A DNA stretch of 64,000 nt from an uncultured Candidatus Rokubacteria bacterium. GTDB taxonomy: Bacteria; Methylomirabilota; Methylomirabilia; Rokubacteriales; DASRDR01. The notes beneath the pieces were generated by a model, which was not told where the DNA came from, did no database searches, and saw only the letters and a program-made list of their open reading frames with translations. A program made the position numbers and the translations under genes. The stretch is taken from assembly GCA_963805625.1 (NCBI GenBank), contig CAWDVE010000011.1, positions 64,001 through 128,000 on the forward strand, in the 5' to 3' direction. Within the stretch, counting starts at the first letter, position 1; each line of letters begins with the position of its first letter. Below are positions 1-64,000 of this stretch, in pieces.

Positions 1-957
1 CTCCGGAACGTCGGCACCTACCGCATCCAGGTCTACGACGAGCGGACGCTCGGCCTCCACTGGCAGACCCACAAGGGCGGGGCCGAGCACGAGCGCGAGG
101 CGCGCCGCACGGGAAGGGAGCGCATCCCGGTAGCGATCGCGCTCGGCGCCGACCCGGCGACGATGTACGCGGGCACGGCGCCGCTTCCGCCCGGGCTCGA
201 CGAGATCCTGCTGGCCGGCTGGCTCCGCGGCAAGGGCGTCGAGATGGTCAAGTGCCGGACGATCGACCTCGAGGTGCCGGCCCAGGCGGAGATCGTGCTG
301 GAGGGCTACTGCGACCCGGCGGAGTCGCGCGTCGAGGGCCCGTTCGGCGACCACACGGGCTACTACTCCCTCGCGAACCCCTACCCCGTGTTCCACCTGA
401 CGGCGGTGACGCGCCGGCGCGACGCGATCTACCCGACGATCGTCGTGGGGCGGCCGCCGATGGAGGACTACTGGCTCGGGAAGGCGACGGAGCGGCTCTT
501 CCTGCCGCTCATCCGCACGATGCTGCCGGAGATCGTCGACATGAACATGCCGGCCGAAGGCGTCTTCCACAACCTTGTGATCGTCTCGGTGAAGAAGCGC
601 TACCCGGGACAGGTCCGGAAGGTGATGTACGGGCTCTGGGGGCTCGGGCTCCTCATGCTGGCGAAGAACGTCGTGGTCGTCGACGAGTGGGTCAACGTCC
701 ACGATCTCTCCGAGGTCGCCTGGCGGGTGACGAACAGCATCGACCCGGCGCGGGACCTCGTGGTCGTGGAGGGCCCGTCGGACGACCTCGACCACGCCGC
801 CCTCCGCCACCGCTACGGCGGGAAGCTCGGGATCGACGCCACGGAGAAGCGGGCGCCGCTCGACCGGGTCGAGCAGCCGTGGCCGGAGGAGATCCGCATG
901 TCGGACGAGGTCCGACAGCGCGTCGCGATGCGGTGGCGCGAGTACGGCCTCGGGTGA
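1..957 (+). CDS. ubiD: UbiD-family (menaquinone biosynthesis) decarboxylase, 5'-truncated by window edge
   Basis: Frame open from base 1 (RNVGTYRIQV..LHWQTHKGG); EGPFGDHTGYY, GRPPMED and GGKLGIDAT motifs; followed by ubiA- and ubiE-like genes. Confidence 0.92.
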   Translation, partial: LRNVGTYRIQVYDERTLGLHWQTHKGGAEHEREARRTGRERIPVAIALGADPATMYAGTAPLPPGLDEILLAGWLRGKGVEMVKCRTIDLEVPAQAEIVLEGYCDPAESRVEGPFGDHTGYYSLANPYPVFHLTAVTRRRDAIYPTIVVGRPPMEDYWLGKATERLFLPLIRTMLPEIVDMNMPAEGVFHNLVIVSVKKRYPGQVRKVMYGLWGLGLLMLAKNVVVVDEWVNVHDLSEVAWRVTNSIDPARDLVVVEGPSDDLDHAALRHRYGGKLGIDATEKRAPLDRVEQPWPEEIRMSDEVRQRVAMRWREYGLG

Positions 958-1015
958 GCGAGCGGCCCGCCCTGGCGACAGAGCCGCCAGCTTCCCCGGA
1001 AAAAGGAGCATCGCC

Positions 1016-1633
1016 ATGTCCTTTCTAGCGACGGTCCCCGTCAACGAGTCGGCGGGCGAGGTGCGCGCGATGTACGAGCGCAGCCAGGCCCAGCCCGGAT
1101 ACGTGCCGAACTACGCGAAGGCGTTCAGCCACCGCCCCGACGTCTGGGCCGCGTGGGGGGCCCTCCTGGCGACCATCCGCGGCCACCTCGACCCGCGCCG
1201 GTACGAGCTCGTGACGGTCGCGGCGGCCCGCGCGCTGGGGTGCTCGTACTGCGCGCTTGCTCACGCCCGGATCCTGCGCGAGCGCTTCTACGCGGCGCCC
1301 GAGCTGGCTGCGATCGTGGACGGCCGCGCCCGCACGCTCTCGCCGGCGGATGCGGCGCTGATGGCGTTCGCCGAACGGGTCGCGCGCGACGCCAACGAGG
1401 TCACCGCCGCCGACATCCAGGCGCTCCGCGACCACGGCCTGTCCGACGCGGAGATCTTCGACGTCGCCGCTGCGGTCGCGGCCCGCTGCTTCTTCAGCAC
1501 GATGCTGGACGCGGTCGGCGCGGAGCCGGATGCCGCGCTCGCGGAGCTCGGGGACGATCTGGTGCGCCGCCTCGAGGTCGGGCGCGCGATCTCGACGGCG
1601 GCCGTGGAGCGGGTGCCGCCCGCCGATGTCTAG
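1016..1633 (+). CDS. Carboxymuconolactone decarboxylase/AhpD-like peroxidase-related protein
   Basis: AAGGAG RBS; GYVPN, ELV..AA...CSYC..AH motif, ADI.ALR..GLSD.EI. Confidence 0.85.
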   Translation: MSFLATVPVNESAGEVRAMYERSQAQPGYVPNYAKAFSHRPDVWAAWGALLATIRGHLDPRRYELVTVAAARALGCSYCALAHARILRERFYAAPELAAIVDGRARTLSPADAALMAFAERVARDANEVTAADIQALRDHGLSDAEIFDVAAAVAARCFFSTMLDAVGAEPDAALAELGDDLVRRLEVGRAISTAAVERVPPADV

Positions 1634-1721
1634 CCGGCTGCCCGCCTCCCGGAGCGCGGCCTCCGCCGCGGTCCCCTACCGGCCACAGCCGTGAGGTCCG
1701 GACCCGGCGTCCCCGCGGAGC

Positions 1722-1853
1722 CTCGGTCAGAGCGGGGGCGCCCAGCGAGTCGGCGAGCTCGCGTGGCGGGGCGCGCGGCTCCTCGAGCTGGAGCGCCGGC
1801 CGCCGATGACCACGTCCGCCGCCAAGATCCTGCATCTCCACGCGCCGCGCTGA
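1722..1853 (+). pseudogene. C-terminal remnant of the PaaK/ANL-like family protein (paralog of 48759..50285)
   Basis: Translates LGQSGGAQRVGELAWRGARLLELERRPPMTTSAAKILHLHAPR*, aligning by eye to IGNGSGAERIMADVWRQSGVLHVEVREPLAGPSGKIWHVHL. Confidence 0.65.
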
Positions 1854-1952
1854 GCCGCGCCGCCGGGCAGGCCGGTGATATACTCACCGCCGCGCGACGG
1901 CCCGATCCCTCCGGACGCCGGCCGAGCCGCCGTGCGCGGGTCCCCTCACATC

Positions 1953-2801
1953 ATGTCGACGCTCCGGCACTTCCTCGACGCGATCAAGGTCGAGCACACC
2001 GTCTTCGCGCTGCCGTTCGCGTACCTCGGCATGGTGCTGGCGGCGCGCGGCTGGCCCGGGTGGCACGCCGTCCTCTGGATCAGCGTGGCCATGGTCGCGG
2101 CGCGGACGACCGCGATGGCGGCGAACCGCCTGATCGACCGCCACCTCGACGCCCGGAACCCGCGGACGGCCGGCCGCCACCTTCCGCGGGGGCTCCTCGC
2201 GCCGCGCGACCTCACCCTGGCCGCCCTCGCCTCGGCCGCGCTCTTCTTCGTGGCCGCGTGGCAGCTCGGGCCGCTCTGCCTCGCGCTGGCCCCGATCGCG
2301 CTCGTCTTTCTGGTGGGCTACTCCTACACGAAGCGCTTCACGTGGCTCTCGCACTGGATCCTCGGGTTCACGGACGGTGCGGCCGCGGCCGGCGCCTGGA
2401 TCGCCGTGCGCGGCACGATGGAGCTGCCGGCGTGGCTCCTCTGGCTCGCCGTCACCGTCTGGATCGCGGGCTTCGACCTCCTCTACGCCTGCCAGGACGT
2501 CGAGTTCGACCGGCGGGAAGGCCTCCACTCCGTGCCCGCCCGCTTCGGCATCGCCGCCGCGCTCCGGGCCGCGCGCGTCTCCCACGTCCTCACCGCCCTC
2601 GCCCTCGCCGCCGCGGGCTGGAGCCTCGGGCTCGGCGTGCTCTACTGGGTCGGCTGGCTCGTCGTGGTGGGGCTCCTCGTCTACGAGCACTCGCTCGTCT
2701 CGGCGACCGACCTCTCGCGGCTCGACATGGCCTTCTTCAACGTGAACGGCTACATCAGCGTCATCACGTTCGTCGCCGCGGTCGCCGGCCTGTGGTACTG
2801 A
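1953..2801 (+). CDS. ubiA: UbiA-like polyprenyltransferase (MqnP type, futalosine pathway)
   Basis: IKVEHTVFALPFAY, NRLIDRHLDARNPRT, YSYTKRFT, FDLLYACQD, AFFNVNG; multiple TM helices. Confidence 0.93.
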   Translation: MSTLRHFLDAIKVEHTVFALPFAYLGMVLAARGWPGWHAVLWISVAMVAARTTAMAANRLIDRHLDARNPRTAGRHLPRGLLAPRDLTLAALASAALFFVAAWQLGPLCLALAPIALVFLVGYSYTKRFTWLSHWILGFTDGAAAAGAWIAVRGTMELPAWLLWLAVTVWIAGFDLLYACQDVEFDRREGLHSVPARFGIAAALRAARVSHVLTALALAAAGWSLGLGVLYWVGWLVVVGLLVYEHSLVSATDLSRLDMAFFNVNGYISVITFVAAVAGLWY

Positions 2802-2874
2802 CCCGACTCGCCCTTCGAGCGTCCACCCGCGGGTCCTGTCGCCGGCCCCCGCAGCTGTCGTGGGAATCGGCGGC

Positions 2875-3618
2875 GTGAACGACAAGTCGACGCGGGTGCA
2901 GGCGATGTTCGCGCGCATCGCGCCGCGCTACGACCTCATGAACGCGCTGATGACGGGCGGGCGCGACCGCGCGTGGCGGCGGGCCGCCGCGCGCCTCGCC
3001 GCGCCGCCGGCGGGGAGCCTCGCCCTCGACCTCGCCACCGGCACGGGCGACCTCGCGCTCGCGCTCCTCCGCGAGACCCGGGTGCGAGGCGTGGTGGGCG
3101 TCGACTTCGTCGAGGGGATGCTGCGCCTCGGCCGGGCGAAGCTCGGCACCCTCGGGGAGCGGCGGGTCCGGCTCCTCGCGGGCGACGCGCTGGCACTCCC
3201 GTTCGCCGATGCGAGCTTCGGCTGCGTCGGGTCGGCCTTCCTCCTGCGGAACCTGGCCGACCTGCGGGCCGGTCTCGCCGAGATGCGGCGCGTGACCGCC
3301 CCGGGCGGGAGCGTCGTTGCGCTCGAGATCACGCAGCCGACCCTCCCCGGCTGGCGCCAGGCCTTCCGCCTCTACTTCCACCACGTCGTCCCGGCGGTAG
3401 GGGCGCTGATCGCGGGGAACCGCGAGGCCTACACGTACCTGCCGCAGTCGGTCGACCGCTTCGTGACGCCGGGCGAGCTCGCCCGGCTCATGGAGGCGGT
3501 GGGGCTCCGCGACGTGCGCGTCTGGCGCGTGGGGCTCGGGACCGTGACGATTCACGTCGGTCATGTCGGTCACGCCACTTCCATCGGTCGCGCTGGGCGC
3601 GCGAGCGTCGCGGCCTGA
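2875..3618 (+). CDS. menG: UbiE/MenG demethylmenaquinone methyltransferase
   Basis: MFARIAPRYDLMN, LDLATGTGDLA SAM motif, GDALALPF, AYTYLPQSV; start could be 2860. Confidence 0.92.
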   Translation: MNDKSTRVQAMFARIAPRYDLMNALMTGGRDRAWRRAAARLAAPPAGSLALDLATGTGDLALALLRETRVRGVVGVDFVEGMLRLGRAKLGTLGERRVRLLAGDALALPFADASFGCVGSAFLLRNLADLRAGLAEMRRVTAPGGSVVALEITQPTLPGWRQAFRLYFHHVVPAVGALIAGNREAYTYLPQSVDRFVTPGELARLMEAVGLRDVRVWRVGLGTVTIHVGHVGHATSIGRAGRASVAA

Positions 3619-3633
3619 CCCGGAGGCATCGCC

Positions 3634-4425
3634 ATGCCTTTCCTCGAGCGCGACGGCGCCCGGCTCTACTACGAGACCCACGGCGCGGGCCCCGCGCTCG
3701 TCTTCGCCCACGGCCTGGGCGGGGGCCATCTCAGCTGGTGGCAGCAGGTGCCCCACTTCCGCGACCGCTACACGTGCGTGACCTTCGACCACCGGGGGTT
3801 CGGGCTCTCGCGGGAGACGCTCGGCGGGCGCGGCCCCGACGCCTACGTCGATGACCTCGCCGCGCTCGTCGACCACCTCGGGGTCCCGGACGTCAGGCTC
3901 GTGGCGCAGTCGATGGGCGGCTGGACCTGCCTCGGCTACGCGCTCCGTCATCCGGAGCGGGTGCGCGCTCTGGTGATGGCCTGCACCACGGGCACGCTCG
4001 ACGATCCGGAGACACTCAGCATCTTCCGCGCCCACGGAGCGACGCGGCCGGAGGCGGCGGTCTTCGCGAAAGGGATCCATCCCGCCTGCGGTGAACGCAT
4101 GGCGCGGGAGCAGCCCGCCCTCCACTTCCTCTACCGCGAGGTGGACGCGCTCTCGCACGACCTCGACAAGGACGCGGTGCGGAAGAAGCTGATCGCGATG
4201 CGGGCGACGCCGCGGGCGACGATCGCCGCCCTCCGGACGCCCCTCCTCTGCGTCACCGGCGAGGAGGACGTCGTCATCCCGCCGGCGGCCGTCGCCGTGC
4301 TGGCATCGATCGTCCCGGGCGCCCGGCTCGCGCGCGTGCCGGAGACGGGGCACTCCGTCTACTGGGAGCGGCCCGGCGCCTTCAACCGCCTCGTCGACGA
4401 GTTCCTGGCCGGCGCGGCGGGCTGA
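3634..4425 (+). CDS. Alpha/beta hydrolase
   Basis: HGLGG, DHRGFG, AQSMGG nucleophile elbow, GHSVYWE. Confidence 0.9.
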   Translation: MPFLERDGARLYYETHGAGPALVFAHGLGGGHLSWWQQVPHFRDRYTCVTFDHRGFGLSRETLGGRGPDAYVDDLAALVDHLGVPDVRLVAQSMGGWTCLGYALRHPERVRALVMACTTGTLDDPETLSIFRAHGATRPEAAVFAKGIHPACGERMAREQPALHFLYREVDALSHDLDKDAVRKKLIAMRATPRATIAALRTPLLCVTGEEDVVIPPAAVAVLASIVPGARLARVPETGHSVYWERPGAFNRLVDEFLAGAAG

Positions 4426-4433
4426 GCACGGCC

Positions 4434-4835
4434 GTGCCCGCTTTCGAGACGAGACGGCTCCCAGCGGAGCCCGACGCCCGCGCCCCGGACGGGGCCGACG
4501 TGCGGATCCTGCTCCGGCTCGCCGGCGGGAGCGTCGCACACTTCGAGCTCGGCCCGGGCCGGGTCTCGCGCGCGGTGACGCACCGGACAGTGGAGGAGAT
4601 CTGGTACGTCCTCGGCGGGCGGGGCGAGATGTGGCGGCGCCAGGGCGATCGCGAGAGCGTGGTCGTGCTCGAGGCCGGCGTGTGCCTCACGATCCCGCTC
4701 GGCACGCACTTCCAGTTCCGGTCCCTCGGTCCCGGATCGCTCGCCGCCGTCGCCGTCACGATGCCGCCCTGGCCCGGGCCGGACGAGGCGGTTCCGGGCG
4801 CCGGCACGTGGTCCCCGACCGAGCCGGCGGGCTGA
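4434..4835 (+). CDS. Cupin domain protein
   Basis: APDGADVRIL, HRTVEEIWYV, IPLGTHFQFR, TMPPWPG. Confidence 0.85.
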   Translation: MPAFETRRLPAEPDARAPDGADVRILLRLAGGSVAHFELGPGRVSRAVTHRTVEEIWYVLGGRGEMWRRQGDRESVVVLEAGVCLTIPLGTHFQFRSLGPGSLAAVAVTMPPWPGPDEAVPGAGTWSPTEPAG

Positions 4836-5063
4836 TCTGTCCCCGCGTCCGCCATGCGCTCAGGGCTGGCACCGATCGGCAGCAGTCGGCACGTCGATGC
4901 GCGAGACCAGGGCTTGGACCAGGTTCAGCCGGGGTGGCGCGGCCACGGGCCCGCGCCTATACTCCCTCTGGTGCCGGAGGGCCGGATCTCCGGCCTCTCG
5001 GAGCTGACGGCCGCCGCCCGCGGCGGCGATCCTCACGACGGACCATTCGGGAAGGAGCCTGAT

Positions 5064-5852
5064 GTGCGCGAGAACACGGTGAAGACGATCTGGGCCAAGG
5101 GCGGGGTCGTGGTCAACGGGTGGTTGTCGATCCCGTCGAGTTTCTCGGCGGAGGTGATGGCGCACCAGGGCTTCGACTCCCTGGTCGTGGACATGCAGCA
5201 CGGCGTCGTCGACTACCAGACCGCCGTGACGATGCTCCAGGCGATCTCGACGACGGGTGTGATCCCGTTCGCGCGCGTGCCCTGGAACGATCCGGCCCAC
5301 ATCATGAAGATCCTGGACGCCGGCGCCTACGGGATCATCTGCCCGATGATCAACTCCCGGAAGGAAGCCGAGCAGCTCGTCCGCACCTGCAAGTACGCGC
5401 CGAAGGGCTACCGGAGCTTCGGCCCCGTGCGCGCGTCGATCTACGCCGGCTCGGACTACGCCCAGCACGCGAACGACACGCTCGTCGTGATGCCGATGAT
5501 CGAGACGAAGGAAGCCGTCCAGAACATCGACGAGATCCTGAGCACGCCCGGCGTCGACGCGATCTACGTCGGCCCTGCCGACCTCTCGCTCACGCTCGGC
5601 TGCACGCCAAAGCTCGACCAGACGGAGGCGCCGGTCGTCGAGGCCCTCGGCAAGATCCTGGCCGCCTGCAAGCGCCACAAGGTGATCGCCGGCCTCCACA
5701 ACGCGACCAGCCAGTACGCGCTCAAGATGGCCAGCCAGGGCTGGCAGTTCGTGACGCTCGCGAGCGACAGCCGCTTCCTCGCCGCCCGGGCCTCCGAGGA
5801 GGCCGCCGCCGTGAAGCAGACCGTCGCCAGCGGGAAGCTGCCCGCCTACTGA
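5064..5852 (+). CDS. HpcH/HpaI aldolase family (2,4-dihydroxyhept-2-enedioate aldolase-like)
   Basis: AAGGAG RBS then GTG 5064; VDMQHG, LDAGAYGIICPM, MIET, YVGPADLS. Confidence 0.92.
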   Translation: MRENTVKTIWAKGGVVVNGWLSIPSSFSAEVMAHQGFDSLVVDMQHGVVDYQTAVTMLQAISTTGVIPFARVPWNDPAHIMKILDAGAYGIICPMINSRKEAEQLVRTCKYAPKGYRSFGPVRASIYAGSDYAQHANDTLVVMPMIETKEAVQNIDEILSTPGVDAIYVGPADLSLTLGCTPKLDQTEAPVVEALGKILAACKRHKVIAGLHNATSQYALKMASQGWQFVTLASDSRFLAARASEEAAAVKQTVASGKLPAY

Positions 5853-6094
5853 GGTGCCGGTTACTTCGCGCTTACGCCGAGCGGGGTAGCACCCCGGCTT
5901 GTTCCGGGGGGCTTGCCCCGCGGCGTGGGGTGGTGCGCGTGCCGAATACCATGGGCGAGGTCGTTCGGGGCGCGAGGCGAGATTACGGCGGGGCGGCGCC
6001 CAGGACCCGCTCGGGGTGCCGCTCCCCAATATATGGCATCTGACGCACCCCATAATCAACCGTCGGGGCCGAGCTATGCTGGGGGAGCATGCCC

Positions 6095-8201
6095 ATGACC
6101 ACCCCGCAGATCGAAGCGCTCCTCGCCCCCTTTCCGCCGGAGCGGACGTGGCTGCTGCCGGCGCTCCAGCGCGTCCAGGCGGAGCGGGGGTGGCTCGCCG
6201 CCGACGACCTCGCGGCGGTGGCCGCCCACCTCCACGTCCCGCGGAGCGAGGTCTACGGCGTCGCGACCCACTACCCTGAGTTCCGTCTCGCCGCGCCGGG
6301 GCGTCACGTCGTCCGCGTTTGCGCGGGCGTCTCCTGCCGCGTGAACGGAGGCCTCGGGTTGCTTGCCGAGCTCGAGCGGCGGCTCGGCATCGCGGCGGGG
6401 CACACGACGGCCGACGGCGAGGTGACGCTCGAGGAGGCTGACTGCTGCTTCGTCTGTAGCGTCGCGCCCGTGGTCGAGGTGGACCATGCCTACCTCGGCG
6501 GGCCAACGGCCGAGGCGGTTCTCGCGGCCGGCCGCGGCCCACATGCCGGCGCCCACGCAGCGCTGCCGTCCGGGATGGCCGTGACTGGTCCGCTCGCCGC
6601 GGGCGGCGGCGCGGCGGCCCCGGTGGCGGCGCCGTCAGGCTCGACCGCCCGGGCCCGGCTCGAGGCGCTCGTCGCCCGCGCGCGCCAACGAGACACGGGC
6701 ACGACGCGGCTCCTCGTCGCCACCGGCTCCTGCGGGCTCGCGCGCGGCGCGGCGGCGACGCGGGACACCCTCCAGGACGCGGTCCGGCGCGCGGGGCTCG
6801 CCGCGACGGTCGAGGACAGCGCGTGCACCGGCCTCTGTCACGCCCAGCCCGTCGTCGAAGTGCTCACGCCCAGCGTGCCACGCCTCACCGTAGAGCGCGT
6901 CACGCCCGACTGCGTCCCCGCGCTCCTGCGGCTCCTCCAGGGCGCGGGCGACCATAGCCTTTCGACGACGGCTTGGCCCCACGCGGCGCATCCCGTGCTC
7001 GGCGGCCAGGAGCGGATCCTCGCCGAGCGGTGGGGCGCGATCCGCCCGGGCTCGCTCGACGACGCGCTCTGCGCGGGCAGCTATGCCGCCCTCGCGGGCA
7101 CCCTGGACGCGGGCGACCCCGGCGCCGTCGCCGCCACCGTGAAGGCCGCGGGCCTCCTCGGCCGAGGCGGCGCCTACTTCCCGGCCGCGGTGAAGTGGGA
7201 GGGCTGCCGCGCCGCGCGCGGCGCGCCGAAGTACCTCGTGGCCAACGGCGAGGAGGGCGAGCCGGGGATTTTCAAGGACCGCCATCTGATGGAAGCGGAC
7301 CCGCACCGGCTCCTGGAGGGTATGCTTCTCGCCGCGTATGCGGCCGGCGCGAGCCGGGGCATTCTTTATATCCACGGCGAGGCGGGACTCTCAGCCGAGC
7401 GGTGCGCCGGGGCCGTGCGGGAGGCGCACGCCGCTGGGGCTCCTCGGCTCGCGCGTCCTCGGCACCGACTTCGCGTTCGAGGTCGAGATCCGGCGCGGCG
7501 CCGGCGGCTTCGTCCTCGGCGAGGAGACGGCCCTCCTCGAGTCGATCGAGGGCAAGCGCGCGATGCCGCGGCCGAAGCCTCCGTTCCCGGTGGACGTGGG
7601 CGTCCATGGCCAGCCCACGGTCATCAACAACGTGGAGACGCTCTCCGCAGTGCCGCTCATCGTGGGCGGCCGTCCCGAGGCGGCGCGCACGAAGCTCTTC
7701 GGTCTCTCGGGCCACGTCCTCTGGCCGGGCGTCGTCGAGGCGGCCCCGCCGCTCACGCTCCGGCGGCTGATCGACGGTCTTGGTGGCGGCCTCGCGACCG
7801 GGCGACCCCTCGGCGCGGTGGTGATCGGCGGGCCGTCCGGCATCGTCGTGCCGCCGGCGTTCCTCGACCGGCCTCTCGAGCGCCCGGCGCTCTCGCCCGG
7901 AACCGGCGGGATCGTCGCCCTCGACGCGCGAGCGGACGTCCGCGACGTGGTCCGGACGCTCCTCGCATTCAACGCCCGCGAGTCCTGCGGCAAGTGCACG
8001 CCCTGCCGCGAGGGCACGGCGCGGATGCTCGAGCTCCTCGACGGCGTCGCCCGCGCCGGGGTCGCCGACTCGCTCGCGGAGCTCCGCGAGCTGGCCGACG
8101 TCATCCAGCTAGCCTCGCTCTGCGGCCTCGGCCAGGCTGCGCCGCTCTCGCTCCGGGCCGCGCTCGAGCACTTCCCGGAGCGCCTCTCCGGCGCCCGCTG
8201 A
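6095..8201 (+). CDS. Fused NuoE-like + thioredoxin-like 2Fe-2S + NuoF-like NADH/FMN-binding subunit of an NAD-linked formate dehydrogenase; one frameshift near 7435
   Basis: NuoE Cys motifs (CAGVSC, CCFVC); GRGGAYFP, NGEEGEPGIFKDR; after an apparent extra G in a G-run: GAGGFVLGEETALLESIEG, ESCGKCTPCREG, SLCGLG. Confidence 0.85.
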
Positions 8202-8231
8202 GGGTCGCCTCCGGCCGAAGGCCGCCCCTCG

Positions 8232-9287
8232 GTGCCAGACACGCCCGTCACGCCGGGCCTCCCGGGCGAGGGCGGCGATCCCGGCGGGCCCCTGTGGGCG
8301 GCGGCGCAGGTGCCGATCGGGGCCGCCGTCGACCCCGACCTCCTCCAACGCGACCCGGCCTACCGCGCCACGCTCGTGCGCGAGTTCAACGCGATCACGC
8401 CCGAGAACGCGATGAAGTGGGGCGCGGTCCACCCCTTCGAGCGCGAGTGGAGCTTCGACCCCGCGGACCAGCTGGTCACGTTCGCGGAGGCGCACGGGAT
8501 GCGCATCCACGGCCACACGCTCGTCTGGCACCGCCAGCTCGCCGACTGGCTGACGCCGGCGCTCACTCGGCGCGAGGTGGCGCGCGCTCTCGCCTCCCAC
8601 ATCGAGACCCTCGTGGGACGCTACGCGGGACGCATCGCGTCGTGGGACGTCGTCAACGAGGCGATCGCCGACGGCGGGGGCCTCCGCGACACCTACTTCC
8701 TCCGCGCCTGCGGGGAGGACCACATCGCGGAGGCCTTCCGGCGGGCCCACGCGGCCGATCCCGGCACCCGGCTCTACTACAACGACTACGGCGCTGAGAG
8801 GTCCGGGCGGAAGTCGGACGCGGTGTACGCGCTCGTCCGGCGGCTCCTCGACGCGGGCGTCCCCGTCCACGGGGTCGGCCTCCAGATGCACCTCCAGACC
8901 ACCCGCCCGCCGAAGCCCGCCGCCATCACGGCCAGCGTGGCGCGGCTCCTCGGGCTCGGCCTCGAGGTCCGGATCACGGAGATGGACGTCCGGGTCCGCA
9001 GGATCCGCCGGACGGATCCCCTCGCCCTCCAGCGCCGCGTCTACCACGACGCGATCGCGGCCTGCGCGGGGCTGTCGGGCTTCGCGGGCGTGACGTTCTG
9101 GGGCGTGAGCGACCGGCACTCCTGGGTCCACAGCGAGTTCGGCGAGGACGCTCCCCTGCTCTTCGATCGGGACTACGCGCCGAAGCCCGCCTACTTCGGC
9201 GTGCGCGACGCGCTCGCGGCGGCTCAGAAGGCCACGGCCAAGTCGATCCCGAACGTCCAGCCGGAGAACGCGTCGGACCAGAAGTAG
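8232..9287 (+). CDS. Glycoside hydrolase family 10 endo-1,4-beta-xylanase
   Basis: ITPENAMKW, HGHTLVWH, WDVVNE (acid/base), YYNDY, GVGLQMH, ITEMDV (nucleophile), HSW, PKPAY. Confidence 0.93.
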   Translation: MPDTPVTPGLPGEGGDPGGPLWAAAQVPIGAAVDPDLLQRDPAYRATLVREFNAITPENAMKWGAVHPFEREWSFDPADQLVTFAEAHGMRIHGHTLVWHRQLADWLTPALTRREVARALASHIETLVGRYAGRIASWDVVNEAIADGGGLRDTYFLRACGEDHIAEAFRRAHAADPGTRLYYNDYGAERSGRKSDAVYALVRRLLDAGVPVHGVGLQMHLQTTRPPKPAAITASVARLLGLGLEVRITEMDVRVRRIRRTDPLALQRRVYHDAIAACAGLSGFAGVTFWGVSDRHSWVHSEFGEDAPLLFDRDYAPKPAYFGVRDALAAAQKATAKSIPNVQPENASDQK

Positions 9288-10213
9288 GAGCCCGCCAGCC
9301 CCACCTCTGTCACCTTCCAGAGCCGGCCCTTCGGATCAAGCGCGATGTGGGCCCCGGTCGAGTGGAAGTGGTCACTTTTGAGGCTCTGGCGGATCCCGCC
9401 GAAGAGCTCCGCGCGATTGACGAACCCGCCCACCAGGAGCGGCCAGCCGGCGACCTCCCAGGGCGTGACGACGTCAACCTCCACGCGGTTGTTCCAGACC
9501 TGGGACTCGCTCGTGAACGAGTATGCATCCGTCGAGCGCGCGATCGGGACGGTGGCGAAGTACGTGTAGGTCGACGTGAGCCCGAGCGTCACGCGCCCGA
9601 AGGTCGGCCGGTAGCGGAGCGCGAGCGAGGGGATGAACGTGAGCGTGTGCGTGTGCCAGTTGACGAGCTGCCCGTCGACCGCCTGCTCGGCCGCGCGCCC
9701 CGGCTCGGTCCCGGCATCGAAGTCGTTCTCCGTGTACGCGTAGAGCAGGCTGAAGCTCGGCAGCACGCTCAGGTCCGGCAGGAGCCCGATGCGCGGGCCC
9801 GCGCCGAGGCCGAGCGAGTAGGTGGTGTAGGTCGACTCGTTGCCAGCGAGCGGGCCGTTGCGGAACTGGTTGGTGAAGTAGGCGGTGCCCACCGAGCCGA
9901 GGAGGACCGGCGTCCAGGTGAGCCCACCCGCGCCGAGCGGTCTGGGGGCGCCCAGCTCCGTACTCCACGGGTACTTGAGGACGCCCGCGTCGACGTCGTT
10001 GAAGCCCCAGCCGAAGAGCCCGCCCTGGGGTGCCTCCTGGCCGCCGAGGATGGCGGTCGCCTCCACGCGGTTGCCGACGACCTGGTCGAGCTGGTTCCGG
10101 ATGTCCGTGAGCGACGGGGCCGGCTGGGCGGCGGCGCGCCGGGCCCCGCCGAGCAGGCACAGGACCAGCGCGAGCAGGACCGGAATCCACGATCTGGGCG
10201 TCGGTCTATGCAA
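9224..10213 (-). CDS. Solitary outer-membrane autotransporter-like beta-barrel protein
   Basis: Signal peptide (VLLALVLCLLGGARRAAAQ), alternating beta-strand pattern, C-terminal ..FGIDLAVAF; start uncertain; family name from recollection. Confidence 0.7.
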   Translation of the reverse strand: MHRPTPRSWIPVLLALVLCLLGGARRAAAQPAPSLTDIRNQLDQVVGNRVEATAILGGQEAPQGGLFGWGFNDVDAGVLKYPWSTELGAPRPLGAGGLTWTPVLLGSVGTAYFTNQFRNGPLAGNESTYTTYSLGLGAGPRIGLLPDLSVLPSFSLLYAYTENDFDAGTEPGRAAEQAVDGQLVNWHTHTLTFIPSLALRYRPTFGRVTLGLTSTYTYFATVPIARSTDAYSFTSESQVWNNRVEVDVVTPWEVAGWPLLVGGFVNRAELFGGIRQSLKSDHFHSTGAHIALDPKGRLWKVTEVGLAGSYFWSDAFSGWTFGIDLAVAF

Positions 10214-10266
10214 CGTGGCCAGGCTAGCAGCGGCGCCCCTCCGGCGAGGTCCGCAACCTTCGGAAC

Positions 10267-10528
10267 ACAGTCCCGAGATCAGCCACGCGCACGGGGCGGG
10301 ACCGGAGACGATTCGCCGATGGATCCGGACAGGCAGCTCCGCGCCCGGAAGATCGGCACCCAGCATGTCGTGGAAGAGCGCGATCTGGCGGTGCTGCTGG
10401 ACTGCAACTCGCTTCCGCTCCCGAGGGCCTGGACGATCACGAGCACCCGTGAACCGATGCCGAACGTCCTGGACGTCCTGGGTCGGTCGCGCAGCGCTGA
10501 CGTCGTACGCCCGGGCAAGGTATCCTAG
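10267..10528 (+). pseudogene. Degraded excisionase-type HTH (HTH_17) antitoxin-like gene
   Basis: Across frames reads TVP....TGR.PETIRRWIRTG/QLRARKIGTQHVVEERDL...LPLPRAW..TST.EPMPN; no start codon, no partner toxin. Confidence 0.65.
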
Positions 10529-10533
10529 GAACC

Positions 10534-13387
10534 ATGCTGCTTCGGCTGACCATCGACGCTCGGCCGGTGGAGGTGCCCGAGGGCGCCACGGTGCTCGACG
10601 CCGTGAACCGCCTCGGGATCGCCCTCCCCCAGCTCTGCAAGGATCCCGACCGGGCGCCGCTCGGCGCCTGCCGCACGTGCCTGGTGGAGGTCGAGGGCCA
10701 GCGCGGCTTCCCCGCCTCCTGCCACCTTCCGGCCCGCGACGGGATGACGGTGCGCACGGACACGCCCGGCGTGACGCGGCTCCGGCGGGGCGTCCTCGAT
10801 CTCACGCGCTCCATGCTCGACGGCGGGCGACGGGCGCGACGGCTTCGGCCAGCTCGGCGAGGCGGCGGCGCGCCACGGGCTCGCGGCGCCGACCTGGGCG
10901 CCCCTGCACCGGCACGCCGTCGACGACTCGAAGTCGTTCTTCGTCCTCGACCGCGAGGCCTGCATCCTCTGCGGGCGCTGCACGACCGCCTGCGACGACG
11001 TCCAGCGGATCGGGGCGATCAGCCTCGTGGGCCGGGGCCACGCCGAGCGGGTCGGCGTCTTCGGCGACGGCCTCATGGCGTCGTCGATCTGCACGTCCTG
11101 CGGCCAGTGCGTCGCCACCTGCCCCACCGGCGCGCTCCGCCCGAAGGAGGCGCCGGCCCGGATCGAGCGGCGCGTCGAGACCACCTGCCCCTACTGCGGC
11201 GTCGGCTGCGGCATCGTCAACGCGGTGCGGGACGACGGGCGGCTCGCCGTGATGGCCGACGACGTGCCGGCGAATCGCTCGAGCGAGGGCATGCTCTGCG
11301 TGAAGGGCCGGTTCGGGACGGGCTTCCTCCACGCGAAGGACCGCGTCGTCCGCCCGATGGTCCGGCGGGACGGCCGCTGGGAGCCGGTCTCCTGGGACGA
11401 GGCCCTCGACGCCGCCGCGGCCGGGCTCGCGCGCCACCGCGGGCGCTTCGGGGCGCTCGCCTCGGCCAAGGCGACCAACGAGGACGGCTACCTCATCCAG
11501 AAGCTCTGCCGCGCGTGATGGGCACGAACAACGTCGACCACTGCACGCGCCTCTGCCACTCGCCCTCGGTCGAGGCGATGCTCACGTCGATGGGCTCGGC
11601 GCCACCTCGAACTCGTACGTCGACTACGAGGAGGCCGGCTGCCTCATGATCGTGGGGGCGGACGCGAGCGCGAACCACCCGGTGATCGCGATCCGGCTTC
11701 CGCCGCGCCGACGCGCGCGGGGCGCGGATCGTCGTGGTCAATCCCAAGCGGATCGAGCTCTGCGACTACGCCCACGTCTGGATCCGCCAGCGCCCGGGGA
11801 CCGACGTCGCCCTCTTCAACGCGATGGCGCGGGTGATCCTGGCCGACGGCCTCTGGGACGACGGCTTCGTGCGGGCGCGCACCGAGGGGTTCGACGCCTG
11901 GCGGGCCGCGGTCGAGCCCTACACGCCGGAGCACGCCGAGGCGATCACCGGCGTGCCGGCCGCCGACATCGTCCAGGCCGCCCGCTGGTACGCGCGGCCG
12001 CCCTACGCCGGGTCCTGCCTCATCTGGGGCATGGGCATCACGCAGCACACGAACGGGACCGCGAACGCCCACGCGCTCCTGAACCTGGCGCTCGTCGCCG
12101 GCCAGCTCGGGAAGCCGGGCAACGGCGATCTCGCCGCTCCGCGGCCAGAACAACGTCCAGGGCTGCGGCGACGCGGGGTGCATCCCGACGAACCTCCCGG
12201 GTTACCAGAGCTACGACGCGCGCGACGCTCGCGAAGTTCGAGCGCGCCTGGGGCGTCCGGCCGCCGGCCGAGCCCGGCCTCGTCGTGACGGACATGGTCG
12301 AGGGCTGTCTCGACGGGCGGATCCGCGCGATGTACGTCGTCGGCGAGAACCCCCTCCTGTCGGAGCCCGACCTCCACCACGCGCAGAAGGCCCTCGCCCA
12401 GCTCGACTTCCTCGTCGTCCAGGACCTCTTCCTCCACGAGACGGCGGAGCTCGCCCACGTCTTCCTCCCGGCGGCCGGGTTCGCCGAGAAGGAAGGCACG
12501 TTCACGAACTCCGAGCGGCGGGTCCAGCGCGTGCGGCGGGTGCTCGCCCCGGCCGGGGACGCGCGCCCGGACTGGTGGATCACGGCCGAGCTCGCGAAGC
12601 GCGTCGCGCGGCGGCTCGGCCTCCCCGCGCAGGGCTTCGACTACCCGGACGCCGCGGCGGTGTGGGACGAGATGGCGGGGCTCGTGCCGTTCCTCGCGCG
12701 GGATCTCGCACGCGCGGCTCGACCGGGAGGGCGGGCTCCAGTGGCCGTGCCCGGCGCCGGACCACCCGGGCACCCGCGTACCTCTACGCGGAGAGCTTCT
12801 CGCGCGGCCTCGGGAAGTTCGTGCCGGTCACCCAGGGCGCGGCGGCCGCCGAGCTGCCGGACCCGGACTACCCGTTCGTCCTCAACACCGGGCGGCTCCT
12901 CTACCACTGGCACGGCGGCACGATCACCCGGCGCGTGCCGGGGCTCCTCGAGCTCGAGCCGAGGCTCCGCGTCGCGATCCACCCGCTCGACGCGCGGCGG
13001 CTCCGGCTCCACGACGGCGACCCGGTGCGGGTCACGTCCCGTCGCGGCGAGCTGGAAGGCTACGCGCGCCTCACCGACGACGTGCGGCCGGGCGCGGTCT
13101 TCGTGCCCTTCGTCAAGCTCGCCGAGTCGGCGGCGAACTTCCTGACGAACTCCGCCCACGACCCCACCTCGAAGATCCCCGAGTACAAGGTCTGCGCCGT
13201 CCGCGTCGAGCCCGTGCATGCCGACGCGGACACCCGATCCGCCGCGACCAGCGCGCCCAGGCGCCTGACCGCCGCGCCCCCGGCGCCACGGCCCGGCGCT
13301 CCGCTCACGACTGCCGCGCTCGCGGCCGATCGATCGGGGCTCAGAGCGGGCGGGCGAAGGAGAGCTCGTGCCCGTCCGGGTCCGTGA
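10534..13387 (+). CDS. fdhF: Formate dehydrogenase alpha subunit (Mo/W-bisPGD; N-terminal 2Fe-2S and 2x4Fe-4S domains), broken by about 8 single-base frameshifts
   Basis: GACRTC, CILCGRC, CTSCGQCVATCPTG, CPYCGVGC, NNVDHCTRLCH (Cys ligand), LRGQNNVQG, EKEGTFTNSERRVQ, LNTGR, KIPEYKVCAV; shifts near 10830, 11515, 11598, 11700, 12128, 12222, 12698, 12776. Confidence 0.88.
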
Positions 13388-13703
13388 GGTGGAAGTAGCG
13401 CTCGCCCCATTCGGCATCTCGTGGCGAGGCTTCAGGAGCGAGCCCCGCCGCGCGAGCGCGGGCATGGAGTGCGTCCACGTCGTCGACGTGGATGATCACC
13501 CGGCCCCACCAGCTCCAACGGGCCTCCGGCGGCGCCGCAATGAGGTTGAGATAGCCGTCGCCGACGACGAAGGACGTGAACTCCACCGTCTCCCCGCCGC
13601 TCGCCAGGTCGAAGCCGAGCGCACGATAGAAGCGAACGGCGCGCGCCATGTCCCGGGTGGCGAGGGTGACGGCGCTGATCGAGCGGAAGCGCGGGCGGTC
13701 CAC
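13341..13703 (-). CDS. VOC/glyoxalase family protein
   Basis: ISAVTLATRDMARAVRFY, WWGRVIIHVDDVD, WGERYFHLTDPDGHELSF. Confidence 0.9.
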   Translation of the reverse strand: MDRPRFRSISAVTLATRDMARAVRFYRALGFDLASGGETVEFTSFVVGDGYLNLIAAPPEARWSWWGRVIIHVDDVDALHARARAAGLAPEASPRDAEWGERYFHLTDPDGHELSFARPL

Positions 13704-13817
13704 GCGGCATTGTAGCCTCGAGCGAGGCCGACGCGGGCCAGCCACACCGGGCGAATTGAGCTAGGATTGGGCCGCTGACTCCTCGTTCAAACGAACCCGT
13801 CTCCGGAGGGAGGGACC

Positions 13818-14066
13818 ATGGGCCTCATCGTGACCCTGATCATCGGGGGAGTGATCGGATGGCTGGCCAGCCTTCTCATGAAGACTGGCGCCCAGATGGG
13901 CCTCATCGCCAATATCGTCGTCGGGATCATCGGCGCCGTGCTCGGGTTTTGGTTGGCAGGAGCGCTCGGGATCGTGGCGGTGGGCTCGGTGGGCGCCTGG
14001 ATAATCAGCATCTTCGGCGCCGTGGTGCTGCTCGCCATCCTCAAGGCGTTGAACATCTACAAGTAG
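13818..14066 (+). CDS. GlsB/YeaQ/YmgE (transglycosylase-associated) membrane protein
   Basis: GGAGG RBS; IIGGVIGWLAS, NIVVGIIGA, GAVVLL. Confidence 0.92.
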   Translation: MGLIVTLIIGGVIGWLASLLMKTGAQMGLIANIVVGIIGAVLGFWLAGALGIVAVGSVGAWIISIFGAVVLLAILKALNIYK

Positions 14067-14252
14067 CCCTCCGTCGGCGCGCGATCCCCGGGGTCGACCG
14101 GCCCATGAGCGCATCCTGGGCTCGCTGGGCCGTGGCCTGCTTCTCGGCGGTGTACGCGCACGTCAGCCGCCGCGCTCGCCTCCTGTGCCGAACCCCGCCG
14201 CCACCGGCTCCCGCGCGCTTCAGTCCCGGGGCGATCCGGACCCGTGGCCTGA

Positions 14253-14837
<585 letters not shown>

Positions 14838-14862
14838 GCCGATGCCGAAAGGAGATTCGACG

Positions 14863-16368
<1,506 letters not shown>

Positions 16369-16390
16369 GACCGACGCTCGCGGCTCGGCC

Positions 16391-16430
16391 CTCAGGCCGC
16401 CGGAGGATCCCTCCCCTCCGGCGGCCTGAG
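16391..16430. terminator. 16-bp perfect hairpin between convergent amtB and DUF456 genes (probable bidirectional terminator)
   Basis: CTCAGGCCGCCGGAGG-8nt-CCTCCGGCGGCCTGAG; no strong U-tract. Confidence 0.6.
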
Positions 16431-16435
16431 CCGTT

Positions 16436-16930
16436 CTACCCCAGGTAGGCAACGACGAAGATGGCAACCATCGCCAGAACGAGGGCGAGCCGGCCCGCGG
16501 TCCCGAGCAGGAGACCCAGCCAGGCCCCGAGTCCCGCGCGACCGGCCTGCCTCACGTCCCGCCGCGCCATCAGCTCCGCCGCGAACGCGCCGAGGAATGG
16601 GCCGGCCAGAAGCCCCGCGAGGCCGAAGAAAAGTCCGACGACGATGCCCGCCAGTGCGCCGAGGACACCCCACCAGCTCGTCCCGAAGCGCCGGGCCCCG
16701 ACCGCGGTCGCGACGAAGTCCAGCGCGTACGCGGCCAGTGTGAGGACGGCCAGGACGGCGAGGGTCCCCGGACCCACCCGCGCGAACCCGTCGATCCACG
16801 CCGCGAGGACCAGCCCGGCGAGCACCAGGATGGCGCCGGGCAGAGCCGGCAGCACGGTGCCGACGAGGCCAACGAGGACCAGTCCGAGCGCCACGACCCA
16901 GAGGACGAGGGCTCCGGCCGACCCGTCCAT
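16436..16930 (-). CDS. DUF456 (YqgC-like) membrane protein
   Basis: GTVLPALPG, GARRFGTS, GPFLGAFAAEL. Confidence 0.88.
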   Translation of the reverse strand: MDGSAGALVLWVVALGLVLVGLVGTVLPALPGAILVLAGLVLAAWIDGFARVGPGTLAVLAVLTLAAYALDFVATAVGARRFGTSWWGVLGALAGIVVGLFFGLAGLLAGPFLGAFAAELMARRDVRQAGRAGLGAWLGLLLGTAGRLALVLAMVAIFVVAYLG

Positions 16931-16940
16931 GTCGGGGAGC

Positions 16941-17798
16941 TCAGCCCCGGAGCGGGGTGACGACCTCCTGCCAGAGGCGGCGGACGCCGGCGGCGCTATA
17001 GGGAATCGGACACGTGTAGATGAGGTGGGTCGCCCCCGCCGCGACGAACTCGCGCGAGAGGGCCACCAGCGCGACCGCGCCGTTCTGGAGGGCGTCCGCC
17101 CCGAACTGGATGGAGCGCTCCACGGCCGCCGGGGCGCGGCCAGCCTCCCGGCAGAAACCGTCGAGGAGCTCCGAGAGGCGCCGGAACTCCGCGGGCGTGC
17201 CCTTGGACATGTTCCATTCCTGGGCGTGCCGCGCGACGATCCGGAGGCCGACCTTCTCCCCGCTGGTCCCGATGACGAGGGGCGGATGCGGCCGCTGGAC
17301 CGGCTTCGGCTCGTGGAAGGCCTCCCGCACCTGGTAGTAGGTGCCCTCGACGGTGGTGCGCGGCTCGGTCCAGAGCGCCCGCAGGATCTGGCAGGCCTCC
17401 TCGAGTCGGCGCATGCGCTCGCCGAGCGGCGGAAGCGGGAGCCCGTACTGGCGGTGCTCGTCCTCGTGCCAGCCCGCGCCCAGGCCGACCTCGACGCGTC
17501 CGTGCGACACCACGTCCACCGTGGTCGCGATCTTCGCGAGGACGGCGGGATGGCGGAACGTGTTCGCCGTCACCATGAGGCCGCCTCGGATCCGCCGCGC
17601 CTCGACCAGGAGCGCGGTGAGGATGGTCCACCCCTCGTCCTCGGATTTCGAGTGGTCGTTCTGGTTGAGGAGGTGGTCGTGGGCCCAGGCGGTGTCGAAC
17701 CCGAGGCGGTCGGCCTCGAGCCACGCGTCGCGGATCTCCGCGTAGGTCCCGCTCATCTGGGCGACCTTCAATCCGAACCGGAGGCGTCGTGGGGACAC
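16941..17798 (-). CDS. LLM-class (possibly F420-dependent) oxidoreductase
   Basis: AGGAG RBS + GTG; GFDTAWAHDH, NTFRHPAVLAK, GLGAGW, PKPVQRPHPP. Confidence 0.9.
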   Translation of the reverse strand: MSPRRLRFGLKVAQMSGTYAEIRDAWLEADRLGFDTAWAHDHLLNQNDHSKSEDEGWTILTALLVEARRIRGGLMVTANTFRHPAVLAKIATTVDVVSHGRVEVGLGAGWHEDEHRQYGLPLPPLGERMRRLEEACQILRALWTEPRTTVEGTYYQVREAFHEPKPVQRPHPPLVIGTSGEKVGLRIVARHAQEWNMSKGTPAEFRRLSELLDGFCREAGRAPAAVERSIQFGADALQNGAVALVALSREFVAAGATHLIYTCPIPYSAAGVRRLWQEVVTPLRG

Positions 17799-17824
17799 GG
17801 TCGGTCTCCTTTGCGCGGCACCGT

Positions 17825-18619
17825 TCAGGCGCGCGTGATCTGCGAGAGCCCCGGCAGGCGGCCGAGGAAGTTGCCGGTGACGCCACCGTCGACGACCAGG
17901 TCGTGGCCGTTGACGTAGCGGGCATCGGACGAGAGCAGGAATGCGATGGCCGCCGCCATGTCGTCGGGCGTGGCCACGCGTCCGAGCGGCACGAGGGCGT
18001 CCCGCTCGGCGGCGACGCGGGCGTCGGCGTAGATGCGCGCGGTCATCCCGGTGCGTGTCATGCCGGGCGAGACCGCGTTGACGCGGATGCCGTCGGGGCC
18101 GAGCTCCTGTGCGAGGACGCGGACCAGCATGATGACGGCCGCCTTGCTCGGGCCGTAGGCGCCCAGGCCCGCGTGGGCGTGGGTGCCCGACATGGAGCCC
18201 ACCGCCACGATGGCGCCGCCCGAGGCGCGGAGGGCGGGATGCGCCGCCTTCGCGAGAAGCCACGTCGCCCGCGTGTTCACCGCGAAGAGCCGGTCCCAGT
18301 CCTCGACCGTGTACTCGACGAGGGGCCCGGCGCGATTGATGCCGGCGTTGCTGACGAGCCCGTCGAGGCCACCGAAGCGCCGGACCGCCTCGCCCACGGC
18401 CCGCCCGGGCGCGTCCGGCGTCCCCATGTCGCCGTGGATGGGGAGCGCGTCGGCGCCGAGCTCTCGGAGCTCGGCCACCAGACCGTCCAGCTGGGCCGGC
18501 GGCACGACGTCCACCGCCGCCACCCGGGCGGCCCGGCCGGCCAGCTTCGCGTCCCGGGCGAGCCGGACACACGTGGCGCGGCCGATCCCGCTCGCCGCTC
18601 CCGTCACGAGAACACGCAT
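17825..18619 (-). CDS. SDR family oxidoreductase
   Basis: TGAASGIG, SNAG, YGPSK, IRVNAVSPG. Confidence 0.92.
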   Translation of the reverse strand: MRVLVTGAASGIGRATCVRLARDAKLAGRAARVAAVDVVPPAQLDGLVAELRELGADALPIHGDMGTPDAPGRAVGEAVRRFGGLDGLVSNAGINRAGPLVEYTVEDWDRLFAVNTRATWLLAKAAHPALRASGGAIVAVGSMSGTHAHAGLGAYGPSKAAVIMLVRVLAQELGPDGIRVNAVSPGMTRTGMTARIYADARVAAERDALVPLGRVATPDDMAAAIAFLLSSDARYVNGHDLVVDGGVTGNFLGRLPGLSQITRA

Positions 18620-18662
18620 GAGGTCTCCTTTCCGCCCTGCCGGCCCGAGCAGCTCACGATCG

Positions 18663-19487
18663 TCAGTCGAGCCAGGTCAGGATGGCAGCCGCCAGGGCGC
18701 GCGGGGCGTCGAAGGTCACGTGGTGGTGGGCTCCGGGGATCTCCTCCAGCGCGGCCGAGGGCAGGTCCTTGACCATGCGGCGGGCGATGTCCCGATCGAG
18801 GATCGTGCTGTGCTCACCCCGCACGACGAGCGTCGGCGCAACGATACGCGGGAGGAGCGCCCAGCAGTCGACCGGCATCCGCGTGCGCTCGCACGCCGGA
18901 TCGAAGCGGTAGCGCCACCGCCCCGACGGGAGCCGCACGAGGCCATGGCGGGCGATGGTCCGCAAGAGCGCCGGCGTGGCCGTCGTCTCCGGCGGACGGA
19001 GCCGGAAGCGGACCAGCGCGGCCGCCAGGCTCGGGAACTCGGTCTGGGGGCGAGGCGCCCGACGCTGGAGCGCCCGGAGACGCTCGTAGTTGACGTGGGG
19101 ACGCGCGTCGACGACGACCAGTCGCGCGAGCCGGTCCGGGTGCCAGGCGGCGAACGCCATGGCGTTGTGGCCCCCCATGGAGTGGCCGGCGACGACGACG
19201 TTTTCCAGACCGAGCCCTGCGATCACCCCGGCGAGCTCGGCGGCGAAGTCCTCGCTCCGGTACGCCGGGGGCCTCGGCCACGCGCTCCGCCCGTGCCCCC
19301 GCCAGTCGAGGGCCAGCACGCGAAGGCGCCGCGAGAGGTGAGGCGCTACCGGGTCCCACCAGTGGGCATGGGCAGCGGCACCGTGGAGTGCCAGGAGCGG
19401 CCGGCCGTCACCGCCCCAGTCGCGATAACGAAGCCGCAGGCCGTGGACGGTGACGAAGCGGTCGCGGGGGCGCCGGGGGCCGGGCAT
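18663..19487 (-). CDS. Alpha/beta hydrolase
   Basis: LHG, DWRGHG, GHSMGG, GAHHHV. Confidence 0.9.
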   Translation of the reverse strand: MPGPRRPRDRFVTVHGLRLRYRDWGGDGRPLLALHGAAAHAHWWDPVAPHLSRRLRVLALDWRGHGRSAWPRPPAYRSEDFAAELAGVIAGLGLENVVVAGHSMGGHNAMAFAAWHPDRLARLVVVDARPHVNYERLRALQRRAPRPQTEFPSLAAALVRFRLRPPETTATPALLRTIARHGLVRLPSGRWRYRFDPACERTRMPVDCWALLPRIVAPTLVVRGEHSTILDRDIARRMVKDLPSAALEEIPGAHHHVTFDAPRALAAAILTWLD

Positions 19488-19560
19488 CCCCGGATTATGC
19501 CGCGAGATGCGACCGGCGGCGCGGAGCCTCTGACGTCAGCGGCACCCGCGTGGCCGCCAG

Positions 19561-19757
19561 TCAGCGCAGGATGGAGTACTCGACGTGCCACTCGAACGGA
19601 TCGTCGCCGTTCTGGTCGCGGAAGCGCACCAGGAGCTCCCGGTCCCGGGCAAGGTCGACGGTGATCCGCTGGAGGTGATGGTCCCCGTTGGCGCCCAGGC
19701 GAGCAAGGCCAGCGCCGCCGCACGGGCGGCCAGGCCGTCCCGGCCCCGGGCGCTCAT
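19561..19757 (-). pseudogene. Internally deleted secreted-protein remnant
   Basis: Signal-like MSARGRDGLAARAAALALLA joined out of frame to protein-like tail GANGDHHLQRITVDLARDRELLVRFRDQNGDDPFEWHVEYSILR*. Confidence 0.45.
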
Positions 19758-19890
19758 CTGCGGACGGCCATGAGTCGATCCGTGAGCATGTGGACGTCGG
19801 GGTAGTGCCACAGCTTAGCCCGAGACGCGACTTGATGTCAGCCGCGGGCGCGCTGTCGTGCGGGGCCTCGACCGAGGCCCCTCATCCGCA

Positions 19891-20157
19891 TCAGCCGTAT
19901 CCTCCGCCGCACGCCGGACACACGGGTGGTACGGGCCGCCGGGAGACAAGGCCGCAGAGGTCGCAGAGGGCGACCTCTTCCGGACCCCCACCGGCCAAGG
20001 GCGGAGCCACGACATCCCGGAAGGTCGACGGCGAGACGGGGGCCTCGGCCGCCGCCGTCGGCACGAAGGCCGGCGCTTGGCTTCCGGGCGCCGTGGCGCT
20101 GTCGGGCCCGACCTCTCGCGGCCCGGCGCCGTCCTGCCCCGTGCGGGTCGAGTTCAC
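19891..20157 (-). CDS. Small hypothetical protein with C-terminal zinc-ribbon/rubredoxin-like CxxC..CxxC
   Basis: CDLCG...PPVCPACGG; GGAGG RBS within the upstream gene end. Confidence 0.6.
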   Translation of the reverse strand: MNSTRTGQDGAGPREVGPDSATAPGSQAPAFVPTAAAEAPVSPSTFRDVVAPPLAGGGPEEVALCDLCGLVSRRPVPPVCPACGGGYG

Positions 20158-20162
20158 GCGGG

Positions 20163-20471
20163 CTACGCGACCTCCTCGAGCACGAGCGCCTCATTCTCGG
20201 CTGGCTCGGCCCGCGCGTCGTTAACGCGCGACCACACACGGTAGAGCTCGCCGACCGCCTCCCGCCAGCGCACGAGAGTGACGTCCGCCTCGCAGAGGGC
20301 AGCGTAGAGCGTCCCGACCTCGCGCTCCGCGCGCTCCAGCGCCTCGTGCCACTCGGGGTTCTGCGCGGCCAGGCGCTCGACGCTGCCCGGCCGGTAGCCG
20401 CGCCCCACGGCCCGCGTGACGGCCTCGAGGTCACCGCTCGCCATCGTCTCCAGCAATCCTGTTCGTCTCAT
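20163..20471 (-). CDS. Small helical hypothetical protein
   Basis: Strong AAGGAGG RBS; protein-like composition; downstream of a sigma-54 motif. Confidence 0.75.
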   Translation of the reverse strand: MRRTGLLETMASGDLEAVTRAVGRGYRPGSVERLAAQNPEWHEALERAEREVGTLYAALCEADVTLVRWREAVGELYRVWSRVNDARAEPAENEALVLEEVA

Positions 20472-20583
20472 CGGTTGCCTCCTTCCCTCACTTACTGCGC
20501 TTGCCCTGCTCCCATCCTCCGTTCTCAGCGTTGGATGGTAACATCTGTTTAGTATCGCGGCAATCCGCTACATCTTGTAGACA

Positions 20584-20599
20584 AGCAATCGCGATGCCA
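20584..20599 (-). promoter_or_regulatory. Sigma-54 (-24/-12) promoter
   Basis: Minus strand TGGCAT-CGCGA-TTGCT (GG-N10-GC) in an AT-enriched intergenic patch. Confidence 0.75.
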
Positions 20600-20662
20600 C
20601 GACTGAATGTACTGGAGCCGGTTTCACCCGCGCGGTGGTCGTCGTCGTACCCTTGTGGGGCC

Positions 20663-21874
20663 ATGGCGCCCACCCCCACGTCGACCGTCTGGCTCGTCTT
20701 CGCGGCCAAGGCGGTGCGCACCTTCTGCTACGGCTATCTCGGGATCCTCCTCCCGCTCCACCTCGCCGCCCTGGGCCTCGGCGCCGGCGGAATCGGGGTG
20801 GCCGTGACGCTGACGCTCGGCGCCAGCGCGCTCCTTACCCTGCTGATCCGGCGCCCGGCCGAGCGCCGCGGGGGCCGCGCCGTCCTTGTCGCGCTCGCGT
20901 GCCTCGTCATGGGAGCGGGGGTGCTCCTCGCGACGGCGCGTGCGCCCGCGCTGGTCGTGCTGGCCGCGATGCTCGGCAACGTGGCCGTCAGCACGGGAGA
21001 GACGGGGCCGTTCCTGTCGATCGAGCAGGTGCTGGTGGCACGGGCCGCCGCCGGGCGCGATCTCACGCTCCGGATGAGCCTCTACAACCTCGTCGGCTAC
21101 GTCGCCTCCGGGCTTGGCGCGCTGGCCGTCGCCGCCTTGCCAGGCGGGGGACACGCGGACGGCGCGGGCCCCGCAGGGTACGGCATCCTCTTCTGGCTCT
21201 TCGCGGTCTCGGGCGGCGTCCAGGCCCTCCTCTACGCGCGACTGCCGGACATCCCCGTACGGCCGCCCGTGGCCGGCGCCCAGCGCTTCCCGTCGCGCCG
21301 CCTCGTCTACCGCATCGCCGCGCTCTTTGCGCTCGACTCGTTCGCGGGCGGCTTCGTCCTCCAGAGCCTCCTGGTCTACTGGCTCTACGCGCACTTCGCG
21401 CTCACTCCGGCCGGCATCGGCACCGTGTTTTCCGCGGCCCAACTGCTCACGGCCTGCTCGGTCCTGCTCGCGGTCCGGGCCTCGCACTGGTTCGGGCTCG
21501 TGAACACGATGGTGTTCTCCCACCTCGCCTCGAACGTCCTCCTGGTCGCCATGGGGCTCGCGCCGACGGCGGGCCTGGCGGTGGCGCTCCTGCTCCTGCG
21601 GGCGCTGCTCTCGCAGATGGACGTCCCCACCCGCCAGGCGTTCCTGATGCTGGTCGTGCACGATGACGAGCGGGAGGCGACGGCGACCGTGACCAACGCG
21701 GGCCGGACCGTGGCGCAGGCGGTGAGCCCGGCGCTGACCGGCTACGTCATGCAGGCGGTGTCGCTGTCCGCGCCCTTCGTCCTCGGGGGCGTGCTGAAGA
21801 TCGTGTACGACCTCCTGCTCTACCAGACTTGCCAGCGGGTGGTGCCGGTCAGCGCGCGCGAGCGCGCGGGCTGA
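20663..21874 (+). CDS. MFS transporter
   Basis: About 12 TM; GPFLSIEQ, LFALDSFAGGF, GLVNTMVFSHL, LSQMDVPTRQ, LKIVYDLLL. Confidence 0.9.
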   Translation: MAPTPTSTVWLVFAAKAVRTFCYGYLGILLPLHLAALGLGAGGIGVAVTLTLGASALLTLLIRRPAERRGGRAVLVALACLVMGAGVLLATARAPALVVLAAMLGNVAVSTGETGPFLSIEQVLVARAAAGRDLTLRMSLYNLVGYVASGLGALAVAALPGGGHADGAGPAGYGILFWLFAVSGGVQALLYARLPDIPVRPPVAGAQRFPSRRLVYRIAALFALDSFAGGFVLQSLLVYWLYAHFALTPAGIGTVFSAAQLLTACSVLLAVRASHWFGLVNTMVFSHLASNVLLVAMGLAPTAGLAVALLLLRALLSQMDVPTRQAFLMLVVHDDEREATATVTNAGRTVAQAVSPALTGYVMQAVSLSAPFVLGGVLKIVYDLLLYQTCQRVVPVSARERAG

Positions 21875-22649
21875 ATCGGAGGAGCAGGCGGTCGACGAGG
21901 CCGGGCGCGAGGGCGTTCACGAGGAACAGGAGCCGCGCCGGCGGATACGGGTGCACCTCGGCGCGGGGGCGGCGCAGCCCCCGCACGATCGCGCGGGCGA
22001 CGTGCTCGGCGCTCTGGATGGGCCCGCCCCGCCCGGAGACCCCCAGGCGGTTCGCCTCGACCTCGTGGAACTCCGTCGCGGTGCCGATCGGGCAGACGCA
22101 CGTCACGTGGATCCCCGTCCCGAGAAGCTCCATCCGGAGCGCCTCCGAGAAGCCCACCAGCGCGAACTTCGACGCGACGTACGCCGCGCGGAACGGGCTC
22201 GCGCGCTTCCCGACCACGGAGGCGACGTTGACGATGTGGCCCCCGCCCTGGCGCCGCATGTGCGGGAGCGCCGCCAGCACGCCGTGGACCGCGCCGAGGT
22301 AGTTGACGCGGACGAGTCGCTCGAACTCCGCCGGCGTCGTCTGCTCCACCGTCGCGAGGATCCCGACACCCGCGTTGTTCACGAGGACGTCCAGCCGGCC
22401 CCACGCGGCGACGGTGCCATCGATCAGCGCCCGGACGGCGGCCTCGTCGGCGACGTCGGTGGAAACGACGCGCGCATCGCCACCGGCCGCTGTCACGTCG
22501 GCGGCGACGGTGGCCAGCCGATCCGCGCGCCGGGCCGCCAGCACGACGCGCATCCCAGCGCGCCCGCACGCGACGGCCGTGGCGGCGCCGATCCCGCTCG
22601 AGGCGCCGGTGATGACGACGACACGGCCGGCCAGATCGCGCGACTTCAC
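21849..22649 (-). CDS. SDR family oxidoreductase
   Basis: TGASSGIG, NNAG, YVASK. Confidence 0.92.
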   Translation of the reverse strand: MKSRDLAGRVVVITGASSGIGAATAVACGRAGMRVVLAARRADRLATVAADVTAAGGDARVVSTDVADEAAVRALIDGTVAAWGRLDVLVNNAGVGILATVEQTTPAEFERLVRVNYLGAVHGVLAALPHMRRQGGGHIVNVASVVGKRASPFRAAYVASKFALVGFSEALRMELLGTGIHVTCVCPIGTATEFHEVEANRLGVSGRGGPIQSAEHVARAIVRGLRRPRAEVHPYPPARLLFLVNALAPGLVDRLLLRFSPRARAR

Positions 22650-22733
22650 GCATGCTACTCTAGGCGGGCCGGTGAGTGCGTCAAGCGCGCTTCGCGCCGG
22701 CGTCACCGGTCACGCCGACCCACGGGAGGCCGC

Positions 22734-23357
22734 ATGTCCCTCGCCGCCGAGTTCGCCAAGCTCTCGCCCACGAGCATCGCCGACGCGCTGACCCGCGACC
22801 GGGTGATGGACATCGGCATCCGGCCCCTCTGGCCCGGGATGCCCCGGGTCGCCGGCCCCGCCTACACCGTCCGCTGCGCCCCCGGCGACAACCTCATGGT
22901 GCACGCGGCGATCTACCGGGCGGCGCCGGGCGACGTCATCGTCGTCGAGGCCGGCGATGTGACTTACGCGGTCGCCGGCGGCAACGTGTGCGCCATCGCC
23001 CAGCGGCGCGGCGTGGCGGCGTTCGTGGTGGACGGGGTGATCCGCGACGTGGCCGAAGCGCGGGAGCGCGGCTTCGCCGTCCTGGCCCGCGGCGTCATCC
23101 CCATCCCGGGGGCCAAGGACACGCTGGGCGCCCTCGGCGGGCCGGTGCGGGTCGGCGGCGTGGACGTGCGGCCGGGCGACGTCGTCGTGGGCGACGAGGA
23201 GGGCGTCGTCGTCGTGCCGGTCGCCCGCGCGGCGGCGGTCCTCGAGGCGGCGCGGGCCCGCGCCGAGAAGGACGCCGCCACGTCCCTCGACGCGTGGGAG
23301 AAGGCCCACCGCGCGCGGATCGAGGAGACGCTCCGCCAGAAGGGCTTCGCGGGCTAG
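22734..23357 (+). CDS. RraA/HMG-aldolase family protein
   Basis: GPAYTV..PGDNL, DGVIRD, VRPGDVVVGDEEGVVVVP. Confidence 0.9.
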   Translation: MSLAAEFAKLSPTSIADALTRDRVMDIGIRPLWPGMPRVAGPAYTVRCAPGDNLMVHAAIYRAAPGDVIVVEAGDVTYAVAGGNVCAIAQRRGVAAFVVDGVIRDVAEARERGFAVLARGVIPIPGAKDTLGALGGPVRVGGVDVRPGDVVVGDEEGVVVVPVARAAAVLEAARARAEKDAATSLDAWEKAHRARIEETLRQKGFAG

Positions 23358-23360
23358 CTC

Positions 23361-23429
23361 GGGGTCAGACTTTGACTTCTCAACAATCCGCGACCTCCGC
23401 CCGATGTTGAGAAGTCAAAGTCTGACCCC
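23361..23429. repeat. Perfect 25-bp inverted repeat (REP/MITE-like element)
   Basis: GGGGTCAGACTTTGACTTCTCAACA (23361-23385) and its exact reverse complement (23405-23429), 19-nt spacer; AT-richer than the flanks. Confidence 0.9.
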
Positions 23430-24196
23430 TACCGCGTCGTGGCGGTCAGGCCGGCGTCGATGACGAGAACCTGGCCGGTCACCCAGCGCGACTCGTCGCT
23501 GGCCAGGTAGACCGCGCCCCAGCCCACGTCCCAGCCGGTGCCCTCCGTGCCGAGCGGGCTCGCCTTACGACGCCGCTCCCGCGCCTCGGGCCCGAGCCCC
23601 TCGACCATCGGCGTCCACACCGTGCCGGGGGCGATGGCGTTGATGCGGACGCCCTGCGGCCCGAGCTGGACGGCCACCGTGCGGACGAAGCCCTCGATGC
23701 CCGCCTTCGCGGCGGCGTAGGCCGTGCGCCCGTGGCCCCGGTGCCCGGCGATCGACGACACGCAGATCACGGAGCCGCCCCCGCGAGCGATGATGGCGGG
23801 CGCGGCCGCCCGCGTGGCGAGGAACACGGACTTCAGATCGACCTCGAGCACCTGGTCCCACTCCTCCTCGGTCGTCTCGAGGAGGTCCTTCCGGGACTCG
23901 ATCCCGACGTTGTTGTGGAGGACGTCGAGGCCGCCCCAGCGGGCGACCGCCGCGTCCACCATGGCGCGGCAGTCGTCGGCCCGCGTGACGTCCGCCGCGA
24001 GCCCCACCGCCTCGCCGCCCTCGGCGCGAATCTGTGCGACCGTCTCCTCGGCCCGCGCCAGGGCCTGGTCCACGCAGAGCACGCGGGCGCCCTCCCGCGC
24101 GAAGAGGATCGCGGCCGCCTTGCCGTTCCCGAGACCCGGGCCGCGCGAGCCCGCGCCCGTCACGATCGCCACCTTGCCCCGCAGCCGATCCCCCAT
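23429..24196 (-). CDS. SDR family oxidoreductase
   Basis: TGAGSRGPGLGNG, NNVG, YAAAK, VRINAIAPG. Confidence 0.92.
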   Translation of the reverse strand: MGDRLRGKVAIVTGAGSRGPGLGNGKAAAILFAREGARVLCVDQALARAEETVAQIRAEGGEAVGLAADVTRADDCRAMVDAAVARWGGLDVLHNNVGIESRKDLLETTEEEWDQVLEVDLKSVFLATRAAAPAIIARGGGSVICVSSIAGHRGHGRTAYAAAKAGIEGFVRTVAVQLGPQGVRINAIAPGTVWTPMVEGLGPEARERRRKASPLGTEGTGWDVGWGAVYLASDESRWVTGQVLVIDAGLTATTR

Positions 24197-24539
24197 GGCG
24201 CGCCGAGCCTAACGGGCCCGCGCGCGACGGTCAAGGCACGGCCAGGCGCTCGGATTCGACGTGGGCGACTGACGGAATCTGTCCTGCTGGTGCAGTGCCC
24301 GATCGATCGGCGGGGAGCCTAGCAAGTCTTCCCGCGCGTCGTCAACGCGCCCGAATCTCCCCAAACGCGCCTCGCCGCGACTCCGGCGGTCCTTCGGGCC
24401 GGTTCGAAGCGGGGCCTGCGCCGGCGGCCGGGCGACTCGCTTCTGTGCCCACGGGCCGCGAAGCAGTGTGCGCCCCCGGCCCACGAGGCCCACGGGCACT
24501 GCCTGCGCGCACGGGCCGGGATGGCCCCGGCCCCGTGGG

Positions 24540-26006
24540 CTACGGGGAGCCCGCCGGGCGATCGGCGAGGACCGGCGCGGAAGGGAAGCGCCGTCGGAAC
24601 AGCTCGCGCAGGAGGTCGGCCAGCAGCGGCCGGAGGCGCTCGGCCACCACCGGGGCCGCGCCGCGGGCGCCGCGCGCCGCCTCGTGCCAGGCGGCCTGGA
24701 AGGCCTCGCGCCGCCGCCCGAGCTGCTCGTCGACGTCGGCCACCCAGGCCGCCGGAACGTCCAGGTCCGCGTAGTCCCCGCGCCCCCGGCCGTGGTGCGC
24801 GACCAGCAGGTAGCGCACCACGGCCTCCCGCAGGAGCCGGTCGAGCGCCGCCGGCTGGAACTGGATCCCCGACTCGCCGCCCGTGGCGAGCCGGTAGGCG
24901 CCGCCGAACGCGTAGCCGCCGAGAGCGCCGAGCATGGCGCCGAGGATCGCGCCGCCGCCGAGGGAGAGCCCGCCGGCGAGGACGTCGGCGCCCAGGCCGG
25001 CCAGCAGCCCGCTCACGGCGCCCCCGGCGATCGCACCTGTGGTCGGGTTGATCGCCTGGTCGCCCTGGATCGCCGTGTCCTCGAGCCGGCGCTCGACCTG
25101 GGCCCGGCTCGTGCCGGAGAGCTCGTGGAGCTCGATCAGGCGGTCCATCAGCCGTCGCGTCGCCGCCTGCACGCGGTCGAACAGGGCGCCCATGGCGCGC
25201 TCGCGCTCGGCCCGGGAGAGGGCCTGGAGATCGGCGAGGCGCTCCCGCACCCACGAGGCGCCCGCGCCAGGCGGCCGCCCGACCGGCTCGCGGTCGACGG
25301 CGATCCCGGCCAGGTACGCCGCGATCGCGTCGATCGAGGCGTCGAGGACGCGCAGGTTGCGGGCATTCCACGCCCGCACGAGCCGCGTCATCGCCGCCCG
25401 CTTGTCGCCCTCCAGCAGGCCCACGACACGCTGGAGGAGCAGGCTCTCCTCCACCCACGCACGGCTGAACGCGTCGAGGGCAAGCACGTCGTGAACCACC
25501 GCGAAGGGTGCGAGGTGGCGCCGCCACGTCTCGAGCGTCCGGGCGGCGTCGTCCACGGCGACCTGGTTCAGGACGACGAGGACCGGCCGGTTCATCCACG
25601 ACAGGAGCTCGAGTTCGTGCCGCAGGTAGCCCGCCGCCTCGGGGTCCTCCGTCGCGTTCACGAGATAGAGGACGACGTCCGACTCCTGCCGGACGTTCCG
25701 CACCGCCTCCTGGCTACACCAGAGCGCGCGGTCGAGCACGCGGTCCCAGGCCTGGTGCAGGAACCAGCCGATCGGGTTCTTCTCGAGGCGGAGCCGCGTC
25801 ATGAGGCGCACCGTGTCCCCAAACCCCGGCGTGTCCCAGAGCAGCAGGCGCGCGCCGTCCGCCTCGATGAGCCGGTGTGCCTCGGCGAGGGTGGTGACGT
25901 GGGGCTCGTCGCGCACCTCGCCGATCTCACGGCGCAGCAGGGTGCGGGCGAGCGTCGTCTTGCCGACGTTGGTGTGCGAGATGAGGCTCAGCGTGACCGT
26001 CGTCAT
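24540..26006 (-). CDS. P-loop GTPase with DUF3482-type C-terminal region
   Basis: SHTNVGKTT (G1), DTPG (G3), VVLNQ; Gly-rich hydrophobic GLGADVLAGGLSLGGG; HHGRGRG. Confidence 0.85.
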   Translation of the reverse strand: MTTVTLSLISHTNVGKTTLARTLLRREIGEVRDEPHVTTLAEAHRLIEADGARLLLWDTPGFGDTVRLMTRLRLEKNPIGWFLHQAWDRVLDRALWCSQEAVRNVRQESDVVLYLVNATEDPEAAGYLRHELELLSWMNRPVLVVLNQVAVDDAARTLETWRRHLAPFAVVHDVLALDAFSRAWVEESLLLQRVVGLLEGDKRAAMTRLVRAWNARNLRVLDASIDAIAAYLAGIAVDREPVGRPPGAGASWVRERLADLQALSRAERERAMGALFDRVQAATRRLMDRLIELHELSGTSRAQVERRLEDTAIQGDQAINPTTGAIAGGAVSGLLAGLGADVLAGGLSLGGGAILGAMLGALGGYAFGGAYRLATGGESGIQFQPAALDRLLREAVVRYLLVAHHGRGRGDYADLDVPAAWVADVDEQLGRRREAFQAAWHEAARGARGAAPVVAERLRPLLADLLRELFRRRFPSAPVLADRPAGSP

Positions 26007-26011
26007 GGCGC

Positions 26012-27424
26012 TCACACGAGGTCGCTCGCGGTCAGCTGCAGATCTCGCAGGAGGCGCCCCCACGTCGCCCGCCGCTCGCGCACCCGGTCCTCCGAGCCGA
26101 CGCGCCGCCGGTAGGTCGCCACCTCCAGGACCACGCGGAGCTCCCAGCCGGCGCGGTCCAGGCGCTCGCGGAGACGCTCGATGAACTCCCCGTGCACCTC
26201 GGCCTCGGGCGTCTGGGCCAGCGGAAAGACCAAAACCAGCAGGCCGGGCGGGGCGGGCGACTCGGGCAGGGCGACACGCTCGGCGCTGTCGCCATACTCC
26301 AGGCGCGCGCCGTCGCGGATGGCGGCCCGCGCCCCGGCCTCCTCCTGAAGCGCCGTGTGCAGCCGCTCGCGGAGCGCCGTGTCCGGGGCGCAGCTGTAGT
26401 AGACGACCTCGACGCGCGTGGCCACGCCGCGGCCGCTGTGGAGGGCGCGCCGGGCGTAACCGGCGTCGAGCGGAACCGGCAGCCCCCGGGCTAGGCGCCC
26501 GGCGATCGCCGCCTCCAGGAGCGCCAGCGCCGCCCGCGGGATCACGACCGCGAGGACGAGGGTCGTCGCCCACAGGTGGATCCAGGGGGCGGCGGGGCCC
26601 TCGCCGGCGGGGCTCCGCAGGGGGGCCACGTCCGGCACTGGCGTGCCCAGGACGCGCGCCGCGGGCCCGAGGAGCGCGTCGAGGTAGCGCTGCACCGCCC
26701 GGGCGTCCAGCCAGGTGCTCTCCCAGGTCGCGCGGTACTCGAGCGCGATCCCCGAGACGTACATGCCGGCGAGCGCGCCCAGGGCCACGGCCAGCGCGGC
26801 GAGGTGCAAGACGACCTGCACGCGCGCCGCGATCAGCGGCGCGGCGGTCGGCAGCCACAGCCGTGCGAATCCCCGGACGGCGTCGGCCACAACGGCGGAG
26901 CGCGCGGCCACCCCCAGCCGGCGCGCGAGTCCGGCGAGCCACGCCCCCTCGAGCCACCCGCCCGCGCGGGCCAGGCGCCCGGTCGGGAGTCGCCGCCCGC
27001 GCGCTCGCGCCGCCGTGCGGGCGACGAGGGCGGCGTAGACGAGGAGGTTCCAGGCCAGAATCCCGGCGAGGGGAAACGCCAGCACGCTCACGTGGCGCGC
27101 GGGGCCGAGCGCGTTCGTCAGCGCGCCGCTGGCCGCCGCCGCTGCGACGGCGACCGCGACGACGGGCCCCCGCCACCGGGGCGGATGGAGCAGGCGCTCG
27201 AGGGCAGGCGCCTCGCGCCGCAGGTCGTCCCGCAGCACGAGGGCTCGCGTCCGGAGCCGGGCCGAATCGTCGGCGAACCCGCCCGGGTCGTCGAACACGC
27301 GGCGGGTTGCCGCCGCGCGCGCCCGCGGCGAGAGGAGCACGCCGTCCCGGTCGGCCTCCTCGACCGCCTGGACCAGGAGCAGCGTCCTGGCATCCTCCTC
27401 GGGCAGCCGGAGTGGGGTCGTCAT
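26012..27424 (-). CDS. DUF2868-type membrane protein
   Basis: TM segments, EYRATWESTWL, AAPWIHLWA, QTPEAEVHG; adjacent to the DUF3482 GTPase. Confidence 0.82.
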   Translation of the reverse strand: MTTPLRLPEEDARTLLLVQAVEEADRDGVLLSPRARAAATRRVFDDPGGFADDSARLRTRALVLRDDLRREAPALERLLHPPRWRGPVVAVAVAAAAASGALTNALGPARHVSVLAFPLAGILAWNLLVYAALVARTAARARGRRLPTGRLARAGGWLEGAWLAGLARRLGVAARSAVVADAVRGFARLWLPTAAPLIAARVQVVLHLAALAVALGALAGMYVSGIALEYRATWESTWLDARAVQRYLDALLGPAARVLGTPVPDVAPLRSPAGEGPAAPWIHLWATTLVLAVVIPRAALALLEAAIAGRLARGLPVPLDAGYARRALHSGRGVATRVEVVYYSCAPDTALRERLHTALQEEAGARAAIRDGARLEYGDSAERVALPESPAPPGLLVLVFPLAQTPEAEVHGEFIERLRERLDRAGWELRVVLEVATYRRRVGSEDRVRERRATWGRLLRDLQLTASDLV

Positions 27425-27599
27425 CCTGCCATGGCTCTGCGCCCCAGCATATAGGGACTCGCCAGGACGGGGGCACCGCGCGGCCGCGGCTGGGGTAGAG
27501 TGGGGACCGCCCGCGAAGGGTGTCGCCCCGGGGATGTCTCGTGGGAACGTCCCGTCACGGGTGCGAGGCCACCTCGCATCCCGAGAGGAGGCTCGCCAC

Positions 27600-28039
27600 G
27601 TGCGACCGCCGGTAACGCTCGGAGGACTCGCGCTCATCCTCGCACTCGCCGCCGGCTGCGCCTCGTCGTCCCCGCACGCATCGTCCCAGCCGGCGCCTCC
27701 CCCGACGGCCACGTCATCGCCGGCGCCACCTCCAGCGTCCCCTCCCCCGCCCGCCGCGCCGGCGTCCGCGACCCCCCAGCCCGCGGCCCCGCCGGCGGCG
27801 CCCGGAAGTGGCATCGTCCTGCGCGAGAAGGACCTGGCCAAGGGGCTCGGCGACTTCGTGGCCAGGACCAAGGGCCGTAGGACTTCCTCGCTCGCGCGAA
27901 AGGGCACCGCGGCCTCCTGAGCGTCACGGTGCCCGTCGGCAAGGGCGAGGAGGTCGCCTTCAAGCCCGCCGAAGGTCGGCCGCTCCGCGGTGTGGGCGAG
28001 CCGGCGCCCGCGAACGTGGTCGATCGAGAGACGGCTGAC
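27600..28039 (+). pseudogene. Lipoprotein with Pro/Ala linker, apparently frameshifted or truncated
   Basis: GAGGAGG RBS, lipobox LAAG-C; frame ends at 27920 while another frame continues DFLARAKGHRGLLSVTVPVGKGEEVAFK. Confidence 0.5.
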
Positions 28040-28140
28040 AGGACCCCGACTCAGCGCCCGCCGGGAAGCGAACGGGGCGCCGGCCTGACGGCCGACGCCC
28101 CCTCCTGTGCTCGCACGGACGGCCGGACCGCGCCGCGACG

Positions 28141-29523
28141 CTACGCCGGGATGACCGCCTTGATCGACGCCCGGACGATCTCCAGCACGCGGTCGATCTG
28201 CTGCTCGGTGATGACGAGCGGTGGCGAAAAGAAGATCTGCTCGGAGAACGTACCGCCCGGCACGGGGTAGCTCCGGATCCGGGTCGCGAACCCGCGCTTC
28301 TCCATGTCCCGGCGGATCCGCAATCCCACCTTCTGATCGGCCGGGAATCCGGCCTTCGTCGTCCGGTCCGAGACGAGCTCCGCGGCGGCGATCAGGCCCT
28401 TGCCGCCCCGCACGTCACCGATGACCGGCAGCTCCTTCTGGAGCTCGAGCAGCCCCTGGTAGAGCCGCGTCCCGAGCCGAGCCGAGCGCTCCCACAGCCG
28501 CTCGCGCTCCATGATCGCGATGTTCGCGAGGCCGACCGCGCAGCACATGGGGTGACCCGAGTAGGTGTAGGCGTGCATCCACCGGTCCTCGGGCTTGACC
28601 GTGTTCATGGTCTCGAAGATGTCGCGCGACACCACGATGCCGCCGAGCGGCGCATAGCCGGACGTCACCGCCTTCGCGAAGGACTGGATGTCCGGCTGGA
28701 CGTTCCAGTGCGTCAGCGCGAACCACTGGCCGGTCCGGCAGAAGCCCGTGATCACCTCATCGCCGATGAACAGCACGTCGTGCTTGGTGCAGATCTCGCG
28801 GATGCGCGGGAAGTAGTCGTCCGGGGGCACGATCACGCCGCCGCCGCCAATGATCGGTTCGGCGATGAACGCCGCCACCGTGTCGGGACCCTCCCGCAGG
28901 ATCGCCTCCTCCAGCTCCCGGGCCGCCGCCTGGCCCACCGTCTCCCCCGTGCGGGCGCCCTGGAAGCGGTACGGGTACGGCGCCTGGATGTGGAGGAAGC
29001 CCGGCACGCGCGGCTCGAACATCTTCCAGTATGGCGCCATGCCGGTGGCGCTCATCGCCTGGAGGGTGACCCCGTGGTAGGCGTTCTGGCGCGCGATCAC
29101 CTTGATCTTGTCCGGCTTCCCCTTGGCCTTCCAGTAGAAGCGGGCGGTCTTGAAGGCGGACTCGTTCGCCTCGGCGCCGCCGCAGGTGAAGAAGACGGCG
29201 GCCATGTTCGGGTAGGAGAGGCTCACGATCTTGGTGGCGAGCTCGGCGGCGGGGATGTTCGCGTTGCCCACGTAGTTCGAGAAGTAGGCGAGCTTCTTCA
29301 TCTGCTCGAAGGCCGCGCGCGCCAGCTCCTCCCGGCCATGCCCCACGCTCACGTTCCAGAGGCCGGCGAGGCCGTCGATGTACTCGTTGCCGTGGATGTC
29401 CTTGATGACCGCGCCGTGGCCCTCCACGATCACGAGCGGCTCGGCCGCCTCCGAGGAATGGTGGAGCGGGTGGATGACGTGTGCCTGGTCGTTCTTGATG
29501 ATGTCGGATGCCGTCATGCTCAT
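28141..29523 (-). CDS. Class III PLP aminotransferase (omega-amino acid/amine transaminase)
   Basis: YIDGLAGLW, GGAEANE, AYHG, FIAEP, DEVITGFCRTG, FAKAVTSGY, TYSGHP. Confidence 0.94.
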   Translation of the reverse strand: MSMTASDIIKNDQAHVIHPLHHSSEAAEPLVIVEGHGAVIKDIHGNEYIDGLAGLWNVSVGHGREELARAAFEQMKKLAYFSNYVGNANIPAAELATKIVSLSYPNMAAVFFTCGGAEANESAFKTARFYWKAKGKPDKIKVIARQNAYHGVTLQAMSATGMAPYWKMFEPRVPGFLHIQAPYPYRFQGARTGETVGQAAARELEEAILREGPDTVAAFIAEPIIGGGGVIVPPDDYFPRIREICTKHDVLFIGDEVITGFCRTGQWFALTHWNVQPDIQSFAKAVTSGYAPLGGIVVSRDIFETMNTVKPEDRWMHAYTYSGHPMCCAVGLANIAIMERERLWERSARLGTRLYQGLLELQKELPVIGDVRGGKGLIAAAELVSDRTTKAGFPADQKVGLRIRRDMEKRGFATRIRSYPVPGGTFSEQIFFSPPLVITEQQIDRVLEIVRASIKAVIPA

Positions 29524-30002
29524 CGAGGGTCCTCCAGAGTTGACACGGTATGGGTTCCACGCGCGCTCGTCAGGTGGGCGCGCCAGTCGCCGGACTCGAC
29601 CCGGGGCCCCCGGCCAGCCGCGGGCCCGAATCGCTCGTTGTACGCGTACACCCAGGCCTCCCGCACCACTCCACCTGCGGCCTGTACCGGCACCGTGCGC
29701 CGCACGTAGAGGCTCCGCGTCTCGTCCGCGGGGTCGTACCACTCCTCCCGGTCCAGGGCCGGCAGCCGGTCCGGCAGGTCCGGGACTTGGTAGAGCTCCC
29801 CGGTCACCCAGCCGCCGTCGTCGAGGACCAGGCCAGGATACTCGCCGAAGTGGTAGAGAGAGCCGCGGATCCGCCCGAGCCCTTCGAGGAGCGCCCCGCC
29901 GAGGAGCGGGCGTCGCGAGAAACCGGTCATCAGCGTTCCATAGGTGAACAGCCGGTCCGGACCCGGAGCGGGACCAGCGCCGGCTGCCGTCACGGCGGAC
30001 AT
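29520..30002 (-). CDS. Gamma-glutamylcyclotransferase family protein
   Basis: LFTYGTL, YPGL, GELY, LDREE, AWVY, SGDW; ATGA overlap with the aminotransferase. Confidence 0.88.
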   Translation of the reverse strand: MSAVTAAGAGPAPGPDRLFTYGTLMTGFSRRPLLGGALLEGLGRIRGSLYHFGEYPGLVLDDGGWVTGELYQVPDLPDRLPALDREEWYDPADETRSLYVRRTVPVQAAGGVVREAWVYAYNERFGPAAGRGPRVESGDWRAHLTSARGTHTVSTLEDPR

Positions 30003-30187
30003 TGTAGCAGCGGGCTCGGACCGCGTCGAGGCGCCGGCGGCGAAGCCCAGGCTCGGCCCCTCCCCGGCCGACCTGGGGCGTTGACGCCTCGTCCGTCCAC
30101 CGGTATCGACGACGAGACACGGTCTGACTCCCGCGCAGTCCGACGAACGCGCGCGGGACACGTCGGAGCCAACGCAAGGGAGGAATC

Positions 30188-30558
30188 GTGACGATCCACG
30201 CTCGCGTCTTGTGCTGGCGCTCTTGGTCTCGGCGCTGCTCGCCGCCGGATCCGGCGCGGCGGCCCAGCGGCCCGGCGAGGGCGCCAAATTCTACGCGGAG
30301 TACCGGGCCGCCTTCGCGAAGGCCAAGGCCATCGAGGATCTCGTACCGTTCCTGTCCAAGGGGCGGGCTGAGATGGTGCAGAAAACGCCGAAGGAGGACC
30401 GCGCCAAGATGTTCGGAATGATGAAGGCCATGGACGCCAAGGAGGTCAAGGTCCTGAAGGAGACGAAAACGGACGCTGGCTACCTCCTGGACGCCACCGG
30501 CAAGGGGGGCATTGTCCCGGGAGGGTCGAAGGGCACGAGGCCGGACCCGGATCCGTCG
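30188..30558 (+). pseudogene. Truncated secreted hypothetical protein
   Basis: GGGAGG RBS + GTG 30188 out of frame with the signal peptide; protein-like to ..GSKGT, then runs into the antisense of the next gene. Confidence 0.5.
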
Positions 30559-32571
30559 TCACACGCTGCCCAGGCCCGGGCGTTCGGAAGAGGCGGCTTC
30601 GTCGTGCTCGTCGGCGAAGTCGATCGCGATCCGGCGCCACTCCTCCTGGATCGCGAGGAAGGCGTCGACCATGTCGGGATCGAAGTGGATCCCCCGTCCC
30701 GCCACGATGGCCCGGACGACCTCACCGTGCGGGAGCGCCCCCTTGTACACGCGCGCGCTCGCCAGGGCATCGTAGACGTCCACGAGCGCGACCATCCGCC
30801 CGGGGATGGGGATCGCCTCCCCCCGCAGGCCCTCCGGGTATCCCGAGCCGTCCCAGTGCTCATGGTGTGAGTAGACGATCTCCTTCGCCAGTTTCAGGAG
30901 GAAATCGTCCCGCACTCCCACCCGCTCCTCCGTCCGCGCGATCACGTCGCGCCCGTAGATCGGGTGCCGCGACATCTCCTCCCGCTCGTCGTCCGAGAGG
31001 GGCCCGGGCTTCCGGAGCGTCCGGTCCGCGACTCCGACCTTGCCGATGTCGTGGATGGGCGCGAGCCGCGCGATCAGGTCGATCGTCTCCGGCGTGAGGA
31101 AGTCCCGGAACCTCGGGTGGAGCGCCAGGGCCTCACCCAGAGCTCGCGCGTAGCGGCTCGTCCGGATGAGGTGAGCGCCGGTCTCGAAGTCCCGCGTCTC
31201 CGTGAGCGAGGTGAGGGCGTGCAGCACCATCTCGCGCGCCGTCCGGAGCTGGCGGTCGCTCTGGTCGGCGCGCGCGCGCTCGGCGACGAGCCGGTGAAGC
31301 GCGGCGACGGTCAGGGCGCCGACGAGCGCGATCGCCGGGAACAGGGGCGAGACGTACCAGCCGCGAGTGCCGAGAAGCCACCCCGCTCCGAGCCAGAGGA
31401 GAAGCCCGCCGCCGAGCGCGAGGGAGAGGGTCCACCGCCACCCGAGCCCGAGAACGCTGAGGACCACCCCCACCGGGACGCCGAGGACGAGGGCCAGTTC
31501 GGCGACGGTCCCGCCCGGCGGGCGGCGGACGAAGTCCGCGCTGAGGAGATTGTCCGCCACGGTCGCGTGAACCTCGACGCCGGGAAGGAACGAGCCGAGC
31601 GGCGTGGTGACCGTGTCGCCGAACCCCAGGGCGGACACGCCCACGAACACGATCCGGCCCCCGAGCGCGCCGGCGGGCACCCGGTCCTCTAGCACATCGA
31701 CGGCCGAGAAGCGCGAAAAGCTCCCGGCCGGCCCGCGAAACCGCACGAGCACGCTCCCGTCGGCGTCGAGGAGAACCTCGCGGTCGTCGAGCCACAGAGC
31801 CGGCCACCGCCCCACTCGGTCGGCGAGCCCGAGTCGCCGCGCCACGACGCCGGTTCGGGCGGTCGCGACGGTTGCGAGCGCCAGGCTCGGGTAGACCTCG
31901 CCGCCGAACTCGACGATCTGGGGCATCCGCCGGAGGATCCCGTCCGCGTCCGGCGACGCGTTCATGAAGCCGGAGGACGCCGCCGCCGCCCCGAGCGGGG
32001 CGAGGCTGCACAGGACTCCCGCCGCTCGCGGCACCTGCGTCAGGCCGCCCCCCGTGGCGGCGCGCCCCAGCCCGATCGAGCGAAGATGGCAGGGACGGTC
32101 GACGGGCCGGTCGAACGTGAAGGCGTAGCCGATCACGAAAGGCCCGCGCCCGAGCGCCGCCGCGAGCGCCGCGTCCCGGACCGAGAGCGGGGGCGACTCG
32201 CCCGGCGCCTGCCCAACCCCGCGGGGCGCGTCGCCGCCCGAATCGGGCTCCGCGAAGAGGATGTCCAGCCCGACGGCCGCCGCCCCGAGAATGCGAACCC
32301 GTTCCACGAGACCGGCGACCCGGTCGCGAGACCACGGCCAGCGCCCGGCCTCGGCCAGGCTCCGCTCGTCCACCTCGACGAGGGCCACGCGGCCCGAGGG
32401 GGCGCGGAGCGCGGACGCGGTGAGGAGGCGGTCATACACTGCCAGGTCGGCGCGGGCGAGGAGCGCCGGACGCAGGAGGTGGAGTCCGGCGACCACGCAG
32501 CCGAGCGCCAGACATGCGGCGATGAGCGGGAGGGGCGACGGCCCGCGGCCCGCCGCAGCGCCGAGGATCAT
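30559..32571 (-). CDS. CHASE2 + HD-GYP cyclic di-GMP phosphodiesterase
   Basis: GRWPWSR, DILFAEP, DADGILRR, PGVEVHA; HDIGKVG, HHEHWDGSGYP, DVYDAL, HFDP. Confidence 0.93.
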   Translation of the reverse strand: MILGAAAGRGPSPLPLIAACLALGCVVAGLHLLRPALLARADLAVYDRLLTASALRAPSGRVALVEVDERSLAEAGRWPWSRDRVAGLVERVRILGAAAVGLDILFAEPDSGGDAPRGVGQAPGESPPLSVRDAALAAALGRGPFVIGYAFTFDRPVDRPCHLRSIGLGRAATGGGLTQVPRAAGVLCSLAPLGAAAASSGFMNASPDADGILRRMPQIVEFGGEVYPSLALATVATARTGVVARRLGLADRVGRWPALWLDDREVLLDADGSVLVRFRGPAGSFSRFSAVDVLEDRVPAGALGGRIVFVGVSALGFGDTVTTPLGSFLPGVEVHATVADNLLSADFVRRPPGGTVAELALVLGVPVGVVLSVLGLGWRWTLSLALGGGLLLWLGAGWLLGTRGWYVSPLFPAIALVGALTVAALHRLVAERARADQSDRQLRTAREMVLHALTSLTETRDFETGAHLIRTSRYARALGEALALHPRFRDFLTPETIDLIARLAPIHDIGKVGVADRTLRKPGPLSDDEREEMSRHPIYGRDVIARTEERVGVRDDFLLKLAKEIVYSHHEHWDGSGYPEGLRGEAIPIPGRMVALVDVYDALASARVYKGALPHGEVVRAIVAGRGIHFDPDMVDAFLAIQEEWRRIAIDFADEHDEAASSERPGLGSV

Positions 32572-32630
32572 GGTTCTCCATCGTACCCCAGCCAGGAACG
32601 ATTTGACCCAGGGCCCGGCGCCGCGGTACG

Positions 32631-34400
32631 GTGATCACACTCACCATGGGCGGGAACGAAACCGTCCGGCGCTGGGTGGACGACGCCGCTCGGCTGTGTC
32701 GCCCCGACGACGTCGTCTGGTGCGATGGCTCCGACGACGAGCGCGAGCGTCTCACCCAGGCGGCGGTGCGGGGCGGCGAGCTCGTGCCCCTCGACCAGCA
32801 GAAGCTGCCGGGTTGCTACCTCCACCGGAGCGCCCCGAACGACGTCGCCCGCACCGAGCACCTCACCTTCATTTGTTCCCGCGACCGGGACGACGCCGGC
32901 CCTACCAACAACTGGATGACGCCCGCGGAAGGTTACGACCGGCTGGGGAAGGTCCTCAACGGCTCCATGGCGGGGCGGACAATGTACGTCATTCCCTTCC
33001 TCATGGGCCCGCCGGGCTCGCCGTTCAGCCGGGTCGGCGTCCAGGTGACGGACAGCCGCTACGTCGTCCTCAACATGCGGATCATGACACGCATGGGACA
33101 GGTCGCCCTCGATCACCTGGGCGGCTCCGACGACTTCACGCGCGGCCTGCACTCGACGGCGGACCTGGACGTCGAGCGGCGCTTCATCTGCCACTTTCCC
33201 GACGACCGCACGATCTGGAGCGTGGGCTCCGGCTACGGCGGCAACGCCCTCCTCTCCAAGAAGTGCATGGCGCTCCGGATCGCGAGCGACGTCGGGCGGC
33301 GCGAGGGCTGGCTCGCCGAGCACATGCTGATCGTCGGGATCGAGAGCCCGGACGGCGAGATCACCTACGTCTGCGGCGCCTTCCCGAGCGCCTGCGGCAA
33401 GACGAACCTGGCGATGCTCACGCCGCCGCCGTCGATGAAGGGCTGGCGCATCCACACGATCGGCGAGGACATCGCGTGGCTCCGGCCGGGCCCGGACGGC
33501 CGGCTGTGGGCGGTCAATCCCGAGAACGGGCTCTTCGGGGTGGTGCCCGGCACCAACTCTCACACCAACGGCAACGCCACCGCGATGATCGAGCGCGACA
33601 CCATCTACACGAACGTCGCGCTCCGCCCCGACAACACGGTGTGGTGGGAGGGGCACGACGACCCGGCGCCCGCGTCGGCGATCGACTGGCGCGGCCGCCC
33701 CTGGACGCCCCGGAGCGGCGAGCCCGCGGCCCACCCGAACAGCCGCTTCACGGTGCCGGCCACGCGCTGCCCGACGATCTCGCCGGCGTGGCAGGCGCCG
33801 GGAGGCGTGCCAATCAGCGCCATCCTCTTCGGCGCACGCCGGCGGGCTCTCATCCCGCTCGTGTTCCAGGCCTTCAACTGGCAGCACGGCACGTTCCTCG
33901 GAGCGACGCTGGCCTCCGAGACCACGGCGGCGGCCACCGGCGCGGTCGGCGTCGTGCGCCGCGACCCAATGGCGATGCTCCCCTTCTGCGGCTACAACAT
34001 GGCCGACTACTGGGGGCACTGGCTCGAAATGGGCAAGCGCCTGCCTCACCCGCCGAAGGTGTTCCGCATCAACTGGTTCCGGCGGGACGCCGAGGGGCGG
34101 TTCCTCTGGCCGGGCTACGGCGAGAACCTGCGCGTCCTCGAGTGGATCATCGAGCGCTGCCGGGACCACGGCAAGGCGGAGGAGACGCCGATCGGCTACC
34201 GCCCCCCGTCCGGTGCCATCCCCACGCACGGCCTGAACATGGCGCCCGGCACCATGCAGGAGCTCCTCCACGTCGACCGCGAGGCCTGGCAGACGAACCA
34301 CCGGAGCCAGGCGGAGTTCTTCCAGAAGTTCGGCGACCGGCTCCCGGGCGGAATCCGCGCGGAGTGGGAAGCGCTCGGCAGCCGCCTCCGGGTCCGCTGA
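32631..34400 (+). CDS. pckG: Phosphoenolpyruvate carboxykinase (GTP)
   Basis: DVART, SGYGGNALLSKKC, EGWLAEHM, AFPSACGKTN, NPENG, HPNSRF, RDPMAMLPFCGYN; start may be 32646. Confidence 0.97.
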   Translation: MITLTMGGNETVRRWVDDAARLCRPDDVVWCDGSDDERERLTQAAVRGGELVPLDQQKLPGCYLHRSAPNDVARTEHLTFICSRDRDDAGPTNNWMTPAEGYDRLGKVLNGSMAGRTMYVIPFLMGPPGSPFSRVGVQVTDSRYVVLNMRIMTRMGQVALDHLGGSDDFTRGLHSTADLDVERRFICHFPDDRTIWSVGSGYGGNALLSKKCMALRIASDVGRREGWLAEHMLIVGIESPDGEITYVCGAFPSACGKTNLAMLTPPPSMKGWRIHTIGEDIAWLRPGPDGRLWAVNPENGLFGVVPGTNSHTNGNATAMIERDTIYTNVALRPDNTVWWEGHDDPAPASAIDWRGRPWTPRSGEPAAHPNSRFTVPATRCPTISPAWQAPGGVPISAILFGARRRALIPLVFQAFNWQHGTFLGATLASETTAAATGAVGVVRRDPMAMLPFCGYNMADYWGHWLEMGKRLPHPPKVFRINWFRRDAEGRFLWPGYGENLRVLEWIIERCRDHGKAEETPIGYRPPSGAIPTHGLNMAPGTMQELLHVDREAWQTNHRSQAEFFQKFGDRLPGGIRAEWEALGSRLRVR

Positions 34401-34474
34401 GTCCCCCCGACCCCGAACGCCCCGGGTCTACCGTCGCGTGCGCTGGCTGACCGGCCCTCGCGCCAACTCGCCGA

Positions 34475-35317
34475 TCACTCCAGCCGATAGCGTTTGCTGC
34501 GGACGAAGGCCCCGAAATCCGCGCGCTGCGGCTCGCTGTACTGCCGCGCCTTGTCCTCGGTCCAGCCGTAGCGCGCGGCGGTGCCGAAACGCTCGACCAG
34601 GCGTTGCCGCCGGTACGGGCGCTCGCGGATCCGCCGCTCGTCGTATCTATCCAGCTCCCGGTCGACCCGGGCCGTGTCGTAGCGGCCGTGGTGCACGGTC
34701 GCGCTCAGCGCAAGCCGAGGGCTGAACGGCTCGCTCGTCTCGGGCCACCCCAGGGTCAGGCCGGCGATCGGGAAAACCCAGTCCGGCAGCCCGAATCGCT
34801 CGGCAATCGCCGCCGCGTGATTGCGGATCTCGCTGATGGGACAGCTCCCGAGGCCCGCGAGCCCTGCCGCCTGGACAAACGTCGAGAGCACGATCGCGCC
34901 GTCGACCGCAGCGTTGAAGAAGGCATCGAGGTGCTCGTTCGGGAACACGCGGCCGCGTCGCTCGAACACGCGCCGGAGACGGAAGCCGTCCCCGCAGAAG
35001 ACCAGGAACTCGGGCGCGCCGGCGATCCACGGCGAGTCTGGCAAGAGTGCGTGGATCGCCGCCCGGTCCTCGCCCGACTCGACCCGGACGATGCTCGCCT
35101 GCTGCAGGTCGCTCTTGGTCGGCGACGCGAGCGCCGTCGCGCACAGGAGGCGTAGCAGCGCTGCCGGGATCGGGTCGGCACGATAGCTCCGGCAGACCGA
35201 GCGCTCGTTCATGGCGGCCAAGGCGTCGCGTCCGGGTAGGTCCTCGGCGACGTCCACCGTCTCGCCGTAACGGCGGTGGATGGCAGCGGCAATACGGGTG
35301 GAGGCCGTGGTCTTCAT
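34475..35317 (-). CDS. Nitroreductase (NfsA/Frp-type)
   Basis: R..CRSY, SPTKSDLQQ, FFNAAVD, GLGSCPIS, SPRL. Confidence 0.9.
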   Translation of the reverse strand: MKTTASTRIAAAIHRRYGETVDVAEDLPGRDALAAMNERSVCRSYRADPIPAALLRLLCATALASPTKSDLQQASIVRVESGEDRAAIHALLPDSPWIAGAPEFLVFCGDGFRLRRVFERRGRVFPNEHLDAFFNAAVDGAIVLSTFVQAAGLAGLGSCPISEIRNHAAAIAERFGLPDWVFPIAGLTLGWPETSEPFSPRLALSATVHHGRYDTARVDRELDRYDERRIRERPYRRQRLVERFGTAARYGWTEDKARQYSEPQRADFGAFVRSKRYRLE

Positions 35318-35422
35318 TGCGGGACTATAGCCGGCGCCCCGCAGGGCTGACAACGGCCCGAGCGAAGGAGCGGGACCTCCGAGATTACTCCCGCGAGGGC
35401 AGGCCCGTGCGGGGGACTCCTG

Positions 35423-35605
35423 CTAGCGCCGCGAGGCGGAATCAGTCTCGCGGGCCTGCGAATCGCCCGACGACTCCCGTCCGCCGCAGGTCTTGGGCTC
35501 CGTCCCGGAGCCCGGCGCCGGGGGGCGTCAGCCGAGTCCCCGGCGCGTCAGGAGCACGAAGACGACGGTCAGCCCCACGACCGCGAGGATCTGCTCCCAG
35601 CTCAT
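35423..35605 (-). CDS. Tiny single-TM protein; 25 aa to the UGA at 35528-35530, or 60 aa if the UGA is read as Sec
   Basis: GGAGG RBS, ATGA overlap with the upstream gene; MSWEQILAVVGLTVVFVLLTRRGLG-(UGA)-RPPAPGSGTEPKTCGG..RR*; hairpin 15 nt after the UGA. Confidence 0.6.
35495..35513 (-). promoter_or_regulatory. Candidate SECIS hairpin (alternatively a terminator stem)
   Basis: GGGCUCC-GGGAC-GGAGCCC; loop begins 22 nt after the UGA with G; no U-tract. Confidence 0.45.
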
Positions 35606-36297
35606 CGGGCTACCTCCGGCTCCGCGCCGGGATCGATCGGGGCGTCTCCCGCCGCGTTGACCGCCCGCAGCACCGCGTCGACGAACTCGGCTTCGGGCAG
35701 GGCCCCCTCGAACGAGACGCGATCGTTGACGACGGTCTTCGGCACGGCCATGACCATGTAACGCTGCGCGAGATCGGGGAACTCGGTCGCCTCCACGCAG
35801 TCGCCGCGGATCCACTCCGAGGCGACCGCGAGGTGATGCGCCAGGCGCACGGCCCGGGGGCAGTGGGGTCAGGTGGGCGTCGAGAAGACCTGAATGTGGA
35901 CGCGCTCCTTGAGGCCGGCCAGGCGCTCGAGCGTCTCGGCCCCGAGGGACGGCGTGCCCGACGAGGCGACGATCATCGAGTCGATCAGGTTCGTGAACTC
36001 ATAGCCCATCGGGATCCCGAAGAACCGGATGCCGTAGTCGCGGGCGCCCTCCACGACGATCGCGGGCACGCGGTCGATCCCGTAGGCCTCCGCCCGTTCA
36101 CGGTCGATGTGGAGGTTGAGGATCTCCACGGTGATCTGGTCCGAGCACTCCGCGACCTCGCGGACCAGCCGCTCGGTCTCGATGCAGTACTCCGACGCCC
36201 CGAGTTGAGTGGAGAACACGATCAGCTTGACCGGACCCGCAAGCTTCGCGAGCTCGGTCTGGACCGCCGCCCGGTCCGGATCCGTCAGGATCGCCAT
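35602..36297 (-). CDS. Protein-disulfide oxidoreductase (AhpF-NTD/glutaredoxin-like, two Trx folds), selenoprotein with UxxC
   Basis: ORFs 35869..36393 and 35602..35850 are in one frame, separated by TGA at 35869-35871: VFSTPT-U-PHCPRAV, where homologs have TPTCPYC; GIPMGYEF, VEATEFP, VPK. Confidence 0.9.
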
Positions 36298-36364
36298 CTT
36301 CCCTCCAGGGGGCCGTGCGTCGGCACCGCCCGCCTTGATTGTACAGGCCGGAGCCGGCCGCGCC

Positions 36365-37540
36365 TCAGGCGAGCTGCGTGAGCCCCGCGGCAATCCGTCG
36401 AAGGGCCTCGCGGATCGTGTCCCGCGACGCCGCGTAGGAGAGGCGCAGGTACCCCTCGCCGTACTCGCCGAACGCCGTCCCGCCGAGGACCGCCACGCCC
36501 GCCTGCTCGAGGAGGTGGGTGGCGATCTCCTTCGATGGACGCCCGAACGACTTCACGTTCGGGAAGACGTAGAAGGCGCCGCGGGGCCGCGCGCAGGAAA
36601 CCCCGGGGATCTGGTTCAGCCCGTCGACGACGAGGTCGCGCCGCTGCCGGAACTCCTCCACCATCGCCTGCACTGGGGTGTCGTCGCCCCGGATCGCGGC
36701 CAGGCCCGCGTGCTGGATGAAGGTCGCCGTGCAGGACACGGAGTTCGTCATGAGACGGGTGAGATGCTCGGCCAGCAGCTTCGGCATCACGCCGAACCCG
36801 AGGCGCCAGCCCGTCATCGCATAGGACTTCGAGAAGCCGTCCAGGATCACGGTCTGGGGCTTCATGCCCGGCAAGCTCGCGATCGAGGCGAACTCCCCGT
36901 CGTAGAGGAAGCGCCGGTAGATCTCGTCCGACAGCACGGGCACGCGGAAATGGCGCGCCAGCTCCGCGATGCGGCCGACGTCCTCGGGCGACAGGACGCC
37001 GCCCGTCGGGTTCTCCGGGGAGTTGATGATGATGAGCTTGGTCTTACGCGAGACGCGCCGCTCGAGCTCCCCGAGGTCGAAGCCGAAGCCGGTCTCCTCG
37101 CGGAGTGGGATCGGCACGGGCACCCCGCCCACGAAGTTGATGACCGACTCGTAGATGGGAAACCCGGGGTTCGGGTACACCACCTCGTCCCCGCGGTTCG
37201 TGAGCGCCATGATCACGAAGAACATGATCGGCTTGGCCCCCGGCGTGACGACGACCTCGTCGGGCACTACCGGCACGCCGCGCGTCTTCTCGATGTCCTC
37301 GGCGATCGCCTCGCGTAGCTCGGGCAGGCCGGCCGACGGGCCGTAGTGCGTCGCCCCCGCGTCGAGCGCCCGCTTGGCCGCCTCGCGGATGTGGGCGGGG
37401 GTGTCGAAGTCCGGCTCGCCGATCTCGAGGTGGACCACGGACTTCCCTTGGCGCTCCAGCGCGCGCGCCCGCGCTAGCACCTCGAAGGCAGTCTCCGTGC
37501 CCAGCCGTCCCATCCGCTCCGCGATCATGGATTCGATCAT
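36365..37540 (-). CDS. Class I/II PLP aminotransferase (aspartate aminotransferase-like)
   Basis: LEIGEPDF, NSPENPTG, SDEIY, GFSKSYAMTGWRLG, LRLSYA. Confidence 0.95.
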   Translation of the reverse strand: MIESMIAERMGRLGTETAFEVLARARALERQGKSVVHLEIGEPDFDTPAHIREAAKRALDAGATHYGPSAGLPELREAIAEDIEKTRGVPVVPDEVVVTPGAKPIMFFVIMALTNRGDEVVYPNPGFPIYESVINFVGGVPVPIPLREETGFGFDLGELERRVSRKTKLIIINSPENPTGGVLSPEDVGRIAELARHFRVPVLSDEIYRRFLYDGEFASIASLPGMKPQTVILDGFSKSYAMTGWRLGFGVMPKLLAEHLTRLMTNSVSCTATFIQHAGLAAIRGDDTPVQAMVEEFRQRRDLVVDGLNQIPGVSCARPRGAFYVFPNVKSFGRPSKEIATHLLEQAGVAVLGGTAFGEYGEGYLRLSYAASRDTIREALRRIAAGLTQLA

Positions 37541-37557
37541 GGCCGTCGTCCCTCCTG

Positions 37558-38250
37558 CTAGAAGACGCCGAACTTCTCGTACGCTGCGAGCGGCGCCATC
37601 CCCTTGCGGACGGCGTCGCGGACCCGATTCTCGGTGTGGAGGAGCCGCTCGCACTCGAGGAGCACCGGCACCGCCAGCGCCTGCGGCACCACGGCGACCC
37701 CGTCGAGGTCGCCCACCACAACATCGCCCGGTGCGATCCGGACACCGCCGATCGTGACCGGCCGGCCCCACTCGACGACGCGCCAGCGCGGCAACGAGTC
37801 GAGCGGCGTCCGGTAGCGGCAGAAGACCGGAAACCGCTCGCGCAGGATGTAGGCCGCGTCGCGCGTGGCCCCGTCGATCACCACGCCCCGGACCCCGCGT
37901 GCCCTCATGGCCACCGCCGACAGCTCCCCGAAGTGGGCCGACACGTCGTCGTTCGACTTGACGACCAGGACGGCATCCCGCCGCACCGCGCCGAGCAGCG
38001 TCAGGAACGCCCGGATGGCGCGCTCCGGATCCGGCTTTCGGGTTGGCCGGCCGGCGGCCGGGAAGGCCAGCCCGGCGACGCGCGTGCCGGGGGTGAGCCC
38101 GACGATGTCGTGGGGCAGCGTCTGCGCGTAGCGGCCGAGGTGGTCCAGGACGTCGGTGATCGCGGCCGTGTAGAGGCGCCCGTAGCGGTTGCAGAGCTCG
38201 GACGTCGAGATCGGCCGGGTCGGGGCCCGACGGGCGCGAGGCTTGGTCAT
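37558..38250 (-). CDS. RraA family protein
   Basis: HFGELSA, IDGATRD, PGDVVVGDLDGV. Confidence 0.9.
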   Translation of the reverse strand: MTKPRARRAPTRPISTSELCNRYGRLYTAAITDVLDHLGRYAQTLPHDIVGLTPGTRVAGLAFPAAGRPTRKPDPERAIRAFLTLLGAVRRDAVLVVKSNDDVSAHFGELSAVAMRARGVRGVVIDGATRDAAYILRERFPVFCRYRTPLDSLPRWRVVEWGRPVTIGGVRIAPGDVVVGDLDGVAVVPQALAVPVLLECERLLHTENRVRDAVRKGMAPLAAYEKFGVF

Positions 38251-38354
38251 GGCGTGAGCGTCTCCTGTGCGCGGGTGCGCGCCGCCGCTCGACGGCGACA
38301 CGAGCGTCATCTTACCCCGCGCCCGGGGGGGCCTCAAGGGAGACCCGGCCGCGG

Positions 38355-38777
38355 GCATGCGGCTGCCCGCTCGAGGAACTCGGCTGGGCCACGCATCTGC
38401 ACGGCGTGCTGAGCCGGGAGAAGCTCACCGCGGGCGGGATGACCTTCTATGACATCGACGTCGTGCGGGTCATGAAAAGGTGCTTCGGGGCCGCTTCGGC
38501 GGTGGTCCGACGGACTACCAGCTCGTCGAGGACGAGACTGCGTCCGGAGAGCCCCTCGTGCGCCTCTTGGTCCACCCGGCGGTCGGGCCCCTCGAGCCTG
38601 CCCACGTGGCGTAGACGTTCCTCACCGCGATCGGCACGGGCTCAGGAGTCAGGGCATCATGGGCTCCGAGTGGCGCGACGCCAAGCTCCTCCAGGTGGAG
38701 CGCCGCGCGCCGCTGGCAGGCCCTTCCGGGAAGGTCCTCCACCTCTACATCGCCATCGTCCCCGGCCGAGCGGCTAG
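38355..38777 (+). pseudogene. Decayed C-terminal ~135 aa of the PaaK/ANL-like family (paralog of 48759..50285)
   Basis: ACGCPLEELGWATHLHGVLSREKLTAGGMTFYDIDVVRV / GRFGGGPTDYQLVEDE..GEPLVRLLVHP..(TAG 38612) / WRDAKLLQVERRAPLAGPSGKVLHL; 2 frameshifts and 1 stop. Confidence 0.88.
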
Positions 38778-38804
38778 CCGCCCGCGCAGCCCGGGGGCGT
38801 CAGG

Positions 38805-40239
38805 TCAGAAGCGGAGGGTGGCGAGGACGATCGCTGTCGCCTGGATGTTGCTCGCGGCGTGGGCCAGCATCCCGGGCAGGAGGCTCCGCGTCCGCTCGTA
38901 GGCGACCGCCCACAGCACCCCGCTCACGAAGACCGAGGCGAAGCCGAGCGCTCCGTAGCCGTGCGCCAGGGCGAAGAGCGCGGCGCTGGCGAGGGTCGCC
39001 GGCGCGGGCCCGAGGCCGAGCCTGAGCGTCCCGTAGAGCACCCCGCGGAAAAGCGGCTCCTCCAGGAGCGGCGCGAAGACGCAGCTGTCGAGGACGTCCG
39101 CCGCCACCTCGCCCGGCGTGCCCCACACGAGCCGCTCCTGGAAGCCGTCGGTCCAGTGCGTCTCGACGCCAATGCGCGCGCCCCCGAGCTCGATCAACAC
39201 GTCGGCGAGCGTCGACACGCCCACGAGCCCGAGGGTGGCCCGCACGAGGGTCGGCCAGGACGCCCGCGAGACCTTGAGCCCGAAGGTCTTGGCGAGGGTC
39301 GCCCACGAGCGGTGGCAGTACCAGAGAAGGTATCCCCCGAGCGGGATCGTCTGGAGCACCGACACGAGCAGGGTGGACCACGCCGTCGTCGGGCAGGAAT
39401 GGCCACACCACCGCCACCCCCACCAGACCGACGGCGCCGCGCGTGAACAGGCCGACGCCCGCCGCGACGGTCCAGCGGGGCGGGATGGGCGCCGTGGCGA
39501 CCCGGGCCGCACGCTCTCCCGGGCTGGCGAGCCAGGCGGCGAGCGCCACCAGTCCCAGCGCGACGAGCAGCGTCTCGCCGGCGAGGATGGCGCGAAGACG
39601 CCAGAGCAGCCGGGTGCCCCGCGCCTCGGTGGCGCGCTCCGCCTCCGCGGCCGCCGCCGCATCGCCGAGACGCGACGCCAGCCGGGCCACGAGACGGTCG
39701 GCGAACCAGCCGGCGGGCAGCTCCCGGCGGACCGCGTCGAGTGTCGCCCGGAGCTCCTCCGGCGGCGGAAGCTCGGTCTCGTATGCCGCCCGGCCCCACG
39801 TCGCGAGCCGGCGGGCCCAGTCGTCTCCCGGCGCCCAGGCCGTCACGGCCGCCTCGAGGGCCTCCGCCTGGCCGTCCTCGGCGAGCAGGATGACCCGGTA
39901 GAGCTCGGCCAGCGGCGAGCCCTCGACCCGGACCAGCTCGTCGTACCAAGCGAGCGCGTCGGCCCGCGCCGAAGCGTCGGAGGAGAACGCGAGCGCGTGG
40001 AGCCGGCGCTCCCAGACGGGCGCGGCCCGGGCCGCGGCGCGGAAGTCCATGTCGCTCGCGACCACGCGCTCGAGCGATTGCTCCGGCCGGTCGAGCGTGT
40101 CGAGCCCGTGCGACGGCCAGAAGATGAGGGCGGCCAGGACACCCAGGACCCCGAGGGCGACGCCGGTGACCCAGCGGTTCAAGCGGGGCGGCCCGTCGCT
40201 CGGCTCGACCGGCGCTTCCCCCGCGAGCTCGGCGGACAT
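38805..40239 (-). CDS. CPBP (CAAX/Abi) intramembrane glutamic protease with extended N-terminal domain; frameshift near 39385
   Basis: APLLEEPLFRG, FALAHGY, YERTRSLLPGMLAH..N; N-terminal half in a different frame. Confidence 0.85.
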
Positions 40240-40263
40240 GGGGCGGCAGTATACCGCGGAGGG

Positions 40264-41100
40264 GTGAGGTATAATCCCGGCACTCCTCAGCCACCTCGAG
40301 CCGGCGGAGGCGAGCGGACCATCCCGCACGCGGACGCGATCGCCGTCAGAGACGTCTCGAAGCGCTACGCGACCCGCGACGGCAGCGTCGCGGCGCTCGA
40401 GGGCATCAGCTTCGGCATCGGCGAGGGCGACTTCGTGGCCGTCGTCGGGCCCTCGGGCTGCGGGAAGACCACGCTGCTCAAGATCCTCGCCGGGCTCATG
40501 CCGCCCTCGGGCGGCGACGCGCGCCTGCGCGGCACCCCGATCACCGGGCCGCGCCAGGACATCGGCGTGGTCTTCCAGGCGCCGGTGCTCTTCCCCTGGC
40601 GGACCGTCCTCGATAACGTGCTCCTGCCCATCGACGTCCAGGGTCTCTCCCGCGAGCGTCACCGCGCGGCCGCGCTCGACCTCCTCGCCCTCGTCGGCCT
40701 CGAAGGCTTCGAGCGGCGGTACCCGTGGGAGCTGTCGGGCGGCATGCAGCAGCGCGTCGCGCTCACACGGGCCCTCGTCCACGACCCCGCCATGCTCCTC
40801 ATGGACGAGCCCTTCGGGGCGCTCGACGCGATGACCCGGGAGCAGATGAACGTCGAGCTCCAGCGGATCTGGCTCGAGCGGCGCAAGACGGTCGTGTTCA
40901 TCACGCACTCCATCCCGGAGGCCGTCTTCCTCGGCGACCGCGTCCTCGTCATGAGCCCGCGCCCGGGGCGCATCCTCGAGGACGTCCGCGTCGAACTCCC
41001 GCACCCGCGGTCGCTCGACGTCATGAACACCCCCGCGTTCGGCGAGCACGTGCGGGCGATCCGGCGGCGCTTCGCGGTGGCCGGGCGGCTGGACGGGTAG
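40264..41100 (+). CDS. NitT/TauT-type ABC transporter ATP-binding protein
   Basis: GPSGCGKT, LSGGMQQR, LLMDEPF, THS; start uncertain (homology begins about 40321). Confidence 0.92.
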   Translation: MRYNPGTPQPPRAGGGERTIPHADAIAVRDVSKRYATRDGSVAALEGISFGIGEGDFVAVVGPSGCGKTTLLKILAGLMPPSGGDARLRGTPITGPRQDIGVVFQAPVLFPWRTVLDNVLLPIDVQGLSRERHRAAALDLLALVGLEGFERRYPWELSGGMQQRVALTRALVHDPAMLLMDEPFGALDAMTREQMNVELQRIWLERRKTVVFITHSIPEAVFLGDRVLVMSPRPGRILEDVRVELPHPRSLDVMNTPAFGEHVRAIRRRFAVAGRLDG

Positions 41101-41105
41101 GCGGC

Positions 41106-41958
41106 GTGCATCGCGGCCGGAACCTCGCCCTGACGGTGGCCTTCTTCCTCGGGTCCATGGCCCTCTGGGAGGGCGCCGTCCGCGGCCTCGAGGTGCCGCC
41201 CTTCATCCTCCCGGCACCCTCGGCGGTGGCGGTGGCGCTCTGGCGCGGCCTAGCCAGCGGGCTCTACGTGAAACACCTCTGGTACACGCTGATCGAGACG
41301 CTGCTCGGGTTCCTCCTCGGCTCGGCCCTTGGCTTCGGCCTCGGCACGGCGGTGGCCATGAGCCGGTGGGTGGAGTACTTCCTCTACCCCTACATCGTGA
41401 TGTTCCAGTCGCTCCCGAAGATCGCCCTGGCGCCGCTCATCGTCATCTGGTTCGGGCTGGGGCTCGCGTCGAAGGTCGTCAACGCGGGCTTGGTCGCCTT
41501 CTTCCCCCTTCTCGTCAACACCATGGTCGGGCTCAGGTCGGCCGACGAGGACCGCGTGAGCCTGATGCGCTCCCTCGCCGCCACGCGACCGGCAGATCTT
41601 CTGGATGCTCCGGCTCCCCAACGCGCTGCCGTTCGTCATGGCCGGGCTCGACATCGCGATGATCTTCGCGCTGATCGGCGCCATCGTGGGCGAGTTCGTC
41701 GGCGCCACCGCCGGCCTCGGCATGCTGATCCAGAGCATGAACTTCACGATGGACGTCTCCGGCCAGTTCTCGGTGCTGCTGGTGCTCTCGTTCGTGGGCC
41801 TCGGGCTCAGCCGGGCCATCCAGCTGATCCGCCGGCGAGTCCTGTTCTGGGACCCGTCGGAGAAGGCCGCCCTCGAGCATGCCGACGAGGATGCACCCCT
41901 GTCCGCGTCGCTCGCGCGCGACCCGCGCGCGAGGAAAAAGGAGGTTACCGCATGGTGA
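41106..41958 (+). CDS. NitT/TauT ABC permease; frameshift near 41590
   Basis: LPAPS, QSLPKIALAPL, LPNALP, GAIVGEF. Confidence 0.88.
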
Positions 41959-43046
41959 GACCCCGCTCGCGCCGTCTCTCTCCCGTCGCGCCGGCCATCG
42001 CGCTGCTGGTCGGCCTCGCCGGGCTCGCTGGGCCGGCCAGCGCCCAGGTCGCGAAGATCAAGGTGGGCTGGTGCGCCCGCACCGTGTCGGCGGCCGCCGC
42101 CCCGTTCGCGATTGCCACCAAGCTCGGCTGGTTCCGGCAGGAGGGTATCGACGTCGAGCTGGTGCCGATGCCGGGCTCGACGGACTGCGTGAAGAACGTG
42201 GCGGTTCGCGAGGTCGATTTCTCGCTGCCGAGCGTCGAGCCGCTGGCGGTGGGCCGCCCGCAGGGGATCAAGGCCCAGATCTTCTACACGGCGTACCAGG
42301 GGAACATCTACGGGATCGCCGTGCCGCACGACAGCCCGGTCAAGGAGTTCACGGACCTCAGGGGCAAGCGCCTCGGGGTGATCTCGATGGCGTCGGCGGG
42401 CGTGCTCGTGGCCCGGGAGCTCGCCCGGGTGGCCGGGCTCAACCCGGACACCGACATCAACATCGTCGTGGCCGGCGAGGGCGCCCAGGCGGCGGCGATG
42501 GTCCGCGGCGGCCAGGTCGACGCCCTCAGCCAGTTCGACACCCAGTACGCGATGATCGAGAATGCCGGCGTCAGGTTGCGGCTCCTCGACACGCGGGCGA
42601 TCGACCGCTTCCCGTCGAACGGCTTCCTCGCCCTCGAGGAGGCGCTGCGCTCCCGCCGCAAGGAGGCCGTGGCGCTCGCGCGCAGCTACGCGAAGGGCAC
42701 GGTGTTCGCGATCGCCAACCCCGAGGCCGCCATCCGGATCCTCTGGGAGGTCTTCCCGGCGACGAAGCCCACCGGGAAGGACGAGGCGACGGCGCTCCGG
42801 GACGACACCAAGGTGCTCCAGGCGCGGGCCCAGAACTGGCGGCTCGAGAAGGCCGGCGTGAAGCGGTGGGGCGAGAACTCCGAGGCGAACTACGGCGCCT
42901 ACGCCGACTTCATGCTGAAGACCGGCATCATCAAGCAGGCGGTGACGGTGCAGGAGCTGATCACCAACGAGCTGGTCGACGAGATCAATCGCTTCGACCC
43001 GGAGAAGATCGCCGCCGAGGCGCGCGCCTACCGGGCCGGCGGATGA
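41952..43046 (+). CDS. NitT/TauT (NMT1/THI5-like) ABC substrate-binding protein
   Basis: Signal peptide, GWFRQEGIDVEL, DLRGKRLGV, ANPEAA. Confidence 0.9.
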   Translation: MVRPRSRRLSPVAPAIALLVGLAGLAGPASAQVAKIKVGWCARTVSAAAAPFAIATKLGWFRQEGIDVELVPMPGSTDCVKNVAVREVDFSLPSVEPLAVGRPQGIKAQIFYTAYQGNIYGIAVPHDSPVKEFTDLRGKRLGVISMASAGVLVARELARVAGLNPDTDINIVVAGEGAQAAAMVRGGQVDALSQFDTQYAMIENAGVRLRLLDTRAIDRFPSNGFLALEEALRSRRKEAVALARSYAKGTVFAIANPEAAIRILWEVFPATKPTGKDEATALRDDTKVLQARAQNWRLEKAGVKRWGENSEANYGAYADFMLKTGIIKQAVTVQELITNELVDEINRFDPEKIAAEARAYRAGG

Positions 43047-44116
43047 GCTCACCGGCCGAAAGCCGTCCAATCAGCCCGGCCCCCCGCCCGGAGCCTCGCG
43101 CCCCGGAAGCGGCGCGGCTGCTCCTCGAGGCGACCGAGCTCGTCGACCTTCACATCCACGTCGGCGCCGCAGTGGCCCCGCACGTGCTCTGGGAGATCGC
43201 CCACGATCACGGGTTCAAGCTGCCCGTGAGGACCTATCCGGAGTTCCAGGACCTCGTCTACGCGGATCCCGCCCGCGTCACGTCCTTGGAGGGCTACCTC
43301 GACATCCTCCACCGCTGGACGGAGCGCATCCAGTCGTCGCCCGCGGCCATCGAGCGCTCGGTCTACTCGATCATCGGGAAGGAGTACCGCTCCTCGCGCG
43401 TCTCGACCATCGAGCTCCGCTTCAACCCCATGAAGCGGAATCTCGGCGGTGAGCGCGACCTCGACCACATCATCACCGCAGCCATCCACGGGATGGAGCG
43501 CGCCTGTCTCGCGTACGGCGTCCGCGCCGGGCTGATTTTCTGTCTCGCGCGCGAGTTCGACTACGAACTGAACGACATCATCGTCCGGAAGGCCGAGCGC
43601 TACCGGGATCGCGGTGTGGTCGGCATCGACCTCGCCGGTCCCGAGCAGCATACGCTCGAGTTCGGTGGCGACGTCGATCGATATCGCGACCTCTTCGCCC
43701 GCGCGCGCGCCGCCGGCCTCGGCACGACCATCCATACCGGGGAGACCTCGCACACGGGCGCGGATGGCGTCTTCGCCGTCCTCGAGAAGCTCCAGCCGGA
43801 CCGCATCGGCCACGGCATCGCGGCGGCCCGCAGCAAGGAGCTCATGCGGCGGCTCAGTGACCAGGGAACGGTGCTGGAGCTGTGCCCCTCGTCGAACCTC
43901 CGGACGCACGCCGTCTCCGGGTGGGAGGAGTTGCGCGAGGTCTACCAGAGCCTACGGGACGCCGGGGTGCGGACGACCGTCAACACGGACGGCACGTACC
44001 TCCTCCGCACGACTCTCCGCCACGAGTACGAGCTGCTCCTCGCCCACCGCGTGCTCGACTCCGACGACGTCCTGCGCTCCATCGAGACCGCACGGCAGGC
44101 GACGTTCGTCCGGTAG
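43043..44116 (+). CDS. add: Adenosine deaminase family protein
   Basis: DLHIH, ELRFNP, GIDLAG, HTGE, RIGHG, ELCPSSN, NTD; ATGA overlap with the SBP. Confidence 0.88.
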   Translation: MSSPAESRPISPAPRPEPRAPEAARLLLEATELVDLHIHVGAAVAPHVLWEIAHDHGFKLPVRTYPEFQDLVYADPARVTSLEGYLDILHRWTERIQSSPAAIERSVYSIIGKEYRSSRVSTIELRFNPMKRNLGGERDLDHIITAAIHGMERACLAYGVRAGLIFCLAREFDYELNDIIVRKAERYRDRGVVGIDLAGPEQHTLEFGGDVDRYRDLFARARAAGLGTTIHTGETSHTGADGVFAVLEKLQPDRIGHGIAAARSKELMRRLSDQGTVLELCPSSNLRTHAVSGWEELREVYQSLRDAGVRTTVNTDGTYLLRTTLRHEYELLLAHRVLDSDDVLRSIETARQATFVR

Positions 44117-44192
44117 GTGGTGGTGAATGCGGCTCGAATCAATCATCCTTGCCATGGACCGAGCGCGTGGCGAGACACTCAGGAGAAGAGCG

Positions 44193-44792
44193 ATGGCGGA
44201 GAGGCGATTCGACATTGGCCTGGACCCCGAGAACAAGGATGCTCAGCGGCAGATGTGGGACAGCTGGTGGTACGACCGTTTCGAGATCCCGCACACGATC
44301 CCGGACGGTGCCCGCGGCCTCCAGATGGAGATGGGCGGGGAAACCTTCGGGGCCGTCCTTCTCGACCACGTCGCCCCGAAGACCTGCCAGGCGTTCTGGG
44401 AGGCGCTGCCCTATACGGGCAACATGATCCATTGCGCTTGGTTCGGTCATGCCGCCTTCTATCTCGATCGAGTGCCGCTGCTCGACGCGCTCGGCTATGA
44501 GCTGGAGAACCGCTTCCAGCGCCTCGCTCCCGGCGACATCGTCTGGGACCCGTACATCGAGGAGGTGACGATCGCCTATGGGCGCAATGCCTTCGTGAAC
44601 TTCCCGACCACGATCTACACCAAGGATGGCCGAGCGCATCCGAACCAGGTCTGCATCTTCGGCCGCGTGGTCGAGAACCTGGACGGCTTCGCCGTCATGT
44701 GCAAGCGCCTGCGCTATGAAGGCACCAAGCCGATGACGACCCGGCGAGCCGCGCAGAGGCCGCACGCGGCCGGACGCGTGGCGACCGGCTGA
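44193..44792 (+). CDS. DUF3830-like (cyclophilin-fold) protein with N-terminal extension
   Basis: APKTCQAFWEALP, IHCAWFG, EN....PGDI, AYG, F..MC..LRYEG. Confidence 0.75.
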   Translation: MAERRFDIGLDPENKDAQRQMWDSWWYDRFEIPHTIPDGARGLQMEMGGETFGAVLLDHVAPKTCQAFWEALPYTGNMIHCAWFGHAAFYLDRVPLLDALGYELENRFQRLAPGDIVWDPYIEEVTIAYGRNAFVNFPTTIYTKDGRAHPNQVCIFGRVVENLDGFAVMCKRLRYEGTKPMTTRRAAQRPHAAGRVATG

Positions 44793-44931
44793 TCATTCGC
44801 CAGCCGGTTGCCGGCCGCGGGGAACCGTGCCACGCTGACCCCCGGCCGACCGCTCTCACCAACACGCACGAGAACGGTAGGACCCGTCCAGTCGGCCGCC
44901 GGGCCCGCCGCCAGCCACGACGGAGGAGCAC

Positions 44932-45390
44932 GTGAAGCGCCAGGTCATCAGCACCGACAAGGGTCCCCGCACCGGTCTCCCCTACTCACAGGGCATCCGT
45001 CACGGGGACCTCGTCTTCGTAGCCGGACAGGTCGCGCTCGATCCCGCCACCGGGCAGGTCGTGGCGGGCGGCATCCGCGAGCAGACGCGGCAGACGCTCG
45101 AGAACGTGGAGGCGATCCTTCGCGCGGCGGGCACGTCGCTCGGGCACGCGGTCGAGTGCCTCTGCCTGCTCCACGACATCGGCGACTTCGGGGCGTTCAA
45201 CGAGGTCTACAAGGGGTTCTTCCCGACGGACCCGCCGGCCCGCACGACGGTCCAGGCCGTGCTCCCGCGCCCGGGGCTCCTCGTCGAGATCCGGACCGTC
45301 GCCGCGATGCCACCCCGCGGTGCGGCCGCGAAGGGCAAGACGGCCCGGCGGGGCGTGGGCCGGGCGCACCTGGCTTGGCGACGGCGCTAG
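44932..45390 (+). CDS. RidA/YjgF family enamine deaminase
   Basis: PYSQG, GQVALDP, FNEVY, PARTTV, LVEI. Confidence 0.92.
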   Translation: MKRQVISTDKGPRTGLPYSQGIRHGDLVFVAGQVALDPATGQVVAGGIREQTRQTLENVEAILRAAGTSLGHAVECLCLLHDIGDFGAFNEVYKGFFPTDPPARTTVQAVLPRPGLLVEIRTVAAMPPRGAAAKGKTARRGVGRAHLAWRRR

Positions 45391-45400
45391 CCGGCGTCGA

Positions 45401-46195
45401 TCACGGCGGGCGCCAGCGTCCCAGCCGCGTCTCGAGCAGGCGGAGCCCCTGCGTCACAGCCACTCCGAGGAGGGCCAGCAGCACGACGGGCGCGAGCGCG
45501 TCGGCCGTCCGGAGGCGCGCGCCGTAGAGCGTCATGCGGAACCCCAGGCCCGCGTTGGCGCCGAACATCTCGCCCACCACGACCCCGACGAGCGCGCGGC
45601 CCGCGGCCAGCCGGAGCCCGGCCAGTACGAGCGGCAGCGATCCCGGTAGGACAACCTTCGTCGCCACGGCGCGGCGGCTCCCGCCGAACGCCCGCACGGC
45701 CCGGACGAGCACCGGATCCGCCGCTCGCACAGCCGCCAGCGTGTTGACGACGATCGGGATGACTGCCAGCAGGAACGCGAGGGTCACCGCCACCGGGAAC
45801 CCGAAGCCCACCCACACCACGAGCAGCGGGTGGAGCGCCACGAGCGGAGTCGCGTAGAGGAACCAGACGAAGGGATCCAGCGCGAGCTCGACGCCACGCC
45901 ACGCCCCCATCGCCAGGCCCACGACAATCCCGACCACCGTCGCGAGCCCGAAACCGAGGGTGAACTCGACCCCGCTCCAGACGAGGTCCGAGCCGAGCTC
46001 GCCCTGGCTCCATTGCCGAGCCAGCGCCGCCGCGACGCGGGCAGGGCTCGCCAGGACGACCGGGTTCACCAGGTGGAGCCTCGCGGCCGCTTCCCAGCCT
46101 CCAAGCGCGAGCGCGAGGCCCGTCAGTCCGAGGACGACCGCCCCGTGCAGGGACGGCCGCACCCGCTCGGCCCGGAGCGGCGCCGCTGGTGTCAG
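45401..46195 (-). CDS. NitT/TauT ABC permease
   Basis: TPLVALHP, KVVLPGSLP, GVVVGEM; start uncertain. Confidence 0.88.
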   Translation of the reverse strand: MTPAAPLRAERVRPSLHGAVVLGLTGLALALGGWEAAARLHLVNPVVLASPARVAAALARQWSQGELGSDLVWSGVEFTLGFGLATVVGIVVGLAMGAWRGVELALDPFVWFLYATPLVALHPLLVVWVGFGFPVAVTLAFLLAVIPIVVNTLAAVRAADPVLVRAVRAFGGSRRAVATKVVLPGSLPLVLAGLRLAAGRALVGVVVGEMFGANAGLGFRMTLYGARLRTADALAPVVLLALLGVAVTQGLRLLETRLGRWRPP

Positions 46196-47028
46196 GGCTC
46201 GATCCCCCGCCGCCAGGGTCCAAGCCGGGCCTCCGCCATCCGGCACGCCTGCACACCGGCCAGGCTCACGAGCCCGACGAGCCCCGCCAGGGCCAGCAGA
46301 TCGGCCGTGCGTCCGGCGTTCCCGTAGGCCGCCAGAAGCTGCCCGACGCCGGCGACCGAGACGTACATCTCCCCGACGATCACCCCGATGAGCGCCCGGC
46401 CAAGTCCCAGCCGGAGCCCGCCCATGACGGCCGGTAACGTCCCGGGCAGGACCACCTTCGCGAGGACGGCAACGGAACGGCCGCCAAACGCGCGCACGGC
46501 GCGCTCCCAGAGGGGGTCGAGCTGCCGGACGCCGGCCAGCGTGTTGACCAGCACGGGAAACACCGCGCCCAGGAAGGCCACCGCCGCCTTCGAGACCACG
46601 CCGATGCCGAGCCACAGAACGAGGACGGGCAGGAGCGCGACGCGCGGAGTCGAATGCCCCACCATCACGAGGGGGTCCAGGAGGTGCCCGAGGCGTGGCA
46701 CCCGGCCCATGGCCACCCCGAGTGGCACACCGACGAGAACGGCCAGCGCAAAGCCCAGGGCGAGCTCCTGGAGGCTCACGAGCGCATGCGCCAAGAGCTC
46801 ACCCGAGGCGAGAAGGCCGAGGCCCGCCCGGAGCACGTCCGCCGGCGTGGCGCCGAGTCCCCGATCGGCCGGGCCCCACGTCCCAGCGGCCTGCCAGCCG
46901 AGGAGCACGAGCACCACCGACGCCGTGCGAGTCAGTGCGGGCCGGACACGCTGCCAGGACACCGTCACACGACGGCCCAGGGGAGGGACGTGGGTGGGCG
47001 CGCCCAGGACAGCCGGCGTCTCAGCCAC
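46192..47028 (-). CDS. NitT/TauT ABC permease
   Basis: TPRVALLP, KVVLPGTLP, GVIVGEM. Confidence 0.9.
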   Translation of the reverse strand: MAETPAVLGAPTHVPPLGRRVTVSWQRVRPALTRTASVVLVLLGWQAAGTWGPADRGLGATPADVLRAGLGLLASGELLAHALVSLQELALGFALAVLVGVPLGVAMGRVPRLGHLLDPLVMVGHSTPRVALLPVLVLWLGIGVVSKAAVAFLGAVFPVLVNTLAGVRQLDPLWERAVRAFGGRSVAVLAKVVLPGTLPAVMGGLRLGLGRALIGVIVGEMYVSVAGVGQLLAAYGNAGRTADLLALAGLVGLVSLAGVQACRMAEARLGPWRRGIEP

Positions 47029-47830
47029 CCCCGCCCCCGTCCTCCGGCGCGGCGCCGAGCGCCCGCCGAGCCTCGCCCTCGAGCCGCGCCCAGAGGCGCT
47101 GCCGGTACGCCCCGAAATCGGAGGTGCCTCGAACCGCCAGCGACCGCGGCCGCGGTAGCTCGATCCGCACCGACTCCAGCACTCGGCCGGGACGCGCTGA
47201 CAGCACGACCACGCGGTCGGCCAGATAGATCGCCTCGTCGAGGTCGTGCGTGACGAACAGGATGGTCTTGCGGTCGCCCTCCCAGAGCCGGAGGAGCTCC
47301 GCGCCCATCAGAACCCGCGTCTGGGCGTCGAGGGCGCCGAACGGCTCGTCCATGAGAAGCACGCGTGGCCGAACGGCCAGCGCCCGGGCCAGCCCCACCC
47401 GTTGCCGCATGCCGCCCGACAGCTGGTGCGGGAAGTAGTCCTCGAACTCCGCGAGGCCGACGAGCCCGAGGTGTCGCCGCGCCTGGACCCGTCGCTCCGC
47501 TGCCGGATGGCCCGCCAGCTCCAGTCCCACCTCCACGTTGCCAAGGGCCGTGCGCCAGGGGAGCAGCGCAAACTCCTGGAACACGAGCGCCCGCTCCGAG
47601 CTCGGTCCCGAGATCGGCGTGCCCTCGAGCGTGACACGCCCCCGGGCTGGCCGGAGAAGCCCGTTGACGACGAGGAGGAGGCTCGACTTGCCGCAGCCCG
47701 AGGGGCCGATGACCGCGACCAGCTCCCCCGCGTCGACCGTGAAATTCACCCCGTCCAGCGCGACGAGCTCCCCGCCGTCGCCGGGGCGCTGGTACGCGAC
47801 GACGAGATCCTCGACCACGAGCTGTGTCAC
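47021..47830 (-). CDS. NitT/TauT ABC ATP-binding protein
   Basis: GPSGCGKS, LSGGMRQR, LLMDEPF, THD. Confidence 0.94.
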   Translation of the reverse strand: MTQLVVEDLVVAYQRPGDGGELVALDGVNFTVDAGELVAVIGPSGCGKSSLLLVVNGLLRPARGRVTLEGTPISGPSSERALVFQEFALLPWRTALGNVEVGLELAGHPAAERRVQARRHLGLVGLAEFEDYFPHQLSGGMRQRVGLARALAVRPRVLLMDEPFGALDAQTRVLMGAELLRLWEGDRKTILFVTHDLDEAIYLADRVVVLSARPGRVLESVRIELPRPRSLAVRGTSDFGAYRQRLWARLEGEARRALGAAPEDGGGGG

Positions 47831-47843
47831 GGCGCGAACGCTG

Positions 47844-47930
47844 CTAGCGCGGGGCCCACGCGTCGAACGTGTCGACGAAGGTCCACGCCAGCACGCAAAG
47901 CGCGAGCCATGCCGCCGGTGGGGACCTCAC
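47844..47930 (-). pseudogene. Substrate-binding protein gene collapsed to 28 aa (signal start + last 11 residues)
   Basis: VRSPPAAWLALCVLAWT-FVDTFDAWAPR*; tail matches FIDTFDAWAPR* of 50304..51356. Confidence 0.85.
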
Positions 47931-48374
47931 CCCAGTCCCCGTCGCTCCCGAGCCCCGGTACCGTCGCCCGCCACGACGCGGTGCACGTGGGCGATCTTAC
48001 CGCCGCGCGTGCTCTCGGCCGGCCGACGCTCCACCTCGAGATACGCGCCGTCGCGCCACAGCCGGGCTGCTCCGCCGCGCCGTTTTGCGCTCCCAGCGTG
48101 TCGACCATGACGCCGACGACCGCCCGCGGATCGAGGGGACCCACCGCGGGGTCCACGGCGGGCGTGCTCGCCGTCCTGCTCCTCGGCGAGCTGATAGTCC
48201 GTCGGGCCGCCGCCAAAGCGCCCGGGAAGCACCTCGTCTAACACTCGCACCACGTCGGCGTCGACGAGGTTCATGCCGCAGGCCGTGAGCCAGCGGCTGG
48301 CGGAGGAAGCCGGGTAGCCGGCGCAGGAAGGGCGCGGCCATGCGGAGGTCCGCCGCAAGGACGCGCGAAGCCAC
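47927..48374 (-). pseudogene. Internally deleted paralog of 48759..50285
   Basis: N-terminus DLRMAAPFLRRLPGFLRQPL fused out of frame to LTACGMNLVDADVVRVLDEVLPGRFGGGPTDYQL..LWRDGAYLEVERRP..GKIAHVH. Confidence 0.88.
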
Positions 48375-48758
48375 CCGCCCGGCGCCCCCGCGAGGAGCCC
48401 CGCGCTTCAACCGACCGCGCGCGTCGCCGGGGCCGGGACGCGCGAGGGACCGATGGTAAGGGCGGTAGTCGACATGAGTGCCGCTTCCCAGCTGTCTCCT
48501 CCCCAGGACTCCTAGGGGCTGGCAACTGGCCGAGGCCCGATTCTACTCGGACGACCCGCGCGCCGTCGACGAGTTCTGGACCTAGCCCACACGATACTAC
48601 CCCATGGATACGGTGGCGTCTGCTACCATCGGCCCGGAAACGACCGCGCGCGAGGTGAGAGAACGCGACTCGCCACCAACCTCACCCGTCTGGATCTGAT
48701 CGCGGCCGCACGGCTCCTCCTCCACCTTCCCGGCTTCCTTGCACGCCGGCCGGGGGAG

Positions 48759-50285
48759 ATGGACGCTCGACAGATCCTTCGCGAGCGCCTGGCGACCCGT
48801 GAGGCGCGCTTCCTCGGTTTCGTGAGGCGCGCGGTCTTCGAGCAACCCGGCAGCCCGTATGCGAGCCTCTTCGCACGTGCGCGATGCGAGAGCGGAGACC
48901 TGGAGCAGCTGGTCAGGCAGAACGGTATCGAGGGCGCGCTCCTCGAGCTGTTCCGGGCGGGAATCTACCTCAGCGGGGACGAGTTCAAGGGCCGTCGACC
49001 GGCGCGGCGCGGCGCCGACACGATTTCAGTCAGCCCCGAGCGTCTGGTCAACCCGACCGTGGCGTTCGACTTCCTGACCCAGAGTAGCGGGAGCCGAGGA
49101 ACGCGGACGACGGTCCCGACGGACCTCGACTGGATCCGCGAGCGTGCGGTCAACACGTTCCTGGCTGTCCAGGCGCGAGGCGGGACTCGGTGGCGCCACG
49201 CGCTCTGGAATGTGCCGGGCGGCTCGGCGCTGTCCGTGCTCCTCCAGTACGCCCACTTCGGCCTGCCGATCGGTCCGTGGTTCTCACAGGTGGATCCGGC
49301 CGCTGCGGGCCTCCACCCGCGCTACCGTTGGAGCGCACGCGCCGTGCGCTGGGCAAGCGCCCTGGGTGGCGTCTCCCTGCCTCGCCCCCGGCACGTTTCC
49401 GTCGACGATCCTCTCCCGATTGCCCGCTGGGCGGCCGAACTTCTGCGAGCCGGGCACACGCCCCATCTGGACACCTTTCCGAGCGCGGCCGTGCGGCTAT
49501 GTCGGGCGGCTCTCCGCCAGGGCATCGACGTGACGGGCCTTCGGCTCCGGCTCACCGGTGAGCCCGTGACGGAGGCGCGGCACCGCGTCGTGCGGGAGGC
49601 CGGTGCCGAGCCGTTCCCACTGTACGCCGTGACCGGCTCCGGGCCGATCGGCCAGGGCTGCTTGGCTCCCGCGCACCCCGACGAGGTCCATTTGCTGCAT
49701 GACCTCCATGCCCTCATCCAGCCGGGGCTAGCCGGCGCGACGGATCTTCCCCGCCCGGGGGCCCTCCTGGTCTCCACCTTCTCGCCCGCCGCTCCGTTCA
49801 CCCTCATCAACGTTGCACCCGGCGACGAGGCCGTGCTGAGCGACCGCCGGTGCGGGTGCCCCTTCGAGGCGCTCGGGTGGACCGGGCACGCCCACACCAT
49901 CCGGAGCTACGAGAAGCTCACCGCGGCCGGAATGACGTTCTCGGACGTCGACGTGACCCGCGTGCTCGACGAGATCTTGCCAGCGCGATTCGGGGGGACG
50001 CCCACCGACTATCAGCTCGTGGAGGATGCCAGCGACGACGGCGAGCCCCGCCTGCGGCTCCTCGTGGCCCCTACAGTCCGTGTCTCAGATTTGGCAGCGG
50101 TCGCTGAGGTCTTCTTGGCCGGGATCGGGAACGGCTCGGGCGCGGAACGGATCATGGCCGACGTCTGGCGCCAGAGCGGCGTCCTCCACGTGGAGGTGCG
50201 GGAACCGCTTGCCGGGCCTTCCGGAAAGATCTGGCACGTCCACCTGAATCTCCGCTCGCAAGTCGGGGTCGGGCCGGCCGGCTGA
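48759..50285 (+). CDS. Uncharacterised PaaK/ANL-like adenylate-forming protein; true N-terminus extends upstream to about 48660
   Basis: QSSGSRG P-loop-like motif, LTGEPVT, YAVTGSG, GD, RCGC, EKLT; upstream in-frame DLIAAARLLLHLPGFL matches the paralog N-terminus but has no in-frame start. Confidence 0.7.
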   Translation: MDARQILRERLATREARFLGFVRRAVFEQPGSPYASLFARARCESGDLEQLVRQNGIEGALLELFRAGIYLSGDEFKGRRPARRGADTISVSPERLVNPTVAFDFLTQSSGSRGTRTTVPTDLDWIRERAVNTFLAVQARGGTRWRHALWNVPGGSALSVLLQYAHFGLPIGPWFSQVDPAAAGLHPRYRWSARAVRWASALGGVSLPRPRHVSVDDPLPIARWAAELLRAGHTPHLDTFPSAAVRLCRAALRQGIDVTGLRLRLTGEPVTEARHRVVREAGAEPFPLYAVTGSGPIGQGCLAPAHPDEVHLLHDLHALIQPGLAGATDLPRPGALLVSTFSPAAPFTLINVAPGDEAVLSDRRCGCPFEALGWTGHAHTIRSYEKLTAAGMTFSDVDVTRVLDEILPARFGGTPTDYQLVEDASDDGEPRLRLLVAPTVRVSDLAAVAEVFLAGIGNGSGAERIMADVWRQSGVLHVEVREPLAGPSGKIWHVHLNLRSQVGVGPAG

Positions 50286-50303
50286 CGGCAGGGAGGTGAA
50301 CGC

Positions 50304-51356
50304 ATGGAGCGCGGCGATGATCGGCGGACCGCCCGGACACTCCGGCTCGGTGTTGTCCTGGGCCTTCTGTTTACGGGCGCGGTGCCTGCGGACGTGTCAG
50401 GCGTGGACGGAGTGCCCGTCGCCCAGGCGGGCGCGGGCGGGCCCCAAGTCGGGCCGCCCCGACCGACGCTCCGGCTCGGGCTCTCGGTACCGTACATCAA
50501 CTACCTCCCGGCCTACGTAGCGAAGGATCACACCTTCGAGGCCGAGGGGCTGGACGTCCATCTCGTGGCCTTCCGCGGGAGCGCTGAACTGGCCCAGGCG
50601 CTGGCGTCCGACTCCATCGACGTGGCCGCCGCCTCCGTCAGCACGGTGGTCAACCTCGTCACGGCCGGTCACGCGGTCAAGGTGTTCTATGGCGGCGTGT
50701 ACGGGTCGAACTGGGACTGGCTCGCCGCTGCCTCGATCGGCACCTTCACGGACCTCCGCGGGAAACGGATCGGCGTCTCGGCTCCCGGGTCGCTGGTGGA
50801 CTGGTTCACCCGGCACGCCCTCCGCCGGCACGGCCTCGACCCGGATCGAGACGTCCAGCTGATGTCGGTCGGAGGATCACCCTTTGCGTACCAGGCGTTG
50901 CGCGCCGGCCGCATCGATGCCGCCATGCTGGCACCGCCGTTCAAGTGGCAGGCCGCCGCCGCGGGCTTTCGGGTGATCGGCACGGCCGCAGCAGAGGTCT
51001 CCCCAGAGTGGCCGACGGTGGTGCTATTCGCCAAGGAAGCGTTCTTGGCGACCCAGGCGAACCGCATCCGGGCCCTCCTGCGCGCCTACGTGCGGGCGAT
51101 CGCTCGTGCCCGTGCGGATCGGAAGGCGACGTCGGACACGATCGTCCGGTGGCTCAAGCTCGAGCGCCCGGACGCCGAGCGCTCCTACGACGAGGTCATC
51201 GGCACCCTGAACGAGCGGGGTACCCTCCCCGCCCGGGGCATGGTGGTCTTCTGGGAGCTCGCGCAGACCGTCGGGGAGGTGACCGGGCCCTGGCCGGAGG
51301 CCCGCTACCTCGATCGACGGTTCATCGACACCTTCGACGCCTGGGCGCCCCGGTAG
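50304..51356 (+). CDS. NitT/TauT (NMT1/SsuA-like) ABC substrate-binding protein
   Basis: Signal/TM, EGLDV, DLRGKRIGVS..GS, GRIDAA. Confidence 0.9.
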   Translation: MERGDDRRTARTLRLGVVLGLLFTGAVPADVSGVDGVPVAQAGAGGPQVGPPRPTLRLGLSVPYINYLPAYVAKDHTFEAEGLDVHLVAFRGSAELAQALASDSIDVAAASVSTVVNLVTAGHAVKVFYGGVYGSNWDWLAAASIGTFTDLRGKRIGVSAPGSLVDWFTRHALRRHGLDPDRDVQLMSVGGSPFAYQALRAGRIDAAMLAPPFKWQAAAAGFRVIGTAAAEVSPEWPTVVLFAKEAFLATQANRIRALLRAYVRAIARARADRKATSDTIVRWLKLERPDAERSYDEVIGTLNERGTLPARGMVVFWELAQTVGEVTGPWPEARYLDRRFIDTFDAWAPR

Positions 51357-51392
51357 GACGAGCGTCCCCGGAGGGCGAGGCGTGCGGTACCG

Positions 51393-52181
51393 TCACCGAC
51401 CGCGAAAGACCGGCGGGCGCTTCTCCGTGAACGCGCGGACCCCTTCGGCGAAGTCCTCGCTGTGGCTGCTCTGCGCGATCGCCTGGCTCTCGTGCTCCAT
51501 CTGGGTCTCGAGGCTCTCGGTCGTCGAGAGGTGGAGAAGCCGCTTGCCGCGCCCGAGCGCGAGGGTCGGCCCCTGGGCGAGCTCCGCGGCCAGGGCTCGC
51601 ACCGCGCCGGGGAACTCCGCGTCGGGAACAGCCCGCGTCGCGAGCCCCCACTCCACGGCGTCCTTCGCGGTGAGCACGCGGTTCGTGTAGAAGAGCTCCA
51701 TCGCCCGGCGGATGCCGCAGAGTCGCGGCAGCCAGTAGGTCGACGACCCGTCCGGCGTGGCGGCGATGCGCGAGTAGGCCATCGTGAACCGCGCGGACTC
51801 GGCGGCGACCACGAGATCGCCCGCCAGCGCGAGCGCCAGCCCGCCGCCGGCGGCCACGCCGTTGACGGCGGTGATCACGGGCTTCGGCGTCCGCACGAGC
51901 CGCGAGACCACTCCGTGGATGAACGTCGTCAGCTCCTTGATCAGGATCCCGATGCGCGGCAGGCTCTGTGTGAACTCCTTGACGTCCCCGCCGCCGCAGA
52001 AGGCCTTCCCCGCTCCGGTGAGCACGACGCAGCGCACGGCCGGGTCCTCGTCCACCTCGAGCACCGCGCCGAAGAGCTCCCGGCCGAGCGTGAGGCTGAG
52101 CGCGTTGTAGGCCTCCGGGCGGTTCAGGGTGATGGTGGCGATACCCTGGGCGACGTCGAGCGTGATGGTTTCGTAGCGCAT
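51393..52181 (-). CDS. Enoyl-CoA hydratase/isomerase (PaaG-like crotonase)
   Basis: LNRPEAYNAL, FCGGGD, VNGVAAGGG, PDGSSTYWLPRL, EGVRAF.EKR. Confidence 0.93.
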   Translation of the reverse strand: MRYETITLDVAQGIATITLNRPEAYNALSLTLGRELFGAVLEVDEDPAVRCVVLTGAGKAFCGGGDVKEFTQSLPRIGILIKELTTFIHGVVSRLVRTPKPVITAVNGVAAGGGLALALAGDLVVAAESARFTMAYSRIAATPDGSSTYWLPRLCGIRRAMELFYTNRVLTAKDAVEWGLATRAVPDAEFPGAVRALAAELAQGPTLALGRGKRLLHLSTTESLETQMEHESQAIAQSSHSEDFAEGVRAFTEKRPPVFRGR

Positions 52182-52292
52182 CGAGTGTCTCTCCCTCTCC
52201 GGGGTTTGACCCCGGCGACGGCCGCATTCTGCCACGCGCGCCGAGCCAGCCGCCAGCGTGTGCGCCGGGAGGAACTTCGGTAGAATGAGCGG

Positions 52293-53414
52293 GTGACCCA
52301 GCGCCTCACCTGGTTCGTCGCCGTCATCCTCGTGGCCGCGCTCCTCGTCCTCGGGGGCATCGTCTCGATCCGCGTCGACGTCCACCCGCCGCGCTGGGCG
52401 GCCGCCGAGTTCTGGACGAACGCGCCGAAGGACGGACCGCTCCCGCCCGCGTACCAGCTCTGGGTCGACCTCGCCAAGGCGGCGCGGCCCGCCGTCGTCA
52501 ACGTCAGCACGCAGGCGCCCATGTCGGATCCGCGTGCCGAGTTCTTTCGCCGCTTCTTCGAGGGCGGGCCTCCCGGCAGCAGCCCGCGGTCGAGTCTCGG
52601 CTCCGGGTTCATCATCTCGTCTGACGGCTACGTCGTGACCAACAACCACGTCGTGGCGAGCGGCGGCGACATCATCGTGCGCCTCTCGCGGGGCACCGAG
52701 CACGCCGCGCGTGTCGTGGGCACCGACCCGCCGACGGACCTCGCCCTGCTGAAGATCGACACCTCGACCCTGGCGGTGCTCCCCCTGGGCGACTCGGACC
52801 GGCTGCAAGTCGGGGAGCCCGTGATGGCGATCGGCAACCCGTTCGGCCTCGACCAGACCGTGACGACCGGGATCGTGAGCGCCAAGGAGCGGTTCATCGG
52901 GAGCGGGCCGTACGACGAGTTCGTCCAGACCGACGCGTCGATCAACCCGGGTAACTCGGGAGGGCCGCTGCTCGACAGCCGCGGCGCGGTCGTCGGGATC
53001 AACAGCGCGATCTTCTCCCAGTCGGGCGGCTCCATCGGGATCGGCTTCGCGATCCCGATCAACCTCGCGAAGACCGTCCTGCTACAGCTCCGGGACCGAG
53101 GCGCGGTTGTCCGCGGCTACCTCGGGGTGGCCGTCCGCCCGGTCACGCCGGAGGCGGCCGAGTCCGCCGGGCTCAAGGAGCAGAAGGGCGTCGTCATCGA
53201 GAACGTCGTCGAGGGCTCTCCGGCCGAGAAGGCGGGCGTCCAGAAGGGCGACGTGATCGTCGCCGTCAACGACCAGGCCGTCGCCGCGCCGCAGGAGCTC
53301 ACCCGCCGGATCGTCGGGACCGCGCCCGGCACGCGGGTCGAGCTTTCGCTCGTGCGCAAGGGCAAGCCGCTCAAGCTGCCCGTCGAGCTCGGCCGCCTCC
53401 CCGACCGCCGCTGA
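52293..53414 (+). CDS. HtrA/DegP-family serine protease with one PDZ domain
   Basis: GSGFI, TNNHV, DLAL, QTDASINPGNSGG, GIGFAIP. Confidence 0.95.
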   Translation: MTQRLTWFVAVILVAALLVLGGIVSIRVDVHPPRWAAAEFWTNAPKDGPLPPAYQLWVDLAKAARPAVVNVSTQAPMSDPRAEFFRRFFEGGPPGSSPRSSLGSGFIISSDGYVVTNNHVVASGGDIIVRLSRGTEHAARVVGTDPPTDLALLKIDTSTLAVLPLGDSDRLQVGEPVMAIGNPFGLDQTVTTGIVSAKERFIGSGPYDEFVQTDASINPGNSGGPLLDSRGAVVGINSAIFSQSGGSIGIGFAIPINLAKTVLLQLRDRGAVVRGYLGVAVRPVTPEAAESAGLKEQKGVVIENVVEGSPAEKAGVQKGDVIVAVNDQAVAAPQELTRRIVGTAPGTRVELSLVRKGKPLKLPVELGRLPDRR

Positions 53415-53419
53415 CCCCG

Positions 53420-54253
53420 TCGCCGACCGGCGCACCGGCACGCGCGTGGCCCGACGCCGCGCGGCAAGCGCCGGGCGCCAGCCGGGGCACCCCGGCCGCC
53501 TCGCGGCCTGTCCGGCCCGCCCGGGCCCGGCCCGCGGTCCACGACGCCGACAAGATCGCCCGCGATCTCGATGTCCGGCGCGGTCGGCCGGTTGAGTCGC
53601 GTCTCGGCCCGCCAGAGCGCGCGCCCGGTCGCCCCGTCGAACGCCTGCACCACCCCGTCGGCGGTAAGGACGGTGATCCGCCCGCCGCCGACTGCCAGGC
53701 ACTGGCGGCAGGCCCCGTGGATCGCGTCGGACATCACCGCCGTCCACAGCGACGCCCCCGTGCCGAGCGCGCGCGCCTCGAGCCGCTCGCGGAACGCGAC
53801 GAGCACGCGGTCGCTGTCGAGCCACAGGCGCACCAGACCCGCATCCGGCCCCGTCACGCCGTCGAGCGCAAGATCCCAGCGCGCCTTGTCCGCCGGCGGC
53901 AGGGCGATCCTGGTGAGGTACACGCGCGCCCCGCCCGACTACCTCGCCCCCGAGCGGACCACCTCGGCGACCGGCTGGGCGTTCTCCTGGCTCAGGACGA
54001 CGGCGCCCTCAGCGAGCGGGAGGACGGCGCCCCGCGCGACCCGTCCGCCTTCGAAGAGGAGCGCCCGGAGCTCCGGCACCCCGAAGAGCGTGCGGTAGAG
54101 CCCGAGCCCGACGCCGCCCACCATGAGGATCGGCAAGCCGATCGCGACCACGATCGCCATCACGAGCCCGAGGCCCCGCAAGCGGCGCCGGCGACGGGCC
54201 GGCGGGCCGCCTGGGCCCCCCGAACCCCCGGTGGTGATGCGGATCACCTGCAC
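53420..54253 (-). pseudogene. Membrane-anchored PQQ-repeat beta-propeller protein, interrupted by an in-frame TAG (53939-53941) and truncated
   Basis: TM segment, then ARALGTGASLW and AFDGATGRALW repeats; the two ORF pieces share a frame. Confidence 0.6.
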
Positions 54254-54269
54254 GCGAGACGCTGGTCTT

Positions 54270-55064
54270 CGTGACGCCGCCGATGGACGCGTCACGCAGC
54301 TCCGCGAGGAATCCGCGGATCGCGGCGTTGACCAGGGCGGGCTGCGCCAGCTGGGGAAAGTGCCCGGCGCCCGGGATCTCCAGCAGGCGCGCTCCCGGAA
54401 TCGTCTCCGCGAGGAACCGGCCGTACCGGAGCGGCGTGAGGCGGTCCTCGGTGCCCCGTCACGATGAGCGTGGGCGTCCGGATCCCGGCGAGGCGGTCCC
54501 GGACATCGAACCGGTCGCAGGCGAGGTAGTCGCCAAGCGTCACGAGCGCCACCCCCTCGCGCAGGACGCGATGGACCATCTCGACGCACTCCCGCGGAGC
54601 GGCGGCGCCGAACGAGAGGTCCTGGATGAGGTTCTGCCCTTCCCGGGGGTCTTGGCGCAGGAGGTCCACGATCCGGGCCAGCACCCGGAGCCGCGCGCCC
54701 GTGCCGATGAGGATCAACCCGGCGAGGTCCGCCGGCTGCGCGAGCGCGAGGGTCTGCGCGACGGCGCCACCCATGGAGTGTCCGACGAGGACCGGCGGTT
54801 CGTCGCCGAGCGCCCCGAGAAAGCCGCCGAGCCACTCCGCGTACGCCGCGACGCTGGGCTTGCCTCGACCGCCGAGCGGCCCCTGACCCGGCCGGTCGGG
54901 CGCCACGACCCGCGCGACGTCGGCGAGCCCGTCGAGCTGCGGCTGCCAGAGCTCCGCGGACCCGCCGGCGCCGTGAATCAGGACGAGCGGCGGGCCTGAC
55001 CCCGCCTCGAGCCACGCCGCCGGCTGCCCGGTGACGGACCGGGTGCGCCGGGCGGCCCTATCAC
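54270..55064 (-). pseudogene. Alpha/beta hydrolase with frameshifts near 55045 and 54455
   Basis: LVLIHGAGG, GHSMGG, then EDRLTP..IPGAGHF in another frame; may be an intact gene with sequencing errors. Confidence 0.75.
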
Positions 55065-56173
55065 AGGACCGCGCCGCGCGCGGTGATCGGCCAGAGCGCC
55101 TCGACCCGGCCGCCGCGCACCGCGACGTACCAGTCGTACAGGTTGATCGTCGGGTCGCAGTGACCGGGGATCAGCCACACGCGGTCGCCGAGCCGGAGGC
55201 CCTGGCCCCCGCTCCCGACCCGCAGCACGCCGTGCTCGTCCGACGCCCGCTGGAATTCGACGTCGGCCAGACCGTGGACGCGGGGCATGCCCTTGTCGAC
55301 CGAGAGCGCCTTGAGCCCGGCGTCGACCACCGCGCGCTCGGGGGCCGCGCGGCTCATCACCGTCGCCAGGACGAAGAGCGACTGCGTGAACTCGCGCGGG
55401 AATCCCTCGACGAGGCCGTACTCCACGTCCATGAAACAGTAGGAGCCGGCCTGGACCTCGGTGTAGACGCCGCTCGCGACCTCCCAGCGATAGCTGCCCG
55501 TCCCCGCCCCCGAGACGGTCTCGCAGGCAAGTCCCTGCCGCTTGAGGAGATCGATGGTCTGCCGCACGTCGGCGATGCCCGCCTCGATCGCCGCCCGCCG
55601 CTTCTCCACCTCGTTGATGTGCTGCGCGCGCCCGTAGTAGGCCTGGAGTCCCGCGAAGCGCAGGCCGCGCTGGGCGGCGACGTGTCGGGCCAGCGCGACC
55701 GCCGGTTCGCCGGGCAGGACGCCGCAGCGGAGGTTGCCGACGTCGATCTCGACCAGGACGGGCAAGCGCACCCCCGCGGCGCGCGCCGCCGCGGCGAGGT
55801 CGTCGACGTTCCGCGGATCATCGACGCACACGGAGACCTCGGCCTGCCGGGCGAGCCCGACAAGCCGCTCGATCTTGCGCCGGTCCACGATCTCGTTCGA
55901 GACGAGGACGTTCCGCACGCCCCCGGCGACCATGGCCTCAGCCTCGCTCACCTTCTGGCAGCAGGATCCGACGGCGCCCCGGGCGATCTGGTGAAGCGCG
56001 ACGATGGGGCACTTGTGGGTCTTCGCGTGACCGCGGAGGCGGACGGGCGTGCCGGCGAGCGAGGCGGCCATCAAGTCCAGGTTGTGCTCGTAGGCGTCGA
56101 GGTCGACGACGAGCGCCGGGGTCTCGATGTCGGAAACGGACATCCCTACGTCGGCGGGCGGACGGGTCGTCAT
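55061..56173 (-). CDS. DSD1-family fold-III PLP enzyme (D-threonine aldolase/D-serine dehydratase-like)
   Basis: TPALVVD, HAKTHK, QKVSEAE, GAGTG, EVQAGSY, SDEHG, PGHCDPT. Confidence 0.93.
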   Translation of the reverse strand: MTTRPPADVGMSVSDIETPALVVDLDAYEHNLDLMAASLAGTPVRLRGHAKTHKCPIVALHQIARGAVGSCCQKVSEAEAMVAGGVRNVLVSNEIVDRRKIERLVGLARQAEVSVCVDDPRNVDDLAAAARAAGVRLPVLVEIDVGNLRCGVLPGEPAVALARHVAAQRGLRFAGLQAYYGRAQHINEVEKRRAAIEAGIADVRQTIDLLKRQGLACETVSGAGTGSYRWEVASGVYTEVQAGSYCFMDVEYGLVEGFPREFTQSLFVLATVMSRAAPERAVVDAGLKALSVDKGMPRVHGLADVEFQRASDEHGVLRVGSGGQGLRLGDRVWLIPGHCDPTINLYDWYVAVRGGRVEALWPITARGAVL

Positions 56174-56264
56174 GAGGGAAGCTCCAGGATGAAGGTGACC
56201 AGGAGAAGCCGAGGGCCGCGCGGCGACGCGCGGCGGGCGTGGGGACTCGAGCGAGATACCGGGT

Positions 56265-57335
56265 TCACAGGCGCGGGAGCACCTCGTCGACGAGGAGCCG
56301 CATGGACCGTGTCCATGCCTCGCGCGGCTCCCACTCGTGGCCGATGACGAGGAGCGTCCCGAAGTCGCCCACGTCGGCGCGGAGGGCGCGGATGCAGCGG
56401 ACCACCTCGTCGGGATCGCCCACGAGCCAGGTGTTGTCCGCCAGGTACTCGAGCGTGACCGCGCTGTCGGGCATCCCGGGATCCTGCTTGAGCATCTCCA
56501 GGCCACGCCCCTTCTTGATCAGCGGGAAGAAGTAGCCGGTCCAGTCCCGCGCCATCGGGCCGGCGAGCGCCTGACGGCGCGCCTCCGCCGTCGTATCGGC
56601 GATGAAGACGTCGCGGGCGATGCGCCAGGTCGCGCGATCGGCCACGCGCCCTCCCTGCCGCGCCCCCGCCTCGACCGAGCTCCAGTGCGTCTTGAGAACG
56701 CGGGGCGGCACGAAGTTGATGCTCATGGGGATGTAGCCGCGCTCACCGGCCAGGGCCAGCGTGTCCGACTTCTCGCTGACGCCCGCGACGGCGATCTGCG
56801 GGTGGGGCCGCTGATAGGGCCGGAGGTGGAGCCGGAGCGCGATGTCCTCCTGCGGCTCCGGGACGCGGAACCGCCAGTGGGGCGCCTCGTAGATGCCCGG
56901 CTTCGGGTCGTTCCAGAGGTCGAGGATCAGATCGAGCGCCGCGCGCGTGACCGTGCGGTGCTCGCCGGCCTTCGCGTCGAGCTCGAAGAGCTCGAGGTCG
57001 CCCGGGAAGCCACCCGAGCCGACGCCCCAAAGGAACCGGCCCTGCGCCATCTGGTCGAGCTGGGCGATGCGCTGGGCCAGCATCAAGGGGTTGTGGTTCG
57101 GGAGGCACGACACGCCGGTCCCCAGCTTCATCCGGCGCGTCACCCCGAGCGCCTGGGCGATGAAGAGGTCGGGGCACGGGATATTCTCCCACTCCGCCGT
57201 GATGTGCTCGCCGACCCATGCCTCCTCGTAGCCGAGCTGGTCCAGGAAGACGAGCTGCTCGAGGTCGTCGGCCATCGTGAGGCCGGGATCCGCACCGGGC
57301 GGGTGGAGAGGCATCGTGAAGTAGCCGACGTGCAT
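56265..57335 (-). CDS. LLM-class flavin-dependent monooxygenase
   Basis: FTMPLHPP, AWVGEH, KLGTGV..LP.H.P, PYQRPHP. Confidence 0.92.
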   Translation of the reverse strand: MHVGYFTMPLHPPGADPGLTMADDLEQLVFLDQLGYEEAWVGEHITAEWENIPCPDLFIAQALGVTRRMKLGTGVSCLPNHNPLMLAQRIAQLDQMAQGRFLWGVGSGGFPGDLELFELDAKAGEHRTVTRAALDLILDLWNDPKPGIYEAPHWRFRVPEPQEDIALRLHLRPYQRPHPQIAVAGVSEKSDTLALAGERGYIPMSINFVPPRVLKTHWSSVEAGARQGGRVADRATWRIARDVFIADTTAEARRQALAGPMARDWTGYFFPLIKKGRGLEMLKQDPGMPDSAVTLEYLADNTWLVGDPDEVVRCIRALRADVGDFGTLLVIGHEWEPREAWTRSMRLLVDEVLPRL

Positions 57336-57485
57336 CCAGGCCTCCCTGTCGTGCCGAGGGCCGGCTCGGGCCGGCCCAGACGTGACCCGGTTAGCCTACC
57401 ACGGGGCGTCGCGGCCGGCGGGCCGGCGATGTAGACTGATCGGCGGTCCCGATTTCATTTCCCCGAACCAGGAGGAACAACCCCG

Positions 57486-58598
57486 ATGTCAGAGACGGGC
57501 CGGCTGGCGGCGTGGATGGGCCTGGGCAAGGGCTTCGAGATCCGCGAGTACCCGGTGCCGGATCCCAAGCCCGGCGCGCTCCTCGTCAAGGTCGCGATCG
57601 CGAACGTCTGCGGCTCCGACATGCACTACTGGAAGGGTGAGCAAGATATGGAGAAGCGGGGGCGGAAGCTCCCGCTGAATACCGGCCACGAGCACATGGG
57701 CACGGTCTGCCGCCTCGGCGACGGGGTGACAACCGACTCGGCGGGCCAGCCCCTCCGCGAGGGCGACCGCGTCATCTACCGCTACTTCCTGCCCTGCGGG
57801 CGCTGCCGCGCCTGCCTTCGCCGTCAGTTCAAGTCGTGCCCCACACGCCAGTCGAACTGGAGCGTGTCCTGCGACGTGTGGCCGCATTTCCAGGGGGGGT
57901 ACGGCGACTACTTTTACCTCGGGCCCAATCACGCGATCTTCCGGATCCCCGACGAGATCACCGACGAGATGGCCGCGGGCATCAACTGCGCGTTCACCCA
58001 GGTCTATGCGGCCCTCGAGATCGCGGGGTTCAAGGCGGGACGGACGGTCGCGATCCAGGGAGCGGGAGGGCTCGGCGTCTACGCGTGCGCCGTCGCTCGC
58101 GAGATGGGCGCCGCCAAGGTGATCGTGATCGACGGCGTCGAGGAGCGCCTCGCGCTCGCCCGGGACTTCGGCGCCGACGAGCTGGTGGACCTCCGCGAGT
58201 GCCCGACGCCCGCGGCGCGGATCGAGCGCGTGCTGGAGCTCACGGAGCGGTGGGGGGCCGACGTGGTGATGGAGCTGGTCGGCAATCCGAACGTCGTCGA
58301 CGAGGGGCTGCGAATGACGGCGCCCGAGGGCGCGTACCTCGAGGTCGGCAACATCAACGTCGGCTGGGAGACGCGGTTCGACCCCTCGTGGATCCTGTTC
58401 GGCAACCGCCGGATCATCGGCGTGGCCCACTACGAGGCCGAGCACCTGAAGGCCGCCCTCGACCTCATGATCCGGACACGCCAGCGATACCCGTACGACC
58501 GCATCCTCTCCCACAAGTTCCCGCTCGTCGAGATCAACGAGGCCTTCCGGCAGCAGGAGGACGGCCACGTCACGCGCGGGGCGATCGTCCCGAACTGA
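57486..58598 (+). CDS. Zinc-binding alcohol dehydrogenase (5-exo-hydroxycamphor dehydrogenase-like MDR)
   Basis: CGSD.H, GHE, CGRCRAC..C, GAGGLG. Confidence 0.92.
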   Translation: MSETGRLAAWMGLGKGFEIREYPVPDPKPGALLVKVAIANVCGSDMHYWKGEQDMEKRGRKLPLNTGHEHMGTVCRLGDGVTTDSAGQPLREGDRVIYRYFLPCGRCRACLRRQFKSCPTRQSNWSVSCDVWPHFQGGYGDYFYLGPNHAIFRIPDEITDEMAAGINCAFTQVYAALEIAGFKAGRTVAIQGAGGLGVYACAVAREMGAAKVIVIDGVEERLALARDFGADELVDLRECPTPAARIERVLELTERWGADVVMELVGNPNVVDEGLRMTAPEGAYLEVGNINVGWETRFDPSWILFGNRRIIGVAHYEAEHLKAALDLMIRTRQRYPYDRILSHKFPLVEINEAFRQQEDGHVTRGAIVPN

Positions 58599-58810
58599 TC
58601 AGCCGCGCCCGGCCGGCACCCCGGCCCGGAAGGGGCGCGCTATACTCGGCCAGCATGGACGGTCCGGTCGCCACGCGCTCAAGGGCAGCGGCCGGCCCCG
58701 GGCCCGAGCATCGGCAAGCCGCAGCCGAGTCGCATCAAAACCTCCTGACGTCGCGGATGGGGATTGCGCGGCGGGAGCGCCCCGACGGCCTCGCATCTGG
58801 CCGTCTCGCC

Positions 58811-58840
58811 TTGACAGGCGTCGGGCCCCTGGCCCAGACT
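58811..58840 (+). promoter_or_regulatory. Possible sigma-70 promoter of the sugar ABC operon
   Basis: TTGACA-18nt-CAGACT, about 54 nt upstream of ATG 58894. Confidence 0.4.
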
Positions 58841-58893
58841 GATCGCCGCACGTGAACGCCGAATCCGATCTTAGCATGCCAAAGGAGGGTGTC

Positions 58894-60246
58894 ATGGACG
58901 ACACTCGGTCCGGCCCGCGCGTCGACGCCGTCTCGCGCCGCACCGTGCTCCGCCTCGGGGGCGCCGCCCTCGCGGGCGCCGCCACGGGGCCGTTCGTCTT
59001 CACACCCGCACGCGCCCAGGGCTTCAACTGGAAGCGCTTCCAGGGGAAGGAGCTGTTCTTCCTCTTCTACAAGCACCCGTGGGTCGACGAGATGGTGAAG
59101 CATGTCCCGGAGTTCGAGTCGATGACCGGGATGAAGGTCAAGCACGAGATCCTGCCCGAGGTCCAGGGCCGCCAGAAGCTGGTCGTCGAGATGACGGGCG
59201 GCTCGGGCGGGGTCGACGGCTTCCACTCGTCCACGCACGTCGAGAAGCGCCGCTTCTGGAAGTCGGGCTGGTACCAGCCGATCAACAAGTACCTCGAGGA
59301 CGCGACATTGACGCCGCCCGACTTCGACTGGAACGACATCCTGCCGGGGGCGAAGCTCGCCGTGCAGCAGCCGGACCAGTCGATCAGCGGCATCCCGACC
59401 TTCGTCGATCCCTTCGTCCTGTTCTACCGGAAGGACCTCTACGACCAGAAGGGATGGAAGGCGCCCAAGACGGTGGCCGAGATGGAGACCCAGGCGAAGG
59501 CGCTCCACGGGCCCCCCGGCATGTACGGCATCGTCTACCGCGGGCTCAAGAACGCGAACGCGACGCCCTGGGCCTACCTGCTGTACGCGATGGGCGGCGA
59601 CTACCTCACGAAGGACGGCAAGTCGGCCATCAACACGCCCGAGTGGGCGAAGACCATGGACCTCTACGCGGGCATGCTCCGCCAGTACGGCCCGCCGGGC
59701 GTCGTGAACTTCAACTGGTACGAGTGCTCGGCGGCCTTCATGCAAGGCCAGGTGGGCATCTACTTCGACGGAGTCAACTTCGCCAACCAGTTCGAGGACC
59801 CGGCCAAGTCGAAGATCGCCGGCAAGGTCGCGTACTCGGTCCTACCGGCGGGTCCGGGCGGCCACCACACGTGCACCTTCACGAACGCAATGGCCGTGTC
59901 CGCCCAGAGCAAGAACAAGGAGGCCGCGTACCTCTTCTGCTGCTGGTCGACGAACAAGCAGAACGCCGTCCGAGAGCTCCTGGCCGGCGTCGGGGTGGGC
60001 CGCGCTTCGACGTGGGCGAACCCCGAGGTCAAGGCGAAGCCGAAGATGCCGCAGAGCTGGTACGACGCGTACCTGGAGTCGCTCAAGATCGGGAAGCCCG
60101 GCCTCCCCGAGATCAACAGCGTCACCGAGTACCGGGACATCATCGGCGTCGCCATCCAGAAGGCGATCGAGGGCATGCCCTCGGCCCAGGCACTGGCGGA
60201 GGCGCACAAGGACTTCCAGGATCTCCTGAACCGCACCGAAAGCTAG
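58894..60246 (+). CDS. Carbohydrate ABC substrate-binding protein with Tat signal
   Basis: SRRTVL twin-Arg; LFYRKD, F.QGQVG, LPAGP. Confidence 0.92.
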   Translation: MDDTRSGPRVDAVSRRTVLRLGGAALAGAATGPFVFTPARAQGFNWKRFQGKELFFLFYKHPWVDEMVKHVPEFESMTGMKVKHEILPEVQGRQKLVVEMTGGSGGVDGFHSSTHVEKRRFWKSGWYQPINKYLEDATLTPPDFDWNDILPGAKLAVQQPDQSISGIPTFVDPFVLFYRKDLYDQKGWKAPKTVAEMETQAKALHGPPGMYGIVYRGLKNANATPWAYLLYAMGGDYLTKDGKSAINTPEWAKTMDLYAGMLRQYGPPGVVNFNWYECSAAFMQGQVGIYFDGVNFANQFEDPAKSKIAGKVAYSVLPAGPGGHHTCTFTNAMAVSAQSKNKEAAYLFCCWSTNKQNAVRELLAGVGVGRASTWANPEVKAKPKMPQSWYDAYLESLKIGKPGLPEINSVTEYRDIIGVAIQKAIEGMPSAQALAEAHKDFQDLLNRTES

Positions 60247-60394
60247 GCGCCATCCGGATCTGCTGAGGCGGGTGGCGTCGGGCTGCTGGCCCGGCCGCGC
60301 GAAGTGAGACCCTCGTCAGGGTGACGGAGCGCGGCCGGGCTATAGAGCCCGTCGACAGGACCCGCCGCATCCCGGCCGCCATGAGGGAGCACAC

Positions 60395-61093
60395 GTGGCC
60401 CGACGGACTCTCGATCCCGCGCTCTTGGCCGAGCTCGCCTCGGTGGACACGCCCACGATCTGCAACGCCATCGAGGCGTTCAAGCACCGCGACGACAGCG
60501 AAGGCTTCATGGGCGCGCGCGTGCGCTGCCTCACCCCCGAGCTCGGCGTGATGGTCGGCTATGCGGTGACCGCGACCTGCGACAGCATGACGCCGGGCCA
60601 GCCGCGCCGGCGCGAGCCGTTCATGGCGCTCTGGGAGACGCTGGCCGCAGCGCCCAAGCCCGCCGTCCTCGTCTTCCAGGACGTGAGCCCGGCGGCCACC
60701 CACTCGGTGCACCTCGGCGACGTGATGGCGACGATCGGCGCGCGGCTGGGGGCGGTCGGCCTCGTCACCGACGGCGCCGTGCGCGACCTCGAGGGCATCC
60801 GGCCCCTCCGCTTCCACCTCTTCGCGCTCGGCGTGGCGCCGTCCCACGGCACGTTCAACGTTCTCGACGTCGGCGTCCCCGTCGTTGTCGACGGGGTCCG
60901 CATCGCGCCGGGCGACCTCGTGCACGCCGACTCGAACGGCGTCACCACGGTGCCGATCGAGATCGCCGACCGCGTCTACGCGCAGTGCCGGACGGTCCAC
61001 GAGCACGAGCGCTCGCTCCGCGAGTACGTGATCGGCAGGGACTTCAGCCTCGAGGGCCTACGCGAGCGGGTCCTCGGCAAGGCGTCTCACTAG
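60395..61093 (+). CDS. RraA family protein
   Basis: DTPTICNAIE, GDVMA, TDGAVRD, PGDLVHADSNGV. Confidence 0.9.
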   Translation: MARRTLDPALLAELASVDTPTICNAIEAFKHRDDSEGFMGARVRCLTPELGVMVGYAVTATCDSMTPGQPRRREPFMALWETLAAAPKPAVLVFQDVSPAATHSVHLGDVMATIGARLGAVGLVTDGAVRDLEGIRPLRFHLFALGVAPSHGTFNVLDVGVPVVVDGVRIAPGDLVHADSNGVTTVPIEIADRVYAQCRTVHEHERSLREYVIGRDFSLEGLRERVLGKASH

Positions 61094-61887
61094 TGGCCGT
61101 GCGTAGGCTCGAGAGCCAGGTCGCCATCGTCACCGGCGCGGGGAGCGGCATCGGCCGCGCGACGGCCCTCCTGCTCGGAGCCGAGGGCGCCACCGTGGTG
61201 GTCGCGGGCCGCCGACAGGCGCCGCTCGACGCCCTCGTCGCCGAGATCACCCGCGCGGACGGCCGGGCGGACGCCCGGACGACCGACGTCGGTGACCCGG
61301 ACCAGGCGGCCGCGCTCGCGCGGTGGACCGTCGAGCATCACGGGCGCGTCGACATCCTGGTCAACAACGCGGGGTCCAGCAGCCGCATCCGCAACGTCCG
61401 CTGGGTCGGCCGGGAGGAGTGGGAGCGCGTGTTCGCCGTCAACATGACCGGCGTCTACGCGCTCACCCAGGCCGTGCTGCCCGACATGATCGCGCGTGGC
61501 GGCGGGACGATCGTCACCGTCTCGTCCGCCGCCGCCCTCCGGCCCGGACTTCTCGGGGGCGCGCCCTACGGCGCGGCGAAGGCCGCCGTCCGGAACCTCA
61601 TGGGCCACATCCACACGGTGCTCCGCGACAAGGGCATCCGGGCGACGACGATCCTGCCGGCCGAGGTCGACACGCCCATCCTCGAGAACCGGCCGCTGGT
61701 CCCCGACGCGCGCGCCCGCGCCACGATGATGCAGCCCGAGGACGTGGCGGCCGCCATCCTCCTCTGCGTCACGCTGCCGCCGCGCACCGTCGTCGAGGAG
61801 ATCGTGCTGAGCCCGACCGTCGCCCGCGACCTGAGCGCCGATCTCGTCGTGGCGCGCGATCTCGGAGGACCCACGGCCGCGCCCTGA
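61093..61887 (+). CDS. SDR family oxidoreductase
   Basis: TGAGSGIG, NNAG, YGAAK. Confidence 0.92.
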   Translation: MAVRRLESQVAIVTGAGSGIGRATALLLGAEGATVVVAGRRQAPLDALVAEITRADGRADARTTDVGDPDQAAALARWTVEHHGRVDILVNNAGSSSRIRNVRWVGREEWERVFAVNMTGVYALTQAVLPDMIARGGGTIVTVSSAAALRPGLLGGAPYGAAKAAVRNLMGHIHTVLRDKGIRATTILPAEVDTPILENRPLVPDARARATMMQPEDVAAAILLCVTLPPRTVVEEIVLSPTVARDLSADLVVARDLGGPTAAP

Positions 61888-61940
61888 CTGGCCCGGCCGG
61901 CCGTCGACAACGCCCGGATTCCCAGGCAAAGGAGGACCCG

Positions 61941-63293
61941 ATGTCAGACGCCAAGACGACGCCGACCTCTCGGACGCCCTCACGACGCACAATGCTCCGC
62001 CTCGGCGGGACCGCGCTTGCCTCGGCCGCGGCCGGCCCGTTCGTCTTCACGCCCGCGCGCGCCCAGGGCTTCAACTGGAAGCGCTTCCAAGGAAAGGAGC
62101 TCTACCTCCTGCTGTCGAAGCACCCCTGGGTCGACGTCCTCGAGAAGAACATCCCCGAGTTCGAGTCGCTGTCCGGAATGAAGGTCAAGTGGGAGACCCT
62201 GCCCGAGATCCAGGCCCGCCAGAAGATGACGGTCGAGATGACCGGTGGCTCCACCGGGATCGACGCATTCTTCACGTCCCTTCACGTGGAGAAGAAACGG
62301 TTCTGGAAGGCGGGCTGGTACCACCCCCTGAACAAGTTCCTGGACGACCCCACTCTGACGAGCCCCGAGTTCGACTGGAAGGACTTCACCGACGGCGCCC
62401 GGGCCGGCGCGACGCAGGCCGACGGCAGCATTTCCGCGCTTCCGGCCTTCATCGACGCCAACGTGCTCTTCTACCGGAAGGACGTGTTTGCCCAGAAGGG
62501 CCTCACGCCCCCGAAGACGCTCGCCGAGCTCGAGCAGACGGTCGCCAAGCTCCACGCCCCGCCGGGAATGTACGGGATCGTGCTGCGCGGGCTCAAGAAC
62601 GCGAACGCCACCCAGTATCCGAGCGTGTTGTTCCAGATGGGCGGGGCTTACCTCACCCAGGACGGCAAGGCGGCCCTCGATACGAAGGAGGGCGTCGCCG
62701 CCATGGATTACTACACGCGCATCCTGCGTCAGTACGCGCCGCCCGGCGTGGTGAACTTCAACTGGTACGAGGCCTCCTCGGCCTTCTTCCAGGGCCAGGT
62801 GGCGGTCTACATGGACGGGGTCAACTTCGCGAGCCAGTTCGAGGACCCGCAGAAGTCGAAGGTCGTGGGCAAGGTGGGCTACGCCATGCTCCCCTCGGGG
62901 CCCGGCGGCCATTTCTCCCCGATCTACATCACTGGCATGGCCGTCTCGTCGGCGAGCCGCAGCAAGGAGGCCGCCTACCTGTTCGCGCAGTGGGCGACGA
63001 ACAAGCAGAACGCCGTCCGCGAGCTGATGGCCGGCGTGGGCGTGGGGCGCTCGGGTGCCTGGGACAATCCCGAGCTGAAGGCGAAGCCGAAGATGCCCAT
63101 GGACTGGTACCAGGCCTACCAGGCGTCCCTCAAGATCGGGCGGCAGGGCCTGCCTGAGATCGTGGCCGTGACCGAGTACCGGGACATCATCGGGGTCGCC
63201 ATCCAGAAGGCCATCGAGGGGGCACCGGCAGCGCAGGTGTGCGCGCAGGCGCAGAAGGAGTTCCAGGAACTCCTGGCACGAACCGAGGGCTAA
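61941..63293 (+). CDS. Carbohydrate ABC substrate-binding protein with Tat signal (paralog of 58894..60246)
   Basis: AAGGAGG RBS; SRRTML; long identical blocks shared with the upstream SBP. Confidence 0.92.
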   Translation: MSDAKTTPTSRTPSRRTMLRLGGTALASAAAGPFVFTPARAQGFNWKRFQGKELYLLLSKHPWVDVLEKNIPEFESLSGMKVKWETLPEIQARQKMTVEMTGGSTGIDAFFTSLHVEKKRFWKAGWYHPLNKFLDDPTLTSPEFDWKDFTDGARAGATQADGSISALPAFIDANVLFYRKDVFAQKGLTPPKTLAELEQTVAKLHAPPGMYGIVLRGLKNANATQYPSVLFQMGGAYLTQDGKAALDTKEGVAAMDYYTRILRQYAPPGVVNFNWYEASSAFFQGQVAVYMDGVNFASQFEDPQKSKVVGKVGYAMLPSGPGGHFSPIYITGMAVSSASRSKEAAYLFAQWATNKQNAVRELMAGVGVGRSGAWDNPELKAKPKMPMDWYQAYQASLKIGRQGLPEIVAVTEYRDIIGVAIQKAIEGAPAAQVCAQAQKEFQELLARTEG

Positions 63294-63300
63294 CCCGCCT

Positions 63301-64000
63301 GTGACGAGCCCCACCGAAACGACCTCCGGCGCGCGGGCGGTGAGTCCCGCGGTCGGCCGCGCCCGCGCGTCGAGGCGTCTCGGCAACTGGGGCCACCGTA
63401 ACGCGCGCTTTCTGTTCCCCGCCCCGGCCGTCCTCCTGGTGGCCGCAATCATCGTCTACCCGATCGTCTACACGGTGTGGATGAGCCTCCAGGACTGGTT
63501 CGCCTCGAGCCTGACGGCGCCTAAGTTCATCGGCGCCGCCAACTACCAGAAGATCCTCTTCGGCGACCCGCGCTTCCGCGAGGCGGTCGTCCGCACGCTC
63601 TACTTCACGGTGGTGGTCATCGCCGGCGAGACGGTGCTGGGCGTGGCGATGGCGCTCCTCTTCAACCGGGAGTTCTGGGGGCGGGGGCTCCTGCGGACGC
63701 TCGCCATCCTGCCCATGGTGGCCACGCCGGTCGCCATCGGCCTCGTGTTCGTGATGATGTACCACCCGACGCTCGGCGTGGCGAACTATCTGGTAGGCCT
63801 GACCGGCCTGGCGCCGTTCAAGTGGACCTACTCCAGCTCGACCGCGCTCTACGCGATCGCCGTCGTCGACATCTGGCAGTGGACCCCGCTCATCATGCTG
63901 ATCGCGCTGGCCGGTCTCGCGAGCCTGCCCCGGGAGCCCTACGAGGCGGCGCACATCGACGGCGCCACGGCGCTGCAGGCCTTCTGGCACATCACGCTGC
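63301..64000 (+). CDS. Carbohydrate ABC permease, 3'-truncated by window edge
   Basis: YPIVYTVWMS, ILPMVATPVA, DIWQWTP, EPYEAAHIDGA (EAA loop). Confidence 0.92.
   Translation, partial: MTSPTETTSGARAVSPAVGRARASRRLGNWGHRNARFLFPAPAVLLVAAIIVYPIVYTVWMSLQDWFASSLTAPKFIGAANYQKILFGDPRFREAVVRTLYFTVVVIAGETVLGVAMALLFNREFWGRGLLRTLAILPMVATPVAIGLVFVMMYHPTLGVANYLVGLTGLAPFKWTYSSSTALYAIAVVDIWQWTPLIMLIALAGLASLPREPYEAAHIDGATALQAFWHITL

Follow-up and report, generated by a model that had tools for sequence, protein, structure and literature searches.

The window, meaning the whole stretch of 64,000 nucleotides that was analysed, carries on its minus strand a gene for a protein disulfide oxidoreductase (PDO; 35602-36297) that matches TIGR02187 with 258 bits against a cut-off of 185 and has a UPHC active site, its selenocysteine (Sec) TGA lying at 35871-35869. 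In the parts of a 2026 review that were covered, TIGR02187 PDO is a catalogued selenoprotein family (PMC13188914). No obvious signal peptide was found on this PDO, and its gene contains a weaker SECIS-like hairpin (35841-35857, minus strand; 6 bp with G-U pairs and a CGTGC loop, 17 nt past the UGA). A small open reading frame starts within the PDO stop through an ATGA overlap (35602-35605, minus strand), with a GGAGG ribosome-binding site that lies within the 3' end of the PDO gene, 7 nt 5' of the ATG (35613-35617, minus strand). It runs from 35605 to 35423 on the minus strand as 25 codons, an in-frame TGA (35530-35528), 34 further codons and a TAG, which would give a membrane selenoprotein of 60 residues with Sec26, or a peptide of 25 residues if the UGA is a stop. 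The TGA is a predicted selenocysteine codon from its frame and from its conservation in kin and family. A preliminary description of this DNA had reported a 25-codon frame coupled to a selenoprotein gene, and both the overlap and the ribosome-binding site were verified; it gave no strand, and all features of the small gene and its hairpin proved to lie on the minus strand, the plus strand across 35423-35605 holding an unrelated frame.

The encoded peptide has a hydrophobic segment at residues 6-24 (35534-35590, minus strand; mean Kyte-Doolittle value 1.99, and 2.9 over residues 6-20) that ends in Arg-Arg-Gly-Leu, and the UGA follows directly after the membrane segment and RRGLG, as had been described. 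Basic residues are absent from the N-terminal region and an Arg-Arg pair stands at the end of the hydrophobic segment. Under the positive-inside rule, a basic flank stays cytoplasmic, and the peptide is accordingly predicted from its sequence to form a single transmembrane helix oriented N-out/C-in. The 34 codons past the UGA form a low-complexity tail (35426-35527, minus strand) that carries the SECIS and includes Cys40 (TGC, 35488-35486). No paralogue of the small gene was found in the window's genome, and a plasmid search gave no match. In public RNA runs (4 of 9 runs), seen as assembled contigs only with a word share of 5-8%, cover of the small gene was sparse. Downstream, a promoter scan found a sigma-70-like match (TTGTCA-18-TATAGT; 35324-35353, minus strand) before a nitroreductase gene, beginning 70 nt past the TAG of the small gene, and the nitroreductase gene is probably a separate unit. 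A gamma-glutamyl cyclotransferase (GGCT) gene, which in relatives usually comes next downstream, lies here at 29520-29999 (minus strand), about 5.4 kb from the small gene, with the nitroreductase, PEP carboxykinase and CHASE2-HD genes in between.

We assessed the hairpin downstream of the UGA as a bacterial SECIS. It lies at 35495-35513 on the minus strand (GGGCTCC stem, GGGAC loop, GGAGCCC stem), with a 14-nt spacer and a loop 21 nt past the UGA, and its stem counts 7 bp, or 8 bp with an in-loop G-C pair. In the parts of the review covered, bSECIS elements are limited to a loop of 3-9 nt with a G among the first two positions, a stem of 4-16 bp and a distance of 16-37 nt from the UGA (PMC13188914), and the small-gene hairpin falls within each of these ranges. 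The perfect 7-bp stem, GGGAC loop, SECIS spacing and lack of a U-tract listed in the preliminary description were all found again. Taken alone, its fold z-score is modest (-1.7). Among the 2,446 TGA stops that end long genes of this genome, 59 (2.4%) are followed by a perfect stem of at least 7 bp with a G-led loop, and 22 (0.9%) by one of at least 8 bp. Terminator prediction made no call and no U-tract follows the stem, so the hairpin lacks the form of an intrinsic terminator, the case that would have told against a SECIS. The selD hairpin of this genome is built alike, its 7-bp stem closing a 5-nt loop 19 nt from the UGA.

Across 17 aligned hairpins, 98.5% of 136 cells pair and 4/8 pairs are altered on both sides; none of 500 shuffles was as good and slid alignments paired at 57% or less, and since the sequences are related, the covariation score is not a probability. 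Two-sided stem changes were also seen within the genus, where the UGA-to-loop spacing of all copies (13/13) is 18, 21 or 24 nt and always in frame. The open frame past the UGA was considered as evidence and rejected: TGA accounts for 2,449 of the 3,867 stops in this genome (63%), and at least 34 open codons follow 62% of its ordinary TGA stops (median 51), so the open frame carries no weight and only the hairpin counts.

The Sec machinery was sought in the genome, and selA, selB, selC and selD were all located. While selA scored over its cut-off, selB is represented by a selB-like 640-aa frame adjoining selA that gave two separate matches of 199 and 129 bits, both below cut-off. The tRNA-Sec gene (selC) is present on the same contig and selD is present with its own TGA. 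All 21 genomes of the taxonomic family have selA; its co-occurrence with the small gene was rejected as evidence because selA occurs in 215/251 phylum genomes (the 251-genome tallies, for selA and for the family profile below, include the unpublished genomes G074 and G113, which enter no other result). Separately, a motif scan of G000 gave further candidate Sec genes with hairpins on contigs C1, C4, C10, C13, C17, C21, C24 and C25, of UGSC type and UxxC thioredoxin-like type, many rows of the scan being noise.

We compared the locus with its closest relatives, using the best 30 of the PDO loci; the PDO itself was present in 37 of the 41 genomes searched. A small frame ending in RRG[LR]G-TGA follows the PDO in 13/14 genus loci, with TGA at the site in 13/13 copies and peptide identities of 41-72%. 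As evidence by itself, TGA conservation within the genus was set aside as weak, TGA being 63% of stops and the kin not independent. In the sister genera, a small frame follows the PDO in 5/6 genomes; it is 6 residues longer and ends in RW[VL]LPRxG[VI][PS]T-TGA, and it shares the slot, the MSW start and the hairpin of the window's genus. Homologs downstream of the PDO, one of the checks proposed in the preliminary description, are therefore present in both groups, the gene being absent behind the PDO in one genus locus and one sister locus. In the sixth sister genome (locus L022, G020), the small frame is deleted and the hairpin is kept right after the PDO stop codon. No small frame was found behind the PDO in 11/11 loci of other families in the order, one of which ends 11 nt past the stop.

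Some loci of close relatives depart from the simple overlap. In one (L013 of G014, approximately 2200-2370) and in protein P0013, the PDO lacks a stop and continues in frame into the small frame, a possible two-Sec fusion; a chain of this kind would place the PDO and the Sec across the membrane from each other unless an internal start is used, and the L013 locus retains both a TTG start and a GAGGG site. In four others (L008, L009, L010, L018), short inserted repeats (CACAGGCCG units) part the PDO and the small gene by 54-105 nt, those of L008 and L009 duplicating the PDO 3' end together with the ribosome-binding site.

The peptide proved to be no one-off: it belongs, in shortened form, to a very large unnamed family. 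The family layout is a transmembrane helix, RW[VI]LPxxG[VI]xT, a U/C site and MSGxC, with T-U/C-M-S-G-x-C as the usual motif. A profile built from four peptides of the sister genera matched 54/251 phylum genomes and 45 metagenome loci. Among 75 family loci (some redundant), the site holds TGA in 69, a Cys codon (TGY) in 6 and TAA or TAG in none, one TGA locus having the codon one position later. With duplicates removed, a G-loop stem of at least 6 Watson-Crick pairs stands 18-24 nt past the site in 45/61 TGA forms and 0/5 Cys forms, compared to 1/66 and 1/64 in shifted controls. A 38-sequence profile recovered 784 proteins among 2,819 candidates, and 1,271 clusters were counted at 50% identity. 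The best 120 protein matches have Cys at the site in 99 cases, end just before it in 17, and have W in 3 and R in 1; this ranking favours full-length Cys forms, so the counts are not frequencies. A second Cys at +5 is present in 98 of these 99 Cys forms, and many Cys forms carry extra Cys. Cys variants aligned to the UGA, and the absence of other stops at this position, were among the tests named in the preliminary description, and both were borne out, the window's form being linked to the Cys forms stepwise through the sister genera. The W that some database proteins show at this position is probably a TGA read under another code, as P0042 differs very little from a TGA locus. Two genus-type database proteins have W or R at the Sec site, which counts against the Sec reading.

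Databases keep the family as fragments of 25-32 residues or as hypothetical Cys proteins, the name seen being 'hypothetical protein' and some entries coming from Planctomycetota. Gene-finders do cut such genes at the UGA, as the preliminary description had anticipated. An AlphaFold model of one member has a single confident helix at residues 2-25 and a low-confidence tail, and the ESM Atlas gave as a lead one unnamed, Planctomycetota-leaning cluster (score 0.86). In the tail of a 14-locus sister group, pN/pS was 0.34 over the first five codons and 0.54 over all 20, compared to 1.1 and 1.4 in the other two frames, which indicates purifying selection in frame. Additional members were encountered away from the usual slot. 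L138 (G003 C10) and L139 (G011 C116) hold, near 3100 and away from the PDO, a second full-length member that has both a TGA and a hairpin of its own; the genes ahead of it were judged by eye to be universal-stress-protein-like and CBS-like. At L135 (2468-4563), a member that has Cys-TGA and hardly any conserved tail lies upstream of CdhD-like and ferredoxin genes that resemble hgcA/hgcB.

Membership of the window copy was assessed separately. Its peptide has RRGLG in place of RW[VI]LPxxG[VI]xT, is 6 residues shorter and lacks the +5 Cys, and a family profile built without the window's genus did not recover it in its genome. Compared directly with the Cys family, the genus form reached an hhalign probability of 5.7%; taken stepwise, the values were 93% from genus to sister genera and 99% from sister genera to Cys family. 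Nine of 11 genus peptides scored 7.2-16.2 bits; the 542 shuffles had their 95th percentile at 3.8 and reached 8.7 at most. From the two hhalign steps and from the shared slot, N-terminus and hairpin, we infer that the window copy descends from family members and has been trimmed. The earlier proposal of a 60-residue membrane-anchored Sec peptide agrees with the conserved UGA, with the Cys forms among the homologs, with a hairpin that covaries and with the Sec genes of the genome, and in our judgement UGA26 is very probably read as Sec.

We next asked what such a peptide does beside the PDO. The PDO is directly upstream of the family gene in 28/30 phylum loci, with the GGCT gene usually next; many PDO loci lack the small peptide. 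Outside the lineage, the PDO was not near the family gene in 43/45 metagenome loci (some on short contigs). Two of the best 150 representatives (P0256 and P0172) join the Cys form to a thioredoxin domain that follows it at the C-terminus; both are singletons and one looks frameshifted. A search of 7,992 candidates for longer fused forms found none, and the same search missed both thioredoxin fusions, so this negative result is a weak one. We scanned neighbours in other lineages through 68 ORFs, chosen from 94 predicted ones plus a few added by hand. They were often redox, sulfur or metal-stress genes, and those that recur are RND pumps, YgaP-like TM, DUF302, ArsR, OsmC, AhpC, CMD, rubrerythrin, Fe-S assembly, cytochrome bd and universal stress proteins; many other neighbours were unrelated. 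At L088 (G228), and also at L028, L032 and L035, a peroxiredoxin-like gene with an in-frame TGA lies between the PDO and GGCT genes, and L088 has three consecutive Sec genes.

The PDO synteny, the thioredoxin fusions and the redox-type neighbours lead us to favour a membrane-tethered selenol that is recycled by a thioredoxin-fold partner. SelB would read the hairpin 21 nt past UGA26 and Sec would be inserted, and the helix would place this residue at the cytoplasmic face of the membrane, approximately 5 residues past the helix. With Arg-Arg at its end and the positive-inside rule, the Sec is expected to face the cytoplasm, where the PDO would be. The selenol could then attack an oxidised sulfur species at the membrane, such as a disulfide, a persulfide or polysulfide, or a peroxide-oxidised thiol. 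In a typical family member, the +5 Cys would resolve the product as a U/CxxxxC ring and a thioredoxin-fold protein would re-reduce that ring. As the genus has no +5 Cys and the +14 Cys is optional, here the PDO would reduce the mixed selenenylsulfide directly. Given Sec, a redox role of the peptide is probable. Given both Sec and that role, the case for the PDO as its working partner, based on synteny and the thioredoxin fusions, is evenly poised or leans slightly in favour; the earlier proposal of a partner or substrate of the UxxC oxidoreductase agrees with the gene order and the rare fusions, and the 43/45 metagenome loci away from the PDO weigh against it. Taken whole, a 60-residue single-pass membrane selenoprotein whose selenol is kept reduced by the co-translated PDO is the reading toward which we lean, by a modest degree.

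The neighbour data also bear on a different function for a Sec-containing peptide, as a ligand or sensor of soft metals or metalloids (Hg, As, Cu, Ni) or as a modulator of some membrane transporter or kinase, its place behind the PDO reflecting no more than co-regulation of Sec genes. Several neighbours would suit such a role, including ArsR (2 loci), NikR, RND pumps, HgcA/B-like genes and a two-component pair, as would the extra Cys in many Cys forms and the three Sec genes clustered at L088. However, no one neighbour is general, the Sec would be the sole ligand in 6/13 genus copies, and the thioredoxin fusions and the fixed slot behind the PDO favour thiol redox. We consider this explanation rather unlikely.

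The state of the genus tail raises the question of whether the gene is a decaying remnant in which the UGA is a plain stop, the product a 25-residue membrane peptide, and the hairpin either inherited by descent or an mRNA-stabilising end. Coding conservation past the UGA, present in the family and the sister group, is reduced in the genus to the frame alone: pN/pS is about 1.1 (first 15 codons, 9 copies), indicating no selection at the amino-acid level, and 2/13 tails are frameshifted. The KTCGG Cys at +14 is kept in 7/13 genus copies, the other 6/13 having no tail Cys of any kind; a Cys at +14 or +15 is present in 11/18 copies of this taxonomic family and in 4/5 of the sister genera. We found the 34 open codons and the KTCGG Cys of the preliminary description to be present, yet the open frame is uninformative and this Cys is not the family's partner Cys; from its retention pattern, it is probably an ancestral substitute, yet dispensable. 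Together with the 6-residue deletion, the lost +5 Cys, the L022 genome that keeps the hairpin without the frame, and TGA as the commonest stop, these features are what decay would leave. Against decay, however, TGA is kept in all 13 copies despite the divergence of the peptides, the stem changes on both sides inside the genus and has no U-tract, the UGA-to-loop distance never departs from multiples of 3, and 11/13 copies reach an in-frame stop within 17-36 codons. A remnant is quite improbable in our estimate. The genus has retained the helix with its basic linker, together with the UGA and the hairpin, and the tail would serve mostly as a SECIS carrier. A selenium-sensing leader, whose read-through would carry ribosomes to the next gene (ancestrally the GGCT gene) with the peptide itself minor, accords with a tail stop that overlaps a possible next-gene start (CTGA or ATGA) in 4/31 loci examined and with the GGCT gene following in most sister loci, but it is highly improbable, given that hundreds of Cys forms keep T-C-M-S-G-x-C as protein, needless for a Sec sensor, and that the next gene in the window has its own promoter-like site.

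We then compared the tethered selenol with known systems. In the parts of PMC13188914 covered, genes decoded through bSECIS and SelB share with the small gene an in-frame UGA, an intragenic hairpin, Cys homologs, Sec machinery and a Sec operon partner, but their proteins differ from this one, which lacks a soluble domain and consists of a transmembrane helix, Sec and a disordered tail only. No row of the 119-family table fits the unnamed family by name or motif, and a small membrane partner of TIGR02187 PDO is absent from the table and operon section, as far as these parts of the source extend. KCU-star (NF033934), TsoY (NF047643) and hypothetical DG/DW/DF proteins are likewise small, carry Sec/Cys pairs and are truncated by gene callers, but their motifs are unlike those of the family, and the NCBIfam models gave no match to 38 members at E up to 1. 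The YgaP-like TM (DUF2892, PF11127) is likewise a small membrane protein and a family neighbour in 2 loci, without a Pfam match to the family; it has a Cys near the membrane and two helices, compared to one here. Eukaryotic SELENOK and SELENOS have a single-pass anchor and a Sec in a disordered cytosolic part near the C-terminus. They offer an analogy in working with no claim of homology; the window's gene differs in placing its Sec beside the membrane and its SECIS within the reading frame.

Searches of the small gene and family against NCBIfam (June 2026) and Pfam gave nothing over cut-off, the best match being no better than E 0.015, and the NCBIfam models cited for the families of the review's table likewise drew no match. 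The family was absent from the covered parts of PMC13188914, PMC13326102 and PMC12013277, and the literature listings and abstracts held no description of it. Within the extent of these sources, the family is apparently new to bacterial selenoproteome catalogues, though this is not certain. As a wider proposal, this widespread family of Sec and Cys forms may serve cytoplasmic thioredoxin-fold enzymes as a minimal redox relay of U/CxxxxC type, tethered to the membrane. In Rokubacteria-type soil bacteria it would form a translationally coupled Sec-to-Sec pair with the PDO, and in this genus it would be trimmed to a helix plus one selenol; we hold this tentatively, at slightly under an even chance.

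With 60 residues and one helix, the protein should be easy to synthesise or express, so that a role for Sec at the membrane surface is directly testable, and the natural series of CxxxxC, UxxxxC, Sec alone and thioredoxin fusions is a ready comparison set. The finding extends the bacterial selenoproteome by a family that is apparently common, and the long-known but orphan TIGR02187 selenoprotein gains a candidate partner.
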